A DNA stretch of 43,910 nt. Source: a virus. The stretch is from positions 1 through 43,910 of the IMG/VR virus record IMGVR_UViG_2513237162_000001; one strand, given 5' to 3'. The translations under genes were made by a program, and so were the position numbers. Under the pieces are notes generated by a model. It saw only the letters and a program-made list of their open reading frames with translations. It searched no databases and had not been told where the DNA came from. This document shows, piece after piece, positions 1 through 43,910 of this stretch; the stretch's first letter is position 1; the number at the start of each line of letters is the position of its first letter.

Positions 1-47
1 ATACTCCCTTAGCAGGGGAGCGCCTTCGACCACTCGGCCACCTCTCC
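1..47 (-). tRNA. tRNA-Ser(GCU), 5' portion only inside the window
   Basis: The reverse complement reads GGAGAGGTGGCCGAGTGGTCGAAGGCGCTCCCCTGCTAAGGGAGTAT. This gives an acceptor 5' strand, a class II style D arm, and an anticodon stem CTCCC/GGGAG with loop CTGCTAA (anticodon GCT). The variable arm, T arm and 3' end would lie left of position 1, so completeness cannot be checked. Confidence 0.7.
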
Positions 48-56
48 GGTGCGGCC
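1..56. repeat. attL: left copy of the 56-nt direct repeat
   Basis: Positions 1..56 are identical to 43855..43910. The repeat may extend rightwards beyond the window end, which cannot be tested. Confidence 0.85.
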
Positions 57-208
57 CTGATAGGCGGAATCACCTTGGCGATCAAGAGGTTTTTCGATCT
101 TTTCGACAAAATGGCGTTTCCGCTATCTTGCAGGTTCATGCGGCTGAAAACGGAACGTCGCGGGAACGGGTTGTCACAAACGGCACAAATTTGGCACAGC
201 AGGTTCTA

Positions 209-442
209 ATGATGTTCTGCAAGACAAGGATCGTCCACTTTGTCGGCTTCAAGGGCGACGAATATCACTCCGCCGTCAAGACGTTCGGACAGCCGCATTA
301 CATTCACAGGGGATGGGATCTGCGGGCTCAGCGTGAAATTGCTGATGGCGATCTTGTGGTGTTCGCCTTCGGCCCGAGCGATCAGGAGCCGCGCGTCAAG
401 AGCTATGACGACATTCGAGAGACGGTCTATAAGGAGCAATGA
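209..442 (+). CDS. Hypothetical protein (cargo position next to attL)
   Basis: The ORF track gives 128..442 with a TTG start. I prefer ATG 209 (MMFCKTRIVHFVGFKGDEYHSAV...). No motif was recognised. Confidence 0.55.
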   Translation: MMFCKTRIVHFVGFKGDEYHSAVKTFGQPHYIHRGWDLRAQREIADGDLVVFAFGPSDQEPRVKSYDDIRETVYKEQ

Positions 443-444
443 GG

Positions 445-822
445 ATGGAGAAACCAATGAGCATGATCGAGCGCGTCGGCAACGCCTTGGAAGAGGTGCA
501 GCTATTCTCCCGCTGGAACGACTGGACGAGCGACAAGGTCGATGGGATGCCTATCGAGATCTGCCGTCATGGCGCTGAGGGCGAAGACGAGATAGTCGTC
601 GTGAAGAGGTTCGATGCGTCATGGAAGGAACCGGATGCTTTGCGCGTCACGATCAAGGACGCTCTTGCCAAGGCAGCGATCGAGGCCATGCGCGAGCCTA
701 CCGAGGCAATGGTGGAGGCGTCCGCTGCAATCTACGGCGATAATTACCTATATCGGTATGAATATTCGAAAGACCAGTGGAGAGCCATGATCGACGCTGC
801 ACTCAAGGGAGAGAAATCATGA
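445..822 (+). CDS. Hypothetical protein
   Basis: The ORF track gives 439..822. ATG 445 lies 8 nt after AAGGAG (431..436). Confidence 0.6.
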   Translation: MEKPMSMIERVGNALEEVQLFSRWNDWTSDKVDGMPIEICRHGAEGEDEIVVVKRFDASWKEPDALRVTIKDALAKAAIEAMREPTEAMVEASAAIYGDNYLYRYEYSKDQWRAMIDAALKGEKS

Positions 823-1040
823 CGTTCGGTGATCTAGTCAGGGAAGCTCGGGAGATTGGCCGTCGAGGTGACAGGGAGGAGATCGACAGGTTTTCTGCCC
901 AGAGCTATGTCTGCCGCATGATAATGAGTGGTAGGATTGGAGCAGGCGTGCCTGACGAGCCGCCAAGCACCCCGCATCAGATATCGATCGCGACATCCAT
1001 CGTTGAAATGACGAATGCCGCCCTCAAGGAACAGGACTAG
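819..1040 (+). CDS. Hypothetical protein
   Basis: ATG 819 overlaps the previous stop (ATGA). Its stop overlaps the stop of the convergent gene within CTAG at 1037..1040. Confidence 0.55.
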   Translation: MTFGDLVREAREIGRRGDREEIDRFSAQSYVCRMIMSGRIGAGVPDEPPSTPHQISIATSIVEMTNAALKEQD

Positions 1041-1495
1041 GGCCGCATAATCGGCGTCCGCCACAGCGTCTTATTCGCCCGCGTCTGCGCGTCATCGAGC
1101 TTACTGCTCAGCACCTCAACGCGCGTAGCGACCTTGTTGATGCTGTCGATCGCCGTATCAAGCTTGCCGCCGAGCGATTCCACCACGCGATCAATCCTGG
1201 CGTTTGAAGCCTCGATACCCTTCTTGTTCTCCGCCACGCCTTCAATAGCTCGAGTTGTCTGATATGTCAGCGGCGCGATATCGGCGACGGCTTTGTTCAG
1301 GTCGATATCGGCCTTTATGCCGCGATCGGTTTCCGACTTGAGCTTATCCTGGATGTCCTGGATATCTCGCTTCGTGTCGTTCCACGAGATCGCGGCGACG
1401 GCGATATTAGCCGCCGTGGCAAAGCTGAGCCCGCCGACGACGACGAGTGTGTTGAAATTCCACTCGAACCTTTTGCTTCGCTCTGGCAATTGCAT
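1037..1495 (-). CDS. Membrane-anchored coiled-coil protein, function unknown
   Basis: ATG 1495 is preceded by GGAG. An N-terminal hydrophobic helix (LVVVGGLSFATAANIAVAAISW) is followed by a charged, heptad-like region. A 165-nt gap separates it from the upstream esterase gene. Confidence 0.6.
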   Translation of the reverse strand: MQLPERSKRFEWNFNTLVVVGGLSFATAANIAVAAISWNDTKRDIQDIQDKLKSETDRGIKADIDLNKAVADIAPLTYQTTRAIEGVAENKKGIEASNARIDRVVESLGGKLDTAIDSINKVATRVEVLSSKLDDAQTRANKTLWRTPIMRP

Positions 1496-1660
1496 GTAAT
1501 CTCCGTCCATTTCCTGCGCGCCCTGCCCTATGCCCTGTCATGCTTTTTAACCGATAGGAAAGGTTGGTCTGGCACCGTGTGTCCAGCCGTCGCGATCCAG
1601 TGAAATCGTGAAGGTCAGGCCGGACACCCTGTTGACGCAGGTTGTTCCGGCCGCTTGCTG

Positions 1661-3055
1661 TCACCACGCCTTGGCTACGATGAAGTCCCTGACGAAGCCC
1701 GCGACCAGCGCATATCCGGCCGCGTTAAGGTGCAAGCTGTCAGTCCGCAGCGCGGCTGTTATCACGTCCTGCCCATAGGCCGTTGCATCTTGATACGGGC
1801 CGCCAGGAGCCTGAAGCGCGATAATCATGGACCTGACATCGAGCCAGTTGTTTGGGTAAGCCGCCTGCACAGCCGCGTTGTTGCTCATCTTGTTGATGTA
1901 GCCGGCACTGCCTGAAGGCTCTGTCGAGGAATTCATCGACGGCAGGATGATGAACTTGGTCGTGGGCTGGTAGTTGACCATCGACTGGATATCGCCAAGG
2001 ACTGTATTCCCGGCATCTGGGCCGTTGGTGCCCGCCCAGATAATGCGGATGCGATCGATGAACCTGACGTCAGCATTTGCGCGCGCGGCAATCTGTGTCG
2101 AGGTCTGCCCGCCGATGCCCTGGTTCGATGCCTTGCGGTTGAGCAGCCCAGCGAGAACGGTTATCCATCTGTCGGCCGCGGCAAGGAAAGCGTTCTCGAT
2201 CATGCTGTCGCCCCAGCCGACGACATTCGTGATCTTCGCGTTGACGCGGGGGTCTTTGGCAGACCATTCGTTACCGCCGGCAAGGTTCGCTTGCAGGCCC
2301 CATTTCCAAGCGAGGAAGCCCTCGACGAGGAATTGCTCGTCTGTGGTCAGGGTGCGGTTGTAGCCGGCAAACTGTGAGATAGCGCCGTTCCACCGTGAGG
2401 AGGTGTTGTCAGGGTCTCCACCGAGGCGCCAAACCGTGCTGGTGCTGTAGGTCGGTACGCCGTTTGCGCCGGATCTGGTTAGAGAATTTATGTAGTTGTA
2501 GGCGATGGTCGGGAAGCCGAGCAACGTGGTGATAGCCGGTCCTGGCCCGCTCTCAGGAGCCGCGCCGTCAGCGATCGCAGAGGCGCCGCAGTATTGGTAG
2601 ATGCGATTGTCTGTGCCGCCTACGTCGACCTGCAGGCCGGATCGGATGTTGCCGGCAAGCGCGGTCTGCGCAAGATCCAGGATAGCGGCTGTGGCGTTAA
2701 GGTCGTTGTACCAGACACGGACCAGTGTGTACGAGGCGGCGGTCAGCGCTCCCGGCTCAGTCGTCATGTCCATATGGTTGGTGCCGGAGAAGTCCAGCGT
2801 ATTCAGGCTGTTCATCGTCCTGGTGCCGGTAGAGGGCCGGTTCGAGCTTGCCGATGTCGCGGACCCGCCGTAAGAGCCCTTGTTGGTCCACGTATTGACG
2901 AGCGCGCCGGTCGCCGAGATCGTCGCAGCGTCGGCCGCGTCGAAGTCGATCACCAGCCCCGGAATGTCCGTCAAAGCGGCCATGGCTGGAGTGCCGGTAA
3001 AGGGGGCGGCTGCGCCCCTCGGCTGCGTAAGGGCTAGTCCAAGACCAAGCATCAT
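1661..3055 (-). CDS. LamG-like lectin domain fused to an SGNH/GDSL hydrolase (putative polysaccharide deacetylase/esterase)
   Basis: The N-terminal half ends with a LamG-type motif (GAISQFAGYNRTLTTDEQFLVEGFLAWKWGL). The C-terminal half carries SGNH blocks GWGDSM, GIGGQT, WAGTNG and DSLHLN. The start ATG overlaps the o-spanin stop (ATGA at 3052..3055). Confidence 0.7.
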   Translation of the reverse strand: MMLGLGLALTQPRGAAAPFTGTPAMAALTDIPGLVIDFDAADAATISATGALVNTWTNKGSYGGSATSASSNRPSTGTRTMNSLNTLDFSGTNHMDMTTEPGALTAASYTLVRVWYNDLNATAAILDLAQTALAGNIRSGLQVDVGGTDNRIYQYCGASAIADGAAPESGPGPAITTLLGFPTIAYNYINSLTRSGANGVPTYSTSTVWRLGGDPDNTSSRWNGAISQFAGYNRTLTTDEQFLVEGFLAWKWGLQANLAGGNEWSAKDPRVNAKITNVVGWGDSMIENAFLAAADRWITVLAGLLNRKASNQGIGGQTSTQIAARANADVRFIDRIRIIWAGTNGPDAGNTVLGDIQSMVNYQPTTKFIILPSMNSSTEPSGSAGYINKMSNNAAVQAAYPNNWLDVRSMIIALQAPGGPYQDATAYGQDVITAALRTDSLHLNAAGYALVAGFVRDFIVAKAW

Positions 3056-3360
3056 TTGTGTGTTCCGAATTTCGAGGCAACATCATCGTAAAACTGCACA
3101 GTCCGCCCCTGACGCGCGTTGGCACGGTCGAGGGCTTGGCGCTCGCGGGCGAGGATGGAAATCACTGGCTGGCCCTCTGTGACCGCAGCGTGGGCTTCCT
3201 GCCGCCTGAGGTCATCGGGAAGCGCCGGAAGAACAACGCCGGCCTGCGTCTGCCCTTTGGTGGTAGCCGCACGGTTGAGGCGCTCAGTGGCGGAGCAACC
3301 ACTGACGATCAGCAGCAGTGACAGCGCAAGCGCGGTTCTTTTCCGAAAGCTGAAGCTCAT
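3052..3360 (-). CDS. o-spanin (Rz1-like outer membrane lipoprotein)
   Basis: An internal ATG at 3360 in ORF 3052..3576 gives MSFSFRKRTALALSLLLIVSGC... with a lipobox VSGC. It is in a different frame from the i-spanin gene and overlaps its 3' end by 77 nt (overlapped architecture). Confidence 0.7.
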   Translation of the reverse strand: MSFSFRKRTALALSLLLIVSGCSATERLNRAATTKGQTQAGVVLPALPDDLRRQEAHAAVTEGQPVISILARERQALDRANARQGRTVQFYDDVASKFGTHK

Positions 3361-3646
3361 AGGATTGGATCTCGGTTTCGAGTGTATCTTTGGCGGCCTG
3401 CTCGGCGGCCGAGGCAGCGGCAAGGCGCTTGCGGTGCTCTTCGGTGGCCTGTGCGGCTGCGTTGCGCTGGCGTTCCATCTCGGCGGCTTTGGCTTCGGCT
3501 GCGGTGCGTTCGGCGATGAGGACATAGCCAGCGCGGGCTTCACGAGCTGCGGAGGGGTAGCCGATCGACAGGGCATACAGATGGTAGAGCATCAGGCCGG
3601 CGGCGATGCCGGCGCCCATCTTGAGATAATCGAGCAGCCCAAACAT
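3284..3646 (-). CDS. i-spanin (Rz-like)
   Basis: ATG 3646 (MFGLLDYLKMGAGIAAGLMLYHLYAL...) gives an N-terminal TM helix followed by an Ala/Glu/Lys-rich coiled coil. The start overlaps the upstream stop (ATGA). Confidence 0.7.
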   Translation of the reverse strand: MFGLLDYLKMGAGIAAGLMLYHLYALSIGYPSAAREARAGYVLIAERTAAEAKAAEMERQRNAAAQATEEHRKRLAAASAAEQAAKDTLETEIQSYELQLSEKNRACAVTAADRQWLLRH

Positions 3647-4056
3647 CAGCAGTCCCTCAGAACGCCGTGGTGCAGAAAGCCGTGGAATCCATCGACGACG
3701 ATTGATCCCGCTCCAGCGCCGCATGTGTTGCCGGCCTTGTCGACATGGAGCGGATCACCAACCGAACCATGCCTTACCCAGCAGCGGTGCTCCTTGTCGT
3801 CTGGCATCGTGCAATTGGTCGCCCGCCCGTCGATGCGCCACCATGTCGTTCCATCGCCGCACGGAATGATGCAGATGATCGAAAGGCCGTCATGACCCTT
3901 CGCTCCGCCTCTGCGTTGCGCGAACAGCGCTCCCGGAGGGAGTTTCGTAGCCTCTTCACCTGTATCGAGATTGCGGAAGATCATCCGCGTCACGCCGCTC
4001 TCTGCCGTCGATTGCCGGCCGGTGTCCTCCCACCATGTGCAGGGATATTCGGTCAT
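3646..4056 (-). CDS. Cys/His/Trp-rich protein of unknown function inside the lysis cassette
   Basis: ATG 4056 (MTEYPCTWWEDTG...) overlaps the endolysin stop (ATGA). It has seven Cys, including IPCGDG and HRCWVRHG. I did not recognise a family with certainty. Confidence 0.6.
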   Translation of the reverse strand: MTEYPCTWWEDTGRQSTAESGVTRMIFRNLDTGEEATKLPPGALFAQRRGGAKGHDGLSIICIIPCGDGTTWWRIDGRATNCTMPDDKEHRCWVRHGSVGDPLHVDKAGNTCGAGAGSIVVDGFHGFLHHGVLRDC

Positions 4057-4520
4057 CAAAGGCCCTCCAAGCAGAACTGGCGTTCCTTCTGCCGGCGCCG
4101 GGTGAGGCCGGGAAAGACAATCCCTGCAGCGCGGTTCCACTTCAGGAGGGCTTCGCAGCCTTCAGCGGTCTTGCCGGCATTGATGAGCTTGACGGCGCTT
4201 GAACCGCAGGCGGCCTTGATGCCCACATTGTACGAAAATGACGTGAGGGCGACGAAGCGCGAGTCTGGCAACGGAACCGTGACGCAGTGCTCAATGCCGG
4301 CCGCATACTTTTGGAGTTCGAGCGACAGAAGCGCCTTGCATTGCTCGACGGTCTTGCGGTCCCCCGGCTTCACCCCGTTCGTGCTGCCGTAGCAGATCGT
4401 CCACGGCTGACCTTGCGTGGCCGGATCTGGATAGGCGTTCTGCCTCAGCCCCTCGAACGAGCCGACGAGTGCAACAGCCATTGCGGCCGCAGCGCTACCC
4501 TTCTGGAGGCGGTTTGCCAT
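4056..4520 (-). CDS. SAR endolysin, glycoside hydrolase family 24 lysozyme
   Basis: It has the motif SFEGLRQNAYPDP...WTICYG (E-x8-D...T, lambda R/P21 R type). This is preceded by a weakly hydrophobic Gly/Ala-rich N-terminus (GSAAAAMAVALVGSF) typical of signal-anchor-release domains. Confidence 0.8.
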   Translation of the reverse strand: MANRLQKGSAAAAMAVALVGSFEGLRQNAYPDPATQGQPWTICYGSTNGVKPGDRKTVEQCKALLSLELQKYAAGIEHCVTVPLPDSRFVALTSFSYNVGIKAACGSSAVKLINAGKTAEGCEALLKWNRAAGIVFPGLTRRRQKERQFCLEGL

Positions 4521-4749
4521 TCAGGTCTCCTGAAACTTTTTGCTGGATGAAGATGCGGGCAAGGATGGCCGCCGCTGCGAGGAGACCGGTGAAAGCCTGC
4601 ATGCCAAGCTGGATGTAGATGTTCTTGGAAACCCACGTCGCTGCTACGAAGTTGTAGACCGGTTCAAGGATGATGAGGAGAAGAGCAGCGCTCATAAGCC
4701 GGACGCTCCAGGCGTGCTTTATGACCGCGCGCCAGTTGCTGACGAGCAT
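4495..4749 (-). CDS. Holin (two TM helices, pinholin-like)
   Basis: ATG 4749 has GGAG upstream. The 84-aa product has two hydrophobic helices (LMSAALLLIILEPVYNFV and LGMQAFTGLLAAAAILARIFI). It overlaps the endolysin start by 26 nt. Confidence 0.65.
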   Translation of the reverse strand: MLVSNWRAVIKHAWSVRLMSAALLLIILEPVYNFVAATWVSKNIYIQLGMQAFTGLLAAAAILARIFIQQKVSGDLNGKPPPEG

Positions 4750-4777
4750 GGGAGGCTCCGATTTGTGGATGGTGTCT

Positions 4778-5632
4778 TTAGAGGCCCAGCGCCGTGACGA
4801 GAGCGGCAACTGCCAGGGTAGCGCGCTGGTCTGCGCCGGCTTCATTCAGATGCGTATTGTCGTAGCGACCGGATGGCGGGATCAGTTCGACATTCTCGCC
4901 GGCAAAGACCGTGGTGTTATTGACGACACTGGCTTGAGCCGCGAGGACGGCGGGACTCGTATTGCCGTAGTAATAGGCTTCCTGAGCAACCAGCATCGGG
5001 CAGCCTGGGATCGCCCTGTTGAACTCGGCAATCACCTTCTGCAGGCTGGCGGCATAGGATGCCTGCGACGTTCCGGCGATGGAATCGCTCTCGCCCTGCC
5101 CCCACATGATCGCGGTGCAAGGCAAGCCAGCGTCTCGCATACGAAGGCCAACGGTGTTGATGCGGCGGAAGAGGTAGGGCTCAAGGTTCGGATCTGACCA
5201 TTGCCCGACGCGGGTATTCCCTACCGCCATCGGCACGATAATCACCCGGTCATAGACCCCATCACTGATCAGCTTATCCGCCATCCGCAGCAGCCATGTG
5301 CCTTTATGCGCCGGATCGCTGCCGCCATTGACGCCGAGCAGTGGGTCTTTGGCCTGGTAGAGCTTGCCATCCCAGATGTTGAGCTGATCGATGTTGGAGT
5401 TTACCGGGACATAGGATGTCGGGACGCTGTTGACGCTGAGCGATTGGCCGATGAAGACGATGACCGCCGTTCGTTCGCCGATGTCTCCGAGCGCCACTTC
5501 CGTTCGGTCGGAGAGATCGAGATAGGGTTCCGTCCATTGGATAACGCCGGCAGAGGGGTAGATGTAATAGGCGCCGGCCGCCGTGTAGCGGTTATAGGCC
5601 AGCCCTGCCCCCCCGAAGAGCATGGACGCCAT
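4778..5632 (-). CDS. SASA/DUF303-type carbohydrate O-acetylesterase
   Basis: It has the motifs VFIGQSLSVN (GQSN-like), MWGQGESD and DNTHLNEAG. ATG 5632 overlaps the upstream stop (ATGA). Confidence 0.65.
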   Translation of the reverse strand: MASMLFGGAGLAYNRYTAAGAYYIYPSAGVIQWTEPYLDLSDRTEVALGDIGERTAVIVFIGQSLSVNSVPTSYVPVNSNIDQLNIWDGKLYQAKDPLLGVNGGSDPAHKGTWLLRMADKLISDGVYDRVIIVPMAVGNTRVGQWSDPNLEPYLFRRINTVGLRMRDAGLPCTAIMWGQGESDSIAGTSQASYAASLQKVIAEFNRAIPGCPMLVAQEAYYYGNTSPAVLAAQASVVNNTTVFAGENVELIPPSGRYDNTHLNEAGADQRATLAVAALVTALGL

Positions 5633-6396
5633 CACTGCACCACCCAGCCAAGTATGCCGGTTTGATAACCGTTGGGCTGGTTCCCATCGCCAAGCCAAGT
5701 CTGGGCGCTCCCGCCGACGCCGCGTTCCAGCCACCGCAACTCATGGTAGCCAATGCCGACATATCCAACATATCGCGCCCATGCTGGCAAGATCGGGAAT
5801 GTATTTGCGCCGGCCGCCGGGTTCTTTACCTGGGAACAATCAGCCGCGGAACTATCGATGCCGATCCCGACGAAGCCGCTGGAGACAGTTGACGTGCTCC
5901 CTGCCATGTAAGCCGAGGCCGTCACGTCGACCATGCGGCCCGAGACACCGCAGAATATCTCGATCTGGTTGAGTGCATTGCCACCAGCTTGGCGCCAGGC
6001 GGCCAGGGAATACGACCATGACGACGCCGTGTCGATGCGGCAAACCGGGAGAACGATCGCGTCATAGCGGCTCCAGACCAGCCTGGATTGCTTCGTGCTC
6101 CGTGTCAGCCCGTTCGCATGGCAGCGGAAGCCACCGACCAGTTCGGCGTCTCCTGCGTCGATCCCGCTGAAGGATATCGCATTGACGATCTTGCAGCCGT
6201 CTTTTTCGACTTGAAGCGCGCGTGTCGTGCTGTTCGTCCATTCCGGACCCATGACGAGCTCGTCGTCGGCCAGGAAGACATCGTAGCATTTGCCAGCCAA
6301 GGCGCTGGAGATATCGAGACTTTCCGCTCCGTAATAGAGCATGCCTGTCGTGACGTCGGTTTCCGGGAATTCATCGGCTGAAACTGAGAGGCGCAT
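5632..6396 (-). CDS. Hypothetical virion/tail-associated protein
   Basis: ATG 6396 is preceded by AGGA. It sits between the tail fibre and the esterase. No motif was recognised. Confidence 0.5.
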   Translation of the reverse strand: MRLSVSADEFPETDVTTGMLYYGAESLDISSALAGKCYDVFLADDELVMGPEWTNSTTRALQVEKDGCKIVNAISFSGIDAGDAELVGGFRCHANGLTRSTKQSRLVWSRYDAIVLPVCRIDTASSWSYSLAAWRQAGGNALNQIEIFCGVSGRMVDVTASAYMAGSTSTVSSGFVGIGIDSSAADCSQVKNPAAGANTFPILPAWARYVGYVGIGYHELRWLERGVGGSAQTWLGDGNQPNGYQTGILGWVVQ

Positions 6397-6465
6397 ATTA
6401 TATCCTATTGCGCAGAGGGCGCGCGTGGTATTCAAAGAGCCGAATTAGTTTTGGAGGGAATTCAA

Positions 6466-6678
6466 ATGATGCTTGAAAAGCTTTGGAAGCCGGCCGCCGC
6501 ATTGGCGTTTGTTGCCGTTCTCGCGCTGCTCTGGGGCGAGATTGGCGTGTTCGCCGTTATCCCTGCCGCAATTGCTTTCGCTGGTATTTACATCGCGACC
6601 ATGTTTGCGTTCGCCGTATGGGCCAATATCCGCCTTGATAGAGGTGAATCCCCTGCATCGATATTCGAGATAAAGTAA
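6466..6678 (+). CDS. Small membrane protein encoded opposite to the late operon (moron-like)
   Basis: ATG 6466 lies 6 nt after GGAGGGA (6454..6460). The 70-aa product is almost entirely two hydrophobic helices. Confidence 0.6.
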   Translation: MMLEKLWKPAAALAFVAVLALLWGEIGVFAVIPAAIAFAGIYIATMFAFAVWANIRLDRGESPASIFEIK

Positions 6679-6697
6679 TCATGGCTTCGTCAGCATC

Positions 6698-7954
6698 CTA
6701 TTCATGGAAAACATTGAACGAACCACCATCGAAGTTTTCGACACCGTTACCCGTTTTATAGTATATTTCAGTAAGAGGGCCTACAGAGAGTGTTTTAGAC
6801 CCGGAAGAAGAAAACCAACCAGGGGTGTCCGTTCTTACAACTGTAGATGTAAAAGCCCAAGTATTAGCGTTGACGTTGGTGAGAACTGCTGAGCCCTGAT
6901 AGATACCTGCTGCCACTGATGTCCCGTTAGTCAAAAGAAACTGACTAGTCGAAGACGCCGCCGAGGCCGTGGCACACGCATAACCAGACGTTTCTGGTCC
7001 ACCACCAGAAGTTCCTATTTGTATAGCAAAACCGGTCGTACCGTTTGTAGACACATCAGAGAACGAAAGGGTGATCCGCTTTACCCCAAGCGGGATAGTA
7101 AAACTACCTATAGAAGAAACTGGACTCTGGGCAACACTTGTCACCAACCCTGAACCGACGTTTACCTTCTGGTAGTTCGTCACCCGCCAGTTGCCAGAGC
7201 CGAGAGAAACGGCCTCAAGGCTATCCCCTACCGCAGTGACGACGTTGACTCCCTGCGGGAGAATGAGCGACGTCGCATTGTGGGTGAGCGTCAGGATGCC
7301 GGAGAAGACCAGGCGGCGAAATGTACCAGCGGCGACCGTGCCGAATGCCGTGATAGTCGTGGTGCCGGTGACGGTGACGTTCTGGCTTGTTGCGGCGCCG
7401 ATGTTGGTCGTGCCGGCCGAGGCGACGGTCGCAAAGGGCTGAGTCACGGTGTTTGCCTTCTCGGCGAAGAAGGCAGAACCGTCGCAGACGATCCGCGCCG
7501 ACGATCCATTTGACACGATCAACGTTGCCGCGCCGTCGATCGTCTCGGCTGCATTTGGGTCGATCGTCACGTCAGCGCCGTCTGCGATGACGGTGTAATG
7601 CCAGTTGACGCCAAGCGTTGCGGCAGCGGTCAGGGTGACGGTTGCCGTCGCGGTATAGCGATGAACGGCGTTGTTGTCGGTGCCGAGGGCGGTGTAGTTG
7701 CCGCTCTTGGCTGCATAAACGACCTTATTGTCAACCGAAAGCGCTGTTTGGGCTGTTGCAACGGACGTTCCGCCTGTGCCGCCTGCGGATATAGGGCGCG
7801 AAGCATTGGCATCCGACGTCAGATCGTTTACAAAGGCATTGTACTTCGCGCTCTCGATAGGCGTGAGCGTGGTGGCCAAAGTGCCTGCTGGGGGGCTGTA
7901 TACCCCACTACCGTTTCTAGGGATGGCCGTAACTCCTCTTCCATTGCGTGGCAT
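6698..7954 (-). CDS. Tail fibre protein
   Basis: The N-terminal motif PRNGSGVYSPPAG...YNAFVNDL...RPISAGGTGG is typical of alphaproteobacterial phage tail fibres. The body is Thr/Ala/Gly/Val-rich. The distal third is lower in GC. Confidence 0.75.
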   Translation of the reverse strand: MPRNGRGVTAIPRNGSGVYSPPAGTLATTLTPIESAKYNAFVNDLTSDANASRPISAGGTGGTSVATAQTALSVDNKVVYAAKSGNYTALGTDNNAVHRYTATATVTLTAAATLGVNWHYTVIADGADVTIDPNAAETIDGAATLIVSNGSSARIVCDGSAFFAEKANTVTQPFATVASAGTTNIGAATSQNVTVTGTTTITAFGTVAAGTFRRLVFSGILTLTHNATSLILPQGVNVVTAVGDSLEAVSLGSGNWRVTNYQKVNVGSGLVTSVAQSPVSSIGSFTIPLGVKRITLSFSDVSTNGTTGFAIQIGTSGGGPETSGYACATASAASSTSQFLLTNGTSVAAGIYQGSAVLTNVNANTWAFTSTVVRTDTPGWFSSSGSKTLSVGPLTEIYYKTGNGVENFDGGSFNVFHE

Positions 7955-8138
7955 GCCACAGGAGATTTTGTTGAAGCAGATCGATCACGACCCGAATGAA
8001 AACGCGAAATTCCCGGATTACGGGGATCGTAAATGGGCGAAAGAGAAGTTTGGAGACCCTAAACCGGCCGATCTTTTCTATTACCTGCTGCCTATCGCAG
8101 CCGTAGCAGTCGCCTTGTTTTTGTGGCGCGGGTATTAA
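7953..8138 (+). CDS. Small tail-anchored membrane protein (candidate moron)
   Basis: This is the in-frame ATG 7953 of ORF 7728..8138. The 61-aa product has a hydrophilic Lys/Asp-rich N-terminus and a C-terminal TM helix (LFYYLLPIAAVAVALFLW). It fills the 180-nt gap between two minus-strand genes. No clear SD is present. Confidence 0.4.
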   Translation: MPQEILLKQIDHDPNENAKFPDYGDRKWAKEKFGDPKPADLFYYLLPIAAVAVALFLWRGY

Positions 8139-10048
8139 TTGCCTAGAAGCTTAGGGGCTGCCGTGGAAGTAGCCCCGATTATTCCACGAATGATAGACTC
8201 TTGAGCCTGCGTCAGCCGTTGACCGGTTGCGACAGCGCGAGCTAGTTCAGCCCGTGCCTGCGTCGGCTCTGACTGCAAAAGCATACGCGCGATCATGTCC
8301 CTGGTGGCGGTATTGCGCCCACTCAAGGCATTTACGCCCTGCTGAAGGCCATGCATTGCCGCTCCCCTGAAGCCTCCTGTAGCAAACGCCGATATCATCG
8401 AAGGGTCGAAGCCCTGAACGTCAGCCATGTCGGCGGCGTTGTCGGCCGTAGCTGATCCGCCTAGCGCTCGGTGCGTGGTGTCAAACATGCGCTGCTCTCG
8501 GCCAATCCGCTCCATGAGCTGAGGGCCTTGGCCAGGAGCCGCAAAGGCTGGGAATTCTGCCTGCGTGGCGTCACTGATCAGCGGGCGAGCCTTGTTCGTC
8601 ATTGCCCCCGGGGTCGACTGAACGGTCTCGATGAGCGGGTCGACATAGCCTGCTCTGAACGACTGCTGCTGCTCAGGGCGCGTCATCGCCTGGAAGCGGG
8701 GAATCGTATCTTCCACCCGCCCACGCATGGCGGCATCTCGGCCAACGTTTGCGGCTTCGATATCCTGGCTCTGCTGACGGAAGGTGTTGCGGGCGTTGGC
8801 GTAGAGATCAGAGGAATTCTCAAGCGCGCGATCAAGCTCGTCCCTGATCGGTCGAAGCCGGCCTTGGATGGTCGGGTTTGCATTCTGGATCATGCTATCC
8901 AGTTCGACCTTGGCCCGGAAAGCAGTGTCGAAGTCGCTGACAATATTGTTACCGTCAGTGAGGAGGGATCGAGCACGGTTGACGGCACCTTCAACGCTAT
9001 CGTCTGCGATATTGGTGCGCGGGAGACTGCCGGCAGTCCCAAGGAACTCATCGGCTCGGCCGATCGCGGCAGTGGGGTCTACCGTTCCTGCGGCTGCGCG
9101 AGCGGCTGGATAGTTCACGTCGGCATCGGCACGCCGTAGCGCAGTCAAGGCCTCTTCCGTCTGCTGCTGCGTCTGGGGGGTACCAAAGCCTTCGACGAGG
9201 GCATTTTGAATGCGTCTGCCCTGCCCTGCCTGCCGGCGCTGAAGCTGCTCCTGAATCTGCTGGCGCATATCACCAGGAGAACGAGCAATGCCCGCCAGCA
9301 TGCGTTGGCCAGAATTACCGAGAGCGTCAGAGACCATATATTCCGGTTGGCCCTGCGCTGTAGCGGTGGCAAGGTCGTTGGCAATATCGTCTGGTGTGCT
9401 GCCGGCACGCAGCATAGCTTGCGCGATGGCGTTTTGTGCCCTGCCTGTATTGCCAACGCCGACAAGACCGCCAATGCCCCGAAGCACAGCCCCTCCAGCA
9501 CTTATAACAGGACGAGCCAAGCCGCCCGTGACGCCGCCGATCGCCGCGCCTACCCCAAGGTTCTGATCATGGCCATAGGCAGAAAGCGCACCCTGGGCCG
9601 CGCCAGAAGCCGCGTCAGAGGCCATTCGGCCGGCATACGTCGAGTTCACCGCCTGAGCAACGCGCGGGGCTACCCTTCCAATCAGATTGCCGGCAACGCG
9701 CCCGGTTGCTGCTCCGCCATGGATTGAACCTGCAATAGATGCGGCGGTATTCGCAATTGGGTGTTCGCTGGCATATTGCTCGCGGGCGTTCTGGTATTGC
9801 GACCGGTTTGTGTCGTAAAGCTCGCCGACGCTCTTCCCTTCCCAAGGCGTCTCGCCGGGGAGGGCGGCAAGTCCGGCTTGCGCGAGAGCGCTTAGACCAG
9901 CGCCGGCTTTCCCAGGCAGCCCGAAGCCCATTTCGTCAACATAGGTGGTTGCGGCATCCACCTTCTGATTGCCCGTATCAGCCGCCTTCTGACGGGCGCG
10001 GGCAAGCGCAAGGGCCTGCTGCTGCTCGACGGTCATTTCTTCAGCCAT
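8135..10048 (-). CDS. Internal virion (ejection-type) protein
   Basis: The 637-aa product is Ala/Gly/Gln-rich. It is one of three consecutive large genes between the tail and fibre genes, as in P22/T7-like podoviruses. The call rests on position and composition. Confidence 0.45.
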   Translation of the reverse strand: MAEEMTVEQQQALALARARQKAADTGNQKVDAATTYVDEMGFGLPGKAGAGLSALAQAGLAALPGETPWEGKSVGELYDTNRSQYQNAREQYASEHPIANTAASIAGSIHGGAATGRVAGNLIGRVAPRVAQAVNSTYAGRMASDAASGAAQGALSAYGHDQNLGVGAAIGGVTGGLARPVISAGGAVLRGIGGLVGVGNTGRAQNAIAQAMLRAGSTPDDIANDLATATAQGQPEYMVSDALGNSGQRMLAGIARSPGDMRQQIQEQLQRRQAGQGRRIQNALVEGFGTPQTQQQTEEALTALRRADADVNYPAARAAAGTVDPTAAIGRADEFLGTAGSLPRTNIADDSVEGAVNRARSLLTDGNNIVSDFDTAFRAKVELDSMIQNANPTIQGRLRPIRDELDRALENSSDLYANARNTFRQQSQDIEAANVGRDAAMRGRVEDTIPRFQAMTRPEQQQSFRAGYVDPLIETVQSTPGAMTNKARPLISDATQAEFPAFAAPGQGPQLMERIGREQRMFDTTHRALGGSATADNAADMADVQGFDPSMISAFATGGFRGAAMHGLQQGVNALSGRNTATRDMIARMLLQSEPTQARAELARAVATGQRLTQAQESIIRGIIGATSTAAPKLLGN

Positions 10049-12303
10049 AGTTTCCGATCCTCTGGAGGGACGAACTTCCAGACATTGGCGTCCATACCAT
10101 CCGGGACAGGCATGGAGCTAAGATCTTCTGGCGGCGATTGCGCAGGAGGTGAGCCTGCTGGCTCTTCCATAGGCGGCAGGCTGCCGGCCTGGGCCACGGC
10201 GTTGACCATAGTGCGGATACGCCGCTTCTTGTTGTCGATCGACTCCCTGGACTCACCGGGGCGAGGCGTAAGGATGTCTGTCTGCTTGCGCACTTCTTCC
10301 GGCGTGGCCGTCGCTCCAGACACGCTGTAGAGGTACGAGGAAACGATCGTCTGCAGCGAGTTCGCCGCCTTCTGATATTCTGGCGTGGTCGCGAATTCAC
10401 TGAATGGGAGCCTAGAATAAGCTTGGTTCTTCGGGTCCGTGAGAGCGTTGTAATTGTCCTCAACTATCTGCAACTCCGGCTTGATCACTGAAAACAGCGA
10501 CTGGTTCTTGCGCTCCGCTTCGCTCAGCAGCTTCTGCGGCTTCCCACCAGTCAACGGGATGATGCCGGGATTTCCGGCCGATACGGAATCGTTGGCCTGA
10601 GGAACAGGAGCGTTTTGGGTCTGCCCTGGGGCAGTCTGCATGAGCGGTGCGGCGCTCGGGGCTGCCGCATTGGGTCCGCTATCACCGAATAGATTGATCG
10701 GAGATTGCGACTGATCCATTGGAGCGGCCTGCTGGCCCTGCTGCTGCTTGAAGATGCCTTGAGGCGTGAGGAACATCATCGAGCCCGTGCTCGGGTCCGT
10801 GATCGTCTTTCCGGCGCCGAGCTGCTGTGCCTGCCCCTCGGTAATCTGGCCGCTTTCGATAAGGCCGTTGAGTGACTGTGCCTCGACAGAATTACCGCCA
10901 AAGCGGAACCCAGATCCTCCGCCGGCCTTGGCAGCCTCGTCCTGAGGTCTGAAAGCCTCATGCGTATCTTGGTCGTAGAGCCAGCCATCGCCGAGATTGG
11001 TAACGTTCGCACGCTTCCCGGTCTTTGCCTTGAGAGCCTCAAGCTGCGCGCGCTTATAGTCCTGATCAAGCTGATAGGACGGATCTGCTTTCTGAGAATT
11101 CAGCTTGTAATCCTCGCGGGCACGCCAGGTCTGCTCTTCCTGCTGCTGCTGACCGGCCTGCATCTGCTGCTGAATGAGGATCTGAACGGCCTGCTTCTGG
11201 CCGTCGTTGAGCCACGGGTTCTGCAACGCCTGCAATAGGCGCGGGTCTACCCCGGCGAACGGCCCGCCCTGCTGAGTGGCATTCTGGGCCATCTGCTGCG
11301 GCTGCGGCTGCGGAGGAGCAACGGGAGGCTGAGGAGCCACGGCAGCAACTGGCGGCGCGCTGGCGATCGTTGTAGGCGGGGCGAGCTGCGGAGCCGGCTG
11401 GGTCGGTCCCTGCATTGGCGCGCGACCTTCAGTCGAGATGCGTGGGTCGACATATCCAGGCGTAGGCGGTGGTGCGGGCGCGTTGATCGGCGGGGGTGCA
11501 ATCGGCGCCTCGGCTTGCATGCCAGCAGCGGGATCGAGGCTTGCGACTTCCTGCCCCCCGCCCTGCCCCTGAAAACGCGGCAGAAAGGAATTTGCAAGAG
11601 AAAGACGATGGGCAGCGTTCGGATTCCCCGGCTGATCATAGTCCTTGAAGGCCCATGCGTTGTTCATGAGCCGCTGCGCTTCATCGACGCTCTTGGCATT
11701 ATTCAGCTTTGCCACGAGATCAGGATTTTCCTGAAGGAAGAATTGGGCCTGCTGTTCAGGCGTGCCGTTAGTTCCGCCGGCAAACTTTTGCAGGTTGGCG
11801 AGACGTGGGCCATTCCACGACATGATGCCGCCGGCATTATTGGCGCCATCATTCCAGGTCCTGCCTGCATTCTTCGGAGAAAAACCGCTCTCTGCCTGTC
11901 CTGTGGCAGCGACGGCCGCAAGTCCATACGGGTTGTTGATGCTTGACTTCACGGTGTCGATAAAGGGGCTGTAAACCTCTCCTGGCTGGCTCGATGCGAC
12001 TGGAACATCACCAGACGGTGAAACGGCTGGCATGGCCGAGCCCGTTGCTCCCGGCGCCGAAGGTGTGCCGAGAATGCTGTTGAACAGCGAATTGGCGGAG
12101 CTTTGACCAGCCTCTTCCGCCCTGTTGGCGCGGCGATCGAGGACATTCGCAACGATGCCGTCGCCAAGGGCGTTCAGGCCCTCGCCGATGTTCTTCGGGG
12201 CATTCGAGGCGCCCATGATCGCGCGCACCAGATCACGCTTGCGCTTGATGGATTCGGGGGTTTCTCCGGTAGAGCCGCCGAAGAGGAAAGACGGAACCGC
12301 CAT
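10033..12303 (-). CDS. Internal virion protein with phage tail-lysozyme type peptidoglycan hydrolase domain
   Basis: It has the motif AATGQAESGFSPKNAGRTWNDGANNAGGIMSWNGPRLANLQKF (phage tail lysozyme-like). This is followed by a long Pro/Gln-rich low-complexity linker. Confidence 0.6.
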   Translation of the reverse strand: MAVPSFLFGGSTGETPESIKRKRDLVRAIMGASNAPKNIGEGLNALGDGIVANVLDRRANRAEEAGQSSANSLFNSILGTPSAPGATGSAMPAVSPSGDVPVASSQPGEVYSPFIDTVKSSINNPYGLAAVAATGQAESGFSPKNAGRTWNDGANNAGGIMSWNGPRLANLQKFAGGTNGTPEQQAQFFLQENPDLVAKLNNAKSVDEAQRLMNNAWAFKDYDQPGNPNAAHRLSLANSFLPRFQGQGGGQEVASLDPAAGMQAEAPIAPPPINAPAPPPTPGYVDPRISTEGRAPMQGPTQPAPQLAPPTTIASAPPVAAVAPQPPVAPPQPQPQQMAQNATQQGGPFAGVDPRLLQALQNPWLNDGQKQAVQILIQQQMQAGQQQQEEQTWRAREDYKLNSQKADPSYQLDQDYKRAQLEALKAKTGKRANVTNLGDGWLYDQDTHEAFRPQDEAAKAGGGSGFRFGGNSVEAQSLNGLIESGQITEGQAQQLGAGKTITDPSTGSMMFLTPQGIFKQQQGQQAAPMDQSQSPINLFGDSGPNAAAPSAAPLMQTAPGQTQNAPVPQANDSVSAGNPGIIPLTGGKPQKLLSEAERKNQSLFSVIKPELQIVEDNYNALTDPKNQAYSRLPFSEFATTPEYQKAANSLQTIVSSYLYSVSGATATPEEVRKQTDILTPRPGESRESIDNKKRRIRTMVNAVAQAGSLPPMEEPAGSPPAQSPPEDLSSMPVPDGMDANVWKFVPPEDRKLWLKK

Positions 12304-13238
12304 TATTTAACCCCCGCTGCGAATAGCTTGCCGTAATTCACCTGCTTCAGGCCGTCTTTGCGCTCGGAAACGGCATCGGGACGCTTCTTTTCCACGTCCT
12401 GTGCCATGACGCCGACATGTCGCTTACCGTCGCCCTTCCCCTTCTTGTATTTGAAGGAATAGAGCTTGTGCCCCGCCATCTCGCCGACAGGTTCAATTTC
12501 TTTCTTGGCGCGCTCGTCGGACAGACCGATCAGCTTTCCGCCAAGGCCGAACAGGCCGCCGATGAGGCCGTTGGACTGCTGCATCTGGGTGTTGTAGGCG
12601 CCGACCTGGTTCTGATAGTTTTGGTCAACCATGCCGGCATAATCGACGTTCGGAAGGCTCGGCTGGTTTGTGCCGGCGCCGAACTGCGGCATGGAAACCT
12701 GAGATCCGGACATCAGGGCGGAAATCTCGTTGAGCGGCTGGTTTCGTTCAGTCAGGATGTCCTGCACCGCCTGGCCGTGGCCCTGAAGTATAAGCTGGTT
12801 ATAGGCGTCGTTGGTGCCCTGGTTGAAGGTGTTCTGTTCACGGCTATAGGCGTCTGAGCCTGCCTTGATGCCCTGATTGGCAAGCCTGGTGCGCAGATCC
12901 TCGTCGCGCTGGGCAATGAGCGGGGCGAGGCGCTGGTTGGCCAGATCCATCGTCCGCGCTTCGGTAGCCTGTGTGTCGAGGCTGACGGGCTTGGCCAGGT
13001 AATCCTTGAGGAAATTGGATTGCTGGTTAGCGATCGTGCCGAGGTTGAGGCTTGCCGCGTCCGACTGGTCCTTGATCGCCTGCTGCTGCTGCGAAAGGGT
13101 CGTCGTCTGGTTATATTGCGGAATATTGTATGTCGCGCCGGACGTTGGGTCTGTGAACGACTTGCTGCCGGTGGTCGAATAGACGACAGAGCCATCCGGC
13201 CCGTACTGGTTGACGTTGCCAAGCTGAGCATTCGCCAA
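12303..13238 (-). CDS. Virion protein with C-terminal peptidase S74 intramolecular chaperone domain
   Basis: The C-terminus GLSDERAKKEIEPVG...YSFKYK...HVGVMAQDVEKKRPDAV...VNYGKL matches the endosialidase-chaperone motif. The track start is TTG 13238 without an SD. The frame stays open to 13339, with AGGAGG-N6-ATC at 13319 (see findings). Confidence 0.75.
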   Translation of the reverse strand: MANAQLGNVNQYGPDGSVVYSTTGSKSFTDPTSGATYNIPQYNQTTTLSQQQQAIKDQSDAASLNLGTIANQQSNFLKDYLAKPVSLDTQATEARTMDLANQRLAPLIAQRDEDLRTRLANQGIKAGSDAYSREQNTFNQGTNDAYNQLILQGHGQAVQDILTERNQPLNEISALMSGSQVSMPQFGAGTNQPSLPNVDYAGMVDQNYQNQVGAYNTQMQQSNGLIGGLFGLGGKLIGLSDERAKKEIEPVGEMAGHKLYSFKYKKGKGDGKRHVGVMAQDVEKKRPDAVSERKDGLKQVNYGKLFAAGVK

Positions 13239-13342
13239 AGCCGTGGTGACATTTGTCCCGGTTTGAGCTGCTGCCGTCTCTTTCGGATCTGGAGCTTTAG
13301 GTGCTTTTGGCTTGCCGATGGCACACCTCCTGTTGACTTTCT

Positions 13343-14041
13343 ATGGGAAACCCTTTAGAAGCCAATCCTATGTTAGATGATCGTTTCTGGAACAAAGTCG
13401 ACAAGTCCGCGCCCAATGGATGCTGGGAATGGACGTCCAACAAAAACAACAAGGGCTACGGCATGTTTAAGGTCAGTGCCGCCGCCGGGAATGCTTTGGC
13501 CCACCGACTATCCTATAAGGACTCGGTTGGCCCCATCCCGAGGGGAGCCCTTATTCTGCACTCGTGCGACAACCCTATCTGCGTCAACCCCGCCCATTTA
13601 CGAGCCGGAAACCACCAACAGAATGTCGCTGATATGGACGAAAGAGGGAGGAGAAAAGCTCCTCACCTCAAAGGCGAAACTAATCCGGGTTCGAAACTGA
13701 CTGATGCCGAAGTAATCGAGATCCGCCGCTCCTACATTGCCGGCGAACATCGAGACAGCATTGCCGCTCGGTATGGACTTTCTCCGCTATCCGTTCCTGA
13801 CCTCGTTGGCGGCAAAGGTTGGAAGCACTTACTCGGCAAGGATGGCTCTCCGACCCTCGATGAACTGAAGGCCGCATCTAAACGAAATCAGAAGACCAAC
13901 GCGAAGGTTACTAAGGCCATCGCCGAGGAGATCCGCCGCCGCCTTTCCAATGGCGAACTAGGCAAAGACCTCGCTGTCGAGTATGGCATCCACAAAGCCA
14001 CTATTTCCGACATCAAGCTTCGGAAGATATGGGCCGGTTGA
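13343..14041 (+). CDS. Free-standing HNH (HNH_3 type) homing endonuclease with C-terminal HTH repeats
   Basis: It has the motif NGCWEW...GYG...AHRLSY...GPIPRGALILHSCDNPICVNPAHLRAGNHQQN. It is on the opposite strand inside the structural operon. Its 3' end overlaps the convergent gene by 29 nt. Confidence 0.85.
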   Translation: MGNPLEANPMLDDRFWNKVDKSAPNGCWEWTSNKNNKGYGMFKVSAAAGNALAHRLSYKDSVGPIPRGALILHSCDNPICVNPAHLRAGNHQQNVADMDERGRRKAPHLKGETNPGSKLTDAEVIEIRRSYIAGEHRDSIAARYGLSPLSVPDLVGGKGWKHLLGKDGSPTLDELKAASKRNQKTNAKVTKAIAEEIRRRLSNGELGKDLAVEYGIHKATISDIKLRKIWAG

Positions 14042-14474
14042 ACTTATTCGCGGCCCACGTTTCGCGGGTCGTCAGGAAGATATTCTCGGCTGCGTTTTCG
14101 CCTCTGAGGCGTGGAATGCGGTATCTCTCCGCGCCAAAGGCTGTCAGCATGCGATGCTGCGCCTTGTCGTCGTCGGAAACGCGCTGAATGACGGCCTGGC
14201 AGCCGCAATCGATGAATGGATATCCGTACATTGCCTTGAGGACAGGTCGAGTCAGCCATCCCTTGACCCAAGAAGCTCCAGATATCTCGATGACGTGAGC
14301 GTCAACGTCGTAATTATGATAGATGAGCCCAGCAGCCAGATTTCCGTCATGCATGACGACTATCCCTTGACATTCCCCGAATGTCCTGCCTTTCGTCGGC
14401 CAAATGCGATCGGCGACGAGAGAAGAGAGCGTTTCCGTCTCATCCCCCGGCTTGGCAAAGGCCCATGTGATCAC
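14013..14474 (-). CDS. GNAT-like acetyltransferase (tentative)
   Basis: At 153 aa it has GNAT-like size and pattern (AAGLIYHNYD...IEISGAS...WLTRPVL...YPF...G). This is motif impression only. Confidence 0.4.
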   Translation of the reverse strand: MITWAFAKPGDETETLSSLVADRIWPTKGRTFGECQGIVVMHDGNLAAGLIYHNYDVDAHVIEISGASWVKGWLTRPVLKAMYGYPFIDCGCQAVIQRVSDDDKAQHRMLTAFGAERYRIPRLRGENAAENIFLTTRETWAANKFNRPISSEA

Positions 14475-16069
14475 GTCATCACCGATCCGGCTTCATAGAG
14501 AACGTCGAAGGCGACCAATTCAGTGCGCGGCGTCGGCGTGATGCCGCAGGTGATCTGCACCTGCGGGGAGATGGAAAAACCTGTCTTGCCGATCGACACC
14601 CATTTCGTGCTGACAGACGTCGCTTGCCCTGCATCCCATATCGCAACATCCCAGAGACCGACATCCCAGACGTCAGCAGAAAAGTCCGCAGCAGACGACG
14701 GCGGGAACGGAACATTGACGGAATAATTGACCGAAGCGCTGATCTGCGCGATGAACGGCACATTTGATTTGAAGATTGATCGCGCCTGGTTGATTGTCTT
14801 GGTCACCCCTGGCGAATCGACGTGATCAGGCAGGCCGACATAGGTGCAGACATAAGGGACACCGTCATCACTACCCGTTATGTCCATGCGGTGGACAGTG
14901 CCGACGCTGGAGCCGAAATAGCAATTACCGGCGAATAGGCCGATGCAGCGCACGTTCCAGCCGGTGAAATAGCCCCATGCCCCGGTTTTGAGGTTCGAGG
15001 CGTAGCAGAGCGATGGTTGGGCATCCGTCACGGACGGCAGCGAGACGACCATCATGTTGTTTGTCGGCCACTTGACGATTTCCCAAGGGACAGAGCGCCG
15101 GTTGACGACTTCTTTCTTCCACTCCGTCTCGATCGTGCTCGTTACTGCCGAAATGGAGAGAGCTGCAGAGTCCTTGCGGACGGCTTCCGAGATTGGAACG
15201 ATGCCGTCTTCGGTCGCAATCAGCAGATCACCTCCGGCTTGCATGGTAGCATTGGCCCCCATTGGCGGCGTGATGCTGTAAAGACCGACCTTCTGCCAGT
15301 CCGTGGCGCTTCCTGGGTTCGTCCCCTGATAAACAGCAACCTCGCCTTCGGTGGAGACGAAGACGCATTTGTCATCGAGACCATCGCCGGAATCGAGCGA
15401 CCATTTGCCGCCGAATAGCAGCGATCCGCCCTTCTGGAAGATGCCTGCCAGGCTGAATTTCGACAAGGCGCCGTTGATGCTGTCGACCGGCAGATACCAA
15501 GCCGACATGGTGTTTTTTTCGACGTAGAAAAGCCGGCTTGCAAACAGCCAGACGAAGGAAAGGTTCGCAGGCGTTGGGATGCCGGTAAAGGCATGATTGG
15601 CCCACGTCGCGCCATCATAGTATTTCGGCGTATCAGTGCCGTTCACGATCGACAGAATGGTAACGCCCGCGTTGCTGGCCTGGGCCGTAGAATAATATCC
15701 GCTAGTCTGCCCGGTGACGACCGGCGTCGGGATGACGTTCGGGTCGGCAACCGTCGTTATGTTGAAAATCTTCGTTTGGTCAGAGGCAAAGAACTCCTCA
15801 ACCTGGCCACTCTTGAACGTCCACGTCCTAAGCACAGGCCCGGAGGAGATCGTCGCGTATTTCAGCGATCCACCGCGGGTGCGAATGCCGGTCGTCGTCG
15901 GGAACCAGTTCTCGAGAATTTGCGCGCCGCCTGGCTGAGACATCGCAAGGTTTTCGTTGGTGATCCAGCCGCGCGACGGTGCCGGGAACGTCTTGCTCCT
16001 GTCGCGAGGCGCCTGTGGGTTTGGTTGGGCTGTCTGCCTGACCTGAGCGCGAGCAGGCTTTACTGCCAT
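14471..16069 (-). CDS. Tail tubular/nozzle-type protein (tentative)
   Basis: The 532-aa product is beta-rich. It sits downstream of the adaptor-like genes and upstream of the internal virion genes. Confidence 0.4.
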   Translation of the reverse strand: MAVKPARAQVRQTAQPNPQAPRDRSKTFPAPSRGWITNENLAMSQPGGAQILENWFPTTTGIRTRGGSLKYATISSGPVLRTWTFKSGQVEEFFASDQTKIFNITTVADPNVIPTPVVTGQTSGYYSTAQASNAGVTILSIVNGTDTPKYYDGATWANHAFTGIPTPANLSFVWLFASRLFYVEKNTMSAWYLPVDSINGALSKFSLAGIFQKGGSLLFGGKWSLDSGDGLDDKCVFVSTEGEVAVYQGTNPGSATDWQKVGLYSITPPMGANATMQAGGDLLIATEDGIVPISEAVRKDSAALSISAVTSTIETEWKKEVVNRRSVPWEIVKWPTNNMMVVSLPSVTDAQPSLCYASNLKTGAWGYFTGWNVRCIGLFAGNCYFGSSVGTVHRMDITGSDDGVPYVCTYVGLPDHVDSPGVTKTINQARSIFKSNVPFIAQISASVNYSVNVPFPPSSAADFSADVWDVGLWDVAIWDAGQATSVSTKWVSIGKTGFSISPQVQITCGITPTPRTELVAFDVLYEAGSVMT

Positions 16070-16680
16070 GGAGAACGGTCCTGCATGTCTGTTCCGGCGA
16101 GATCGGTCAGGATGGCCTCGAATTCGGCGAGGTAATCGCTGAAATCCTCTCCAGCCTTGCGTTTGAAGCGCCAGATCGTACCCTTGAGGACCAGTTCGTC
16201 AGGGACCAGAGGCGTATTCGCGTCGTTGTCCCAATTCGCTGTTCCGTTCGAGCACCAATTCTTGGTCACGTAGGAGACCGAGATAGACGTTGCTGCGGCC
16301 GGGTATGGATAGAATGAGATCGAGGACGTGCCGTTGACGCGGAAATAACGGGGCGTGCCCATGGTCGGCGTCAAAGCAAACCATTCGTCCTGGCTGATGC
16401 CGCCGCGGAGCGGGACGCCGCCGATCTTCACTGCGCTGCCGAGCGTCAACCGTGCAAAGCCGGACGGGAGGGAAAAGTTGTCATTCGTGCCGGTGCCAGT
16501 GATCGTGGCTGGCGTGCTGCGAAGTGCTGCCCAATCGGCGCGTCTTGCGATCTCGTCGGCCGCTTCCTTGGCGAACTGCACCAACTCCACATATTCGCGC
16601 TCAGTGTTCGCAACTGCGCTGGTCGGCACATCGAGACCGACATTCTTGCAGACAGCGGCGATGATCTCCAGAATCGTCAT
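16060..16680 (-). CDS. Tail tubular/adaptor-associated virion protein (tentative)
   Basis: The 206-aa product has an N-terminal pattern (MTILEIIAAVCKNVGLDVP...) seen in podovirus virion proteins. The call is partly by position. Confidence 0.35.
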   Translation of the reverse strand: MTILEIIAAVCKNVGLDVPTSAVANTEREYVELVQFAKEAADEIARRADWAALRSTPATITGTGTNDNFSLPSGFARLTLGSAVKIGGVPLRGGISQDEWFALTPTMGTPRYFRVNGTSSISFYPYPAAATSISVSYVTKNWCSNGTANWDNDANTPLVPDELVLKGTIWRFKRKAGEDFSDYLAEFEAILTDLAGTDMQDRSPWQ

Positions 16681-17267
16681 GGGGTCACCATCTGAATGCG
16701 AACCGTCGTATTTGACCAGCGGGCGCGGTCGTCATCGACCTTCATGTCATTGAGCGCTTGAGCAAAGAGTGATTGCGTGGCCTGTGCAAGTTCCATATCC
16801 CGAAGGAATTTCGCAGCCTCAAGGCCAACTGCGTAGAGATAGACGCTCGGATAATCCCGCAGCAGCCAATTCGTCGTCGAGACGCTGGTGGTGAGTGTCG
16901 GGATCTTGGCGAAATAGGTGATGTCTCGGTCGCCGGAGACGCCATAGATCAGGATGTCTGAGCCATCGATCGCATATCGCGAATATTCCGAGCCGCTACG
17001 GTTCACATCTGCCAGCGAGCCGGCGCGCATCGCTGCACCATAAAGGCCGAAGACGTTGATCATTTCGAGGAAGTCGGCAGGGAGCGGAGAAACGCCGGCC
17101 GTGAAGGTCAGCGTATCTGAGGTGATCTGCTCACGATGCCGGAGCTTCTGGTTCAGCGTGCTTTCCGCCATCTGCACAAGGCGCGGCATGACATCGGAGA
17201 TGTTGCGATTGCCGACATGCTCGGCCACGGCGACCCGTAGATCCAGATAATCGGCGAAAGCAACCAT
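16677..17267 (-). CDS. Head-tail adaptor (tentative)
   Basis: The 196-aa product has the N-terminal pattern YLDLRVAVAEHVGNRNISDVMPRLVQMAESTLNQKLR, typical of head-tail connector/adaptor proteins. Confidence 0.4.
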   Translation of the reverse strand: MVAFADYLDLRVAVAEHVGNRNISDVMPRLVQMAESTLNQKLRHREQITSDTLTFTAGVSPLPADFLEMINVFGLYGAAMRAGSLADVNRSGSEYSRYAIDGSDILIYGVSGDRDITYFAKIPTLTTSVSTTNWLLRDYPSVYLYAVGLEAAKFLRDMELAQATQSLFAQALNDMKVDDDRARWSNTTVRIQMVTP

Positions 17268-17587
17268 CAGAGATTCCCTTCCTTCGTCCGCCAGGCTCGA
17301 TTGTCGCTGGAATTGAAGAACCGCTTGACGAACCTGTCGTCGCCTTCAGTCTGTGCCTGCATTAGGCCGGCGTCATAGGCGACGTTGAGCGGTATCGAGG
17401 CAACACGATGCCAGTCGCCACGCCATGCCTTTTCGGCGACGTTACGGACGGCCTGATTTTCACTCATGAGATTGTCGACGGGGTAATCCGTGCGGAACAC
17501 GTCTTTCTCCCCGTCGAAATAATGCCAGACAGATCGACCTGTCTGGAAATCATAGTCGTAGAGCGTCCAGTCGCCGTCTCGGATCAT
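17267..17587 (-). CDS. Hypothetical protein
   Basis: From the ORF track. It overlaps both neighbours at start and stop. Confidence 0.6.
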   Translation of the reverse strand: MIRDGDWTLYDYDFQTGRSVWHYFDGEKDVFRTDYPVDNLMSENQAVRNVAEKAWRGDWHRVASIPLNVAYDAGLMQAQTEGDDRFVKRFFNSSDNRAWRTKEGNL

Positions 17588-17862
17588 TCGTCACCCGGGA
17601 GAGGATCGGCACGCTGCGCCTTGCCGGTGGCGATGAGCTTTTTCGCATCCGTAACCGTGACAGTGATGATTTTGCCGGCCGGTTCGCGGATTTCCTCGTC
17701 GTTCCAGCGGTCGTAGAGCAGCTTGACGGGGATCGTCGGCTCGGCTTTTGTGGACTTCGGCGCCGAAAGAACTTTGTCGATCTCTTCCTGCAGCCGTTCG
17801 TTGCTCCAGCGCTTGTCAATCTTGATGCCGAGTTCTTCGGCCTGCTTTTCGAGGTCAGTCAT
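17584..17862 (-). CDS. Hypothetical protein with HeH/Rho-N-like N-terminal motif
   Basis: From the ORF track. The N-terminus reads LEKQAEELGIKIDKRWSNERLQEEIDKVL. Confidence 0.55.
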   Translation of the reverse strand: MTDLEKQAEELGIKIDKRWSNERLQEEIDKVLSAPKSTKAEPTIPVKLLYDRWNDEEIREPAGKIITVTVTDAKKLIATGKAQRADPLPGDE

Positions 17863-17884
17863 GATTTCGCTCCATGAAAGGGAA

Positions 17885-17906
17885 AGGGCGACCCGAAAGC
17901 CGCCCT
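17885..17906 (-). terminator. Putative intrinsic (partial) terminator after the capsid and decoration genes
   Basis: On the minus strand the sequence is AGGGCG-GCTTTCGGGT-CGCCCT followed by TTCCCTTTC. It lies in the 51-nt gap after the 17914 stop. Confidence 0.45.
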
Positions 17907-17913
17907 CCTTGGG

Positions 17914-18345
17914 TTAGACAGCAGCGCTGAACGGGGTTGCGCCCGCACCTGATGCCGCCAGAGAACCGGACACTTCCCAGACGCCGGAAGCCATATCCTT
18001 GAGGGCGATATAGCTGCCCTTAACGCCGCCTGTGGTCGTGCCGTTCATGGTGATCGTGTCCGACGTGGTCGTCGTCGCGATGGCACCACCAGCACTGGCA
18101 GCGGCGACACTGAGGACGCCCTGCATGATGTCCGTGCTGTTCGCCACCTGAACGATGGCGTTGTTGGACGTGACGGTCGTGCCGACGAAAATGGTGTATT
18201 CGTCGCCAGTTCCGGATGCGGCAGGGAGCGTCAGAGTGAGGCCCGCAGCCGCGTTGATGACGGTCGTCGTACCGGCGTGAGTCTTCCGGTTGAGGGTTGC
18301 CGACGCCGTGACGGAGATAGGAAGGTAGGAGGTGGTCATGTTCAT
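17914..18345 (-). CDS. Capsid decoration/head fibre-like protein (tentative)
   Basis: The 143-aa product is Thr/Ala/Gly-rich and beta-type. It lies immediately after the major capsid gene. Confidence 0.4.
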   Translation of the reverse strand: MNMTTSYLPISVTASATLNRKTHAGTTTVINAAAGLTLTLPAASGTGDEYTIFVGTTVTSNNAIVQVANSTDIMQGVLSVAAASAGGAIATTTTSDTITMNGTTTGGVKGSYIALKDMASGVWEVSGSLAASGAGATPFSAAV

Positions 18346-18351
18346 ATCTCC

Positions 18352-19347
18352 TTACGTGGAAGCCGTGAGGCCGAAGAGGTCAGCGGCGATGCCGAGGCCC
18401 TTTTCGTTCTTCACCTTGAGCGTGCCTTCGCCGATGATCACGCCCTTGTCGGCGTCACCGGTCTTTGCGACGTCCTTGTCTTCCTGGATCTTGCGGAGCC
18501 AGTCGAATTCGAGGAAGTCGGTATCGATGAAGAAGGCATTCCGCGCCAGGGTGGCGCTACCTGCCTGCACGCGGTTCGGCTGGATCATCACCGTGCCGAA
18601 CGGGCCTTCGTAGTAGTCGGCCGTCGCGATGATGGTGTTGCGCTCACCGCCCTTGGAGACGGCATAGCGGAACGATGCGACGTTCGTGTCGGACATGAAG
18701 GTCACGAACACCGACTTGACATAGGGGCTGACGACAACATGCCGGAAGTTGGCGCCGCTGGTGTAGCCCGTCTGCATGACGGTATCGAGGATGGCCTTCG
18801 TGAACGCACGCTGTGTGCCGGCGCCAGGAGCGACCGTGAGGCCGGTACCGGAGTTGAAGCCGCCGTTGGTGCCGGAACCGCCACGCGAGACGTTGGTGAT
18901 CGTCCAAGTGTTGATGGAACCGAGCTGGCGGGTTGCGCCGCCAAGCGAAGCCGTGGTGCTGACAAGTGCGAACTCAACGTCCTTGCGGATCTCGACGCCC
19001 TTCTTCAGCTTCTGGTACTTGCGCTTCTGGACCTTGCCGGCTTCGTCAACCACTTCCTGCGTACCGGAGATGATCCAGTCCTTGCGCAGGATCTGCGTGT
19101 AGTTGCCGAGGCGTGCCGGCGGGGTGATTGCGTCGAAGGTGTAGTCTTCACCTTCTTCACGGGCGTTCGCGCCAGGGGCTGCGAGTTCGTCGGTTTCCCA
19201 TTCGGGATGGACGGAGACGCACTTGCCCTTTTCGATCAGGGAGTAGATCGGGGTGTCTTCCGGCGTGATGCGCGAGACCACGTCGGACAGTTCTTCGCGA
19301 TTACCGACCGCATTCGTGGTGCGGAAGGTATTGGTAATGACTGCCAT
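18352..19347 (-). CDS. Major capsid protein (SU10/DUF5309-like)
   Basis: It has the N-terminal motif NAVGNREELSDVVSRITPEDTPIYSLI...HPEWETDEL. The 331-aa gene lies downstream of the scaffold gene. Confidence 0.75.
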   Translation of the reverse strand: MAVITNTFRTTNAVGNREELSDVVSRITPEDTPIYSLIEKGKCVSVHPEWETDELAAPGANAREEGEDYTFDAITPPARLGNYTQILRKDWIISGTQEVVDEAGKVQKRKYQKLKKGVEIRKDVEFALVSTTASLGGATRQLGSINTWTITNVSRGGSGTNGGFNSGTGLTVAPGAGTQRAFTKAILDTVMQTGYTSGANFRHVVVSPYVKSVFVTFMSDTNVASFRYAVSKGGERNTIIATADYYEGPFGTVMIQPNRVQAGSATLARNAFFIDTDFLEFDWLRKIQEDKDVAKTGDADKGVIIGEGTLKVKNEKGLGIAADLFGLTAST

Positions 19348-19371
19348 GATGGAGTTCCTTCGAAGATGGGA

Positions 19372-20349
19372 TTAATCGAAGTCGATCGACATTGCGTCTT
19401 TGATCGACCCGGTTTTCGACAACTTCTTCATCGCATCCTGGTTGGCGCGGGCCTGTTGGGCTGCCGCACCCTTTGCCTTGCCGACAACCACCGCCGGAGG
19501 AGCTTGAGCTACCTTCGCCAAGGCCTTGCCCTTCGCCTGCTCAGCCTGGAGGCCGAGACGGGCATAATAGGCAAGCTTGAAATACCGGTGGTCGATCTGC
19601 CCCTTAAGTTCCTCGTCGGTGAAGCCGAGGTCGCGGGCCGTCTGGAACGTCTGATCGAAGAATTTCCTGCGTTCTTCGGGAGACTTCCGGGTTTGTGGAA
19701 ACGCTTCGGCGAGCTTTTCATCGTTCAGGGCGACGAGACTGTCTTCCTGCTCTTTGGTCAGCTTGCCGGCAACTTCCTTCGGCTCGTTTGCGAGGCGGAT
19801 GATCGCGTTGACCTGAGACAGGGCCGAGTCGTAGATCGCCTTCTGGCGCGTGTACTCGTTCGGGTTCTGAATGGCCAACGTGGGCTGGGGCTCTTCCGGC
19901 AACATGCCGGCGAGATGGGCTGCGATGGCGTCGACTGTTCGGACGACGCGCGTTGTCATTTCGTCAAGAGACTTCGACTTGTTCGCCGTCTCCTGCGTTT
20001 TGTGGCGATAGTCACGATCCTTCATGTACCCGAGCTTCAGTTCCTCAAGAGAAACCTGTTCGCCGCCTTTAAGGGTAACAACAACAGCATCAGCCGGGTC
20101 TTCGGCGTCGGGCTCATCGCCTTCGGCTTCCGGGTCGTCTTCTGTCTGCTGTTCGGGATCGTCGGACTCTTGGCCATCTTCAACGGCCTCATCCGTCTCG
20201 CTTTCAATCCCCGGCGTGCCTTCGGCCTGGTTGTTCTGCTCTTCGTCGTCAGAATCCAGGAAATTCAGGTTTTCGGGGTTGTTGAGATCAGTCGAGGGTT
20301 CAACGGATTGGCTCTCCACAGCGGAGTTGGCCCTATCGTTTCCAGGCAT
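19372..20349 (-). CDS. Scaffolding protein
   Basis: The N-terminus is highly acidic and the remainder is helical. It sits between the portal and capsid genes. Confidence 0.65.
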   Translation of the reverse strand: MPGNDRANSAVESQSVEPSTDLNNPENLNFLDSDDEEQNNQAEGTPGIESETDEAVEDGQESDDPEQQTEDDPEAEGDEPDAEDPADAVVVTLKGGEQVSLEELKLGYMKDRDYRHKTQETANKSKSLDEMTTRVVRTVDAIAAHLAGMLPEEPQPTLAIQNPNEYTRQKAIYDSALSQVNAIIRLANEPKEVAGKLTKEQEDSLVALNDEKLAEAFPQTRKSPEERRKFFDQTFQTARDLGFTDEELKGQIDHRYFKLAYYARLGLQAEQAKGKALAKVAQAPPAVVVGKAKGAAAQQARANQDAMKKLSKTGSIKDAMSIDFD

Positions 20350-20383
20350 GTCAGTACCTTTTCAGGGGTTCGGGTGCCCTGCC

Positions 20384-20620
20384 CTATGCAGGAGCTCCTT
20401 TCCGGGGCTGATTGGCTTCACTCACAAGAGCGTTGAGCTTCGTCCGGAAATTCTTGATGGCGCGCGCCTCGGCCGCATAGGCTGCGCGCTTCACATCATC
20501 TTTTGGGTCTGCGAAAATGCAGGCGTTGACGGCCGCAAGCTCCATTTCGTCCCAAAGGACGTGAAACAGCGGCGTATCGAGCAGAGAGCGGGCCTGAACA
20601 ACCTTTTCGGCTTCGGTCAT
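20384..20620 (-). CDS. Hypothetical protein
   Basis: From the ORF track. Its start overlaps the portal stop. Confidence 0.6.
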   Translation of the reverse strand: MTEAEKVVQARSLLDTPLFHVLWDEMELAAVNACIFADPKDDVKRAAYAAEARAIKNFRTKLNALVSEANQPRKGAPA

Positions 20621-22722
20621 CCTGGCTCTCCGCCAACTTCAACCTGCGATGTCCTGGCGTTCGTGACCTGAGCATTCATCGCGATCTGGGCAACGCTCTG
20701 CTGGCGCTTCAAATCAAGCTCGGCAATGAGCTGCTCACGTTTCAGATCAAGCTCGCGATTCAACTGCTCCTGCTTGAGAGCGAATTCGCGGTTTATCCTC
20801 TCGGCCTCAAGCTGAGCATCGACCTGGTTTTGCTCCTGCTTGATCTGCGCATCCATCGTGGCCTTCGCCTTTTGAGCCTCGGCCTGAGCCTGCACCTTCT
20901 GAAGCTCCGGATTTGGCTGATTGGCAGCCGCTTCCATCTTGGCCTGGATCTCGGCCGGGTCTGGCTTGGTGAAATAAAGCTCTGTCGACCGGGCGCCGGC
21001 CGATTCCGCGAACTTCGATACCGCGTTGTAGACGTTGTCAGGCTTGACGAAGGGATTGTCGGCGCCAAGTGAGGCGAGCAGCTTTTCCTGCAGCCCGATC
21101 ACCTGCGTCATCATCATCATGTCGCGCTCACGGGTGCCGGCGCCGAGGCCGGTGTTCACCGTGGCGTCCATCTCGGCATTCCACTCGCGCGGATCGAACG
21201 TCACCCACTTGTTGCGGAGCCGGACCGTGCGCGGCTTGTCCTGATGCTTTACCACCATGCGCAGAAGGCCGCGGAATACTCGTTTAAGGCCATGAGCGAT
21301 GGTGCGGACCATCAATTCCGTCTGCCCGATGCCGGCCGCCTCGATCATTGCCGACGCCTTGGCCGTCATGTTCTGCAGCGCGTCCGGTGCTAGTCCGCTC
21401 GATGCTTCGCTGATGCCGGTACGATCCGCCGCTTCCTCATCCATATAGGAGAGCATGGCGAACGAGTCCTTGGCGACGAATGGCACATTGTTGAAGGCCA
21501 GCGCTGTCCTTGCGTCCGTGCCCTGAGAGATGCGGATCGGCAGGCCAAAGCGTGGGTTGAGCACAGCCTCAGGGTTGACGACTGTGCCTTCCTGGACGAT
21601 CGGCTGCGGGTTGTTCTGCCAATAGAGGTTATCCATGGTCTGACGGAGAAGCACCGTCTTGATCTTCTGGATGTCCTTCATGTCGTCAGTGACGGAATCG
21701 CCCTCGCGCTGATGCGGCCGGCGCTTGGCGATGATATCCGCGAAGGGAACCTCGTCCCAATCGTCGTTGGAGAGCAGGTTCTTGATCCCAACACCGCCGG
21801 CATAGACGATGCGCCTCAGTTCAGCGATGCCGTCGTCGTCTGCGTCCACCCTCACATAGAGTTCGTAGTATTCGATCTCCTGAAGGGCGCGCTGCGTCGA
21901 CTCGTCGTCATCGGCGATATCGCGGCGTCGGACGTATTCTTCCTCTTCCTTGTCAGTATCCGAGCCAGCAGCCGGGAGCTTGTCGATCTTATCGCGGTCA
22001 TAGCCCATTGCCACAAGATCAGAGCGACGAAGGCGCTGATTGATGCCGACGATCGGGCTTTCCTCGATATCGAGCGCATCCGGGTGAATGAGAAATTCCT
22101 CAAGAGGAACCGCGGCAAGCCTGGTGCAGCCATATTCCGATTTCTTCTTGATCTTCAGATTGTAGACAGGCTGCATGGTCATCTGACCATCCGGCGTCTG
22201 GATCTGCTCTTCCGATTGCTCCTGCTCCAGGACTTCGACGTCATCGTCCTGCACGAGCTGCACGACAGAATCTTCGTCGAGGCCGGTATGATCCGACACG
22301 GCGACCTTGATCTTCTTGTCGTACCACCAGCGGATAATGCCGTTGCGCAGCTTCAGCGCGTCATAGATCGCATCCTGCACCGCTTCATAGCCGGAAGACT
22401 CCGGGAAGACGATATAGTTGATGTAATCGCTGGCCTGCTCAGCCTTCTCCTCATCATCTTCGCCGACCGGTTCGTATTCGACGACCTTGTCGTTGCCGAG
22501 GATGACCCTGGTGACTGATGGCAGAACCTTGGTGATCGCTGAGCGCACGTCTCTAGACACGACGGACGAACGGTTGTCGTCGACCGGGACGTCCTTCATG
22601 ACGCCGTCGAAATATTCCATCGCTGTTACGCGATCCTTCGACAGTTCAGTCCGATAGTTCTCGCAATCCTTGACCAGCACCGAGACGATATTGGTCAGGC
22701 GCTCGTCGGTCATTTCCGCCAT
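20617..22722 (-). CDS. Portal protein
   Basis: The 701-aa product follows TerL. It has the N-terminal pattern RVTAMEYFDG...NRSSVVSRDVRSAITKVLPSVTRVI...VEYEP...AEQASDYINYIV. The C-terminus is a Gln/Glu/Ala-rich coiled coil, like a P22-type barrel. Confidence 0.85.
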   Translation of the reverse strand: MAEMTDERLTNIVSVLVKDCENYRTELSKDRVTAMEYFDGVMKDVPVDDNRSSVVSRDVRSAITKVLPSVTRVILGNDKVVEYEPVGEDDEEKAEQASDYINYIVFPESSGYEAVQDAIYDALKLRNGIIRWWYDKKIKVAVSDHTGLDEDSVVQLVQDDDVEVLEQEQSEEQIQTPDGQMTMQPVYNLKIKKKSEYGCTRLAAVPLEEFLIHPDALDIEESPIVGINQRLRRSDLVAMGYDRDKIDKLPAAGSDTDKEEEEYVRRRDIADDDESTQRALQEIEYYELYVRVDADDDGIAELRRIVYAGGVGIKNLLSNDDWDEVPFADIIAKRRPHQREGDSVTDDMKDIQKIKTVLLRQTMDNLYWQNNPQPIVQEGTVVNPEAVLNPRFGLPIRISQGTDARTALAFNNVPFVAKDSFAMLSYMDEEAADRTGISEASSGLAPDALQNMTAKASAMIEAAGIGQTELMVRTIAHGLKRVFRGLLRMVVKHQDKPRTVRLRNKWVTFDPREWNAEMDATVNTGLGAGTRERDMMMMTQVIGLQEKLLASLGADNPFVKPDNVYNAVSKFAESAGARSTELYFTKPDPAEIQAKMEAAANQPNPELQKVQAQAEAQKAKATMDAQIKQEQNQVDAQLEAERINREFALKQEQLNRELDLKREQLIAELDLKRQQSVAQIAMNAQVTNARTSQVEVGGEPG

Positions 22723-22811
22723 TATGGTCTCGCCTCCAAAGGCCGACCATGATTGGCATGATAGCCGAACTGAGAGGGGTATTGTTTTTTCATTGCTGTA
22801 GAAACCTTCCC

Positions 22812-24173
22812 CTAAACAACTTTGCGAGCCTTGAAATTCCAGTTTGCGTCACCGCCATTGATGCGGGCAAAGCGCTTCATCATCAGCGCGTAACGCGATG
22901 CAGACAGCACGTCGTCGCGTTCCTTCACGACCTTGCCGTCCTTGCGATGGTAGAGCCTGAATTCCTCGAACCATTCCGAGCAGGTGTTGAACACCTTCCA
23001 GCGTCCCGTCACCATGCGATCCAGCATGTCCATCAATCCAGCCTCGACGCTGTTGCTTCCGTCGTCGAACGTGGCCCGCTCCTGCAGGAAGGGCATGCCT
23101 TGAGCCTTGTATTGCGATGCCAGGTTCTCACCGGCCGCCGTGTCGTTGTTGCCGTCGTGAGGCCATGCCCAAGGCATCCACAGCCCCCAAGGCTTCAGAG
23201 CCGCGGCGTGCGTGTGAACTGGCGCCTCTCTCTGGCGATAGACCTTGGTGACAAACATCACGTCGGCATCTCTGTCCCAGGCGAGACAGGCGGCTGCGGT
23301 CGGGTGATCCCAACCAAAATCGATGCCGGCGATCTGAACCCAATGCTTTGGAATGACGAAAGGCGTGACGCTCAGCAGTTCCTCAGCAACCGGGAAGATC
23401 CGGCCCGAGCCCAGCGACGGTATGCCCTTGGTTCTCGCTTCCCGCTCATGTGGCGGGTAGCTGTCTATGATCTTCTGCCGTTCTTCCGGCGTGTAGTGCT
23501 CCGCGTCGTCGATCGTCATCGTGATGACTTCGCGGTCTGGCGACTTTTCCAGGATGTAACGGGCGACCACCGTGCTCATGCCCTTGAGAGGTGTGAACGT
23601 GACGGCGATCAAACCGCGTGTCGCGTTGGTTCTGGTGATCCCTTCGAAATAAACATCCTCGGGGGGCTCTTCGTCGAACCAGACGAAATCAACCGTGTTG
23701 GCCTGCCACTTGCCGCGGCCCTGCTCATACGCCTTGAAGAGAAGCGTTGAAGCACCGCCGGTCACATGACGAACCGTGACGCTATCGAGAGCAGCAGAGA
23801 CACCCGAGCGCCGCGTGGTGGCGATGATGTCAGCTTTTGGAATGTAGCCTGTGCCCCATTCCTCCTCGCTCATCGGCGGCCCGATCAAAAGCCGCTGTAC
23901 GCCATCGCGTGTCAGCTCATACGATTCCGAGCCAGCCAGCATGACGATCGGCCGTTCGAAGCGCTTGCCTTGCCACCAATCAGGATATCGACCAGTGAGA
24001 TGCATTGCTGCTTCAGCAGCACCCGCAAGCGTCTTGCCAAGCTGGTTGCCTGCCATGAACAGCCGCTCACGGAAGAAGGCACCGGCTTCGTGAAATTCCT
24101 CCTGCTTCGAATAAGGCTGGTAAGACGAGAGGCGGTTAGTGCGCCGTCTCCGATCCAGTTCGGCCATCAGCAT
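22812..24173 (-). CDS. terL: Terminase large subunit
   Basis: It has a Walker A-like motif MAGNQLGKT. The track start is 24248. I prefer ATG 24173, which is preceded by AAGGAG-N6. It overlaps terS by 38 nt. Confidence 0.85.
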   Translation of the reverse strand: MLMAELDRRRRTNRLSSYQPYSKQEEFHEAGAFFRERLFMAGNQLGKTLAGAAEAAMHLTGRYPDWWQGKRFERPIVMLAGSESYELTRDGVQRLLIGPPMSEEEWGTGYIPKADIIATTRRSGVSAALDSVTVRHVTGGASTLLFKAYEQGRGKWQANTVDFVWFDEEPPEDVYFEGITRTNATRGLIAVTFTPLKGMSTVVARYILEKSPDREVITMTIDDAEHYTPEERQKIIDSYPPHEREARTKGIPSLGSGRIFPVAEELLSVTPFVIPKHWVQIAGIDFGWDHPTAAACLAWDRDADVMFVTKVYRQREAPVHTHAAALKPWGLWMPWAWPHDGNNDTAAGENLASQYKAQGMPFLQERATFDDGSNSVEAGLMDMLDRMVTGRWKVFNTCSEWFEEFRLYHRKDGKVVKERDDVLSASRYALMMKRFARINGGDANWNFKARKVV

Positions 24174-24537
24174 CGCTTGCTCCTTGAGCATCGAGGAAAG
24201 GCCGGATTGCTGAATCGAGAGATCGGATGCGCTGGACAAGCTGGTCATCCGTCAGGTCGTCCATGTGGTTGATGTTGACGTTGAGATCCTTCGGCAGGAT
24301 CGAGGCGACGACCTTGAGATATTGGTCAGGTTTTTCTTCTCTGACCCTTGCAAGCGTTGCCACGCCATGATCCTGCCAATCGGCATAGAGATCACTGATG
24401 AACTGCTCACCGAGTTTGTTGCGGGCGCCTTTGGGCCGGCCACCGAATCCGCTATTCCCCGGTAGGAAGCGGCCTTTCTCATCCTTATCGACCAGACCGG
24501 CATTCTCTGCCTGATCCAATTCGCCGTCCTTGCTCAC
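24136..24537 (-). CDS. terS: Terminase small subunit (DUF5681-like)
   Basis: It has the motif GRFLPGNSGFGGRPKGARNK. The GTG start overlaps the upstream stop (GTGA). It lies directly upstream of terL. Confidence 0.6.
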   Translation of the reverse strand: MSKDGELDQAENAGLVDKDEKGRFLPGNSGFGGRPKGARNKLGEQFISDLYADWQDHGVATLARVREEKPDQYLKVVASILPKDLNVNINHMDDLTDDQLVQRIRSLDSAIRPFLDAQGASDADGRTGSETAH

Positions 24538-24788
24538 CGGATACCCACCAGCCCTGTCGCCGTCGTGCCCGTCGACCAGATGCGTTGGGCTCTGACAGGA
24601 TGAACACCTGCCGGCAGAGCGAACGTGTCAGTGTTGCCATCCGGGTCTGTGAGCTTGACGTTGCCAGCCACACCGACGACGAGGCCGCGGGCGTTGAATG
24701 GGAGATCCGCGCTATCGTTGGCCGTGAAGTTGAAAAGGCAGCCCGAGTCCGTCGAACCATATTTGCCTGAGAGGCGATCTGCTGGCAT
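24534..24788 (-). CDS. GTA-type head spike base-like protein (RCAP_rcc01079-like)
   Basis: ATG 24788 is preceded by AGGAGA. It has the pattern DLPFNARGLVVGVAGNVKL...PAGVHPVRAQRIWSTGTTATGLVGI. Confidence 0.5.
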   Translation of the reverse strand: MPADRLSGKYGSTDSGCLFNFTANDSADLPFNARGLVVGVAGNVKLTDPDGNTDTFALPAGVHPVRAQRIWSTGTTATGLVGIR

Positions 24789-24813
24789 ATGGATTTCTCC
24801 TGAAGTTCGAAGA

Positions 24814-24861
24814 TCAGACGGCCACGCCGATGAGGGGCAGAGCACGCAGAATGATGGGTTT
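24814..24861 (-). pseudogene. Orphan duplicate of the 3' end of the 25391..25585 membrane protein gene
   Basis: It encodes ...IILRALPLIGVAV-stop, compared with IIVRALPLVGVSV-stop at 25391..25432. It lies directly after the endonuclease VII stop. Confidence 0.55.
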
Positions 24862-24862
24862 C

Positions 24863-25384
24863 TCAGCCTTTGAGGTACAAGATAGCCGAGCTAAGGAAAG
24901 CAGGATTGTCTTTGAAGTGACCAAGCCCAAGATTACAGTGCCCACACAAGATCCCACGCACCCGGCCCGTCGTATGGCAATGGTCAATATTCCAGCCCTT
25001 GGATTTTGGTTTCTCTGTTGTGCCGCATACAGCGCATTTCGACCCTTGAGCCTCAAAGACTTTATCGAAATCAAAACTCGGGGAATTAATCCTCCTGAGG
25101 GCCTGCCGCCTGTTATACTCGGCGCGCTTCTCAGGGTTTTTAAGTCGCCACGCTTTCCCGGTCTCCGCTGCCTTCTCTCTGTTTTTACGCTTCGATTTGG
25201 CGAGCATTTCTTTGGTTTTATCCGGGTTTGCTTTGACCCACTCCCTGGATTTAGCTCGGTGAGCCTCAGGGTTAAGAGCGTATCGCTCTCGCGCCTTTGC
25301 CCTTGCTAGCTCTGGGTTTAAAGCACGCTTGAGGCGCGCCCGCAGCGCGTGAGCTGCTCTGCGTTCTTCGAGAGTTTGCGCCAT
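24863..25384 (-). CDS. Endonuclease VII family (T4 gp49-like HNH) nuclease
   Basis: It has the motif CAVCG...WNIDHCHTTGRVRGILCGHCNLGLGHFKDNPAFLSSAILYL. The N-terminus is basic and repeat-like. Confidence 0.8.
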   Translation of the reverse strand: MAQTLEERRAAHALRARLKRALNPELARAKARERYALNPEAHRAKSREWVKANPDKTKEMLAKSKRKNREKAAETGKAWRLKNPEKRAEYNRRQALRRINSPSFDFDKVFEAQGSKCAVCGTTEKPKSKGWNIDHCHTTGRVRGILCGHCNLGLGHFKDNPAFLSSAILYLKG

Positions 25385-25390
25385 CCTAGT

Positions 25391-25585
25391 TCACACAGAA
25401 ACCCCAACCAAGGGGAGTGCTCGGACAATGATGATGATCACCGCAATCACGATGACGAGGTATTCAGCCCATGACTTGAAGGGCTCCTCGATCATGGGAG
25501 CGCGGCGGATGAGATACACGACCAGACCGGCGATGAGCGCAACGACCAGGATCGTGATCAGCAGTCCGATAAGACCAGAAACCAT
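25391..25585 (-). CDS. Small membrane protein (two TM helices)
   Basis: The 64-aa product has two hydrophobic helices (LIGLLITILVVALIAGLVVYLI and YLVIVIAVIIIIV). Confidence 0.6.
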   Translation of the reverse strand: MVSGLIGLLITILVVALIAGLVVYLIRRAPMIEEPFKSWAEYLVIVIAVIIIIVRALPLVGVSV

Positions 25586-25605
25586 TGCGATGATCCTTCT
25601 TTTCG

Positions 25606-25627
25606 TGTAGTTACATGATGTAGTTAC
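25606..25627. repeat. Direct repeat TGTAGTTAC x2 (13-nt period) upstream of the BrnA-like gene
   Basis: TGTAGTTAC occurs at 25606..25614 and 25619..25627. Both lie in the 59-nt divergent gap. The second copy ends 17 nt before ATG 25645. Confidence 0.5.
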
Positions 25628-25644
25628 GCAATCGAGAGGACGCC

Positions 25645-25986
25645 ATGGCCATCAAATTCAGAAGCGGTTCGGATGAACTTCAGTGGACCCCGGCGCAGCT
25701 GAAAGAGCTGCGTTCGCTTGATGCGAAGCCATTCGAGATCCCGAGGATCCCCACAAAGACGGATAAGCAGCGCGCTTATACCAAATTCATTTCCGACGCT
25801 CTTGAAATGGTGGCAAATGACACTCCGAACGTTCCAAGGCGCAAAGGTGGCCGGAAGTCAGATCCGAACTCCAAGAAGCTCTTGACGCTTCGTCTTGATC
25901 CTCAGGTGATTGAGCATTTCAGGGCTACCGGCGAAGGCTGGCAAACCCGCATGAACGATGCGCTTAGAAAGGCCGCCGGCCTATAG
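25645..25986 (+). CDS. BrnA/DUF4415-family antitoxin-like protein, with no adjacent toxin gene
   Basis: The C-terminus reads RKGGRKSDPNSKKLLTLRLDPQVIEHFRATGEGWQTRMNDALRKAAG, matching the BrnA signature (GRP..K..V.LRLD.DV...FRA.G.GWQTR.N.ALR). An SD (GAGGA) is present. It is on the opposite strand to its neighbours. Confidence 0.7.
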   Translation: MAIKFRSGSDELQWTPAQLKELRSLDAKPFEIPRIPTKTDKQRAYTKFISDALEMVANDTPNVPRRKGGRKSDPNSKKLLTLRLDPQVIEHFRATGEGWQTRMNDALRKAAGL

Positions 25987-26112
25987 CGCTCTCCAAACGT
26001 TCTCACCCATCGGCTGATACCGCGTGGCACACGATGACGCCGCGAACAGCAGCAACGCGATCAGCCCCACCACCATGAGGATGAGGGCGACTCTTTCACC
26101 GTGGGGTGTCAT
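25981..26112 (-). CDS. Small putative lipoprotein (43 aa), not in the ORF track
   Basis: Hand translation gives MTPHGERVALILMVVGLIALLLFAASSCATRYQPMGENVWRAL. A GGAGAG lies 4 nt before the ATG. The signal-like helix ends in a lipobox-like ASSC. Its stop overlaps the BrnA-like stop within CTATAG. Confidence 0.45.
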   Translation of the reverse strand: MTPHGERVALILMVVGLIALLLFAASSCATRYQPMGENVWRAL

Positions 26113-26285
26113 GACGCTCTCCAGCGTGAGCCTTTGGCCCGAATTGTGTGCGCCCTGTGCTTCAGGAGGTCCGCGAAGCTAAATCCTACGTCCAAGCATG
26201 CCCGTTCTTCCATTGGAAGGGCGCAGAGCGCAAGGTTTGCAAAAATCCTTGCCAAAGCCATCCTTGCGTTGGGCCAGCGCGTCAT
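26109..26285 (-). CDS. Small ORF (58 aa) translationally coupled to the lipoprotein ORF
   Basis: Hand translation gives MTRWPNARMALARIFANLALCALPMEERACLDVGFSFADLLKHRAHTIRAKGSRWRAS. Its TGA overlaps the ATG of the next ORF (ATGA). No SD or motif was seen. Confidence 0.25.
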   Translation of the reverse strand: MTRWPNARMALARIFANLALCALPMEERACLDVGFSFADLLKHRAHTIRAKGSRWRAS

Positions 26286-26410
26286 CTCACTACCTCACCA
26301 AATGCAGGGGTCCTCACACACCAGCTTGGCTCCGGGCTTCAGGCGGATGCGCCCTATGCGGCAGTGCCAGTGGGAGGTGAGGAGGAGATGCATGGCCGTC
26401 TCCAAATGAA

Positions 26411-26444
26411 AGCCCACCTCCAGGGATTATTCTGGAGGTGGGCT
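26411..26444 (-). terminator. Strong intrinsic terminator between the regulatory and packaging modules
   Basis: A perfect 13-bp stem AGCCCACCTCCAG/CTGGAGGTGGGCT has an 8-nt loop. On the minus strand it is followed by TTTCATTTGG. Confidence 0.7.
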
Positions 26445-26531
26445 GATCTTCGCGTTGGCGTGAGCCTCAGCGCAGACGTGACAACTGAAATGGCAGGCCC
26501 AACAGGCTATGGGATGGTGGTGATGGGTACG

Positions 26532-26611
26532 GGAAGGAGGATGGAATCGAACCACCGGAAGAATTCAGGGCGAAACCTGATAACAACGCCACCTGGCTTA
26601 GCCTCACCTTC
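26532..26611 (-). other. tRNA-like element (non-canonical, possible tRNA pseudogene)
   Basis: On the minus strand: the acceptor GAAGGTG/CTCCTTC has one T-T mismatch. The D arm is GCTA-AGCCAGG-TGGC. The T arm GGTGG-TTCGATT-CCATC is canonical. The 30-nt middle part gives only a 5-bp stem TCAGG/CCTGA with a 6-nt loop. Confidence 0.35.
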
Positions 26612-26633
26612 CCGATCTTGTTGAGGCAATGCC

Positions 26634-27284
26634 TCAAACTCGGACATCGTTCGATGATTGAATATCCCAACGCATAACCTGATTTGCGCCTTGTCGCAAG
26701 TCCTTCCGCTTGGCGATCGCGTCTAATCCCCTGCGCAACCACATCAATTGCTTCGGACCCATGCCGCGCAGATGGTCATAACTCATAACCGCCGTATTAT
26801 GAACCATCTGCTTTACCTGCGGGCCGTCCTCAAGCCTGAGCAGCAGGCCGGTGATCTCCATCATCAAGTTTGAGGCACGTCTGGCGCGATCGGTGACGCT
26901 TTGCGTCTCTTCACCGTCATGGCCCTTGATCGAAAACAGCGATTGCGCACGAGCCGATGGGAACGGGATGCCTACCATGCGATAGTAGCGGGCCATGATC
27001 TCCGCGTACTCGTCGCCGGCCTTCAACTGCTCTTCGGTGATCGCCCCATCAAGGCGCATTCTTCCCAAGACGTACCCCGCCAGTTGGCCGCGCACCGTAT
27101 CGTCGGTGACCTTCTCGCTCCACCCGTCGATGCGCCGCCTTGCCTCGATGGCTACAGACATGGCTTCACGCGCCGTTTCCGATCTCTTTACGTCTCCGCT
27201 GGCGTAGCGCTCGACGTTCTGCTTACGCGGGCGTCCTGCACCCTTGTTGCCACGCTGTTTGATCTTAATCGCCTTGCCGCCCAT
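26634..27284 (-). CDS. Hypothetical protein (last gene before the pre-late terminator; possible late regulator)
   Basis: The 216-aa product has a basic N-terminus (KGAGRPRK). The position is analogous to lambda Q, but no Q-like motif or Cys cluster is present. Confidence 0.55.
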   Translation of the reverse strand: MGGKAIKIKQRGNKGAGRPRKQNVERYASGDVKRSETAREAMSVAIEARRRIDGWSEKVTDDTVRGQLAGYVLGRMRLDGAITEEQLKAGDEYAEIMARYYRMVGIPFPSARAQSLFSIKGHDGEETQSVTDRARRASNLMMEITGLLLRLEDGPQVKQMVHNTAVMSYDHLRGMGPKQLMWLRRGLDAIAKRKDLRQGANQVMRWDIQSSNDVRV

Positions 27285-27296
27285 TTCCGTGCCTCG

Positions 27297-27509
27297 CTAT
27301 GTGATGATGCCTGATCGAAGAGCTTTGGCTACGAGAGCCGTGTCCTTGTAGACGCCGAACTTGTCCTTGGTGTTTCGGATATGTTGATTGATCGTGATGT
27401 ATGAGACGCCGAGGATCGTGCCGATTTCCGCTGCGGTCTTCCCTTCGGCGACCCAGTGCAGGACTTCCATTTCTCTGGGCGTGACATGAATGCTCTGAGC
27501 TACGGTCAT
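27297..27509 (-). CDS. Stand-alone LuxR/GerE-type HTH DNA-binding protein
   Basis: The 70-aa product reads LTPREMEVLHWVAEGKTAAEIGTILGVSYITINQHIRNTKDKFGV. No receiver or autoinducer domain is present. Confidence 0.8.
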   Translation of the reverse strand: MTVAQSIHVTPREMEVLHWVAEGKTAAEIGTILGVSYITINQHIRNTKDKFGVYKDTALVAKALRSGIIT

Positions 27510-27967
27510 AGCTCGCCTCTTGCCTTCATGATCTCGACGCGGCGCAACGAGGCAATTACGGTCGTATGATCAAGATTCCCGAAGAGCTTGCCGATTTTCG
27601 GATAGCTGAGATTGAACTTGTAGCGCAGCTCCGACATGATCAGCTGTCGCGGGCGGACGAACTCTCGGCGCCGGCATGGAACGATGATATCGGCATATGA
27701 AACGCCAAGTTCCCTGCACCGATCCTGGATGTAGACGATGGTGGGGCCGGATGCGATGCTCAGGAGGCGCTTGCGGTATTGCTGGACGTGGAGATCGAAG
27801 TTGATCTCATGGAGTTTCCATGTCGGCCGCCTGGCGTAGATTATCTTCACGATCGGCGCGACGACTTCGGCGGGGGCGGGTTTCGGCGGCTCGGCAAACC
27901 AGAGCTTGGCCCGTATGGCTTTGTGACGACTATGCTGCTCCTGCAACGCTGTTACATGTACGTTCAT
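27506..27967 (-). CDS. DnaA domain IV-like (Bac_DnaA_C) DNA-binding protein
   Basis: The C-terminus reads RRREFVRPRQLIMSELRYKFNLSYPKIGKLFGNLDHTTVIASLRRVE, matching the DnaA C-terminal HTH signature. The N-terminal ~70 aa are unassigned. Confidence 0.7.
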   Translation of the reverse strand: MNVHVTALQEQHSRHKAIRAKLWFAEPPKPAPAEVVAPIVKIIYARRPTWKLHEINFDLHVQQYRKRLLSIASGPTIVYIQDRCRELGVSYADIIVPCRRREFVRPRQLIMSELRYKFNLSYPKIGKLFGNLDHTTVIASLRRVEIMKARGEL

Positions 27968-27968
27968 G

Positions 27969-28370
27969 CTACTCCTGGGCCTCCTGGTTGCTGGACTGTG
28001 CTGCTTGCGAGATGATCAGATTATCGGGGAACATCTCTGCGAGCTTCTTTCGTGCCACTAGGCTGCCGTTCAAGACGTCCTTGAGCAGCTTCAGCTTCTC
28101 AGCTGAGACCTTCGGCTGCTCGACCTCGGGCTTGGCCTCTATGCGTGGCCGCCGCTCCGCGGCGATCGTCATCTGCTGAAACCGGCATTCCTCGGCAAAC
28201 TCTGCGCAGCTCGGGGCGAAGGCGTTATTGTGGCCTGCCACCTCCCCTCGCATGAACCGACCGGCGGCGCGCGCAAGTGCTTCAGGCTCTATGCCGCCAG
28301 ACGCCATGAGGTATGCTCGGATCTGCATATCGACGTCAGTGCCTGCCGATGCTGGGAAGCCCGAAAGCAT
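27969..28370 (-). CDS. Hypothetical protein
   Basis: This is the protein-like part of ORF 27969..28538. The start is uncertain (ATG 28370 or 28328). Confidence 0.45.
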   Translation of the reverse strand: MLSGFPASAGTDVDMQIRAYLMASGGIEPEALARAAGRFMRGEVAGHNNAFAPSCAEFAEECRFQQMTIAAERRPRIEAKPEVEQPKVSAEKLKLLKDVLNGSLVARKKLAEMFPDNLIISQAAQSSNQEAQE

Positions 28371-28671
28371 CGCCGCGATAATCGTTGCTGGTGAGGAAGT
28401 CGCGCGCTGCGTCACTGATCGTTCTCCTGCCTGTGTTGCGTTGCGTGATCGGGTCGGGCTCGTCGAAGAACGATTCAGCGCGAAGCCAAGTCGCCGGGTA
28501 TGGAATGAACTGCGGGTCTCGGCGCTGGAGATCGGCAAGGTTGCGCATCAGGCCGGCCATGATGTCGTCGGGCTCATGGCCCTTCTTGATCGCCTGCGCC
28601 CACGCCTTCTCCGCATCGCCTCGGGCTTTCTTGCGGGGGAATTGCTTGTAGAAGTCTGCGAATGTCGTCAT
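28336..28671 (-). CDS. Hypothetical protein
   Basis: ATG 28671 overlaps the rusA stop (ATGA). It has the N-terminal pattern FADFYKQFPRKKARGDAEKAW...FIPYPATWL, which is common in phage early regions. Confidence 0.6.
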   Translation of the reverse strand: MTTFADFYKQFPRKKARGDAEKAWAQAIKKGHEPDDIMAGLMRNLADLQRRDPQFIPYPATWLRAESFFDEPDPITQRNTGRRTISDAARDFLTSNDYRGDAFGLPSIGRH

Positions 28672-29024
28672 GCTTCCCACTCCAGTTCGACTTTGACCAT
28701 GCCGTTACGCTCAACAGGCCCACGAGGGGATACGGCGATATTCCATTTGCTGTCGTCCACGCCGATCGCCAGCGCGATCCCATCGGCTGCGGCCTTCATG
28801 CTGGCGACGAGGTTGTCGAGGTCGTAAGCGCGGCGGCTTGGCGGAAAGAACGAGTAACGAACCGTCATGCTGTCAGCTTCGATCTTTCCAATGCCGGCCT
28901 CGATCGTGGTATAGTAGGCGGCGGTCTTCGCTGACTTCTTCGCTCGAGCGAGAGATGACCAGTGGCCTCGAGCATTGGGCGAAAGGCGCCTATCGGGCCA
29001 TGGCAGGAAGATTTCAGCCATCAT
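28668..29024 (-). CDS. rusA: RusA-family Holliday junction resolvase
   Basis: It has the motifs LPWPDRRLSPNARGHW and YDLDNL. ATG 29024 overlaps the upstream stop. Confidence 0.75.
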   Translation of the reverse strand: MMAEIFLPWPDRRLSPNARGHWSSLARAKKSAKTAAYYTTIEAGIGKIEADSMTVRYSFFPPSRRAYDLDNLVASMKAAADGIALAIGVDDSKWNIAVSPRGPVERNGMVKVELEWEA

Positions 29025-29230
29025 CGTCTCCCCCTCGCCTTCTTCGGCTCGATGTAGGTGACGCGCTTGGCAAGGTGCCAATGCTCCTTCGGGAGATGCC
29101 TCTCCTTGCGCATTTCATTGTAGACGCGAGCCTCACTCCAGCCTTTGGAGGCGCCGCCGAGATGTTCGGCGATTTGGGCCGTGTCCATTCCAGATCGGAA
29201 AAGGTCTATGCATCTCGGTTGGTTTGCCAT
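29021..29230 (-). CDS. Hypothetical small protein
   Basis: From the ORF track. It has a possible HTH (MDTAQIAEHLG). Confidence 0.5.
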   Translation of the reverse strand: MANQPRCIDLFRSGMDTAQIAEHLGGASKGWSEARVYNEMRKERHLPKEHWHLAKRVTYIEPKKARGRR

Positions 29231-29287
29231 CCCTCGCCCTCGTCGTCTTTCTTGTCCCCGATGATCCAGTCGGCCCAGGTGATCCGT

Positions 29288-29671
29288 CTACCGGCGACCT
29301 TCCGCCAGTGTTTCGCCAGCCATGCGCGCGTCGAAGGCGGTAATCTTCGCGTCCAACGCAGCCAGACGGGCACGTAGGCGTTTGGTTTCATTTTGGTGTT
29401 CCTCGATTAGTGCTTCTTCTAGTGCCGCCGCTTCTTCCATATCGATGCGACGAGCTTCGCCATTCCAGATCGCCGCCGCGCGCCTGGGGGTGAATTTCTT
29501 TTTTACGCGGGGAGAGATGAAGCGATACGCTGCGTACACAGCGGCCTTGTAGCCACCGTAGTAGTCGCGCGGGAAAGCTTCCCTCATCATCCCTTGAGCT
29601 GAAAATGTGTCACTCATGCCCTGTTGCCTCTTGGAGTAACGCTCCAACTTCACGTGGTCGTTTTCCGACAC
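29288..29671 (-). CDS. Hypothetical protein
   Basis: From the ORF track. The C-terminus is coiled-coil. Confidence 0.55.
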   Translation of the reverse strand: MSENDHVKLERYSKRQQGMSDTFSAQGMMREAFPRDYYGGYKAAVYAAYRFISPRVKKKFTPRRAAAIWNGEARRIDMEEAAALEEALIEEHQNETKRLRARLAALDAKITAFDARMAGETLAEGRR

Positions 29672-29751
29672 CTTGGATTCTCCTGCGGTTATCTTCGCTC
29701 TTGTTCACGGAGCTGTTGAAGATGACCAATCAGGACACTCAGATACTAGGA

Positions 29752-29792
29752 GACGAAGGGGCCGCCCTTGCAGGGGCATCAACCCCTTCGTC
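29752..29792. other. GC-rich inverted repeat (10-bp perfect stem) downstream of AP2-HNH gene 1
   Basis: GACGAAGGGG at 29752..29761 pairs with CCCCTTCGTC at 29783..29792. The loop contains a nested CCCT/AGGG stem. No U-tract is present on either strand. Confidence 0.5.
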
Positions 29793-29874
29793 TCGCTCAG
29801 GCACCCGCCGCCGGGAACCAGTTTTTCAAATCGACGCTGCCCGCCGCCCGGTTGGCGTTGAGGCTGCCGCCGCG

Positions 29875-30435
29875 CTAGAACCGAGCGAACTCTCCTTGGA
29901 GTCGCAATGCCGCTTCTCGGTAAGCGGCGGCAGCCATCTCTTTGTCTTTGAACCGTCCGATCGTGACGCACTTGCCTCGGTCTCTGATGGTCGCGCGCCA
30001 AGCCTTTTCGCCGGCGTGCCAGCAGACGCCCTTCAAGCCACTCTTGTTGTTGGATCTCAAACCTGTGTTCCAAGTGCTCTGGAGAGGTGTCGCCCCGCGA
30101 AGGTTACCGGGCCTGTTAGCCAGAGTGTTTCCGTTGGCGTGGTCAACGATTCTGGGGACTTCAACGAGATCAATCCTGTTGAAGATGGCAAAGACAATTC
30201 TGTGGCACCGAAGGTTACGGTCCCCAACACTGACCATGGCCCTCGTAAACTTTCCGTCCTTGCAAAGACAGCCGGCAACTTTCCCAGCGTAGAGCTTGTT
30301 CCACCCAACGGCGCCGGTCGAGCCTTTCGCGAAATGCCAATCGGGCCTTGTCTTCCAAATAAGGGCGCCGCTGACCGTGTCGAGCTCGAAGCATTCGCTC
30401 AGATATTCAAAAGTGAAATCGCTCAGTTGCATCAT
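29875..30435 (-). CDS. HNH endonuclease with C-terminal AP2 DNA-binding domain (copy 1)
   Basis: It has the motif CHRIVFAIFN...IVDHANGNTLANRPGNLR...NNKSGLKGVCWH...KAWRATI...IGRFKDKEMAAAAYREAA...GEFA. Confidence 0.8.
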   Translation of the reverse strand: MMQLSDFTFEYLSECFELDTVSGALIWKTRPDWHFAKGSTGAVGWNKLYAGKVAGCLCKDGKFTRAMVSVGDRNLRCHRIVFAIFNRIDLVEVPRIVDHANGNTLANRPGNLRGATPLQSTWNTGLRSNNKSGLKGVCWHAGEKAWRATIRDRGKCVTIGRFKDKEMAAAAYREAALRLQGEFARF

Positions 30436-30504
30436 GACGATCCTGTCTCCATCGGAGAGATTGCCGTTCTTTTATTGGCGCGGTGGTCGCTGCCGAGAAT
30501 GTCG

Positions 30505-30536
30505 CTGCCGGGGCCAGGAGGGGTGAGCCCCGGCAG
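30505..30536. other. GC-rich inverted repeat (10-bp perfect stem) upstream of AP2-HNH gene 1
   Basis: CTGCCGGGGC at 30505..30514 pairs with GCCCCGGCAG at 30527..30536, with a 12-nt loop. Confidence 0.5.
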
Positions 30537-30558
30537 CGGCCAAAGCTAAGGGGAGGAC

Positions 30559-30741
30559 TCAGCTTTGGGAGATTGAGAGGCTGCCGGGGTGGGAAAAGGC
30601 GAGTTGGATGCCCTCAGCTAGCGCAGCCTCTAGCTCACGATCTGCTGATGGATAGTTCTGGTCGATGTGGCGCTTGAACCACCGGGCGAACGCGACAACT
30701 GTGATCGGGGTGAGGATTATGGCTGCCAAAACGTAGATCAT
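30559..30741 (-). CDS. Small membrane protein
   Basis: The 60-aa product has an N-terminal TM helix (IYVLAAIILTPITVVAFARWF). Its start overlaps the upstream stop. Confidence 0.5.
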   Translation of the reverse strand: MIYVLAAIILTPITVVAFARWFKRHIDQNYPSADRELEAALAEGIQLAFSHPGSLSISQS

Positions 30742-31271
30742 GCCGGTACTCCCGTGCGGGTTTTGTTGGTGGTCGAAAGGCGACCGTATTCGCCGTGATA
30801 CTTTATAGATCCGGCGTCATAAGCTTCCGCCGCCTTCTCAGGCGTGTCGAAATAACCGAGAGAGTGGTGCTTTCTATCTACTCGGATCTGCGCAACCCAT
30901 AGACCCTTGGCTTTGTGCCAGGAGACGCCCTTGAAGCCACTCGTGTTGTTCTTCGCTGGCCCTTGGTTACGACTATTGAGCGCCGCAGATGTGACCCGAA
31001 GGTTGCAGAAACGATTGTCTGCCCTGACGCAATTTATGTGATCAACAACACCGACTGGCCATCGGCCTGTCATCAAGAGGAAGGCCAAGCGATGAGCCTT
31101 GTAATACTTGCGGTTAATCCCGATAACGATGTAGCCATAATAGCAAACAGTGCCAGCTCTAGCCCCTGTGGGGGTTCTCTGGGATGTGTTAACTTTCCAG
31201 AAAAATTCACCGGTTTCGGCGTCGTACCGTAGGACTTTGGAGACATCTTCAAATGAATGATCACCCATCAC
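30738..31271 (-). CDS. HNH endonuclease with C-terminal AP2 DNA-binding domain (copy 2)
   Basis: It has the motif AHRLAFLLMTG...VVDHINCVRADNRFCNLR...NNTSGFKGVSWH...LWVAQI...LGYFDTPEKAAEAYD...GEYG. It overlaps its neighbours at both ends (ATGA). Confidence 0.8.
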   Translation of the reverse strand: MMGDHSFEDVSKVLRYDAETGEFFWKVNTSQRTPTGARAGTVCYYGYIVIGINRKYYKAHRLAFLLMTGRWPVGVVDHINCVRADNRFCNLRVTSAALNSRNQGPAKNNTSGFKGVSWHKAKGLWVAQIRVDRKHHSLGYFDTPEKAAEAYDAGSIKYHGEYGRLSTTNKTRTGVPA

Positions 31272-31531
31272 ACGCCCTCCGGAACTCTGGCGCCGCGGAG
31301 AATTTGCTCAAAGCATTCGATGGAGGTCTTGCGCTCGACGACCGGTCGGAAGCGCTTGGCGCGCCATTGCAGCGGCTTCACAAGCGTCGTTTCTTCAAGG
31401 CCGAGGTAAAGGTTGCCTATGTTCTCGCCTACTGCAGAAACTGTGTAGATCGAGCCATTGGTGATCCGATCACTGAACTGGCCGGCATCGACGCAGACGA
31501 CCTTCTGGCCAACGTGGAAAGGATTGCTCAT
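31268..31531 (-). CDS. Hypothetical protein
   Basis: From the ORF track, with start/stop overlaps. Confidence 0.6.
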   Translation of the reverse strand: MSNPFHVGQKVVCVDAGQFSDRITNGSIYTVSAVGENIGNLYLGLEETTLVKPLQWRAKRFRPVVERKTSIECFEQILRGARVPEGV

Positions 31532-31725
31532 ATGCTTTCCCTCTCGTTGATCTCATTCATCCGCCTCTGTAGGTCACGGAGGACGGCGGGAATGTCAGCG
31601 TTGGCGATGAAGACCGTATCCGTTCTTCCGCCGGTGCCGGTGATCGACCACTCAGGCGAAGGACTGTCCTGGGAGATGGTGATGCCCTCGGGAGAGGTTT
31701 CGATCTTGAGATTGCGGTCAGTCAT
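31528..31725 (-). CDS. Hypothetical protein
   Basis: From the ORF track, with start/stop overlaps. Confidence 0.55.
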   Translation of the reverse strand: MTDRNLKIETSPEGITISQDSPSPEWSITGTGGRTDTVFIANADIPAVLRDLQRRMNEINERESI

Positions 31726-31930
31726 TGGTGTGGCCTTTTCGAGCTTCGGAATTCGCCATGTTAATTATTTCCAGATTGCGTCGGGTCGCCGGACACCAGC
31801 GCGCCCGCTCAGCCAGAATGGCGCCTGCAATGTGCCGCAGGTAATCCGCTTTTCCGGCCATGCTATCGTGGAGGGACGCCAAGTATGCGGCTTCGGCTTT
31901 CTGCATTACGTCTTCGGGGATGGTGGTCAT
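31718..31930 (-). CDS. Hypothetical protein
   Basis: From the ORF track, with start/stop overlaps. Confidence 0.55.
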   Translation of the reverse strand: MTTIPEDVMQKAEAAYLASLHDSMAGKADYLRHIAGAILAERARWCPATRRNLEIINMANSEARKGHTND

Positions 31931-32094
31931 GGCTTGATCTCCGTCAGACGATACGTGGATCCGGAAATCTTGATGTTGCCCTTGCTCGCCCTGTCCTTGA
32001 GGATGTCTTTCGAGATCTTCGCGGCGGCGATGAAGCCGAGAATGAAGCCGAGGAGAGTTCCAGAAAGAAGCGCCAGTCCGACTGTCTCGCTCAT
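31927..32094 (-). CDS. Small membrane protein
   Basis: An internal ATG at 32094 in ORF 31927..32313 is preceded by GGAGAGG-N5. The TM helix is VGLALLSGTLLGFILGFIAAA. Confidence 0.55.
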   Translation of the reverse strand: MSETVGLALLSGTLLGFILGFIAAAKISKDILKDRASKGNIKISGSTYRLTEIKP

Positions 32095-32143
32095 GCTGAC
32101 CTCTCCTGCTCGTCTAGGGTGGTGTTGGTAGTGGGGGATAGGG

Positions 32144-32353
32144 TCATGCTGCGGTTGCCTTGCGACGATGTTCGCGCATGAAAATGCGAACCTTATCAGC
32201 CGTTTCTGGCCAGACGCGCTTACCCTCCCGGAGCCGTTTGACCAGCTCGGAATTCCCAGATGCGGCCTTGCCAAAATAGGAAGGCCCCATCTCCGTTTCG
32301 CGGAGGAAGTCATTGACTTCGGAAAGCAGTTTTTCGGAAAGATTTGTTGCCAT
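32144..32353 (-). CDS. Cro-like early regulator (first gene of the minus-strand early operon)
   Basis: ATG 32353 lies 7 nt after a minus-strand CTTGAC-N17-TATAGT promoter, so the leader is absent or very short. It is divergent from the XRE repressor gene. The family itself was not recognised. Confidence 0.5.
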   Translation of the reverse strand: MATNLSEKLLSEVNDFLRETEMGPSYFGKAASGNSELVKRLREGKRVWPETADKVRIFMREHRRKATAA

Positions 32354-32360
32354 GTCGCTG

Positions 32361-32435
32361 ACTATATCCTCTTTAGCGGACACGTCAAGCATCCTCTATG
32401 AAGGACGTGCGAAAATATCTGATTTAGAGGATATT
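32361..32435. promoter_or_regulatory. Divergent genetic switch: three 16-bp operators plus the cro-side and repressor-side promoters
   Basis: The operators are ATCCTCTTTAGCGGAC (32366..32381), ATCCTCTATGAAGGAC (32391..32406) and ATCTGATTTAGAGGAT (32417..32432), spaced 25-26 bp centre to centre. The minus-strand promoter has its -35 at 32384..32389 and its -10 at 32361..32366. The + strand -10-like GATATT lies at 32430..32435, 6 nt before ATG 32442. Confidence 0.65.
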
Positions 32436-32441
32436 GCAGCC

Positions 32442-32747
32442 ATGGCAGACGAAGCATGGCGAAAGCGTCTAGAGGACGCGCTTAAAAACTCGAACCGATC
32501 CAAGCGGGAGATATCTCTCAAGGCTGGGAAAGGCGCGGGCTATGTTCACTCTATCCTGAGTGAGGGGAAAGACCCGACGATTGAAAGCCTCATAGCGGTT
32601 TGCCAGGAGCTGGGCGTCAGCCTCACTTGGATTGTTTATGGATTCGAAATTTCCCCGGCGACTGAACAGCTTCTTTCCCTGATCGAGCAGAACCCCGATG
32701 ATCGAGCGGCTGTGTTGCAGATCCTGCAGAAGCGAGAAAAGGCTTAA
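32442..32747 (+). CDS. XRE-family HTH repressor (cI-like, no peptidase domain)
   Basis: ATG 32442 opens ORF 32313..32747. The HTH reads SKREISLKAGKGAGYVHSILSEGKDPTIESLIAVCQELGVSLTWIVYG. Confidence 0.7.
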   Translation: MADEAWRKRLEDALKNSNRSKREISLKAGKGAGYVHSILSEGKDPTIESLIAVCQELGVSLTWIVYGFEISPATEQLLSLIEQNPDDRAAVLQILQKREKA

Positions 32748-32876
32748 CCTCGTCGACGACGGACCTCTTCTCTTCCTCACTCATATCGTCTAGGATGCTT
32801 CGCAGCCTTGACACACGCATTGGTATTTCTCCCGCCACGATTGTTAGGAATGTTTTCTTAGTGTGGGTCATTTTCG

Positions 32877-32892
32877 CAGCTTGCGCAAGCTG
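32877..32892. repeat. Perfect 16-bp palindrome CAGCTTGCGCAAGCTG
   Basis: Read directly from the sequence. It lies in the noncoding stretch after the repressor gene. Confidence 0.6.
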
Positions 32893-32974
32893 GATTAGGA
32901 ACCTAGTCCGTACGCTTTCGGACTCGAACCTAATTTGTACACGTTCTCAGTGAATGCGACCAAGCTAATTTTGC

Positions 32975-32988
32975 AGAGGATATCCTCT
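32975..32988. repeat. Perfect palindrome AGAGGATATCCTCT (two operator half-sites fused back to back)
   Basis: The halves AGAGGAT and ATCCTCT match the right and left operator halves, but in GGAT-ATCC order with no spacer. Confidence 0.6.
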
Positions 32989-33017
32989 TAGGAATTAGGG
33001 TAAAGAAATGACAAAGG

Positions 33018-33692
33018 TCAGTTTCTAAGGAGGCGGAGGCCAGCATCGATAGGTTCGGGGCGGTGATCTGTCTCGTCCCACGCGCCTTTTCCTTGGTTGC
33101 ACTCTGCACATAAAACCTGGAGATTCGATCGATCAAGACGAAGATGCCAATGATGGTGAAGCGGCTTGATATGATCGACAACGATCTGGACGCGTGAGCC
33201 GGTCATGTCCAAATGCTTAGGAGTAGCACCGCAGCACATGCAAATCGAACCATGCTCTTTCAGGACTTCCATCCTAAGTTTGCGCCAATCCCAAGATTTA
33301 TAGAATTCGTCCTTTTGGTCTTTGGAGGGGACATATTCCTTTTTCGTCAGGCGCTCCAAAAACTGCTCGTTTTCGGCGTTTAGCCTATCCATTATTTTAT
33401 TCCGGACGGCCCTTTGCGGGGCGCCTCGATATTCCTTCTGCATTTTCCGGCGCTGCTGTCTGCTTATGTTATCGATCAAGACGCTCGCAGCGTTGATCAT
33501 GCCTTCCTGCGTGGGAAAGCGCGCGATCTTGCGCTGGTAAATCGCTTCTAGGAGGTCCCAGAATTCCAGCTCGGTTTTTATCTCTCGGACTTTAACCCCG
33601 GCCGCGTTCAGGTAGCATTCCAGCGATGTGAGGCGTTTTTTGCCTTCGACGCTCAGATTCTTCATGCTGAAACCGTATTTATCTTTAGCCAT
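33018..33692 (-). CDS. HNH endonuclease with an unassigned ~130-aa N-terminal region
   Basis: The C-terminus reads FYKSWDWRKLRMEVLKEHGSICMCCG...IVVDHIKPLHHHW...NLQVLCAECNQGKG. Hand counts over the gene give about 45-55% GC. Confidence 0.8.
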   Translation of the reverse strand: MAKDKYGFSMKNLSVEGKKRLTSLECYLNAAGVKVREIKTELEFWDLLEAIYQRKIARFPTQEGMINAASVLIDNISRQQRRKMQKEYRGAPQRAVRNKIMDRLNAENEQFLERLTKKEYVPSKDQKDEFYKSWDWRKLRMEVLKEHGSICMCCGATPKHLDMTGSRVQIVVDHIKPLHHHWHLRLDRSNLQVLCAECNQGKGAWDETDHRPEPIDAGLRLLRN

Positions 33693-33858
33693 TGTACTTC
33701 TTAACCCTTATCCAACGACTAGGCTCTAAGCAACGAACGTAGTAATCCCTTGCGGTCGGAAAGAGATCCGACCCAAGGAACTACGTGTCTTCATCCACTC
33801 GACTGAGTATCTTAAGTTTCCGACACGTATCCACGGCTCACCATATGACGGTGATTAC

Positions 33859-34182
33859 TTGTCCGCTTCATGCTGGTATTTCTATAGGCCCAAGAAGCCT
33901 GAAATCACTGACCGGGTTACCAGCCCCGTGGTGCATATTGTCAGCCCTTTACCACCGTCATTCCGGTAGACACGATATATTACGGTCCCGCCTAGCACCT
34001 TTACCCACGTCGCAGCGCCAACCGAAACCTAACGGCGCGGGCATCACCGGATAAAATTCTAGGAGGAGATTGAAAAGGTAAGAGCGTTACGTTATAACAG
34101 TCTTACTGGTTCTTCTCGTCAAAGAATTCTCACCAGTCACCGCCCCGGCTCTCGTAAAAGAGCGCGGGGCATTTCTTTGTTG
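33859..34182 (+). ncRNA. Candidate ~290-nt noncoding RNA (promoter-like element to intrinsic terminator)
   Basis: TTGTCC (33859..33864)-N17-CTATAG (33882..33887) is promoter-like. No credible ORF is present. An SD-like AGGAGGAG lies at 34061..34068. The terminator lies at 34142..34182. There is no experimental or covariation support. Confidence 0.3.
34142..34182 (+). terminator. Intrinsic terminator, + strand
   Basis: GCCCCGGCTCT-CGTAAA-AGAGCGCGGGGC forms 11 bp with one bulge. It is followed by ATTTCTTTGTTG. Confidence 0.65.
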
Positions 34183-34215
34183 TACTCTCCTCTCAAAATC
34201 GATTCAAGAAAAATC

Positions 34216-34265
34216 GTCCTCTATAAAGGATGGAGCTTGTGTGTGTCCTCATTAGAGGATATATT
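34216..34265 (+). promoter_or_regulatory. Early + strand promoter with two operators (PL/OL analogue)
   Basis: The promoter is TTGTGT (34237..34242)-N17-TATATT (34260..34265). The operator GTCCTCATTAGAGGAT (34245..34260) fills the spacer. A second operator, GTCCTCTATAAAGGAT, lies at 34216..34231. Confidence 0.6.
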
Positions 34266-34293
34266 AATCTGAGAAAATCAAGAGGAAACGCAG

Positions 34294-34500
34294 ATGGAAT
34301 ATATGGAATCTCAGATGCAGCAGCGGTACGACGCCTACAACGACGCCCTGAAGCATGCGGAGGATCTCGTTGCCGAACTTCTTAATGCCCTCAAACTTGC
34401 TGAGGCGGTCTATCGGAAAAATGTAGTCGCTCCAGGCGAGCCATCATCTGTCCTCGACGCAATGCAAGCTGCGATCTCCAAGGCAGAGGGCAGGTCATGA
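34294..34500 (+). CDS. Hypothetical protein (first early gene)
   Basis: From the ORF track. GAGGAAA lies upstream of the ATG. Confidence 0.6.
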   Translation: MEYMESQMQQRYDAYNDALKHAEDLVAELLNALKLAEAVYRKNVVAPGEPSSVLDAMQAAISKAEGRS

Positions 34501-34778
34501 GCTACTCAAATTTGTCCGATTTCGATCTGGCCTCACTACTCCACGAAACCATGGAGCGCCACGACAGGCTGATCGATAGCGCTCCGATGGGCGACGAGCG
34601 CATCTATTTCGCCAACAAGAAGTGCGACGAAATCAGCGCGGAACAACGACGGAGAGGATACGAGGCCTGCCCTAAGTGCTTCGACTTCGGAGACATCGAA
34701 GATGACGAAACCGGTCACTACTGCGATTGCGTCATGGGTGACCGTCTCAAGGAAAAGAGGAGCCGCCGCCGTGGCTGA
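34497..34778 (+). CDS. Hypothetical protein with Cys cluster
   Basis: From the ORF track. It has CPKC...CDC. Its start overlaps the previous stop. Confidence 0.6.
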   Translation: MSYSNLSDFDLASLLHETMERHDRLIDSAPMGDERIYFANKKCDEISAEQRRRGYEACPKCFDFGDIEDDETGHYCDCVMGDRLKEKRSRRRG

Positions 34779-35085
34779 AACCATCAGCGAGATCCGCAAG
34801 CGGGCATGGAAGACGCGCCGCGAGAAATACGGCTCCCTCGGGCACAACGGCTCTTACACCCGTTCTCCCGGCCCCTGTGCAGCATGTGACCGTATGCGGG
34901 CCGTCCTCGTCCGTCTTCATGTCGAAGGCGTACTAAGCGAAGGGCAAGTTGCAAAGGCGACGGGGATGTACCGCGTCGATGTCCGCAAGGCCGCTGATGA
35001 ATACGGCGAAACGCTTCCAGAAGAGCAGTCGCTACGTGAGGCTATCGGTCTCGGCATCGGTGGCCGAGGCGTTGCTGAATACTAG
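34771..35085 (+). CDS. Hypothetical protein
   Basis: GTG 34771 lies in frame in ORF 34702..35085 and overlaps the previous stop. Confidence 0.5.
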   Translation: MAETISEIRKRAWKTRREKYGSLGHNGSYTRSPGPCAACDRMRAVLVRLHVEGVLSEGQVAKATGMYRVDVRKAADEYGETLPEEQSLREAIGLGIGGRGVAEY

Positions 35086-35100
35086 TCTCGGAATAGATTT

Positions 35101-35152
35101 ATCCTCGATAGCGGATATTTCCATTGACAGTATCCTCTAAAGCGGATAGAAG
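35101..35152 (+). promoter_or_regulatory. Second repressor-controlled + strand promoter inside the early region
   Basis: The promoter is TTGACA (35124..35129)-N17-TAGAAG (35147..35152). The operator ATCCTCTAAAGCGGAT (35132..35147) sits in the spacer. A second operator, ATCCTCGATAGCGGAT (35101..35116), lies upstream. This is the same architecture as at 34216..34265. Confidence 0.5.
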
Positions 35153-35338
35153 AGAGTGGCAAGCAACGAACCGAGACGAACATCTCCAACACGGAGGGCG
35201 TCATGTAGATCGCAGCACGGGGCGTGCGTCCGTCGGGACAAACCTACGAGCTGGCCGGGCAGATAGAACCCCGGAGTAGATAGTTGGACTTTTAGATCGG
35301 TGTTCCTGAGCAAGAACGGAAAAGGCTCATCAGATTTC

Positions 35339-35389
35339 ACCCAGACCGCCACTGCGGATCATCTGGAAACCGGGGATGAGGACGAAATG
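35339..35389 (+). repeat. Copy A of a ~50-nt leader element ending at a start codon
   Basis: ACCCAGACCGCCACTGCGGATCATCTGGAAACCGGGGATGAGGACGAAATG. The 22-nt core CTGCGGATCATCTGGAAACCGG is identical to 36738..36759. Confidence 0.75.
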
Positions 35390-35689
35390 GACCACGGCAT
35401 TCTGAATACTTCCCTGAAGTCTCGCGGCAACATCGACAACCAAATCGATGCCTACAAGTCGCAGGTAGCGGCAGCGAAGAAAGCTAAGGCAAAGGCAGAC
35501 CGGGCTTCCTTCGTTGCCAACCAGAAAGCCGCCAAGGCTCTCCTCGCATCAGTTTCTGATGAACGCATGTCCGCTCTTGCTGAGCGCGTAAAGCAACCGG
35601 TTGCAGCGCTCCGCAAGCGCCTTGCTTCCGAGAGCCACTGGAACCCCACCATGATCATCAAACTGTTCTCCGCCTCGGAGGCTGCGTGA
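35387..35689 (+). CDS. Hypothetical coiled-coil protein
   Basis: ATG 35387 is in frame in ORF 35300..35689. It sits at the same offset from the repeat as the gene at 36770. Confidence 0.55.
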   Translation: MDHGILNTSLKSRGNIDNQIDAYKSQVAAAKKAKAKADRASFVANQKAAKALLASVSDERMSALAERVKQPVAALRKRLASESHWNPTMIIKLFSASEAA

Positions 35690-36162
35690 TGCGCCCGTTT
35701 CAATTCCTCAACGGCCCTTGGGAAAACTCGCAACTCCCGACAATCGTCCAAGACGATCCGAATGGGGGTGACCCTCACATTCTGGCGGTCCTCAAGCGGG
35801 TTCATAACCCTGACGCCCTCTACGAGCTTTGCCGTCTCGCAAACGAGGCGATCGAAAAATCCGGGGCCATTCAAGCAGATCGAACAACGCAGACGACGAC
35901 GAGGAAGACGGCAATGGCAATCATCAAAAGATACGACGAGCATCCAGACGGCGGCGGAATGCGTGAAGATGTTCTTGGCGCCTATGTCAAGTTTGATGAC
36001 GTCAAGGATCTCCTGCAGGCGGACGCTCCCTGCGGAATTGCTGACCCCTCCTCGCGCGATTGCCCGAACATGAAGGAAGTCGGCGGCGGCATGGATGGCG
36101 AGCGCTATCGCTGCGCCGTCTGCGGCAAAGGCTACTACCTTGATTACGAGGAGATGAAGTGA
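35686..36162 (+). CDS. Hypothetical protein
   Basis: From the ORF track. The C-terminus has CxxC (CAVCGKGYY). Confidence 0.6.
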   Translation: MMRPFQFLNGPWENSQLPTIVQDDPNGGDPHILAVLKRVHNPDALYELCRLANEAIEKSGAIQADRTTQTTTRKTAMAIIKRYDEHPDGGGMREDVLGAYVKFDDVKDLLQADAPCGIADPSSRDCPNMKEVGGGMDGERYRCAVCGKGYYLDYEEMK

Positions 36163-36284
36163 TGTCCGCCCCCTCTCACATGATCTGCATTCTCCACACC
36201 GATGGCAGCTCCCGCGAAGAGCTTGAGGCGGCTTTGTCCGAACTCGCTGCTGACGCCGCCCGACCACACCAGCGCAACGGATGA
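36162..36284 (+). CDS. Small ORF (40 aa), not in the track
   Basis: Hand translation gives MSAPSHMICILHTDGSSREELEAALSELAADAARPHQRNG. It fills the gap between neighbours, and its ATG overlaps the previous TGA by 1 nt. Confidence 0.3.
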   Translation: MSAPSHMICILHTDGSSREELEAALSELAADAARPHQRNG

Positions 36285-36288
36285 GACG

Positions 36289-36705
36289 ATGACGGACATT
36301 TCAAACGCGGCTTACATCATTCAGGTTTCCGTCTGCGAAGCGGCTGGACTGATCCAGCATGCCGTCACGGCCCCTCACGTCCTGATGCGCCCCCGTATTT
36401 TCCCAGACGGAGACATGTGGTGCGCCCTGCTCGGAGAAGATCTCCAGATCGGAATTAGCGGTTTCGGCAAGACGCCACAGGAAGCATGCGCGGACTTCGA
36501 CGAGGCTTGGCGCAATGGGCGGATACCAGTCGCGATGGTCGCAGCCCGAAAGGGAAATGCAGACCTTCTGTCGGTTCTCATGGAATGTGAAGACTACTTC
36601 GACAACCGCGCCGACGCTGATTGCGATCAAGACGGGTTCATTCCGAACGAAGAAATGAAGCTCCTGAGCGAAGTCCGTGAGGCCATCGCCAAGGCAACCA
36701 CCTGA
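36289..36705 (+). CDS. Hypothetical protein
   Basis: ATG 36289 lies in ORF 36202..36705. The upstream GGATGAGACGATG resembles the 3' end of the leader repeat. Confidence 0.55.
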   Translation: MTDISNAAYIIQVSVCEAAGLIQHAVTAPHVLMRPRIFPDGDMWCALLGEDLQIGISGFGKTPQEACADFDEAWRNGRIPVAMVAARKGNADLLSVLMECEDYFDNRADADCDQDGFIPNEEMKLLSEVREAIAKATT

Positions 36706-36722
36706 CCAACAGCAAGCAACCA

Positions 36723-36772
36723 ACCCAGACCCCGCCGCTGCGGATCATCTGGAAACCGGAGATGAGACGATG
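36723..36772 (+). repeat. Copy B of the ~50-nt leader element
   Basis: ACCCAGACCCCGCCGCTGCGGATCATCTGGAAACCGGAGATGAGACGATG. Confidence 0.75.
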
Positions 36773-37096
36773 AGCAAACTGCCACCAGCAACACTCAGAA
36801 CGCTTCGGGCGCTGTGGGACCAGAATGACATGCGGGTTCGGGAAAATGATTTCCGCAAACTCACCGGCGTCAAGTCTCGGGCCTACTACCCGTTCTCTCG
36901 CCGTCTTCAGGCCGACAATCTGACTGTGGTCGACTTCACGCTTAGCGGCGGCACAACCATAGCTCTGACGTTCAAAGGCATGCTTGCCCTCAGGGAACAC
37001 TACACGAAGCTCTACAACGACCGCCCCTGCGAAGCCCACCGACTGGAGATGGAGAAGTTCTCCCGCGTTCCGGACCGTACAGGAGCCGCAGCATGA
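36770..37096 (+). CDS. Hypothetical protein (possible winged-helix)
   Basis: ATG 36770 lies in ORF 36677..37096. Confidence 0.55.
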   Translation: MSKLPPATLRTLRALWDQNDMRVRENDFRKLTGVKSRAYYPFSRRLQADNLTVVDFTLSGGTTIALTFKGMLALREHYTKLYNDRPCEAHRLEMEKFSRVPDRTGAAA

Positions 37097-37308
37097 CGTA
37101 CGGCGTCTTCCGGAGCAGCAATAAATTCTACTCGTCGCGCCCTCCGGCGAACTGTGTATCGGCCAGACAGGCTTGGGACATTCTCATTCAGGACGGGCCG
37201 ATCGTCAGCATGCGTCTGCTGGACGGACTTTGGATGTGCGAGCGCCCGAATGGTGACCTCGACGATGTCGAAAACACATTCGAACTCCAGCGCCGGAAAG
37301 ACGCCTGA
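37093..37308 (+). CDS. Hypothetical protein
   Basis: From the ORF track. Its start overlaps the previous stop. Confidence 0.55.
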   Translation: MTYGVFRSSNKFYSSRPPANCVSARQAWDILIQDGPIVSMRLLDGLWMCERPNGDLDDVENTFELQRRKDA

Positions 37309-37371
37309 CCTCCGCCATGGTCCTCCGGGGCCATTCAAAGCAGATCACACCAACTCAGACGACGGGACGGG

Positions 37372-37977
37372 ATGAAGATGGCAAGCATTCAAACTAAATT
37401 CGCAATTGGTGACGTGGTCTACCACGCATCAACTTGCCCGACGACGAAGCAGCATCCTTGCCCTGACTGCAAGGGAGAGCGGAAATGGAAAGCTGTATCT
37501 CCGGCCGGCGCTGAATATGAATTCGCTTGCCCGCGCTGCTCGACAACCTTCCAGAGCAATAGCGACCTGTCTCTTCGGTATCAGGCTTTCGCGCCTGCTG
37601 TTGCCAAACTGACCATCGGTAGCATCCGGGTCGATACAGCTGATGAGCGCGGCCACTCATACATGTGCGTCGAGACGGGCGTCGGTAGCGGTTCGATCTA
37701 CTACGAGAAGGATATGTTCTCCACCCATGAGGAAGCCATGACCGTGGCAGCCCTCAAGGCGGCAGAGCATGACAAGGGCATCGAGTGGGTCGCCAAGCTC
37801 TACGACAAGACCCTGTCTCTGTCGGACTACGAGATGAACAGCGCCGAACGCGAGGCAAACAAGGCTGCTCACTCCGAAGCAATGACCAAGATACGGCATT
37901 TCTTCGACGATTTGGAGTGGTCCGATGACGTTGGATCGATGCGCGATGTAGTCACGAAATTCCGGGAAGCAGCGTAG
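37372..37977 (+). CDS. Hypothetical protein with zinc-ribbon-like CPDC...CPRC
   Basis: From the ORF track. Confidence 0.6.
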   Translation: MKMASIQTKFAIGDVVYHASTCPTTKQHPCPDCKGERKWKAVSPAGAEYEFACPRCSTTFQSNSDLSLRYQAFAPAVAKLTIGSIRVDTADERGHSYMCVETGVGSGSIYYEKDMFSTHEEAMTVAALKAAEHDKGIEWVAKLYDKTLSLSDYEMNSAEREANKAAHSEAMTKIRHFFDDLEWSDDVGSMRDVVTKFREAA

Positions 37978-38021
37978 CCCCCACCCCCTCTAAACGGGTG
38001 TCGAGATCAAGGAAGACGGCA

Positions 38022-38291
38022 ATGATCATCCAACTTTTCAACGTTCAGGACGCCTCGCACGGCACGGCGCTTTATCTAGACCGTGAATGCGAGTGGACGA
38101 CTGATGCGGAAGCCGCCTTCTCCTACGATTGCGAGGAAGACGCGAACGCTGATGCCGACAAGCACGGCGGCGAGGTTTGCAAGTTCGAATGCTGGCGCCC
38201 TGATCGGGGTGGTTACAGCGAGGTAGCTCGGCTTGAGCATGTCTTCGCTTCGGTGATCGTGCGTGGGGCCACCCTTCAAGCAGCAGAATAG
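38022..38291 (+). CDS. Hypothetical protein
   Basis: ATG 38022 is preceded by GGAAGA. The track start is GTG 37998. Confidence 0.5.
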   Translation: MIIQLFNVQDASHGTALYLDRECEWTTDAEAAFSYDCEEDANADADKHGGEVCKFECWRPDRGGYSEVARLEHVFASVIVRGATLQAAE

Positions 38292-38296
38292 AGGGA

Positions 38297-38563
38297 ATGA
38301 CGATGACGGACATCAAAGCACTCGAACATGCTCAGGCTTTCCTCGAAAAGGACGGTGGACCGATCCATCCAACCAGCATCCAGTTTGGGGATGGTTCTGA
38401 AATGTCGTCTAACGGCATGAGCCTTCGCGATTGGTTCTCCGGTCAAGTTCTCAGCGGGTTCATGTCGGCGAAGGCTATGCACTTCAACCCGGACGATGAC
38501 GCAGCTTATTGCTACCGCGTTGCTGACGCGATGCTCGCCGCCCGAAAGGCAGGTGCAGCATGA
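38297..38563 (+). CDS. Hypothetical protein
   Basis: From the ORF track. Confidence 0.6.
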   Translation: MTMTDIKALEHAQAFLEKDGGPIHPTSIQFGDGSEMSSNGMSLRDWFSGQVLSGFMSAKAMHFNPDDDAAYCYRVADAMLAARKAGAA

Positions 38564-38784
38564 CCACGACCCGCCACCACAAGTCCGAACGTCTCGCCGC
38601 CCAGCACCAAGCCAGCGCCGCCGAAGAGGCAGGCAGTGTCCGCTATGGACTGACGCGTCATCCGGCGATTGTCGTCGCCATCGCGGATCGCACGATCGAA
38701 CATCAAACATGGGCGGAGAAATACGCCGCCTATGGGCGGGAGCAGCTCGGCATTTCTGACACTGAGGATCAGCTCTATGCGTGA
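38560..38784 (+). CDS. Hypothetical protein
   Basis: From the ORF track, with start/stop overlaps. Confidence 0.55.
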   Translation: MTTTRHHKSERLAAQHQASAAEEAGSVRYGLTRHPAIVVAIADRTIEHQTWAEKYAAYGREQLGISDTEDQLYA

Positions 38785-39223
38785 TCATGAGGTGATCGTG
38801 ACCGACGATATGGTTGAAGCGTACCAGCACGCTAAAACCTTGGCTAAGGCCAACATCCAAGGGTTCTTCTTCGATGGTCGTCATTTCATCCGGGATATTC
38901 GGAAGAAGCCGGCAGAGCAATTTCTATGGGAAATCAACGACATTGAATATGACGTCGGTCATGCGGCTCTCATAGCCGAAGTTGAACGCTGCATCGCAGT
39001 CGAGGCTATCGCCGCCGCTATTTCCCACGCCTATCCAGTCGAGGAACGTAACCGGCTGCGGGAAGAGAACGAGAGGCTGAGAGCGCGCGGCCAATCTTTC
39101 GCGAACCAAGTCCGACACATCCTCTATCGCCTCCCTGGGCAGGAATTCGCGACAACGGTTTCTGAACTGAGCGCCTTCGACGCCGCCCTCTCCCAACCAA
39201 CTGCCGAAGGGAGAGAGCTATGA
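38777..39223 (+). CDS. Hypothetical protein
   Basis: ATG 38777 lies in ORF 38669..39223 and overlaps the previous stop. Confidence 0.55.
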   Translation: MRDHEVIVTDDMVEAYQHAKTLAKANIQGFFFDGRHFIRDIRKKPAEQFLWEINDIEYDVGHAALIAEVERCIAVEAIAAAISHAYPVEERNRLREENERLRARGQSFANQVRHILYRLPGQEFATTVSELSAFDAALSQPTAEGREL

Positions 39224-39429
39224 GACATCCATCCGAATACTCCACCGAACCCTTCGGGTCGATGCGCGTCATGGAAGTCGATGCTGGCACTGTCGTCAAG
39301 GACGAGCGGACTGGCGAAGAGATAACCGTCACTGACGATACGGTAGCAGTCAAAGGCCGCGTCATGTTCTGCACGAAGAAGGTTTTCGACCAGCTCAAGC
39401 GGGAGGTTCCTACCTATGGGAATGCTTGA
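39220..39429 (+). CDS. Hypothetical protein
   Basis: From the ORF track. Confidence 0.55.
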   Translation: MRHPSEYSTEPFGSMRVMEVDAGTVVKDERTGEEITVTDDTVAVKGRVMFCTKKVFDQLKREVPTYGNA

Positions 39430-39655
39430 CACCTGCGGATTTCGCCAAGCTCGTGAATGCGGTTGCCCCGCTGAAGCATGCGCTGCTCAGCCCGCCACGC
39501 CTGCTCCGGTCGTCCTCATCTCACTCAAGACCCAGGCGATTGTCTGCCTGTTTCTCGGTTTCGTGATGACCATAGGCTCCGCCGCTTGGATGGAGAGCCA
39601 ATACAGAACCGACGATCGGACCAATCAGGAGGTAACGCGCCATGAGCCCCGCTGA
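39416..39655 (+). CDS. Hypothetical membrane protein
   Basis: From the ORF track. The TM helix is AIVCLFLGFVMTIGSAAW. Confidence 0.5.
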   Translation: MGMLDTCGFRQARECGCPAEACAAQPATPAPVVLISLKTQAIVCLFLGFVMTIGSAAWMESQYRTDDRTNQEVTRHEPR

Positions 39656-39845
39656 ATACAGAGCATACGCCGACACGGCGTTCGAAGACGCTCAGGAGTA
39701 CCGAGACATGGCGGAGATCGCCACGGACCCGGCAAAGCGAGCTCGCTACCTGAAGTGGGCCGACAACCGGGAATCGGATGGTTGCTTTTACCTCGATCGC
39801 GCGGTGATGGCAGAACAACACGAGGATGAACGTCATGTCGCTTGA
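39642..39845 (+). CDS. Hypothetical protein
   Basis: From the ORF track. Confidence 0.5.
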   Translation: MSPAEYRAYADTAFEDAQEYRDMAEIATDPAKRARYLKWADNRESDGCFYLDRAVMAEQHEDERHVA

Positions 39846-40608
39846 CCCGAGAATCGAAGCCATTCGCAAGGAATACGGCCTTGACAAGGACGACTTCTGG
39901 CAGATCCCACAGAACAAGCAGTGGGTCGCCAAGCATGCGGCGCTCGAAGTCGTCGCCACGAAGGCTGGCGTACAGTTCTCAATGCCAACCATCATCGAGG
40001 CAGACACCGACAAGGGTATAGCCGTGCTCGCTGTGTCCGGGACGCTCGGAAACCGCTCCGATTGGTCAACCGGTGAAGCCAGCTCGAAGAACTGCAAGAA
40101 CGCATATCCATGGGCCATGGCCGAGAAAAGGGCCAAAGACCGGCTCGTCCTGAAGCTCGTCGGCATTCATGGCCTCGTCTATTCCGAAGAGGAAGCCGAC
40201 GACTTCGCCCGCCCCACCACGAAATCATCTGCACAGCTCAAGCGAGACGGATCGTGGGAAAAGATCATGGCCGATCTTGAGGCCGATCTTGTTGATGTGA
40301 ACAGCGGCGCCGCTCTCGACAATCTGCGCAAAAGTTATCTGGACCAGGCGGAACGTGATGGGTGGACGATGGCGTGGCGCGCTGCGCTGCTCGATCGCCT
40401 TGAAGGCTGTGAGGCCGATATCCGCCGCGAAAACCTCTGGGCCGAGATGACCAGAATTTCGACGCTCGGCGGATTGCAAAGCTTCTGGGAAGACAACTTT
40501 CCGACGATCAAGGGGCTGGGCTCCAAAGCCGCTGCCGACTTCACCAAGAAGAAGGACGAGATGAAGAACACTCTCCTCGCCCGCACCTCAAATTTGGCTG
40601 CAGGGTGA
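39835..40608 (+). CDS. Single-strand annealing protein-like (Rad52/Erf/Sak-type, tentative)
   Basis: ATG 39835 lies 9 nt after GAGG. The motif NAYPWAMAEKRAKDRLVLKLVGIHGLVYSEEEADD resembles the Erf/Sak core. It is adjacent to the NinB-like gene. Confidence 0.4.
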   Translation: MSLDPRIEAIRKEYGLDKDDFWQIPQNKQWVAKHAALEVVATKAGVQFSMPTIIEADTDKGIAVLAVSGTLGNRSDWSTGEASSKNCKNAYPWAMAEKRAKDRLVLKLVGIHGLVYSEEEADDFARPTTKSSAQLKRDGSWEKIMADLEADLVDVNSGAALDNLRKSYLDQAERDGWTMAWRAALLDRLEGCEADIRRENLWAEMTRISTLGGLQSFWEDNFPTIKGLGSKAAADFTKKKDEMKNTLLARTSNLAAG

Positions 40609-40612
40609 CGTC

Positions 40613-41032
40613 ATGGCGAAGAGAGCAGAGAAGCCAGTCTACGCCTTCATCCGCAAGGGAAACGCACTCATCCCCGAGATGGCGTACGACCTTCAGGCGC
40701 TCGACGGCGTAGCCCACGGACAGCGCGTCCGTGTCGACGTGAAGCAGTGGCGGAACCTCGACAGGCTCAGAGCATATTGGGCCACCCTACAGGACTGCAT
40801 CGACGCCACAGGCTGCGCTGTCAGCAAGGAAGCTCTCGATGCCTATATCCGCCCCGCCGTCAACTTCGTCGACACCATACGGCTTGCGAATGGTCACCTT
40901 GTCGGCATCCCGCGCGCGATCAACACCCGCGAGTGCGATGAGCCCGAGATGATCGCGTTCTTCCTCGCGGTCGAGGAGTTGCTTGCCAAGGACTTCGGAT
41001 TTGTCATCGAGAAGAAGGAGAAGGCGGCATGA
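40613..41032 (+). CDS. NinB/Orf-like recombination mediator (tentative)
   Basis: WRNLDRLRAYWATLQDCI resembles lambda NinB RNRSLDQNRKLWACLGDV. At 139 aa it is similar in size to lambda NinB (146 aa). Confidence 0.5.
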   Translation: MAKRAEKPVYAFIRKGNALIPEMAYDLQALDGVAHGQRVRVDVKQWRNLDRLRAYWATLQDCIDATGCAVSKEALDAYIRPAVNFVDTIRLANGHLVGIPRAINTRECDEPEMIAFFLAVEELLAKDFGFVIEKKEKAA

Positions 41033-41214
41033 GCGACACTCTCCGCAAGCACATGATCCGGTATCCCGCCGCGCGCCCGAGCACAATCCAATATCTCGTC
41101 AAGCGCGACGAGACGACCAGCAAGATCATGCGGGAAATCCTCGACGAGCAGCTTAGGCGCACTCCTCGGCCGTGGTGGAAGCGGCTGCGCAATGTTCTTA
41201 GGAAGGTGCGCTGA
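41029..41214 (+). CDS. Hypothetical protein
   Basis: From the ORF track. Confidence 0.5.
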   Translation: MSDTLRKHMIRYPAARPSTIQYLVKRDETTSKIMREILDEQLRRTPRPWWKRLRNVLRKVR

Positions 41215-41216
41215 CA

Positions 41217-41621
41217 ATGACGGATGTCGGCACCACCAAACGAAGGTCTATGACACCCACCAGGCGGCTACGGCTATTCGAAGCCCATAAGGGAATTTGC
41301 TGCCTTTGCCATGAGGCGATCGATGGCGTCCGGGAAAAGTGGACGATCGAGCATCTTCGCGCTCTCGGGCTCGGTGGCGAAGACGTTGATGACAACTGCG
41401 CCCCGGCCCACGAAGATTGCCGGCGCATCAAAGACAAGGACGACGTCGAGCGCATAGCGAAGGCCAAGCGCGTCAAGCAGCGCCACATAGGCGTCCAGGC
41501 CGCTCCCAAGCAGAAGATCAAGTCCGCCGGCTTCCCGGTATCGCAGAAATCCGCAGCACGACAGACGAAGATCCCGCTGGCGCCGAGGGCGCTGTTCAAA
41601 CCGATCGAGGAGACGAGATGA
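41217..41621 (+). CDS. HNH endonuclease
   Basis: It has the motif CCLCHEAIDG...WTIEHLRALGLGGEDVDDNCAPAHEDCRRIK. Confidence 0.7.
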   Translation: MTDVGTTKRRSMTPTRRLRLFEAHKGICCLCHEAIDGVREKWTIEHLRALGLGGEDVDDNCAPAHEDCRRIKDKDDVERIAKAKRVKQRHIGVQAAPKQKIKSAGFPVSQKSAARQTKIPLAPRALFKPIEETR

Positions 41622-41908
41622 GCACCATCACGATCAGCGAAGATGAGTTTCTGCGGCTGAAGGAAAAGGCGGGTGAGACGGTCAAGCAAGGTGATCCAGC
41701 CCATTGCCGCGAACACGGCCACACATGGAAATTCTTCGGCGGCACCAACGCCGGATGCGCGCGCGATTGCGGCTGCTCGATCGACGTCCATGTGTGCATC
41801 GTCTGTGGCGATTGCGACTATGGCGAAACCGAAGAGGCCGATGAGATCCGCGCAAAATGCGAGGAAGAACACGGCCCTTGGCCTTCTGACGAGGAGATCG
41901 CAGCATGA
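41618..41908 (+). CDS. Hypothetical Cys-rich protein
   Basis: ATG 41618 overlaps the previous stop (ATGA). It has multiple Cys/His (HCREHGH...CARDCGC...CIVCGDC). Confidence 0.55.
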   Translation: MSTITISEDEFLRLKEKAGETVKQGDPAHCREHGHTWKFFGGTNAGCARDCGCSIDVHVCIVCGDCDYGETEEADEIRAKCEEEHGPWPSDEEIAA

Positions 41909-42384
41909 CCCCAGAAGAACTCGCTTTCGAAGCCGCCTGGAAAATCTGCTCAGCATGGGACGGCAAGATAACGAAGCCGGTGCTGCGGAAGGTGATCGAG
42001 GCTGCCATCAAGGAGATCGAGACAGGAGAGGTGGAGCGATTGAGGGCGGCGCTGGAACAGATCGTCAGCACAAATCAAGTTCGCGAGTTCATGGGCGACG
42101 ACAAAAGCGACGGATACGGCAACGAAGGCTGGGTTGTCCGCGATGGACAATCTGCTCGCATTGCCCGCGCCGCCCTCTCCCAACATCGCAAGGGGAGCGA
42201 AGCCGATGCCCACATCGAAGTCCAGGACGACCTCAGGATAGCGGAGACCCGAGCCGCTGCGCTTGAGGAGGCTGCGAAGATCTGCGATGGCGCACGCGAC
42301 AATCTCGTCGTCGGTGAACTGCCGCATGGCGTTGCCGTTGCCCTTGCCGCCGCCATCCGCGCGCTTATCCCGAGGGAGGGGTAG
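41905..42384 (+). CDS. Hypothetical protein
   Basis: From the ORF track. Confidence 0.6.
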   Translation: MTPEELAFEAAWKICSAWDGKITKPVLRKVIEAAIKEIETGEVERLRAALEQIVSTNQVREFMGDDKSDGYGNEGWVVRDGQSARIARAALSQHRKGSEADAHIEVQDDLRIAETRAAALEEAAKICDGARDNLVVGELPHGVAVALAAAIRALIPREG

Positions 42385-42385
42385 G

Positions 42386-42592
42386 ATGGGCAACGCATCA
42401 ATAATTCGCCGCCTGACCTTGTGCGCCCTCGGCATGTGCCCATGCGCCCCGGAGGACGATGAAACTGGCTGCTGGGGCGAATGCATCCATTGCGGCCGCC
42501 GGTTTGGCTTTGTCGATCGCGCTACGCTCAGAGCCTATGCCGATCGGGAATACGAGCGGGCCTGTGGACAACCGGTGGATAAACCACGATGA
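42386..42592 (+). CDS. Hypothetical Cys-rich protein
   Basis: ATG 42386 is preceded by GGAGGGG. Confidence 0.55.
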   Translation: MGNASIIRRLTLCALGMCPCAPEDDETGCWGECIHCGRRFGFVDRATLRAYADREYERACGQPVDKPR

Positions 42593-42963
42593 CGATTCTC
42601 GATGAAGCAATCTCGCCAGCCGTCGCCGTTGCCAAGCTTCAGGCGGCCGGCATACAAATCTCGGAACGAACCTTGCGGGAGCGAGCGCGGGCGCTGGGCG
42701 CCTGCCGGGTGCTAGGCAAGGCGATGTTCCTTCTGCCGTCCGATATCGACATCATCATAAATGCCGCCAGACTGGAGCCGAGACAATGCCCAACCTCTAC
42801 AAAAGGGACGGAAGCGACGTCTGGCAGTATGACTTCACTGTGGACGGAGAACGATACAGATGCTCTTCTAAGACGCGTGACAAGCGGCTCGCGGAAGACA
42901 TCGCGATCAAACACGAAGACCGGGTCCGTCGTGCTGCTGTCCACGGCGAAGAAGCGGTCCTAA
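42589..42963 (+). CDS. Excisionase-like HTH protein (tentative)
   Basis: The call rests on its position immediately upstream of int and on the HTH-like ISERTLRERARALGA...MFLLPSDIDIII. The ORF runs 178 nt into the int gene in another frame. Confidence 0.4.
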   Translation: MTILDEAISPAVAVAKLQAAGIQISERTLRERARALGACRVLGKAMFLLPSDIDIIINAARLEPRQCPTSTKGTEATSGSMTSLWTENDTDALLRRVTSGSRKTSRSNTKTGSVVLLSTAKKRS

Positions 42964-43751
42964 CCTTTCCCGAAGCCGTCGCGGAATATCTTAACGACGG
43001 CAAGGACGGCAGGTTCCTCGCGGAACTCATCAAATATTTCCGCAAATGGAAAATGAAGGACATCACCGGCCCCGAGATCCGCAAGGCCGCCAAGATCATA
43101 TACCCAGATGCTTCAGCCGCAACATGGAACCGCCAGGTTATCACGCCGACGCGTGCCGTGATCAACCATGTTGCCGAGGCAAAGCGGTGGCCGAAGATAT
43201 CGGTCAAGCGGTTCAAGGAAGAGCGGAAATCGCGACCGGCCGGCGACAAGGTGTGGCTGGAGACATTCTGCAAGACCGCGAAGAAGCTGGATATGCCAGA
43301 GACAGCCGCTATTGCCCGCTTCATGTTCGAGACCGCCACGCGTGTTTCCGAGGCTTGCCGCATGACATGGGATGACGTCAGCCTTCAGGAGCGTGTGGCC
43401 TATCTGGAGAAGACCAAGACCGTCCCGCGCAAAGTGTTTCTTACCCGCGCCATGGTCGTCGACCTCGCCAATATCCGCAGCCTGTATCCCGTCCTCGTCT
43501 TCGGAGCCGCCAACCGATCGACGGTCAAGAAGCGCTTCGACAAGGTCATTACCGCCGCCGGTATGAAGCGGCTGACCAGCCACGAAATCGGTAGGCATGG
43601 TTTCGCTACGGAGATGATCGTCCGCAATGGCGTAGACGTCGCTACGACTGCGGATCACGGCGGGTGGAAGTCACGCCGGCTGCTGATGGAAAGCTATGTG
43701 GAGGGGGATGCGGATCGGGAAGTTATCGACCGCGTTTTTGGCAAGAAGTGA
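42786..43751 (+). CDS. int: Tyrosine recombinase (phage integrase)
   Basis: The catalytic pattern is ATRVSE (Arg), HEIGRHGFAT (His-x-x-Arg), GGW and ESY (Tyr). It is adjacent to attR. Confidence 0.85.
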   Translation: MPNLYKRDGSDVWQYDFTVDGERYRCSSKTRDKRLAEDIAIKHEDRVRRAAVHGEEAVLTFPEAVAEYLNDGKDGRFLAELIKYFRKWKMKDITGPEIRKAAKIIYPDASAATWNRQVITPTRAVINHVAEAKRWPKISVKRFKEERKSRPAGDKVWLETFCKTAKKLDMPETAAIARFMFETATRVSEACRMTWDDVSLQERVAYLEKTKTVPRKVFLTRAMVVDLANIRSLYPVLVFGAANRSTVKKRFDKVITAAGMKRLTSHEIGRHGFATEMIVRNGVDVATTADHGGWKSRRLLMESYVEGDADREVIDRVFGKK

Positions 43752-43854
43752 GACCGTTTGACACGCTGGAGTCACAGTCTGGTGCCGAAAAGATTTACAT
43801 TGACAGGAAAAACGAGTATTATCAAATGGTTGAGGTGGTGGCCAGAGGAAATAA

Positions 43855-43901
43855 ATACTCCCTTAGCAGGGGAGCGCCTTCGACCACTCGGCCACCTCTC
43901 C
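43855..43901 (-). pseudogene. Truncated tRNA-Ser(GCU) 5' fragment
   Basis: It has the same 47 nt as the left copy. On the minus strand the sequence after GGGAGTAT continues TTATTTCCTCTGGCCACCACCTCAACC. That has no TTCGA T-loop and no CCTCTCC acceptor 3' strand, so this copy cannot be a complete tRNA. Confidence 0.65.
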
Positions 43902-43910
43902 GGTGCGGCC
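43855..43910. repeat. attR: right copy of the 56-nt direct repeat
   Basis: Identical to 1..56 and located 104 nt downstream of the integrase stop. Confidence 0.85.

Follow-up and report, generated by a model that had tools for sequence, protein, structure and literature searches.

Temperate-phage genetic switches are poorly understood outside the enterobacterial models. In lambda, rexAB occupies the segment that the repressor gene and the left operators enclose; it lies on the same strand as cI, is co-transcribed with it in lysogens and does not encode a nuclease. Cis-acting leader RNAs and convergent-transcription switches are known from the put RNAs of HK022, pR/pL of phage 186 and the CI RNA of P4. 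Phage-borne HNH proteins are described from other settings. The GVE2 HNH protein and HK97 gp74 are small (about 100-130 aa), adjoin terminase and act late. E. coli McrA is a prophage-borne HNH restriction enzyme with an N-terminal recognition domain and a C-terminal HNH domain, and the Septu system (PtuAB) pairs a PtuB HNH protein with an adjacent PtuA ATPase.

In this work, we analyse a 43,910-nt stretch of Rhizobium phage DNA (IMG/VR record IMGVR_UViG_2513237162_000001, hereafter the window) and the slot in it that corresponds to the position of rexAB. This slot carries two separable modules, a structured RNA and an HNH nuclease gene. Judging from the sequences of related phages (loci labelled L030 and so on), both modules recur beside the lysis/lysogeny switch. 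A literature search found no description of either the RNA or the position of the nuclease.

The rex-equivalent slot and its flanking operators

The slot (32748-34215) has a GC content of 49.4%, compared with 57.9% for the whole 43.9-kb window, and falls within the lowest 0.5% of same-size segments, with the minimum starting at 32841. The original prediction, made from the sequence alone, described a low-GC island against structural genes at about 65%. The island is indeed the lowest-GC stretch, but the figure for the structural genes was too high, as GC in 1-kb bins across the window peaks at 63%.

Operator clusters flank the slot on both sides and bear out its placement between the repressor gene and the left operator with its early promoter. 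The right cluster (32366-32431) lies between the repressor and cro-like genes and consists of three 15-bp sites (32366-81, 32392-406 and 32417-31). The left operator pair (34216-31 and 34245-60) overlaps a promoter-like site, and this arrangement (34216-34265) is conserved in L030. The operator-like 15-bp sites have the form TCCTCT-N5-GGAY, and the pattern TCCTCTNNNNNGGAY, with at most one mismatch, matches 15 times in the window against 5.75 expected, with the matches clustered at both operators. Repeat families D3, I1 and I3 also connect the two clusters. The second left operator exactly fills the spacer of the promoter-like site of the plus-strand early operon (TTGTGT at 34237-42, 17 nt, TATATT at 34260-65). 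The first gene of this PL-like operon is at 34294-34500 (+), and the operon runs towards the integrase (42786-43751), a region that matches Rhizobium phage integrase annotations.

The repressor-like HTH protein is encoded at 32442-32747 (+), giving 101 aa from the ATG at 32442; the longest open reading frame starts at 32313. It matches Pfam HTH_3 (2e-6) and the PHROG transcriptional regulator/repressor families 8, 4 and 4268, and the Pfam and PHROG profiles detect no Peptidase_S24 domain. Divergent from it is a gene on the minus strand, the first of a leftward, PR-like lytic operon, whose 69-aa version occupies 32144-32353 (longest frame from 32392). A sigma-70-like promoter (TTGACG-16-TATAGT, 32388-32361, minus strand) lies just upstream of the internal ATG of this gene. 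It has no Pfam or PHROG match, and we assign it a cro-like role from its position.

As had been predicted, there is no convincing plus-strand terminator from the end of the repressor gene (32747) to about 34140. A clear one follows at 34141-34182, where a GC-rich hairpin is succeeded by ATTTCTTTGTTG (scan match at 34150-34169). A hairpin with a different stem occupies the same place, with a T-tract, in nine relatives (L030, L039, L014, L065, L071, L072, L075, L078 and L082), and L034 and L062, both of which lack the RNA, have a terminator-like site in the corresponding position. Because this repressor-sense terminator lies past the slot, and its position is conserved in relatives, the earlier suggestion that read-through from the repressor gene runs antisense to the nuclease gene is plausible.

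The nuclease was thought to be the only credible gene of the slot. That is true as far as open reading frames go, but the remainder, which had been passed over, holds a conserved structured RNA. A further frame, which we list tentatively as a 65-aa gene (32623-32820, minus strand), lies downstream of the nuclease gene and runs antisense over the last part of the repressor gene. It has GGGAGAA 7 nt upstream, and its start, MRVSRL, corresponds to MRISRL in L030, with synonymous changes. It matches no family, with nothing above noise among the PHROGs.

The nuclease and the position of its relatives

The predicted minus-strand HNH gene of 224 aa is real, with an intact open reading frame (33018-33692). 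Its product has two domains, a helical N-terminal domain (residues 1-120) and a C-terminal HNH domain (about 120-215). The latter matches Pfam HNH (PF01844) over residues 151-203 (E 6e-8; 33.1 bits against a cut-off of 21.4) and the HNH PHROGs 144, 5956 and 589 (E down to 8e-19). The zinc cysteines C151, C154, C195 and C198, together with D173-H174, N190 and N199, which include the catalytic His and Asn, are invariant across 26 homologues. The family is well populated, with 480 matches, many of them full-length; many homologues are labelled 'McrA' by JGI, which is a generic COG name. AlphaFold models have pLDDT values of 88.5 and 88.8.

The first 130 or so residues had been called unassignable, and a Foldseek comparison of the N-terminal model with PDB and BFVD found no fold match; with the full-length model, the HNH core alone matches in these databases. 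Residues 1-120 match no Pfam, PHROG or PADLOC family (one PHROG match is sub-threshold, E 0.0097), and no known DNA-binding module (AP2, NUMOD, IENR and similar) is fused to the nuclease there. We regard the domain as an orphan because phmmer, run against 1.84 billion representative proteins, gave one relative only.

The closest solved structure is the GVE2 HNH protein (5h0m; profile E 7e-14; Foldseek rank 1, E 5e-4), the tblastn matches comprise, among others, HNH genes that lie at the ends of Staphylococcus phage genomes (e.g. PVL orf63), and one PHROG match carries the annotation terminase small subunit. These similarities are what one would expect of a displaced packaging cofactor of the HK97 gp74 or GVE2 type, aiding DNA cutting by terminase. 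We consider such a role very unlikely: the gene for the terminase large subunit (22812-24248) is 8.8 kb away, an endonuclease VII-like gene (24863-25384) is already present beside the packaging genes, the small packaging enzymes lack the extra 120-aa domain, and the nuclease relatives adjoin terminase in none of about 25 contexts.

In all of these contexts, the relatives sit at the genetic switch and are oriented as cro. The cassette is common to otherwise unrelated phages with non-homologous neighbour genes, and it occurs in three layouts. The window shares with L030, L034, L062 and L063 an order in which the nuclease gene lies between a divergent early recombination operon and a repressor gene that converges on it, with cro beyond and pointing the same way as the nuclease. 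In L036, L061, L064 (where only a small open reading frame is visible upstream of the nuclease) and the annotated Microcystis phage Mae-JY35, a divergent repressor gene is followed by cro and then by the nuclease, an order that open reading frame layouts also indicate for about 12 of 14 viral or genomic loci. The third layout has the nuclease as first gene behind a long leader (L065, L066 and L067); in L037 the nuclease is at the contig end. Eight of 12 upstream divergent frames match HTH_3, five of them Peptidase_S24 as well, and among the 12 small frames directly before the nuclease (11 relatives and the window's own cro-like frame) four match HTH_3, two YdaS and two P22_Cro. Since most relatives directly follow cro in a repressor-controlled operon, early lytic expression is favoured.

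Could the nuclease simply be a common free-standing homing endonuclease that landed between genes where insertion is tolerated, with recently exchanged mosaic DNA upstream? The genome carries two other homing-type genes, of the HNH_3-AP2 kind (30738-31271 and 29875-30435), the slot has the lowest GC, and the window and L030 have little in common beyond the immunity module. That said, the scatter of homologues over arbitrary positions, which the original prediction expected of its homing alternative, is not seen in the roughly 25 contexts. Relatives keep their place with respect to the switch even where the repressors beside them are not homologous, being of both the short HTH and the S24 types, which does not fit site-specific homing; the N-terminal domain, moreover, has no Pfam match, including to the DNA-binding modules typical of homing enzymes. 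Taken with the evidence on the upstream DNA given below, this makes homing an unlikely explanation.

The original prediction itself favoured a nuclease with an exclusion, abortive-infection or toxin-like role, expressed or poised in the lysogen. The slot is equivalent to that of rex, a promoter region belonging to the unit lies next to the left operator, a toxic gene could be restrained by the antisense arrangement, and there is a weak similarity to Septu PtuB-type HNH domains (PADLOC; Foldseek 8eea). However, a rex-like role sits badly with a gene that, unlike rexAB, is on the strand opposite to the repressor gene and converges on it, and whose relatives mostly follow cro within the cro operon. 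The idea of a toxin-antitoxin-like or known defence module fares no better, as no partner gene of such a system is present, the open reading frame list and PADLOC show no PtuA-like ATPase gene in the slot, and the PADLOC matches are weak PtuB-type ones (best E 2.4e-7), confined to the HNH core and generic to that domain. Nor is the adjacent RNA a tandem-repeat antitoxin. We judge an exclusion-type role to be quite unlikely.

A structured RNA upstream of the nuclease gene

The non-coding part of the slot hosts a structured RNA of about 310 nt on the minus strand (33688-34002; covariance model R1, 288 bits), which ends at the start codon of the nuclease gene. It represents a structured RNA family that Rfam 15 does not contain and that covariation supports well, with 22 distinct instances and at least 11 helices. 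In an alignment that was fitted to the covariance model, with 15 of the 22 sequences outside the seed alignment, 90.9% of the cells in the helices are paired, compared with 33-43% after the partners are slid, and a slide of a single column is enough for the collapse. Compensatory changes on both sides are found in 33 of the 53 base pairs. On four of five measures, none of 500 shuffles reached the observed values. The helix cells contain 80 G-U against 5 A-C pairs, and because of this excess we place the RNA on the minus strand.

The pairing is maintained at 37-67% identity across the 22 sequences, therefore recent exchange, as a homing scenario would have it, cannot explain the upstream DNA. 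When the window is compared with L030, identity is 90.5% for the RNA and 66% for the adjacent nuclease coding sequence. Could the conserved 310-bp block work as DNA instead, for example as a protein-binding array, an origin or a recombination site? It lies within a regulatory region, and its invariant short motifs (CGTCATATGG, and AGTCG twice) could be protein sites. We find this highly improbable, given that the G-U excess denotes strand-specific pairing, that the pairing depends on the exact register, and that the long 3′ hairpin is kept in 22 of 22 sequences despite unrelated stem sequences. Other features of the RNA that we singled out are an AGUC loop and the GCCUAGUCGUUG motif.

A strict motif scan of IMG/VR gave no instance of the RNA, a looser three-part pattern recovered 12 further instances in IMG/VR phage contigs, and blastn against 50,697 phage genomes found no match. 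Rfam 15 gives nothing at the element itself, with E limits of 10 for the window and of 5 for five other loci; the weak Rfam matches that are listed lie elsewhere. ARAGORN finds no tRNA or tmRNA in the region.

Whether or not the nuclease is present, the RNA is found in the interval that separates the left operator from the repressor gene's 3′ end, and it is aimed at the repressor. A convergent XRE-type repressor-like frame, identified by eye, follows it in at least 10 of the 17 loci whose sequence extends far enough. L039 and L014 have the RNA followed by antisense repressor, cro and nuclease in turn, and L075 has it followed by antisense repressor and cro. The RNA model has no match in L034, L062, L063, L067, L036, L061, L064, L037 or Mae-JY35, and since the first three of these share the layout of the window, the RNA is not needed for the nuclease. 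In the slot comparison, the nuclease and the upstream non-coding DNA are seen to travel together, as a single cassette would.

Upstream of the RNA, a candidate minus-strand promoter for the RNA and nuclease (34094-34137; TTGACG at 34122-34117, 17 nt, TGTTAT at 34099-34094) is located inside an inverted repeat (ACTGGT at 34105-10 and ACCAGT at 34132-37). L030, L039, L072, L075 and L078 likewise have TTGNCG-17-nGTTAT, with the flanking repeat, ahead of their RNA; in L065, L071 and L082 the repeat is replaced by GCAGG...CCTGC. A second candidate has TTGAAT at 34207-02, 17 nt and TACAAC at 34184-79. A strict sigma-70 promoter scan called neither of them.

Two possible properties of the RNA deserve mention. 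Its 3′ hairpin was considered as an intrinsic terminator, an idea that we dropped since the tail (CGUUUCC) is not a U-run; transcription could nonetheless end at this long hairpin, ahead of the nuclease gene. In the fitted alignment, helix 9 shares only about 3 nt with the base of the 3′ hairpin, so we make no claim for a switch between the two.

A proposed convergent unit and its relation to known systems

We propose, with a probability of roughly 45%, that the slot carries an RNA-led early lytic unit that runs in the direction of cro, converges on the repressor gene and bears the HNH nuclease as cargo. The RNA and the nuclease gene would form one leftward transcription unit, for which we infer a start at a promoter beside the left operator, with the RNA aimed at the repressor 3′ end. 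The cargo, a two-domain HNH nuclease that would act on DNA, would belong to the early lytic genes and not to exclusion genes expressed in the lysogen, because both layouts, the one seen here and the one directly after cro, put its relatives on the cro-direction early transcript. In the lysogen, the unit would be held down both by repressor at the left operator and by transcripts of the repressor gene that cross the slot in antisense as far as the terminator at 34141-34182. Once the phage is induced or infects a cell, the nuclease would be expressed from the RNA-led transcript, which would continue antisense into the repressor gene.

By analogy with lambda PRM, a promoter that is activated by repressor, the promoter back-to-back with the operator could be activated rather than repressed, in which case the unit would be lysogen-expressed. 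The RNA may act as a leader or as a riboregulator. A bolder and doubtful version is that it is a cis-acting riboregulator, central to the lysis/lysogeny switch of a group of alphaproteobacterial temperate phages, which launches or licenses a transcript that runs antisense through the repressor gene into cro. Such an RNA could work by processive antitermination or as a leader that senses a protein or a ligand, the HNH nuclease would be one of several interchangeable cargo genes under its control, and the arrangement would be the mirror image of lambda PRE.

The analysis bears on such switches in three ways. A nuclease family is tied to the switch itself, and its constant cro orientation beside unrelated repressors suggests a conserved early function. 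A large RNA family has its place in the stretch from the left operator to the repressor gene, at which it points. The convergent layout, with a repressor-sense terminator beyond the slot, predicts mutual antisense control of the repressor and a lytic transcript. Should the RNA govern this conflict, the lysis/lysogeny decision would have an RNA component of a new kind.

The known systems each share a part of this arrangement. McrA (6ghc) has the same domain plan, but Foldseek aligns only the HNH core (60-63 columns, E 0.13), and the N-terminal model of our nuclease, which has no fold match, shows no PDB match to a modified-cytosine recognition domain. Septu differs in its ATPase, which the slot lacks. 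The C-terminal 100 aa are alike in the GVE2 protein (5h0m), HK97 gp74 and our nuclease, with an FYxSxxW...R helix, a CxxC...CxxC zinc site and a DH...N...N core; the window protein differs in its orphan 120-aa domain, its place at the genetic switch and its early-type transcript. The likeness to HK022 put, 186 pR/pL and the P4 CI RNA is one of analogy, namely a promoter-proximal structured RNA in the immunity region and transcription converging on the repressor; the window RNA has no sequence or structure relation to them and is far larger. Finally, the locus shares its slot with lambda rexAB, and its terminator at the far end of the slot resembles lambda t-imm. The cargo differs, being on the strand opposite to the repressor gene and having relatives that usually lie in the cro operon.

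Surroundings of the nuclease gene

As a whole, the 43,910-bp window looks like the complete genome of a temperate Rhizobium phage. It matches Rhizobium phages RHEph18, RHph_N2 and RHph_N3_2 at about 85% in the portal and terminase region, and annotated integrases at its right end. The minus strand carries the structural and late genes, including those for the portal (20617-22722) and the terminase large subunit (22812-24248). An endonuclease VII-like gene (24863-25384, minus strand) is directly upstream of the packaging genes, the usual place for packaging-associated nucleases. The leftward early operon holds two HNH_3 plus AP2 genes (30738-31271 and 29875-30435, minus strand; PHROG 99, E-values 7e-69 and 1e-47) of the kind typical for free-standing homing endonucleases; the nuclease discussed below is from another family.

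The plus-strand gene ending at 32747 encodes an HTH_3 regulator; its most probable start is the ATG at 32442. The window contains 15 copies of a 15-bp pseudo-palindrome, TCCTCT-N5-GGAY, where 5.75 are expected, and operator-like clusters of it stand on both sides of this repressor gene. Three sites lie at 32366-32431, between the repressor gene and a divergent cro-like gene (32144-32353, minus strand). Two more lie at 34216-34260; one of them spans precisely the spacer of the promoter-like site for the plus-strand operon, TTGTGT-17-TATATT. Because of these clusters, we agree with the original prediction that 32748-34215 is the slot between the repressor gene and the left operator and early promoter. 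The low GC content claimed for the slot is real (49.4% against 57.9% for the genome, the lowest 0.5% among same-size windows), although the baseline is 58% rather than the 65% first assumed. The terminator-free plus strand is borne out too: we found no convincing terminator on it from 32747 to 34140, and a strong one at the far end of the slot (34141-34182), with ATTTCTTTGTTG after a GC hairpin.

Several smaller features were seen in the region. A third operator-like pair (35101-16 and 35132-47), in a 215-nt gap between the plus-strand ORFs 34702-35085 and 35300-35689, suggests that the operon contains another promoter under repressor control. On the minus strand, the strong promoter-like site TTGACG-16-TATAGT (32361-32388) ends about 7 nt before the in-frame ATG of the cro-like ORF at 32353, therefore a leaderless or near-leaderless cro-like mRNA is suggested. 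The gap where the nuclease and repressor genes converge contains a perfect 14-bp palindrome, AGAGGATATCCTCT (32975-32988), made of the operator half-site in reversed arrangement; L030, a relative's locus (as are all L-numbered loci), keeps the ATCCTCT half. After the nuclease gene, a possible 65-aa gene (32623-32820, minus strand) overlaps the 3′ end of the repressor gene in antisense. A good ribosome-binding site precedes it, and L030 conserves its start, MRVSRL, with synonymous substitutions; a search for family matches to the ORF gave none.

The predicted 224-aa HNH gene (33018-33692, minus strand) is intact and bona fide. It matches Pfam HNH (E-value 6e-8) and many HNH PHROGs, and its zinc cysteines and DH...N...N residues are invariant among aligned homologues. 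A search of 5.8 billion proteins returned 480 relatives, many of them full-length at about 40% identity. In the alignment, conservation is moderate over the N-terminal 100-120 aa and very high in the HNH domain, with a variable linker between them. Among solved structures, the HNH protein of the thermophilic phage GVE2 (5h0m) is nearest by both sequence and fold. The N-terminal domain is confidently modelled (pLDDT 88-89) as three helices plus one long helix. It has no fold match in the PDB or BFVD, no family in PADLOC, Pfam or PHROG, and one relative only in a single-sequence search of 1.84 billion representatives.

A structured RNA upstream of the nuclease

The rest of the slot was originally described as empty. 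However, about 310 nt of it (33688-34002, minus strand) form a structured RNA, as shown by covariation and by the wobble pairs described below, which ends at the nuclease start codon. The window and L030 have little in common beyond the immunity module, and their approximately 300 nt just 5′ of the nuclease are 90.5% identical, compared with 66% for the gene. The block also precedes the more distant nuclease genes of L065 and L066, and a motif-pattern search recovered it from metagenome contigs.

RNAalifold predicted 53 pairs from seven sequences, 21 with compensatory changes. The resulting covariance model matched three non-seed loci over its full length and, after a looser pattern scan of IMG/VR, 12 more phage contigs. 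Across 22 distinct sequences, with identities to the window down to 37-67%, 90.9% of pair cells are standard (33-43% with partners shifted 1-3 columns), 33 of the 53 pairs change on both sides and none of 500 shuffles reached the observed covariation score; the alignment was fitted to the model, which inflates these numbers, and 15 of the 22 sequences were outside model building. A 3′ hairpin of about 20 bp is present in all 22, with unrelated stem sequences. The helices contain 80 G-U cells against 5 A-C cells, so the RNA lies on the nuclease-sense (minus) strand; that the element acts as DNA instead is very improbable. We found no Rfam 15 match at the element in the window and five other loci, no blastn hit among 50,697 phage genomes, and no description of the family in the literature searched.

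The cargo downstream differs across the family. It is the two-domain nuclease in the window, L030, L065 and L066; a protein with a weakly similar N-terminal region and no HNH domain in L068 and L082 (by profile) and L076 (by eye); unrelated small proteins in L071 and L074; and an HNH protein with a different N-terminus in L044, a Mesorhizobium chromosome. At seven cargo-less loci (L081, L075, L080, L084, L039, L014 and L083) a convergent XRE-type repressor-like ORF follows the RNA within about 35-460 nt. The order is RNA, antisense repressor, cro in L075, and L039 and L014 add the nuclease after cro. From this order in L039 and L014 we judge the RNA and nuclease to be separate modules; in these two loci they flank the repressor gene on a potential cro-direction transcript. 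The original prediction asked whether HNH gene and upstream DNA travel as one cassette: they stand together in the window, L030, L065 and L066, and apart in L039 and L014.

Two elements are common to RNAs with immediate cargo: the hairpin ACUC-AGUC-GAGU and, just 5′ of the ribosome-binding site, the motif GAGCCUAGUCGUUG. In the window (alignment A10, minus strand) the hairpin is at 33770-33781 and the pre-start motif, GCCUAGUCGUUG, at 33706-33719. Hairpin loop and motif carry the same tetranucleotide, which changes in concert in five lineages (AGUC; AAUC in L072; AGUU in L082; GGUC in L076; AGGA/UGGA in L044 and L074), and both are absent where no cargo gene follows. The concerted change hints at a partner common to both. 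Upstream of the RNA, at least 10 instances of the family keep one arrangement: a GC hairpin, which forms a terminator on the opposite, repressor-sense strand, and after it an inverted repeat surrounding a promoter-like site, TTGNCG-17-nGTTAT. L044, L076, L081, L073 and L080 lack this module and share GAATGCCTACCYCGAAAGGGAYGGCCTCAC about 60-130 nt 5′ of the RNA.

Genomic positions of nuclease relatives

The original prediction proposed the positions of nuclease relatives as its own refutation test. The approximately 25 contexts that we examined fall into three layouts, all at the genetic switch. In layout A (window; L030, whose protein is 74% identical; L034, L062 and L063) the order is early recombination operon, a gap of about 430-600 nt, nuclease, convergent repressor and cro. 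The repressors are unrelated to the window's: S24-type in L034 and L062, and an ORF without a Pfam match in L063. These three loci are without the RNA and have another conserved non-coding block 5′ of the nuclease (L034 6528-7000, L062 5555-6000, L063 5570-6000; 76% over 80-130 nt), which may be a second leader type; L034 and L062 have terminator-like sites in the equivalent relative place.

In layout B, the most frequent, a cro-like gene divergent from the repressor is followed by the nuclease, whose start often overlaps the stop before it. This order is found in L036, L061, L064 (where only a small upstream ORF is visible), the annotated Microcystis phage Mae-JY35 and, by ORF layout, about 12 of 14 further viral and genomic loci. 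Pfam confirmation covers part of the neighbour genes: 8 of 12 divergent ORFs are HTH_3, five of these with Peptidase_S24, and the 12 small ORFs just 5′ of the nuclease (11 relatives plus the window's cro-like ORF) include four HTH_3, two YdaS and two P22_Cro. In layout C (L065, L066, L067) the nuclease gene comes first, behind a long leader; L037, grouped here, has it at a contig end.

A plain homing endonuclease is unlikely, as the homologues are not scattered over phage genomes. A packaging cofactor displaced from its usual place is less likely still, and no relative is adjacent to a terminase in the approximately 25 contexts. Wherever cro is visible, the nuclease runs in its direction. The dominant position, within a cro operon under repressor control, speaks for early lytic expression and against a rex-like function in lysogens. 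The exclusion or toxin module of the original prediction is therefore doubtful, only slightly less so than the displaced cofactor: its observations stand, its interpretation in part.

A possible role at the switch

Our preferred reading, with a probability of about 0.45, is that an RNA-led transcript expresses the nuclease early in lytic growth. It would start from a putative promoter near 34094-34207, beside the left operator, and converge on, or run antisense into, the repressor gene. In lysogens the unit would be kept down by repressor binding together with antisense transcripts that start at the repressor promoter and read through to 34182. The RNA is probably a cis-acting leader or riboregulator.

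The gene positions are conserved across many phages. The nuclease is of a kind already known, and its novelty is an HNH domain joined to an orphan N-terminal domain in a switch-linked position. The RNA family, which is absent from Rfam 15, is the more interesting part of this locus.

Follow-up and report, generated by a model that had tools for sequence, protein, structure and literature searches.

Conservation among related loci, strong covariation, and the lack of a conserved reading frame support a structured non-coding RNA with a conserved fold in the 600 nt that separate the start of an HNH endonuclease gene on the minus strand (33692) from the first early gene transcribed rightward (34294), and thus bear out the idea of a structured RNA put forward in an earlier sequence-only reading of this region. 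The RNA strand is most likely the minus strand, with a transcript of ~455 nt extending from ~34171 to ~33713. Overall, we lean, if only slightly, toward an independent RNA gene with its own promoter, whose product would act in trans through its fold in a role linked to lysogeny. All positions refer to the window, i.e., the whole 43,910-nt stretch of DNA analyzed, which represents an entire temperate phage with a tail fibre gene at its left end and NinB, a second HNH gene, and an integrase gene (42786..43751) at its right end. Its portal and terminase are ~85% identical to those of the Rhizobium etli/phaseoli phages RHEph18, RHph_N2, RHph_Y25, and RHph_N3_2.

Coding potential was evaluated within the region itself and across homologous loci. 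No open reading frame (ORF) longer than 89 aa was found in 33693..34293, no Pfam match was found for the 89-aa ORF, and gene callers placed nothing in the same 600 nt of an identical public contig. No reading frame preserved across homologues was seen, so that the initial description of this stretch as ORF-free and non-coding holds. Indels relative to the window in the homologous loci also argue against coding, with 246 that are not multiples of three and 20 that are. The plus strand of the core does carry long stop-free stretches in many members, in registers that differ relative to the invariant blocks. Based on these sequence comparisons, we consider a protein-coding gene or pseudogene excluded.

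Homologous loci were collected starting from the neighboring gene. A search with the HNH protein led to viral contig L003, whose upstream region matches the intergenic DNA of the window (nhmmer E = 6e-12), and the islands conserved between the window and L003 were turned into two DNA patterns, which were scanned over viral, genome, and metagenome collections and followed by a profile search. Together, the pattern scan and profile search yielded ~25 distinct loci. A core of ~320 nt (33724..34047, minus strand; alignments A3 and A4) was present in ~20 of these by nhmmer (including L003, L015, L069, L052, L123, L100, and L109), all of them diverged copies in contigs from other phages or prophages. 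About half of the core-bearing loci also had a second module (34056..34170 in the window). In further prophages, one of them in Rhizobium ecuadorense, this module stood upstream of another conserved core, which is non-coding as well and spans ~400 nt; the scan of genome contigs with the DNA patterns returned a single locus, which held this 5′ module only. Two blocks, CCATATGnCG and TTCTATnGGC, were invariant, which is partly an effect of the search because both lie within one of the search patterns; both blocks occur as well in members retrieved by the other pattern. A blastn search of the region and its relatives’ RNAs against 50,697 phage records found no homologue of the RNA, none was detectable among cultured-phage records, and literature searches returned no description of it.

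Aligning the related loci, i.e., ~20 diverged phage contigs, revealed covariation alongside conservation. For a plain MAFFT alignment of 19 cores, RNAalifold predicted 23 pairs, 14 of which showed compensatory changes. We then considered alignment A4, which comprises 20 sequences over the central 150 nt and six named helices (P9, P7, P8, P6, P4, and P5). There, 89.1% of cells formed standard pairs, compared to 75.0% after column shuffling (none of 500 shuffles reached the observed value) and 30–41% in slid controls for which partners were moved by 1–3 columns, and both sides changed in 18 of the 31 pairs. The covariation score was 0.373, against 0.135 for the shuffles (0 of 500 as high) and 0.03–0.07 for the slid controls. 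A covariance model built from the central core (R1) recovered exactly one copy in the window (33825..33979, minus strand, 104 bits). It yielded no significant E-value for the “type B” core or for an unannotated gap in phage RHEph18, and homology among these RNA types is for that reason only putative.

The individual sequence features listed in the sequence-only reading were all present where it had placed them, and the first two of them matched helices of the conserved fold. Specifically, the hairpin CCTTGCGGTCGGA/TCCGACCCAAGG (33748..33778) lies inside P1/P2, and it and the ACGTGTC/GACACGT pairing (33783..33789 with 33822..33828) both correspond to conserved helices with compensatory changes in relatives. 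A third feature, AGGAGGAG at 34061..34068, was present but specific to this window and was not confirmed as a functional signal. The long hairpin P1/P2 (33737..33786, minus strand), which encloses 33748..33778 and whose P1 pairs ACGTAGT (33737..33743) with ACTACGT (33780..33786), formed in 19 of 19 sequences despite differing stem sequences. The ACGTGTC/GACACGT junction helix (33783..33828, minus strand) encloses an optional hairpin, P3 (33797..33808), overlaps the 3′ strand of P1 by 3–4 nt, and has as its equivalent in L015, L069, and L123 the pairing TGCATAGG/CCGTATGCA, as judged by eye. Another possible helix, P0 (GGAAAC/GUUUCC), was set aside as showing no compensatory change by eye.

The strand of the RNA could be evaluated from promoter-like signals, wobble pairs, and folding energies. 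A minus-strand promoter-like motif, consisting of TTGACG or TTGCGC, a spacer of 17–18 nt, and a TA(C/G)AAA-type hexamer, was found at 19 loci with diverged spacers, with ~7 nt between the end of its −10 hexamer and the GCCCCG hairpin. The predicted −35 element of the window is TTGAAT (34202..34207, minus strand), which aligns with TTGACG/TTGCGC in the 18 other loci, and the predicted −10 element is TACAAC (34179..34184, minus strand), which would place the RNA start near 34171. In members with a different 5′ end, this place is taken by motifs resembling TTGCGC-N17-(C)TATGT (by eye).

Wobble pairs were distributed asymmetrically between strands: 67 cells of the named structure are G.U on the minus strand, whereas 11 would be so on the plus strand, a tally that includes pairs picked from the minus-strand fold and that falls to an estimated ~29 to 11 (per-pair estimate) when these are left out. 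Pairs that would be A.C on the plus strand become G.U on the minus strand at the base of P5 (11 sequences), in P4, in P6, and at an inner position of P2 (8 sequences each), and in P7 (3 sequences), while plus-strand wobbles are essentially confined to the apical pair of P9 (U.G in 6 sequences). The few positions that favor the plus strand are this P9 pair and one internal pair of the 5′ hairpin. Read as minus-strand RNA, 89.1% of pairs are canonical, vs 80.1% as plus-strand RNA, and the consensus folding energy of the same alignment is −95 kcal/mol for the minus strand vs −74 kcal/mol for the plus strand. Relative to dinucleotide shuffles, the fold of the region reached −189.7 kcal/mol (z = −5.2) on the minus strand and −150.2 kcal/mol (z = −3.3) on the plus strand. 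Finally, 11 loci carry a minus-strand ORF 6–103 nt after the core, although these are crude picks of which the shortest may be spurious. Taken together, the conserved promoter, wobble asymmetry, folding energies, and same-strand ORFs downstream designate the minus strand as the most likely RNA strand. The plus strand, which the terminator-like look of the 5′ hairpin had suggested, was dropped on the wobble counts and promoter alignment.

Transcription would then start at ~34171 from a sigma-70-type promoter (−35 at 34207..34202 and −10 at 34184..34179), as read from the sequence, and produce in order a GC-rich 5′ stem-loop, a module with a possible pseudoknot, the multi-helix core of ~320 nt, and an end near 33713. 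The stem-loop (GCCCCGCGCUCU..AGAGCCGGGGC, 34142..34170, minus strand) combines an invariant basal stem with an apical stem that covaries. It is followed by the 5′ module proper (34056..34141, minus strand), which contains the stem ACUGGU/ACCAGU (34137..34132 with 34110..34105), replaced by ACUGGA/UCCAGU in L109, L093, L112, and L022, and a variable hairpin (34106..34078). Downstream of these, pairing is possible between UCAA (34073..34070) and a UUGA within the loop of the ACUGGU/ACCAGU stem, and this loop-3′ pairing takes the forms UUGGC/GCCAA, UUGC/GCAA, UUGA/UCAA, and GGCUUGGUG/CAUCAAGUC across members. The module may thus form a pseudoknot; when the pairing was tested sequence by sequence, it was significant only in L100 and L112. 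The core includes the helices P10, P9, P7/P8, P6, P4/P5, the junction helix, P3, and P1/P2, and its invariant single-stranded blocks include, on the RNA strand, CCGUCAUAUGG, GCCnAUAGAAA, CAUGAA, and GGAUGCAU. The 3′ tail (33713..33736, minus strand) includes GUUCGUUGCUUAGAGCCUAGUCGUUGG and shares a GCCUAGUCGUUG-like motif with L111, L100, and L098. No convincing terminator was found at the 3′ end of the RNA near 33713.

The gene occupies a fixed map position, in the immunity region. A cI-like helix-turn-helix (HTH) repressor gene lies at 32443..32747 on the plus strand (Pfam HTH_3; 101 aa in the identical contig), and the RNA gene faces it while standing back-to-back with the early operon, which includes the recombination genes and integrase. 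Relatives likewise carry an S24/LexA-type or HTH repressor gene beyond the RNA gene and convergent with it, together with ERF and a PDDEXK nuclease in the divergent operon. An operator-like motif, TCCTCnnTAnAGGA, was matched 17 times in the window vs 7.7 expected, and three pairs of sites could be recognized: one (32367 and 32392) separating a leftward cro-like gene from the HTH repressor gene, one flanked by the leftward RNA promoter and by the rightward early promoter (TCCTCTATAAAGGA at 34217..34230 and TCCTCATTAGAGGA at 34246..34259), and one at 35102 and 35133. Both the cro-like promoter (from a scan) and the candidate rightward early promoter (by eye) hold an operator-like site in their spacer. 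The full operator-like site closest to the RNA promoter lies 9 nt further upstream than its −35 element, with none inside the promoter. The repressor probably does not shut off the RNA promoter because no full operator lies inside the core promoter, and the RNA may consequently be made in the lysogen.

This arrangement can be compared to that of lambda, in which rexAB and “moron” transcription units sit between cI and PL with their own promoter and variable passenger genes. Here too, the RNA gene lies between the repressor gene and an operator-controlled early-left-type operon, and the unit has its own predicted promoter and variable passenger genes. Unlike rexAB, however, the product would be an RNA instead of proteins, and it would be transcribed toward the repressor gene and not with it.

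How the RNA works can be approached by exclusion. Within the rest of the window, the best complementary match to the RNA was 11 nt (E ~3.9), i.e., at chance level. For the earlier suggestions of RNA-based secondary immunity or an antisense antitoxin, no complementary target above chance was found elsewhere in the phage. An action in trans that depends on the fold is favored because the fold is under selection and no complementary phage target was found: the RNA would bind a protein or other macromolecule, or be catalytic. Its role may be tied to lysogeny, through immunity, exclusion of other phages, or tuning of the switch.

Consistent with the initial impression that the RNA belongs to no known family, Rfam 15 returned no match at gathering thresholds in the window or in 10 related loci for any of its families, among them GOLLD, ROOL, HEARO, c4, tmRNA, RNase P, and group I/II introns. 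When 33400..34500 was scanned at permissive thresholds, the sole Rfam match was to a snoRNA and at chance level (E = 8). No tRNA or tmRNA gene was found by ARAGORN in the 43.9-kb window. By analogy, the nearest kind is that of the large ornate prophage-borne RNAs GOLLD and ROOL. Most GOLLD and ROOL RNAs come from Firmicutes. The RNA described here resembles them in its length of several hundred nucleotides, many covarying helices, and highly conserved unpaired blocks, and in being carried by prophages without a known function or protein partner. However, it fails their covariance models, has no tRNA neighbors whereas GOLLD and ROOL often adjoin tRNA genes, and is found in Rhizobium phages at a fixed position in the immunity region beside operators. 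GOLLD and ROOL have been described as large, ornate, often prophage-borne bacterial non-coding RNAs of unknown function (PMC5737381, PMC12286853).

Other phage and bacterial RNAs were more distant. As in the present case, the c4 RNA of P1/P7 and the CI RNA of P4 are phage RNAs encoded in an immunity region, in units where protein genes can follow. These immunity RNAs are ~80-nt antisense RNAs with defined complementary targets in their own operon, whereas the RNA studied here is ~455 nt long, has no target above chance, and has no Rfam match. The HEARO/omega RNA of IscB is similarly a structured RNA directly 5′ of an HNH-domain gene; yet IscB has RuvC and HNH domains while the neighbor here is a 224-aa protein with an HNH domain only, and in relatives the RNA is unlinked to HNH, which is absent or not adjacent, and lacks an Rfam match. 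The tandem direct repeats and conserved toxin gene typical of type III toxin-antitoxin RNAs were not found either: no family of direct repeats was longer than 16 nt or had more than two copies, and the downstream genes are mutually unrelated.

Given the convergent orientation of the two genes, the main rival explanation has the RNA act mainly on the repressor gene, through antisense pairing or convergent transcription, with duplex formation or polymerase collision setting the repressor level. We consider this unlikely as the principal role, and it could coexist with a trans-acting RNA. The two genes are convergent both in the window and in relatives, and a likeness can be proposed to coliphage 186, in which promoters stand face to face, since leftward transcription from 34171 would face rightward repressor transcripts. 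The 5′ hairpin provides further support. On the plus strand, this GC-rich hairpin and its T-tract (34142..34182, with the T-tract at 34171..34182) resemble an intrinsic terminator, part of which is listed by a terminator scan. The hairpin and plus-strand T-tract are conserved in 8 sequences, and in 8 of 13 sequences one internal pair (G8/A8 vs C24 in the columns of alignment A5) is G.U when read on the plus strand but A.C when read on the minus strand (by eye). This plus-strand G.U pair and the conserved T-tract suggest that the hairpin is also selected as a plus-strand terminator. No terminator-like signal was seen between the repressor stop codon (32747) and the RNA element, and 34142..34182 probably stops rightward repressor transcripts short of the early promoter; those that reach it would be antisense to the RNA. 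The earlier proposal of a plus-strand terminator at this place is thus retained for the conserved hairpin and T-tract themselves, but not as the end of a rightward non-coding RNA, this hairpin being the 5′ hairpin of the predicted minus-strand RNA. On the other hand, antisense pairing or interference needs no multi-helix fold, whereas the fold is kept with G.U pairs specific to the minus strand, and the distance between the RNA and the repressor gene varies, with unrelated genes inserted between the two in many loci.

What follows the RNA bears on another alternative, namely that it is a cis-acting 5′ leader (riboswitch, attenuator, or translational control element) of the next minus-strand gene, a reading that we regard as distinctly improbable. 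In the window, this gene encodes the 224-aa HNH endonuclease (33018..33692, minus strand; Pfam HNH at residues 151–203, and PHROG HNH families), and the conserved RNA ends only 20 nt before its start codon, on the same strand. The 11 loci with a minus-strand ORF shortly after the core, themselves ORF picks, fit a leader as well. This orientation also overturned the earlier suggestion of an RNA antisense to a long HNH leader, as the minus-strand RNA lies upstream of HNH on the same strand. However, at least three unrelated families occupy the downstream position (HNH, c4, and c24), for the last two of which no function was found with Pfam, PHROG, or PADLOC. Other relatives have a small ORF or nothing there, and in L015, L069, and L123 the only gene after the RNA is the convergent repressor gene. 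Known cis-regulators go with functionally related genes; here, no single functional class was found downstream, and a length of ~455 nt is far above that of a typical leader. With downstream genes that are either missing or unrelated to one another, the RNA is unlikely to be a cis-leader, and for the same reason we see HNH as a passenger of the RNA gene and not its partner. Some transcription probably does enter the HNH gene, because no obvious terminator is present near 33713, and HNH is probably expressed by read-through from the RNA promoter.

The transcript originally proposed, a plus-strand RNA of ~290 nt running from a TTGTCC-N17-CTATAG promoter (33859..33887) to the 34142..34182 terminator, now appears very unlikely. 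It would be consistent with the good and conserved plus-strand terminator formed by the hairpin and T-tract, and with the P9 pair that is U.G on the plus strand in 6 sequences. The promoter-like sequence itself exists, but its function was not borne out: it sits inside the conserved core, its −35 hexamer TTGTCC is not conserved, and its −10 hexamer CTATAG is part of the invariant TTTCTATnGGC block of the RNA. A transcript of this extent would also leave out the conserved helices P1–P5 to its left, and the wobble asymmetry, folding energies, and conserved minus-strand promoter all favor the ~455-nt minus-strand RNA instead. Least likely by far is the absence of any RNA gene, with the stretch being either an element that functions as DNA (attachment site, origin, or protein-binding array) or a decayed protein gene: the region does adjoin operators and its plus-strand core does have long stop-free stretches in many members, but the open frames are in differing registers and few indels are multiples of three, no Pfam match exists for the 89-aa ORF, compensatory changes with a strand-specific G.U bias are not expected of double-stranded DNA sites, and the integrase gene is at the far end of the window (42786..43751).

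Extending the preferred reading of a trans-acting minus-strand RNA, we tentatively propose, with a confidence falling somewhat short of even, that this RNA would be the first known representative of a new class of structured RNAs, large in size (~450 nt) and belonging to temperate phages of Alphaproteobacteria. These RNAs would be expressed from a promoter in the operator region of the switch, act through their fold (as a ribonucleoprotein, ribozyme, or RNA-only assembly), and control lysogeny or exclude other phages. Among bacterial and phage RNA classes longer than 300 nt, few lack an assigned function, and the solved ones proved to be ribozymes, ribonucleoprotein scaffolds, or RNA cages. 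A wider family may exist: in prophages of Rhizobium ecuadorense, variant cores follow the same promoter and 5′ module. An analogous RNA is possibly encoded in cultured Rhizobium phages such as RHEph18, in which 770 nt without annotation at the corresponding map position contain a similar promoter, 5′ hairpin, and CCGACAUAUGG motif. If the proposed reading is correct, the lysis-lysogeny module, normally accounted for by proteins only, would gain an RNA component. The RNA is also directly amenable to experiments, since Rhizobium etli serves as the culture host of RHEph18 and RHph_N2; both are close structural relatives of the phage studied here, with an unannotated gap at the same map position.

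In the type B loci, the promoter and 5' module of the window RNA (the predicted minus-strand structured RNA between repressor gene and early operon) are followed by a different conserved non-coding core of ~400 nt. One such locus lies in Rhizobium ecuadorense (L091, 6181-~6700), and further ones were found at L068, L084, L120/L124/L128, and L126/L121. The type B element is convergent with an S24 repressor gene, just as the RNA gene faces its own repressor gene. A search of the type B core against Rfam yielded no match, and the type A covariance model, derived from the central core of the window RNA, gave weak matches only (E 0.25-0.38), with the aligned part corresponding to a unit resembling helices P7/P8.

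An analogous RNA may also be encoded in a cultured phage, Rhizobium phage RHEph18, where an unannotated 770-nt gap (L131 3048-3817; MW980068.1 32547-33316) contains TTGACG-N17-CAGAAA, a GC-rich 5' hairpin, a sequence starting with UGAUUGGUAG, and a CCGACAUAUGG motif. This gap occupies the same map position as the RNA gene, with the early operon on one side and, on the other, a "cro-like repressor" gene convergent with it. Separately, the cores of one subgroup (L096, L109, L098, L113) carry, near their 5' end, a second copy of the P1 5' strand, GCAGUA (plus-strand motif CCCTACTGCAC). This copy could compete for the P1 3' strand, a sequence pattern that hints at alternative conformations of the core in this subgroup.

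Directly 3' of the RNA and on the same strand, the slot of the HNH gene is occupied in relatives by two conserved protein families, c4 (L096, L092, L099, L113) and c24 (L098, L111), neither of which matched Pfam, PHROG, or PADLOC. For the window HNH protein (33018-33692), the C-terminal half weakly matched models of PtuB, the Septu defence nuclease (E = 2e-7); residues 1-100 had no match. The phage encodes two more HNH-type genes (30738-31271 and 41217-41621), one with an AP2 domain in the public gene call, and this load of homing-endonuclease-like genes is unusually high for a 44-kb phage.

Within the window, a leftward promoter (TTGACG-16-TATAGT, 32388..32361) holds an operator in its spacer (region 32353-32405). 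Since the ATG at 32353 lies approximately at the predicted transcription start, the cro-like mRNA is suggested to be leaderless; the public gene call instead starts this gene at a GTG (32383). A third operator-like pair (35102-35146) lies within the rightward operon, ahead of the gene at 35300, and therefore implies a second, predicted repressor-controlled promoter. Immediately beyond the HNH stop codon, a perfect palindrome, AGAGGATATCCTCT (32975-32988), is composed of operator-like half-sites in reversed order; it may act in termination or as a binding site.
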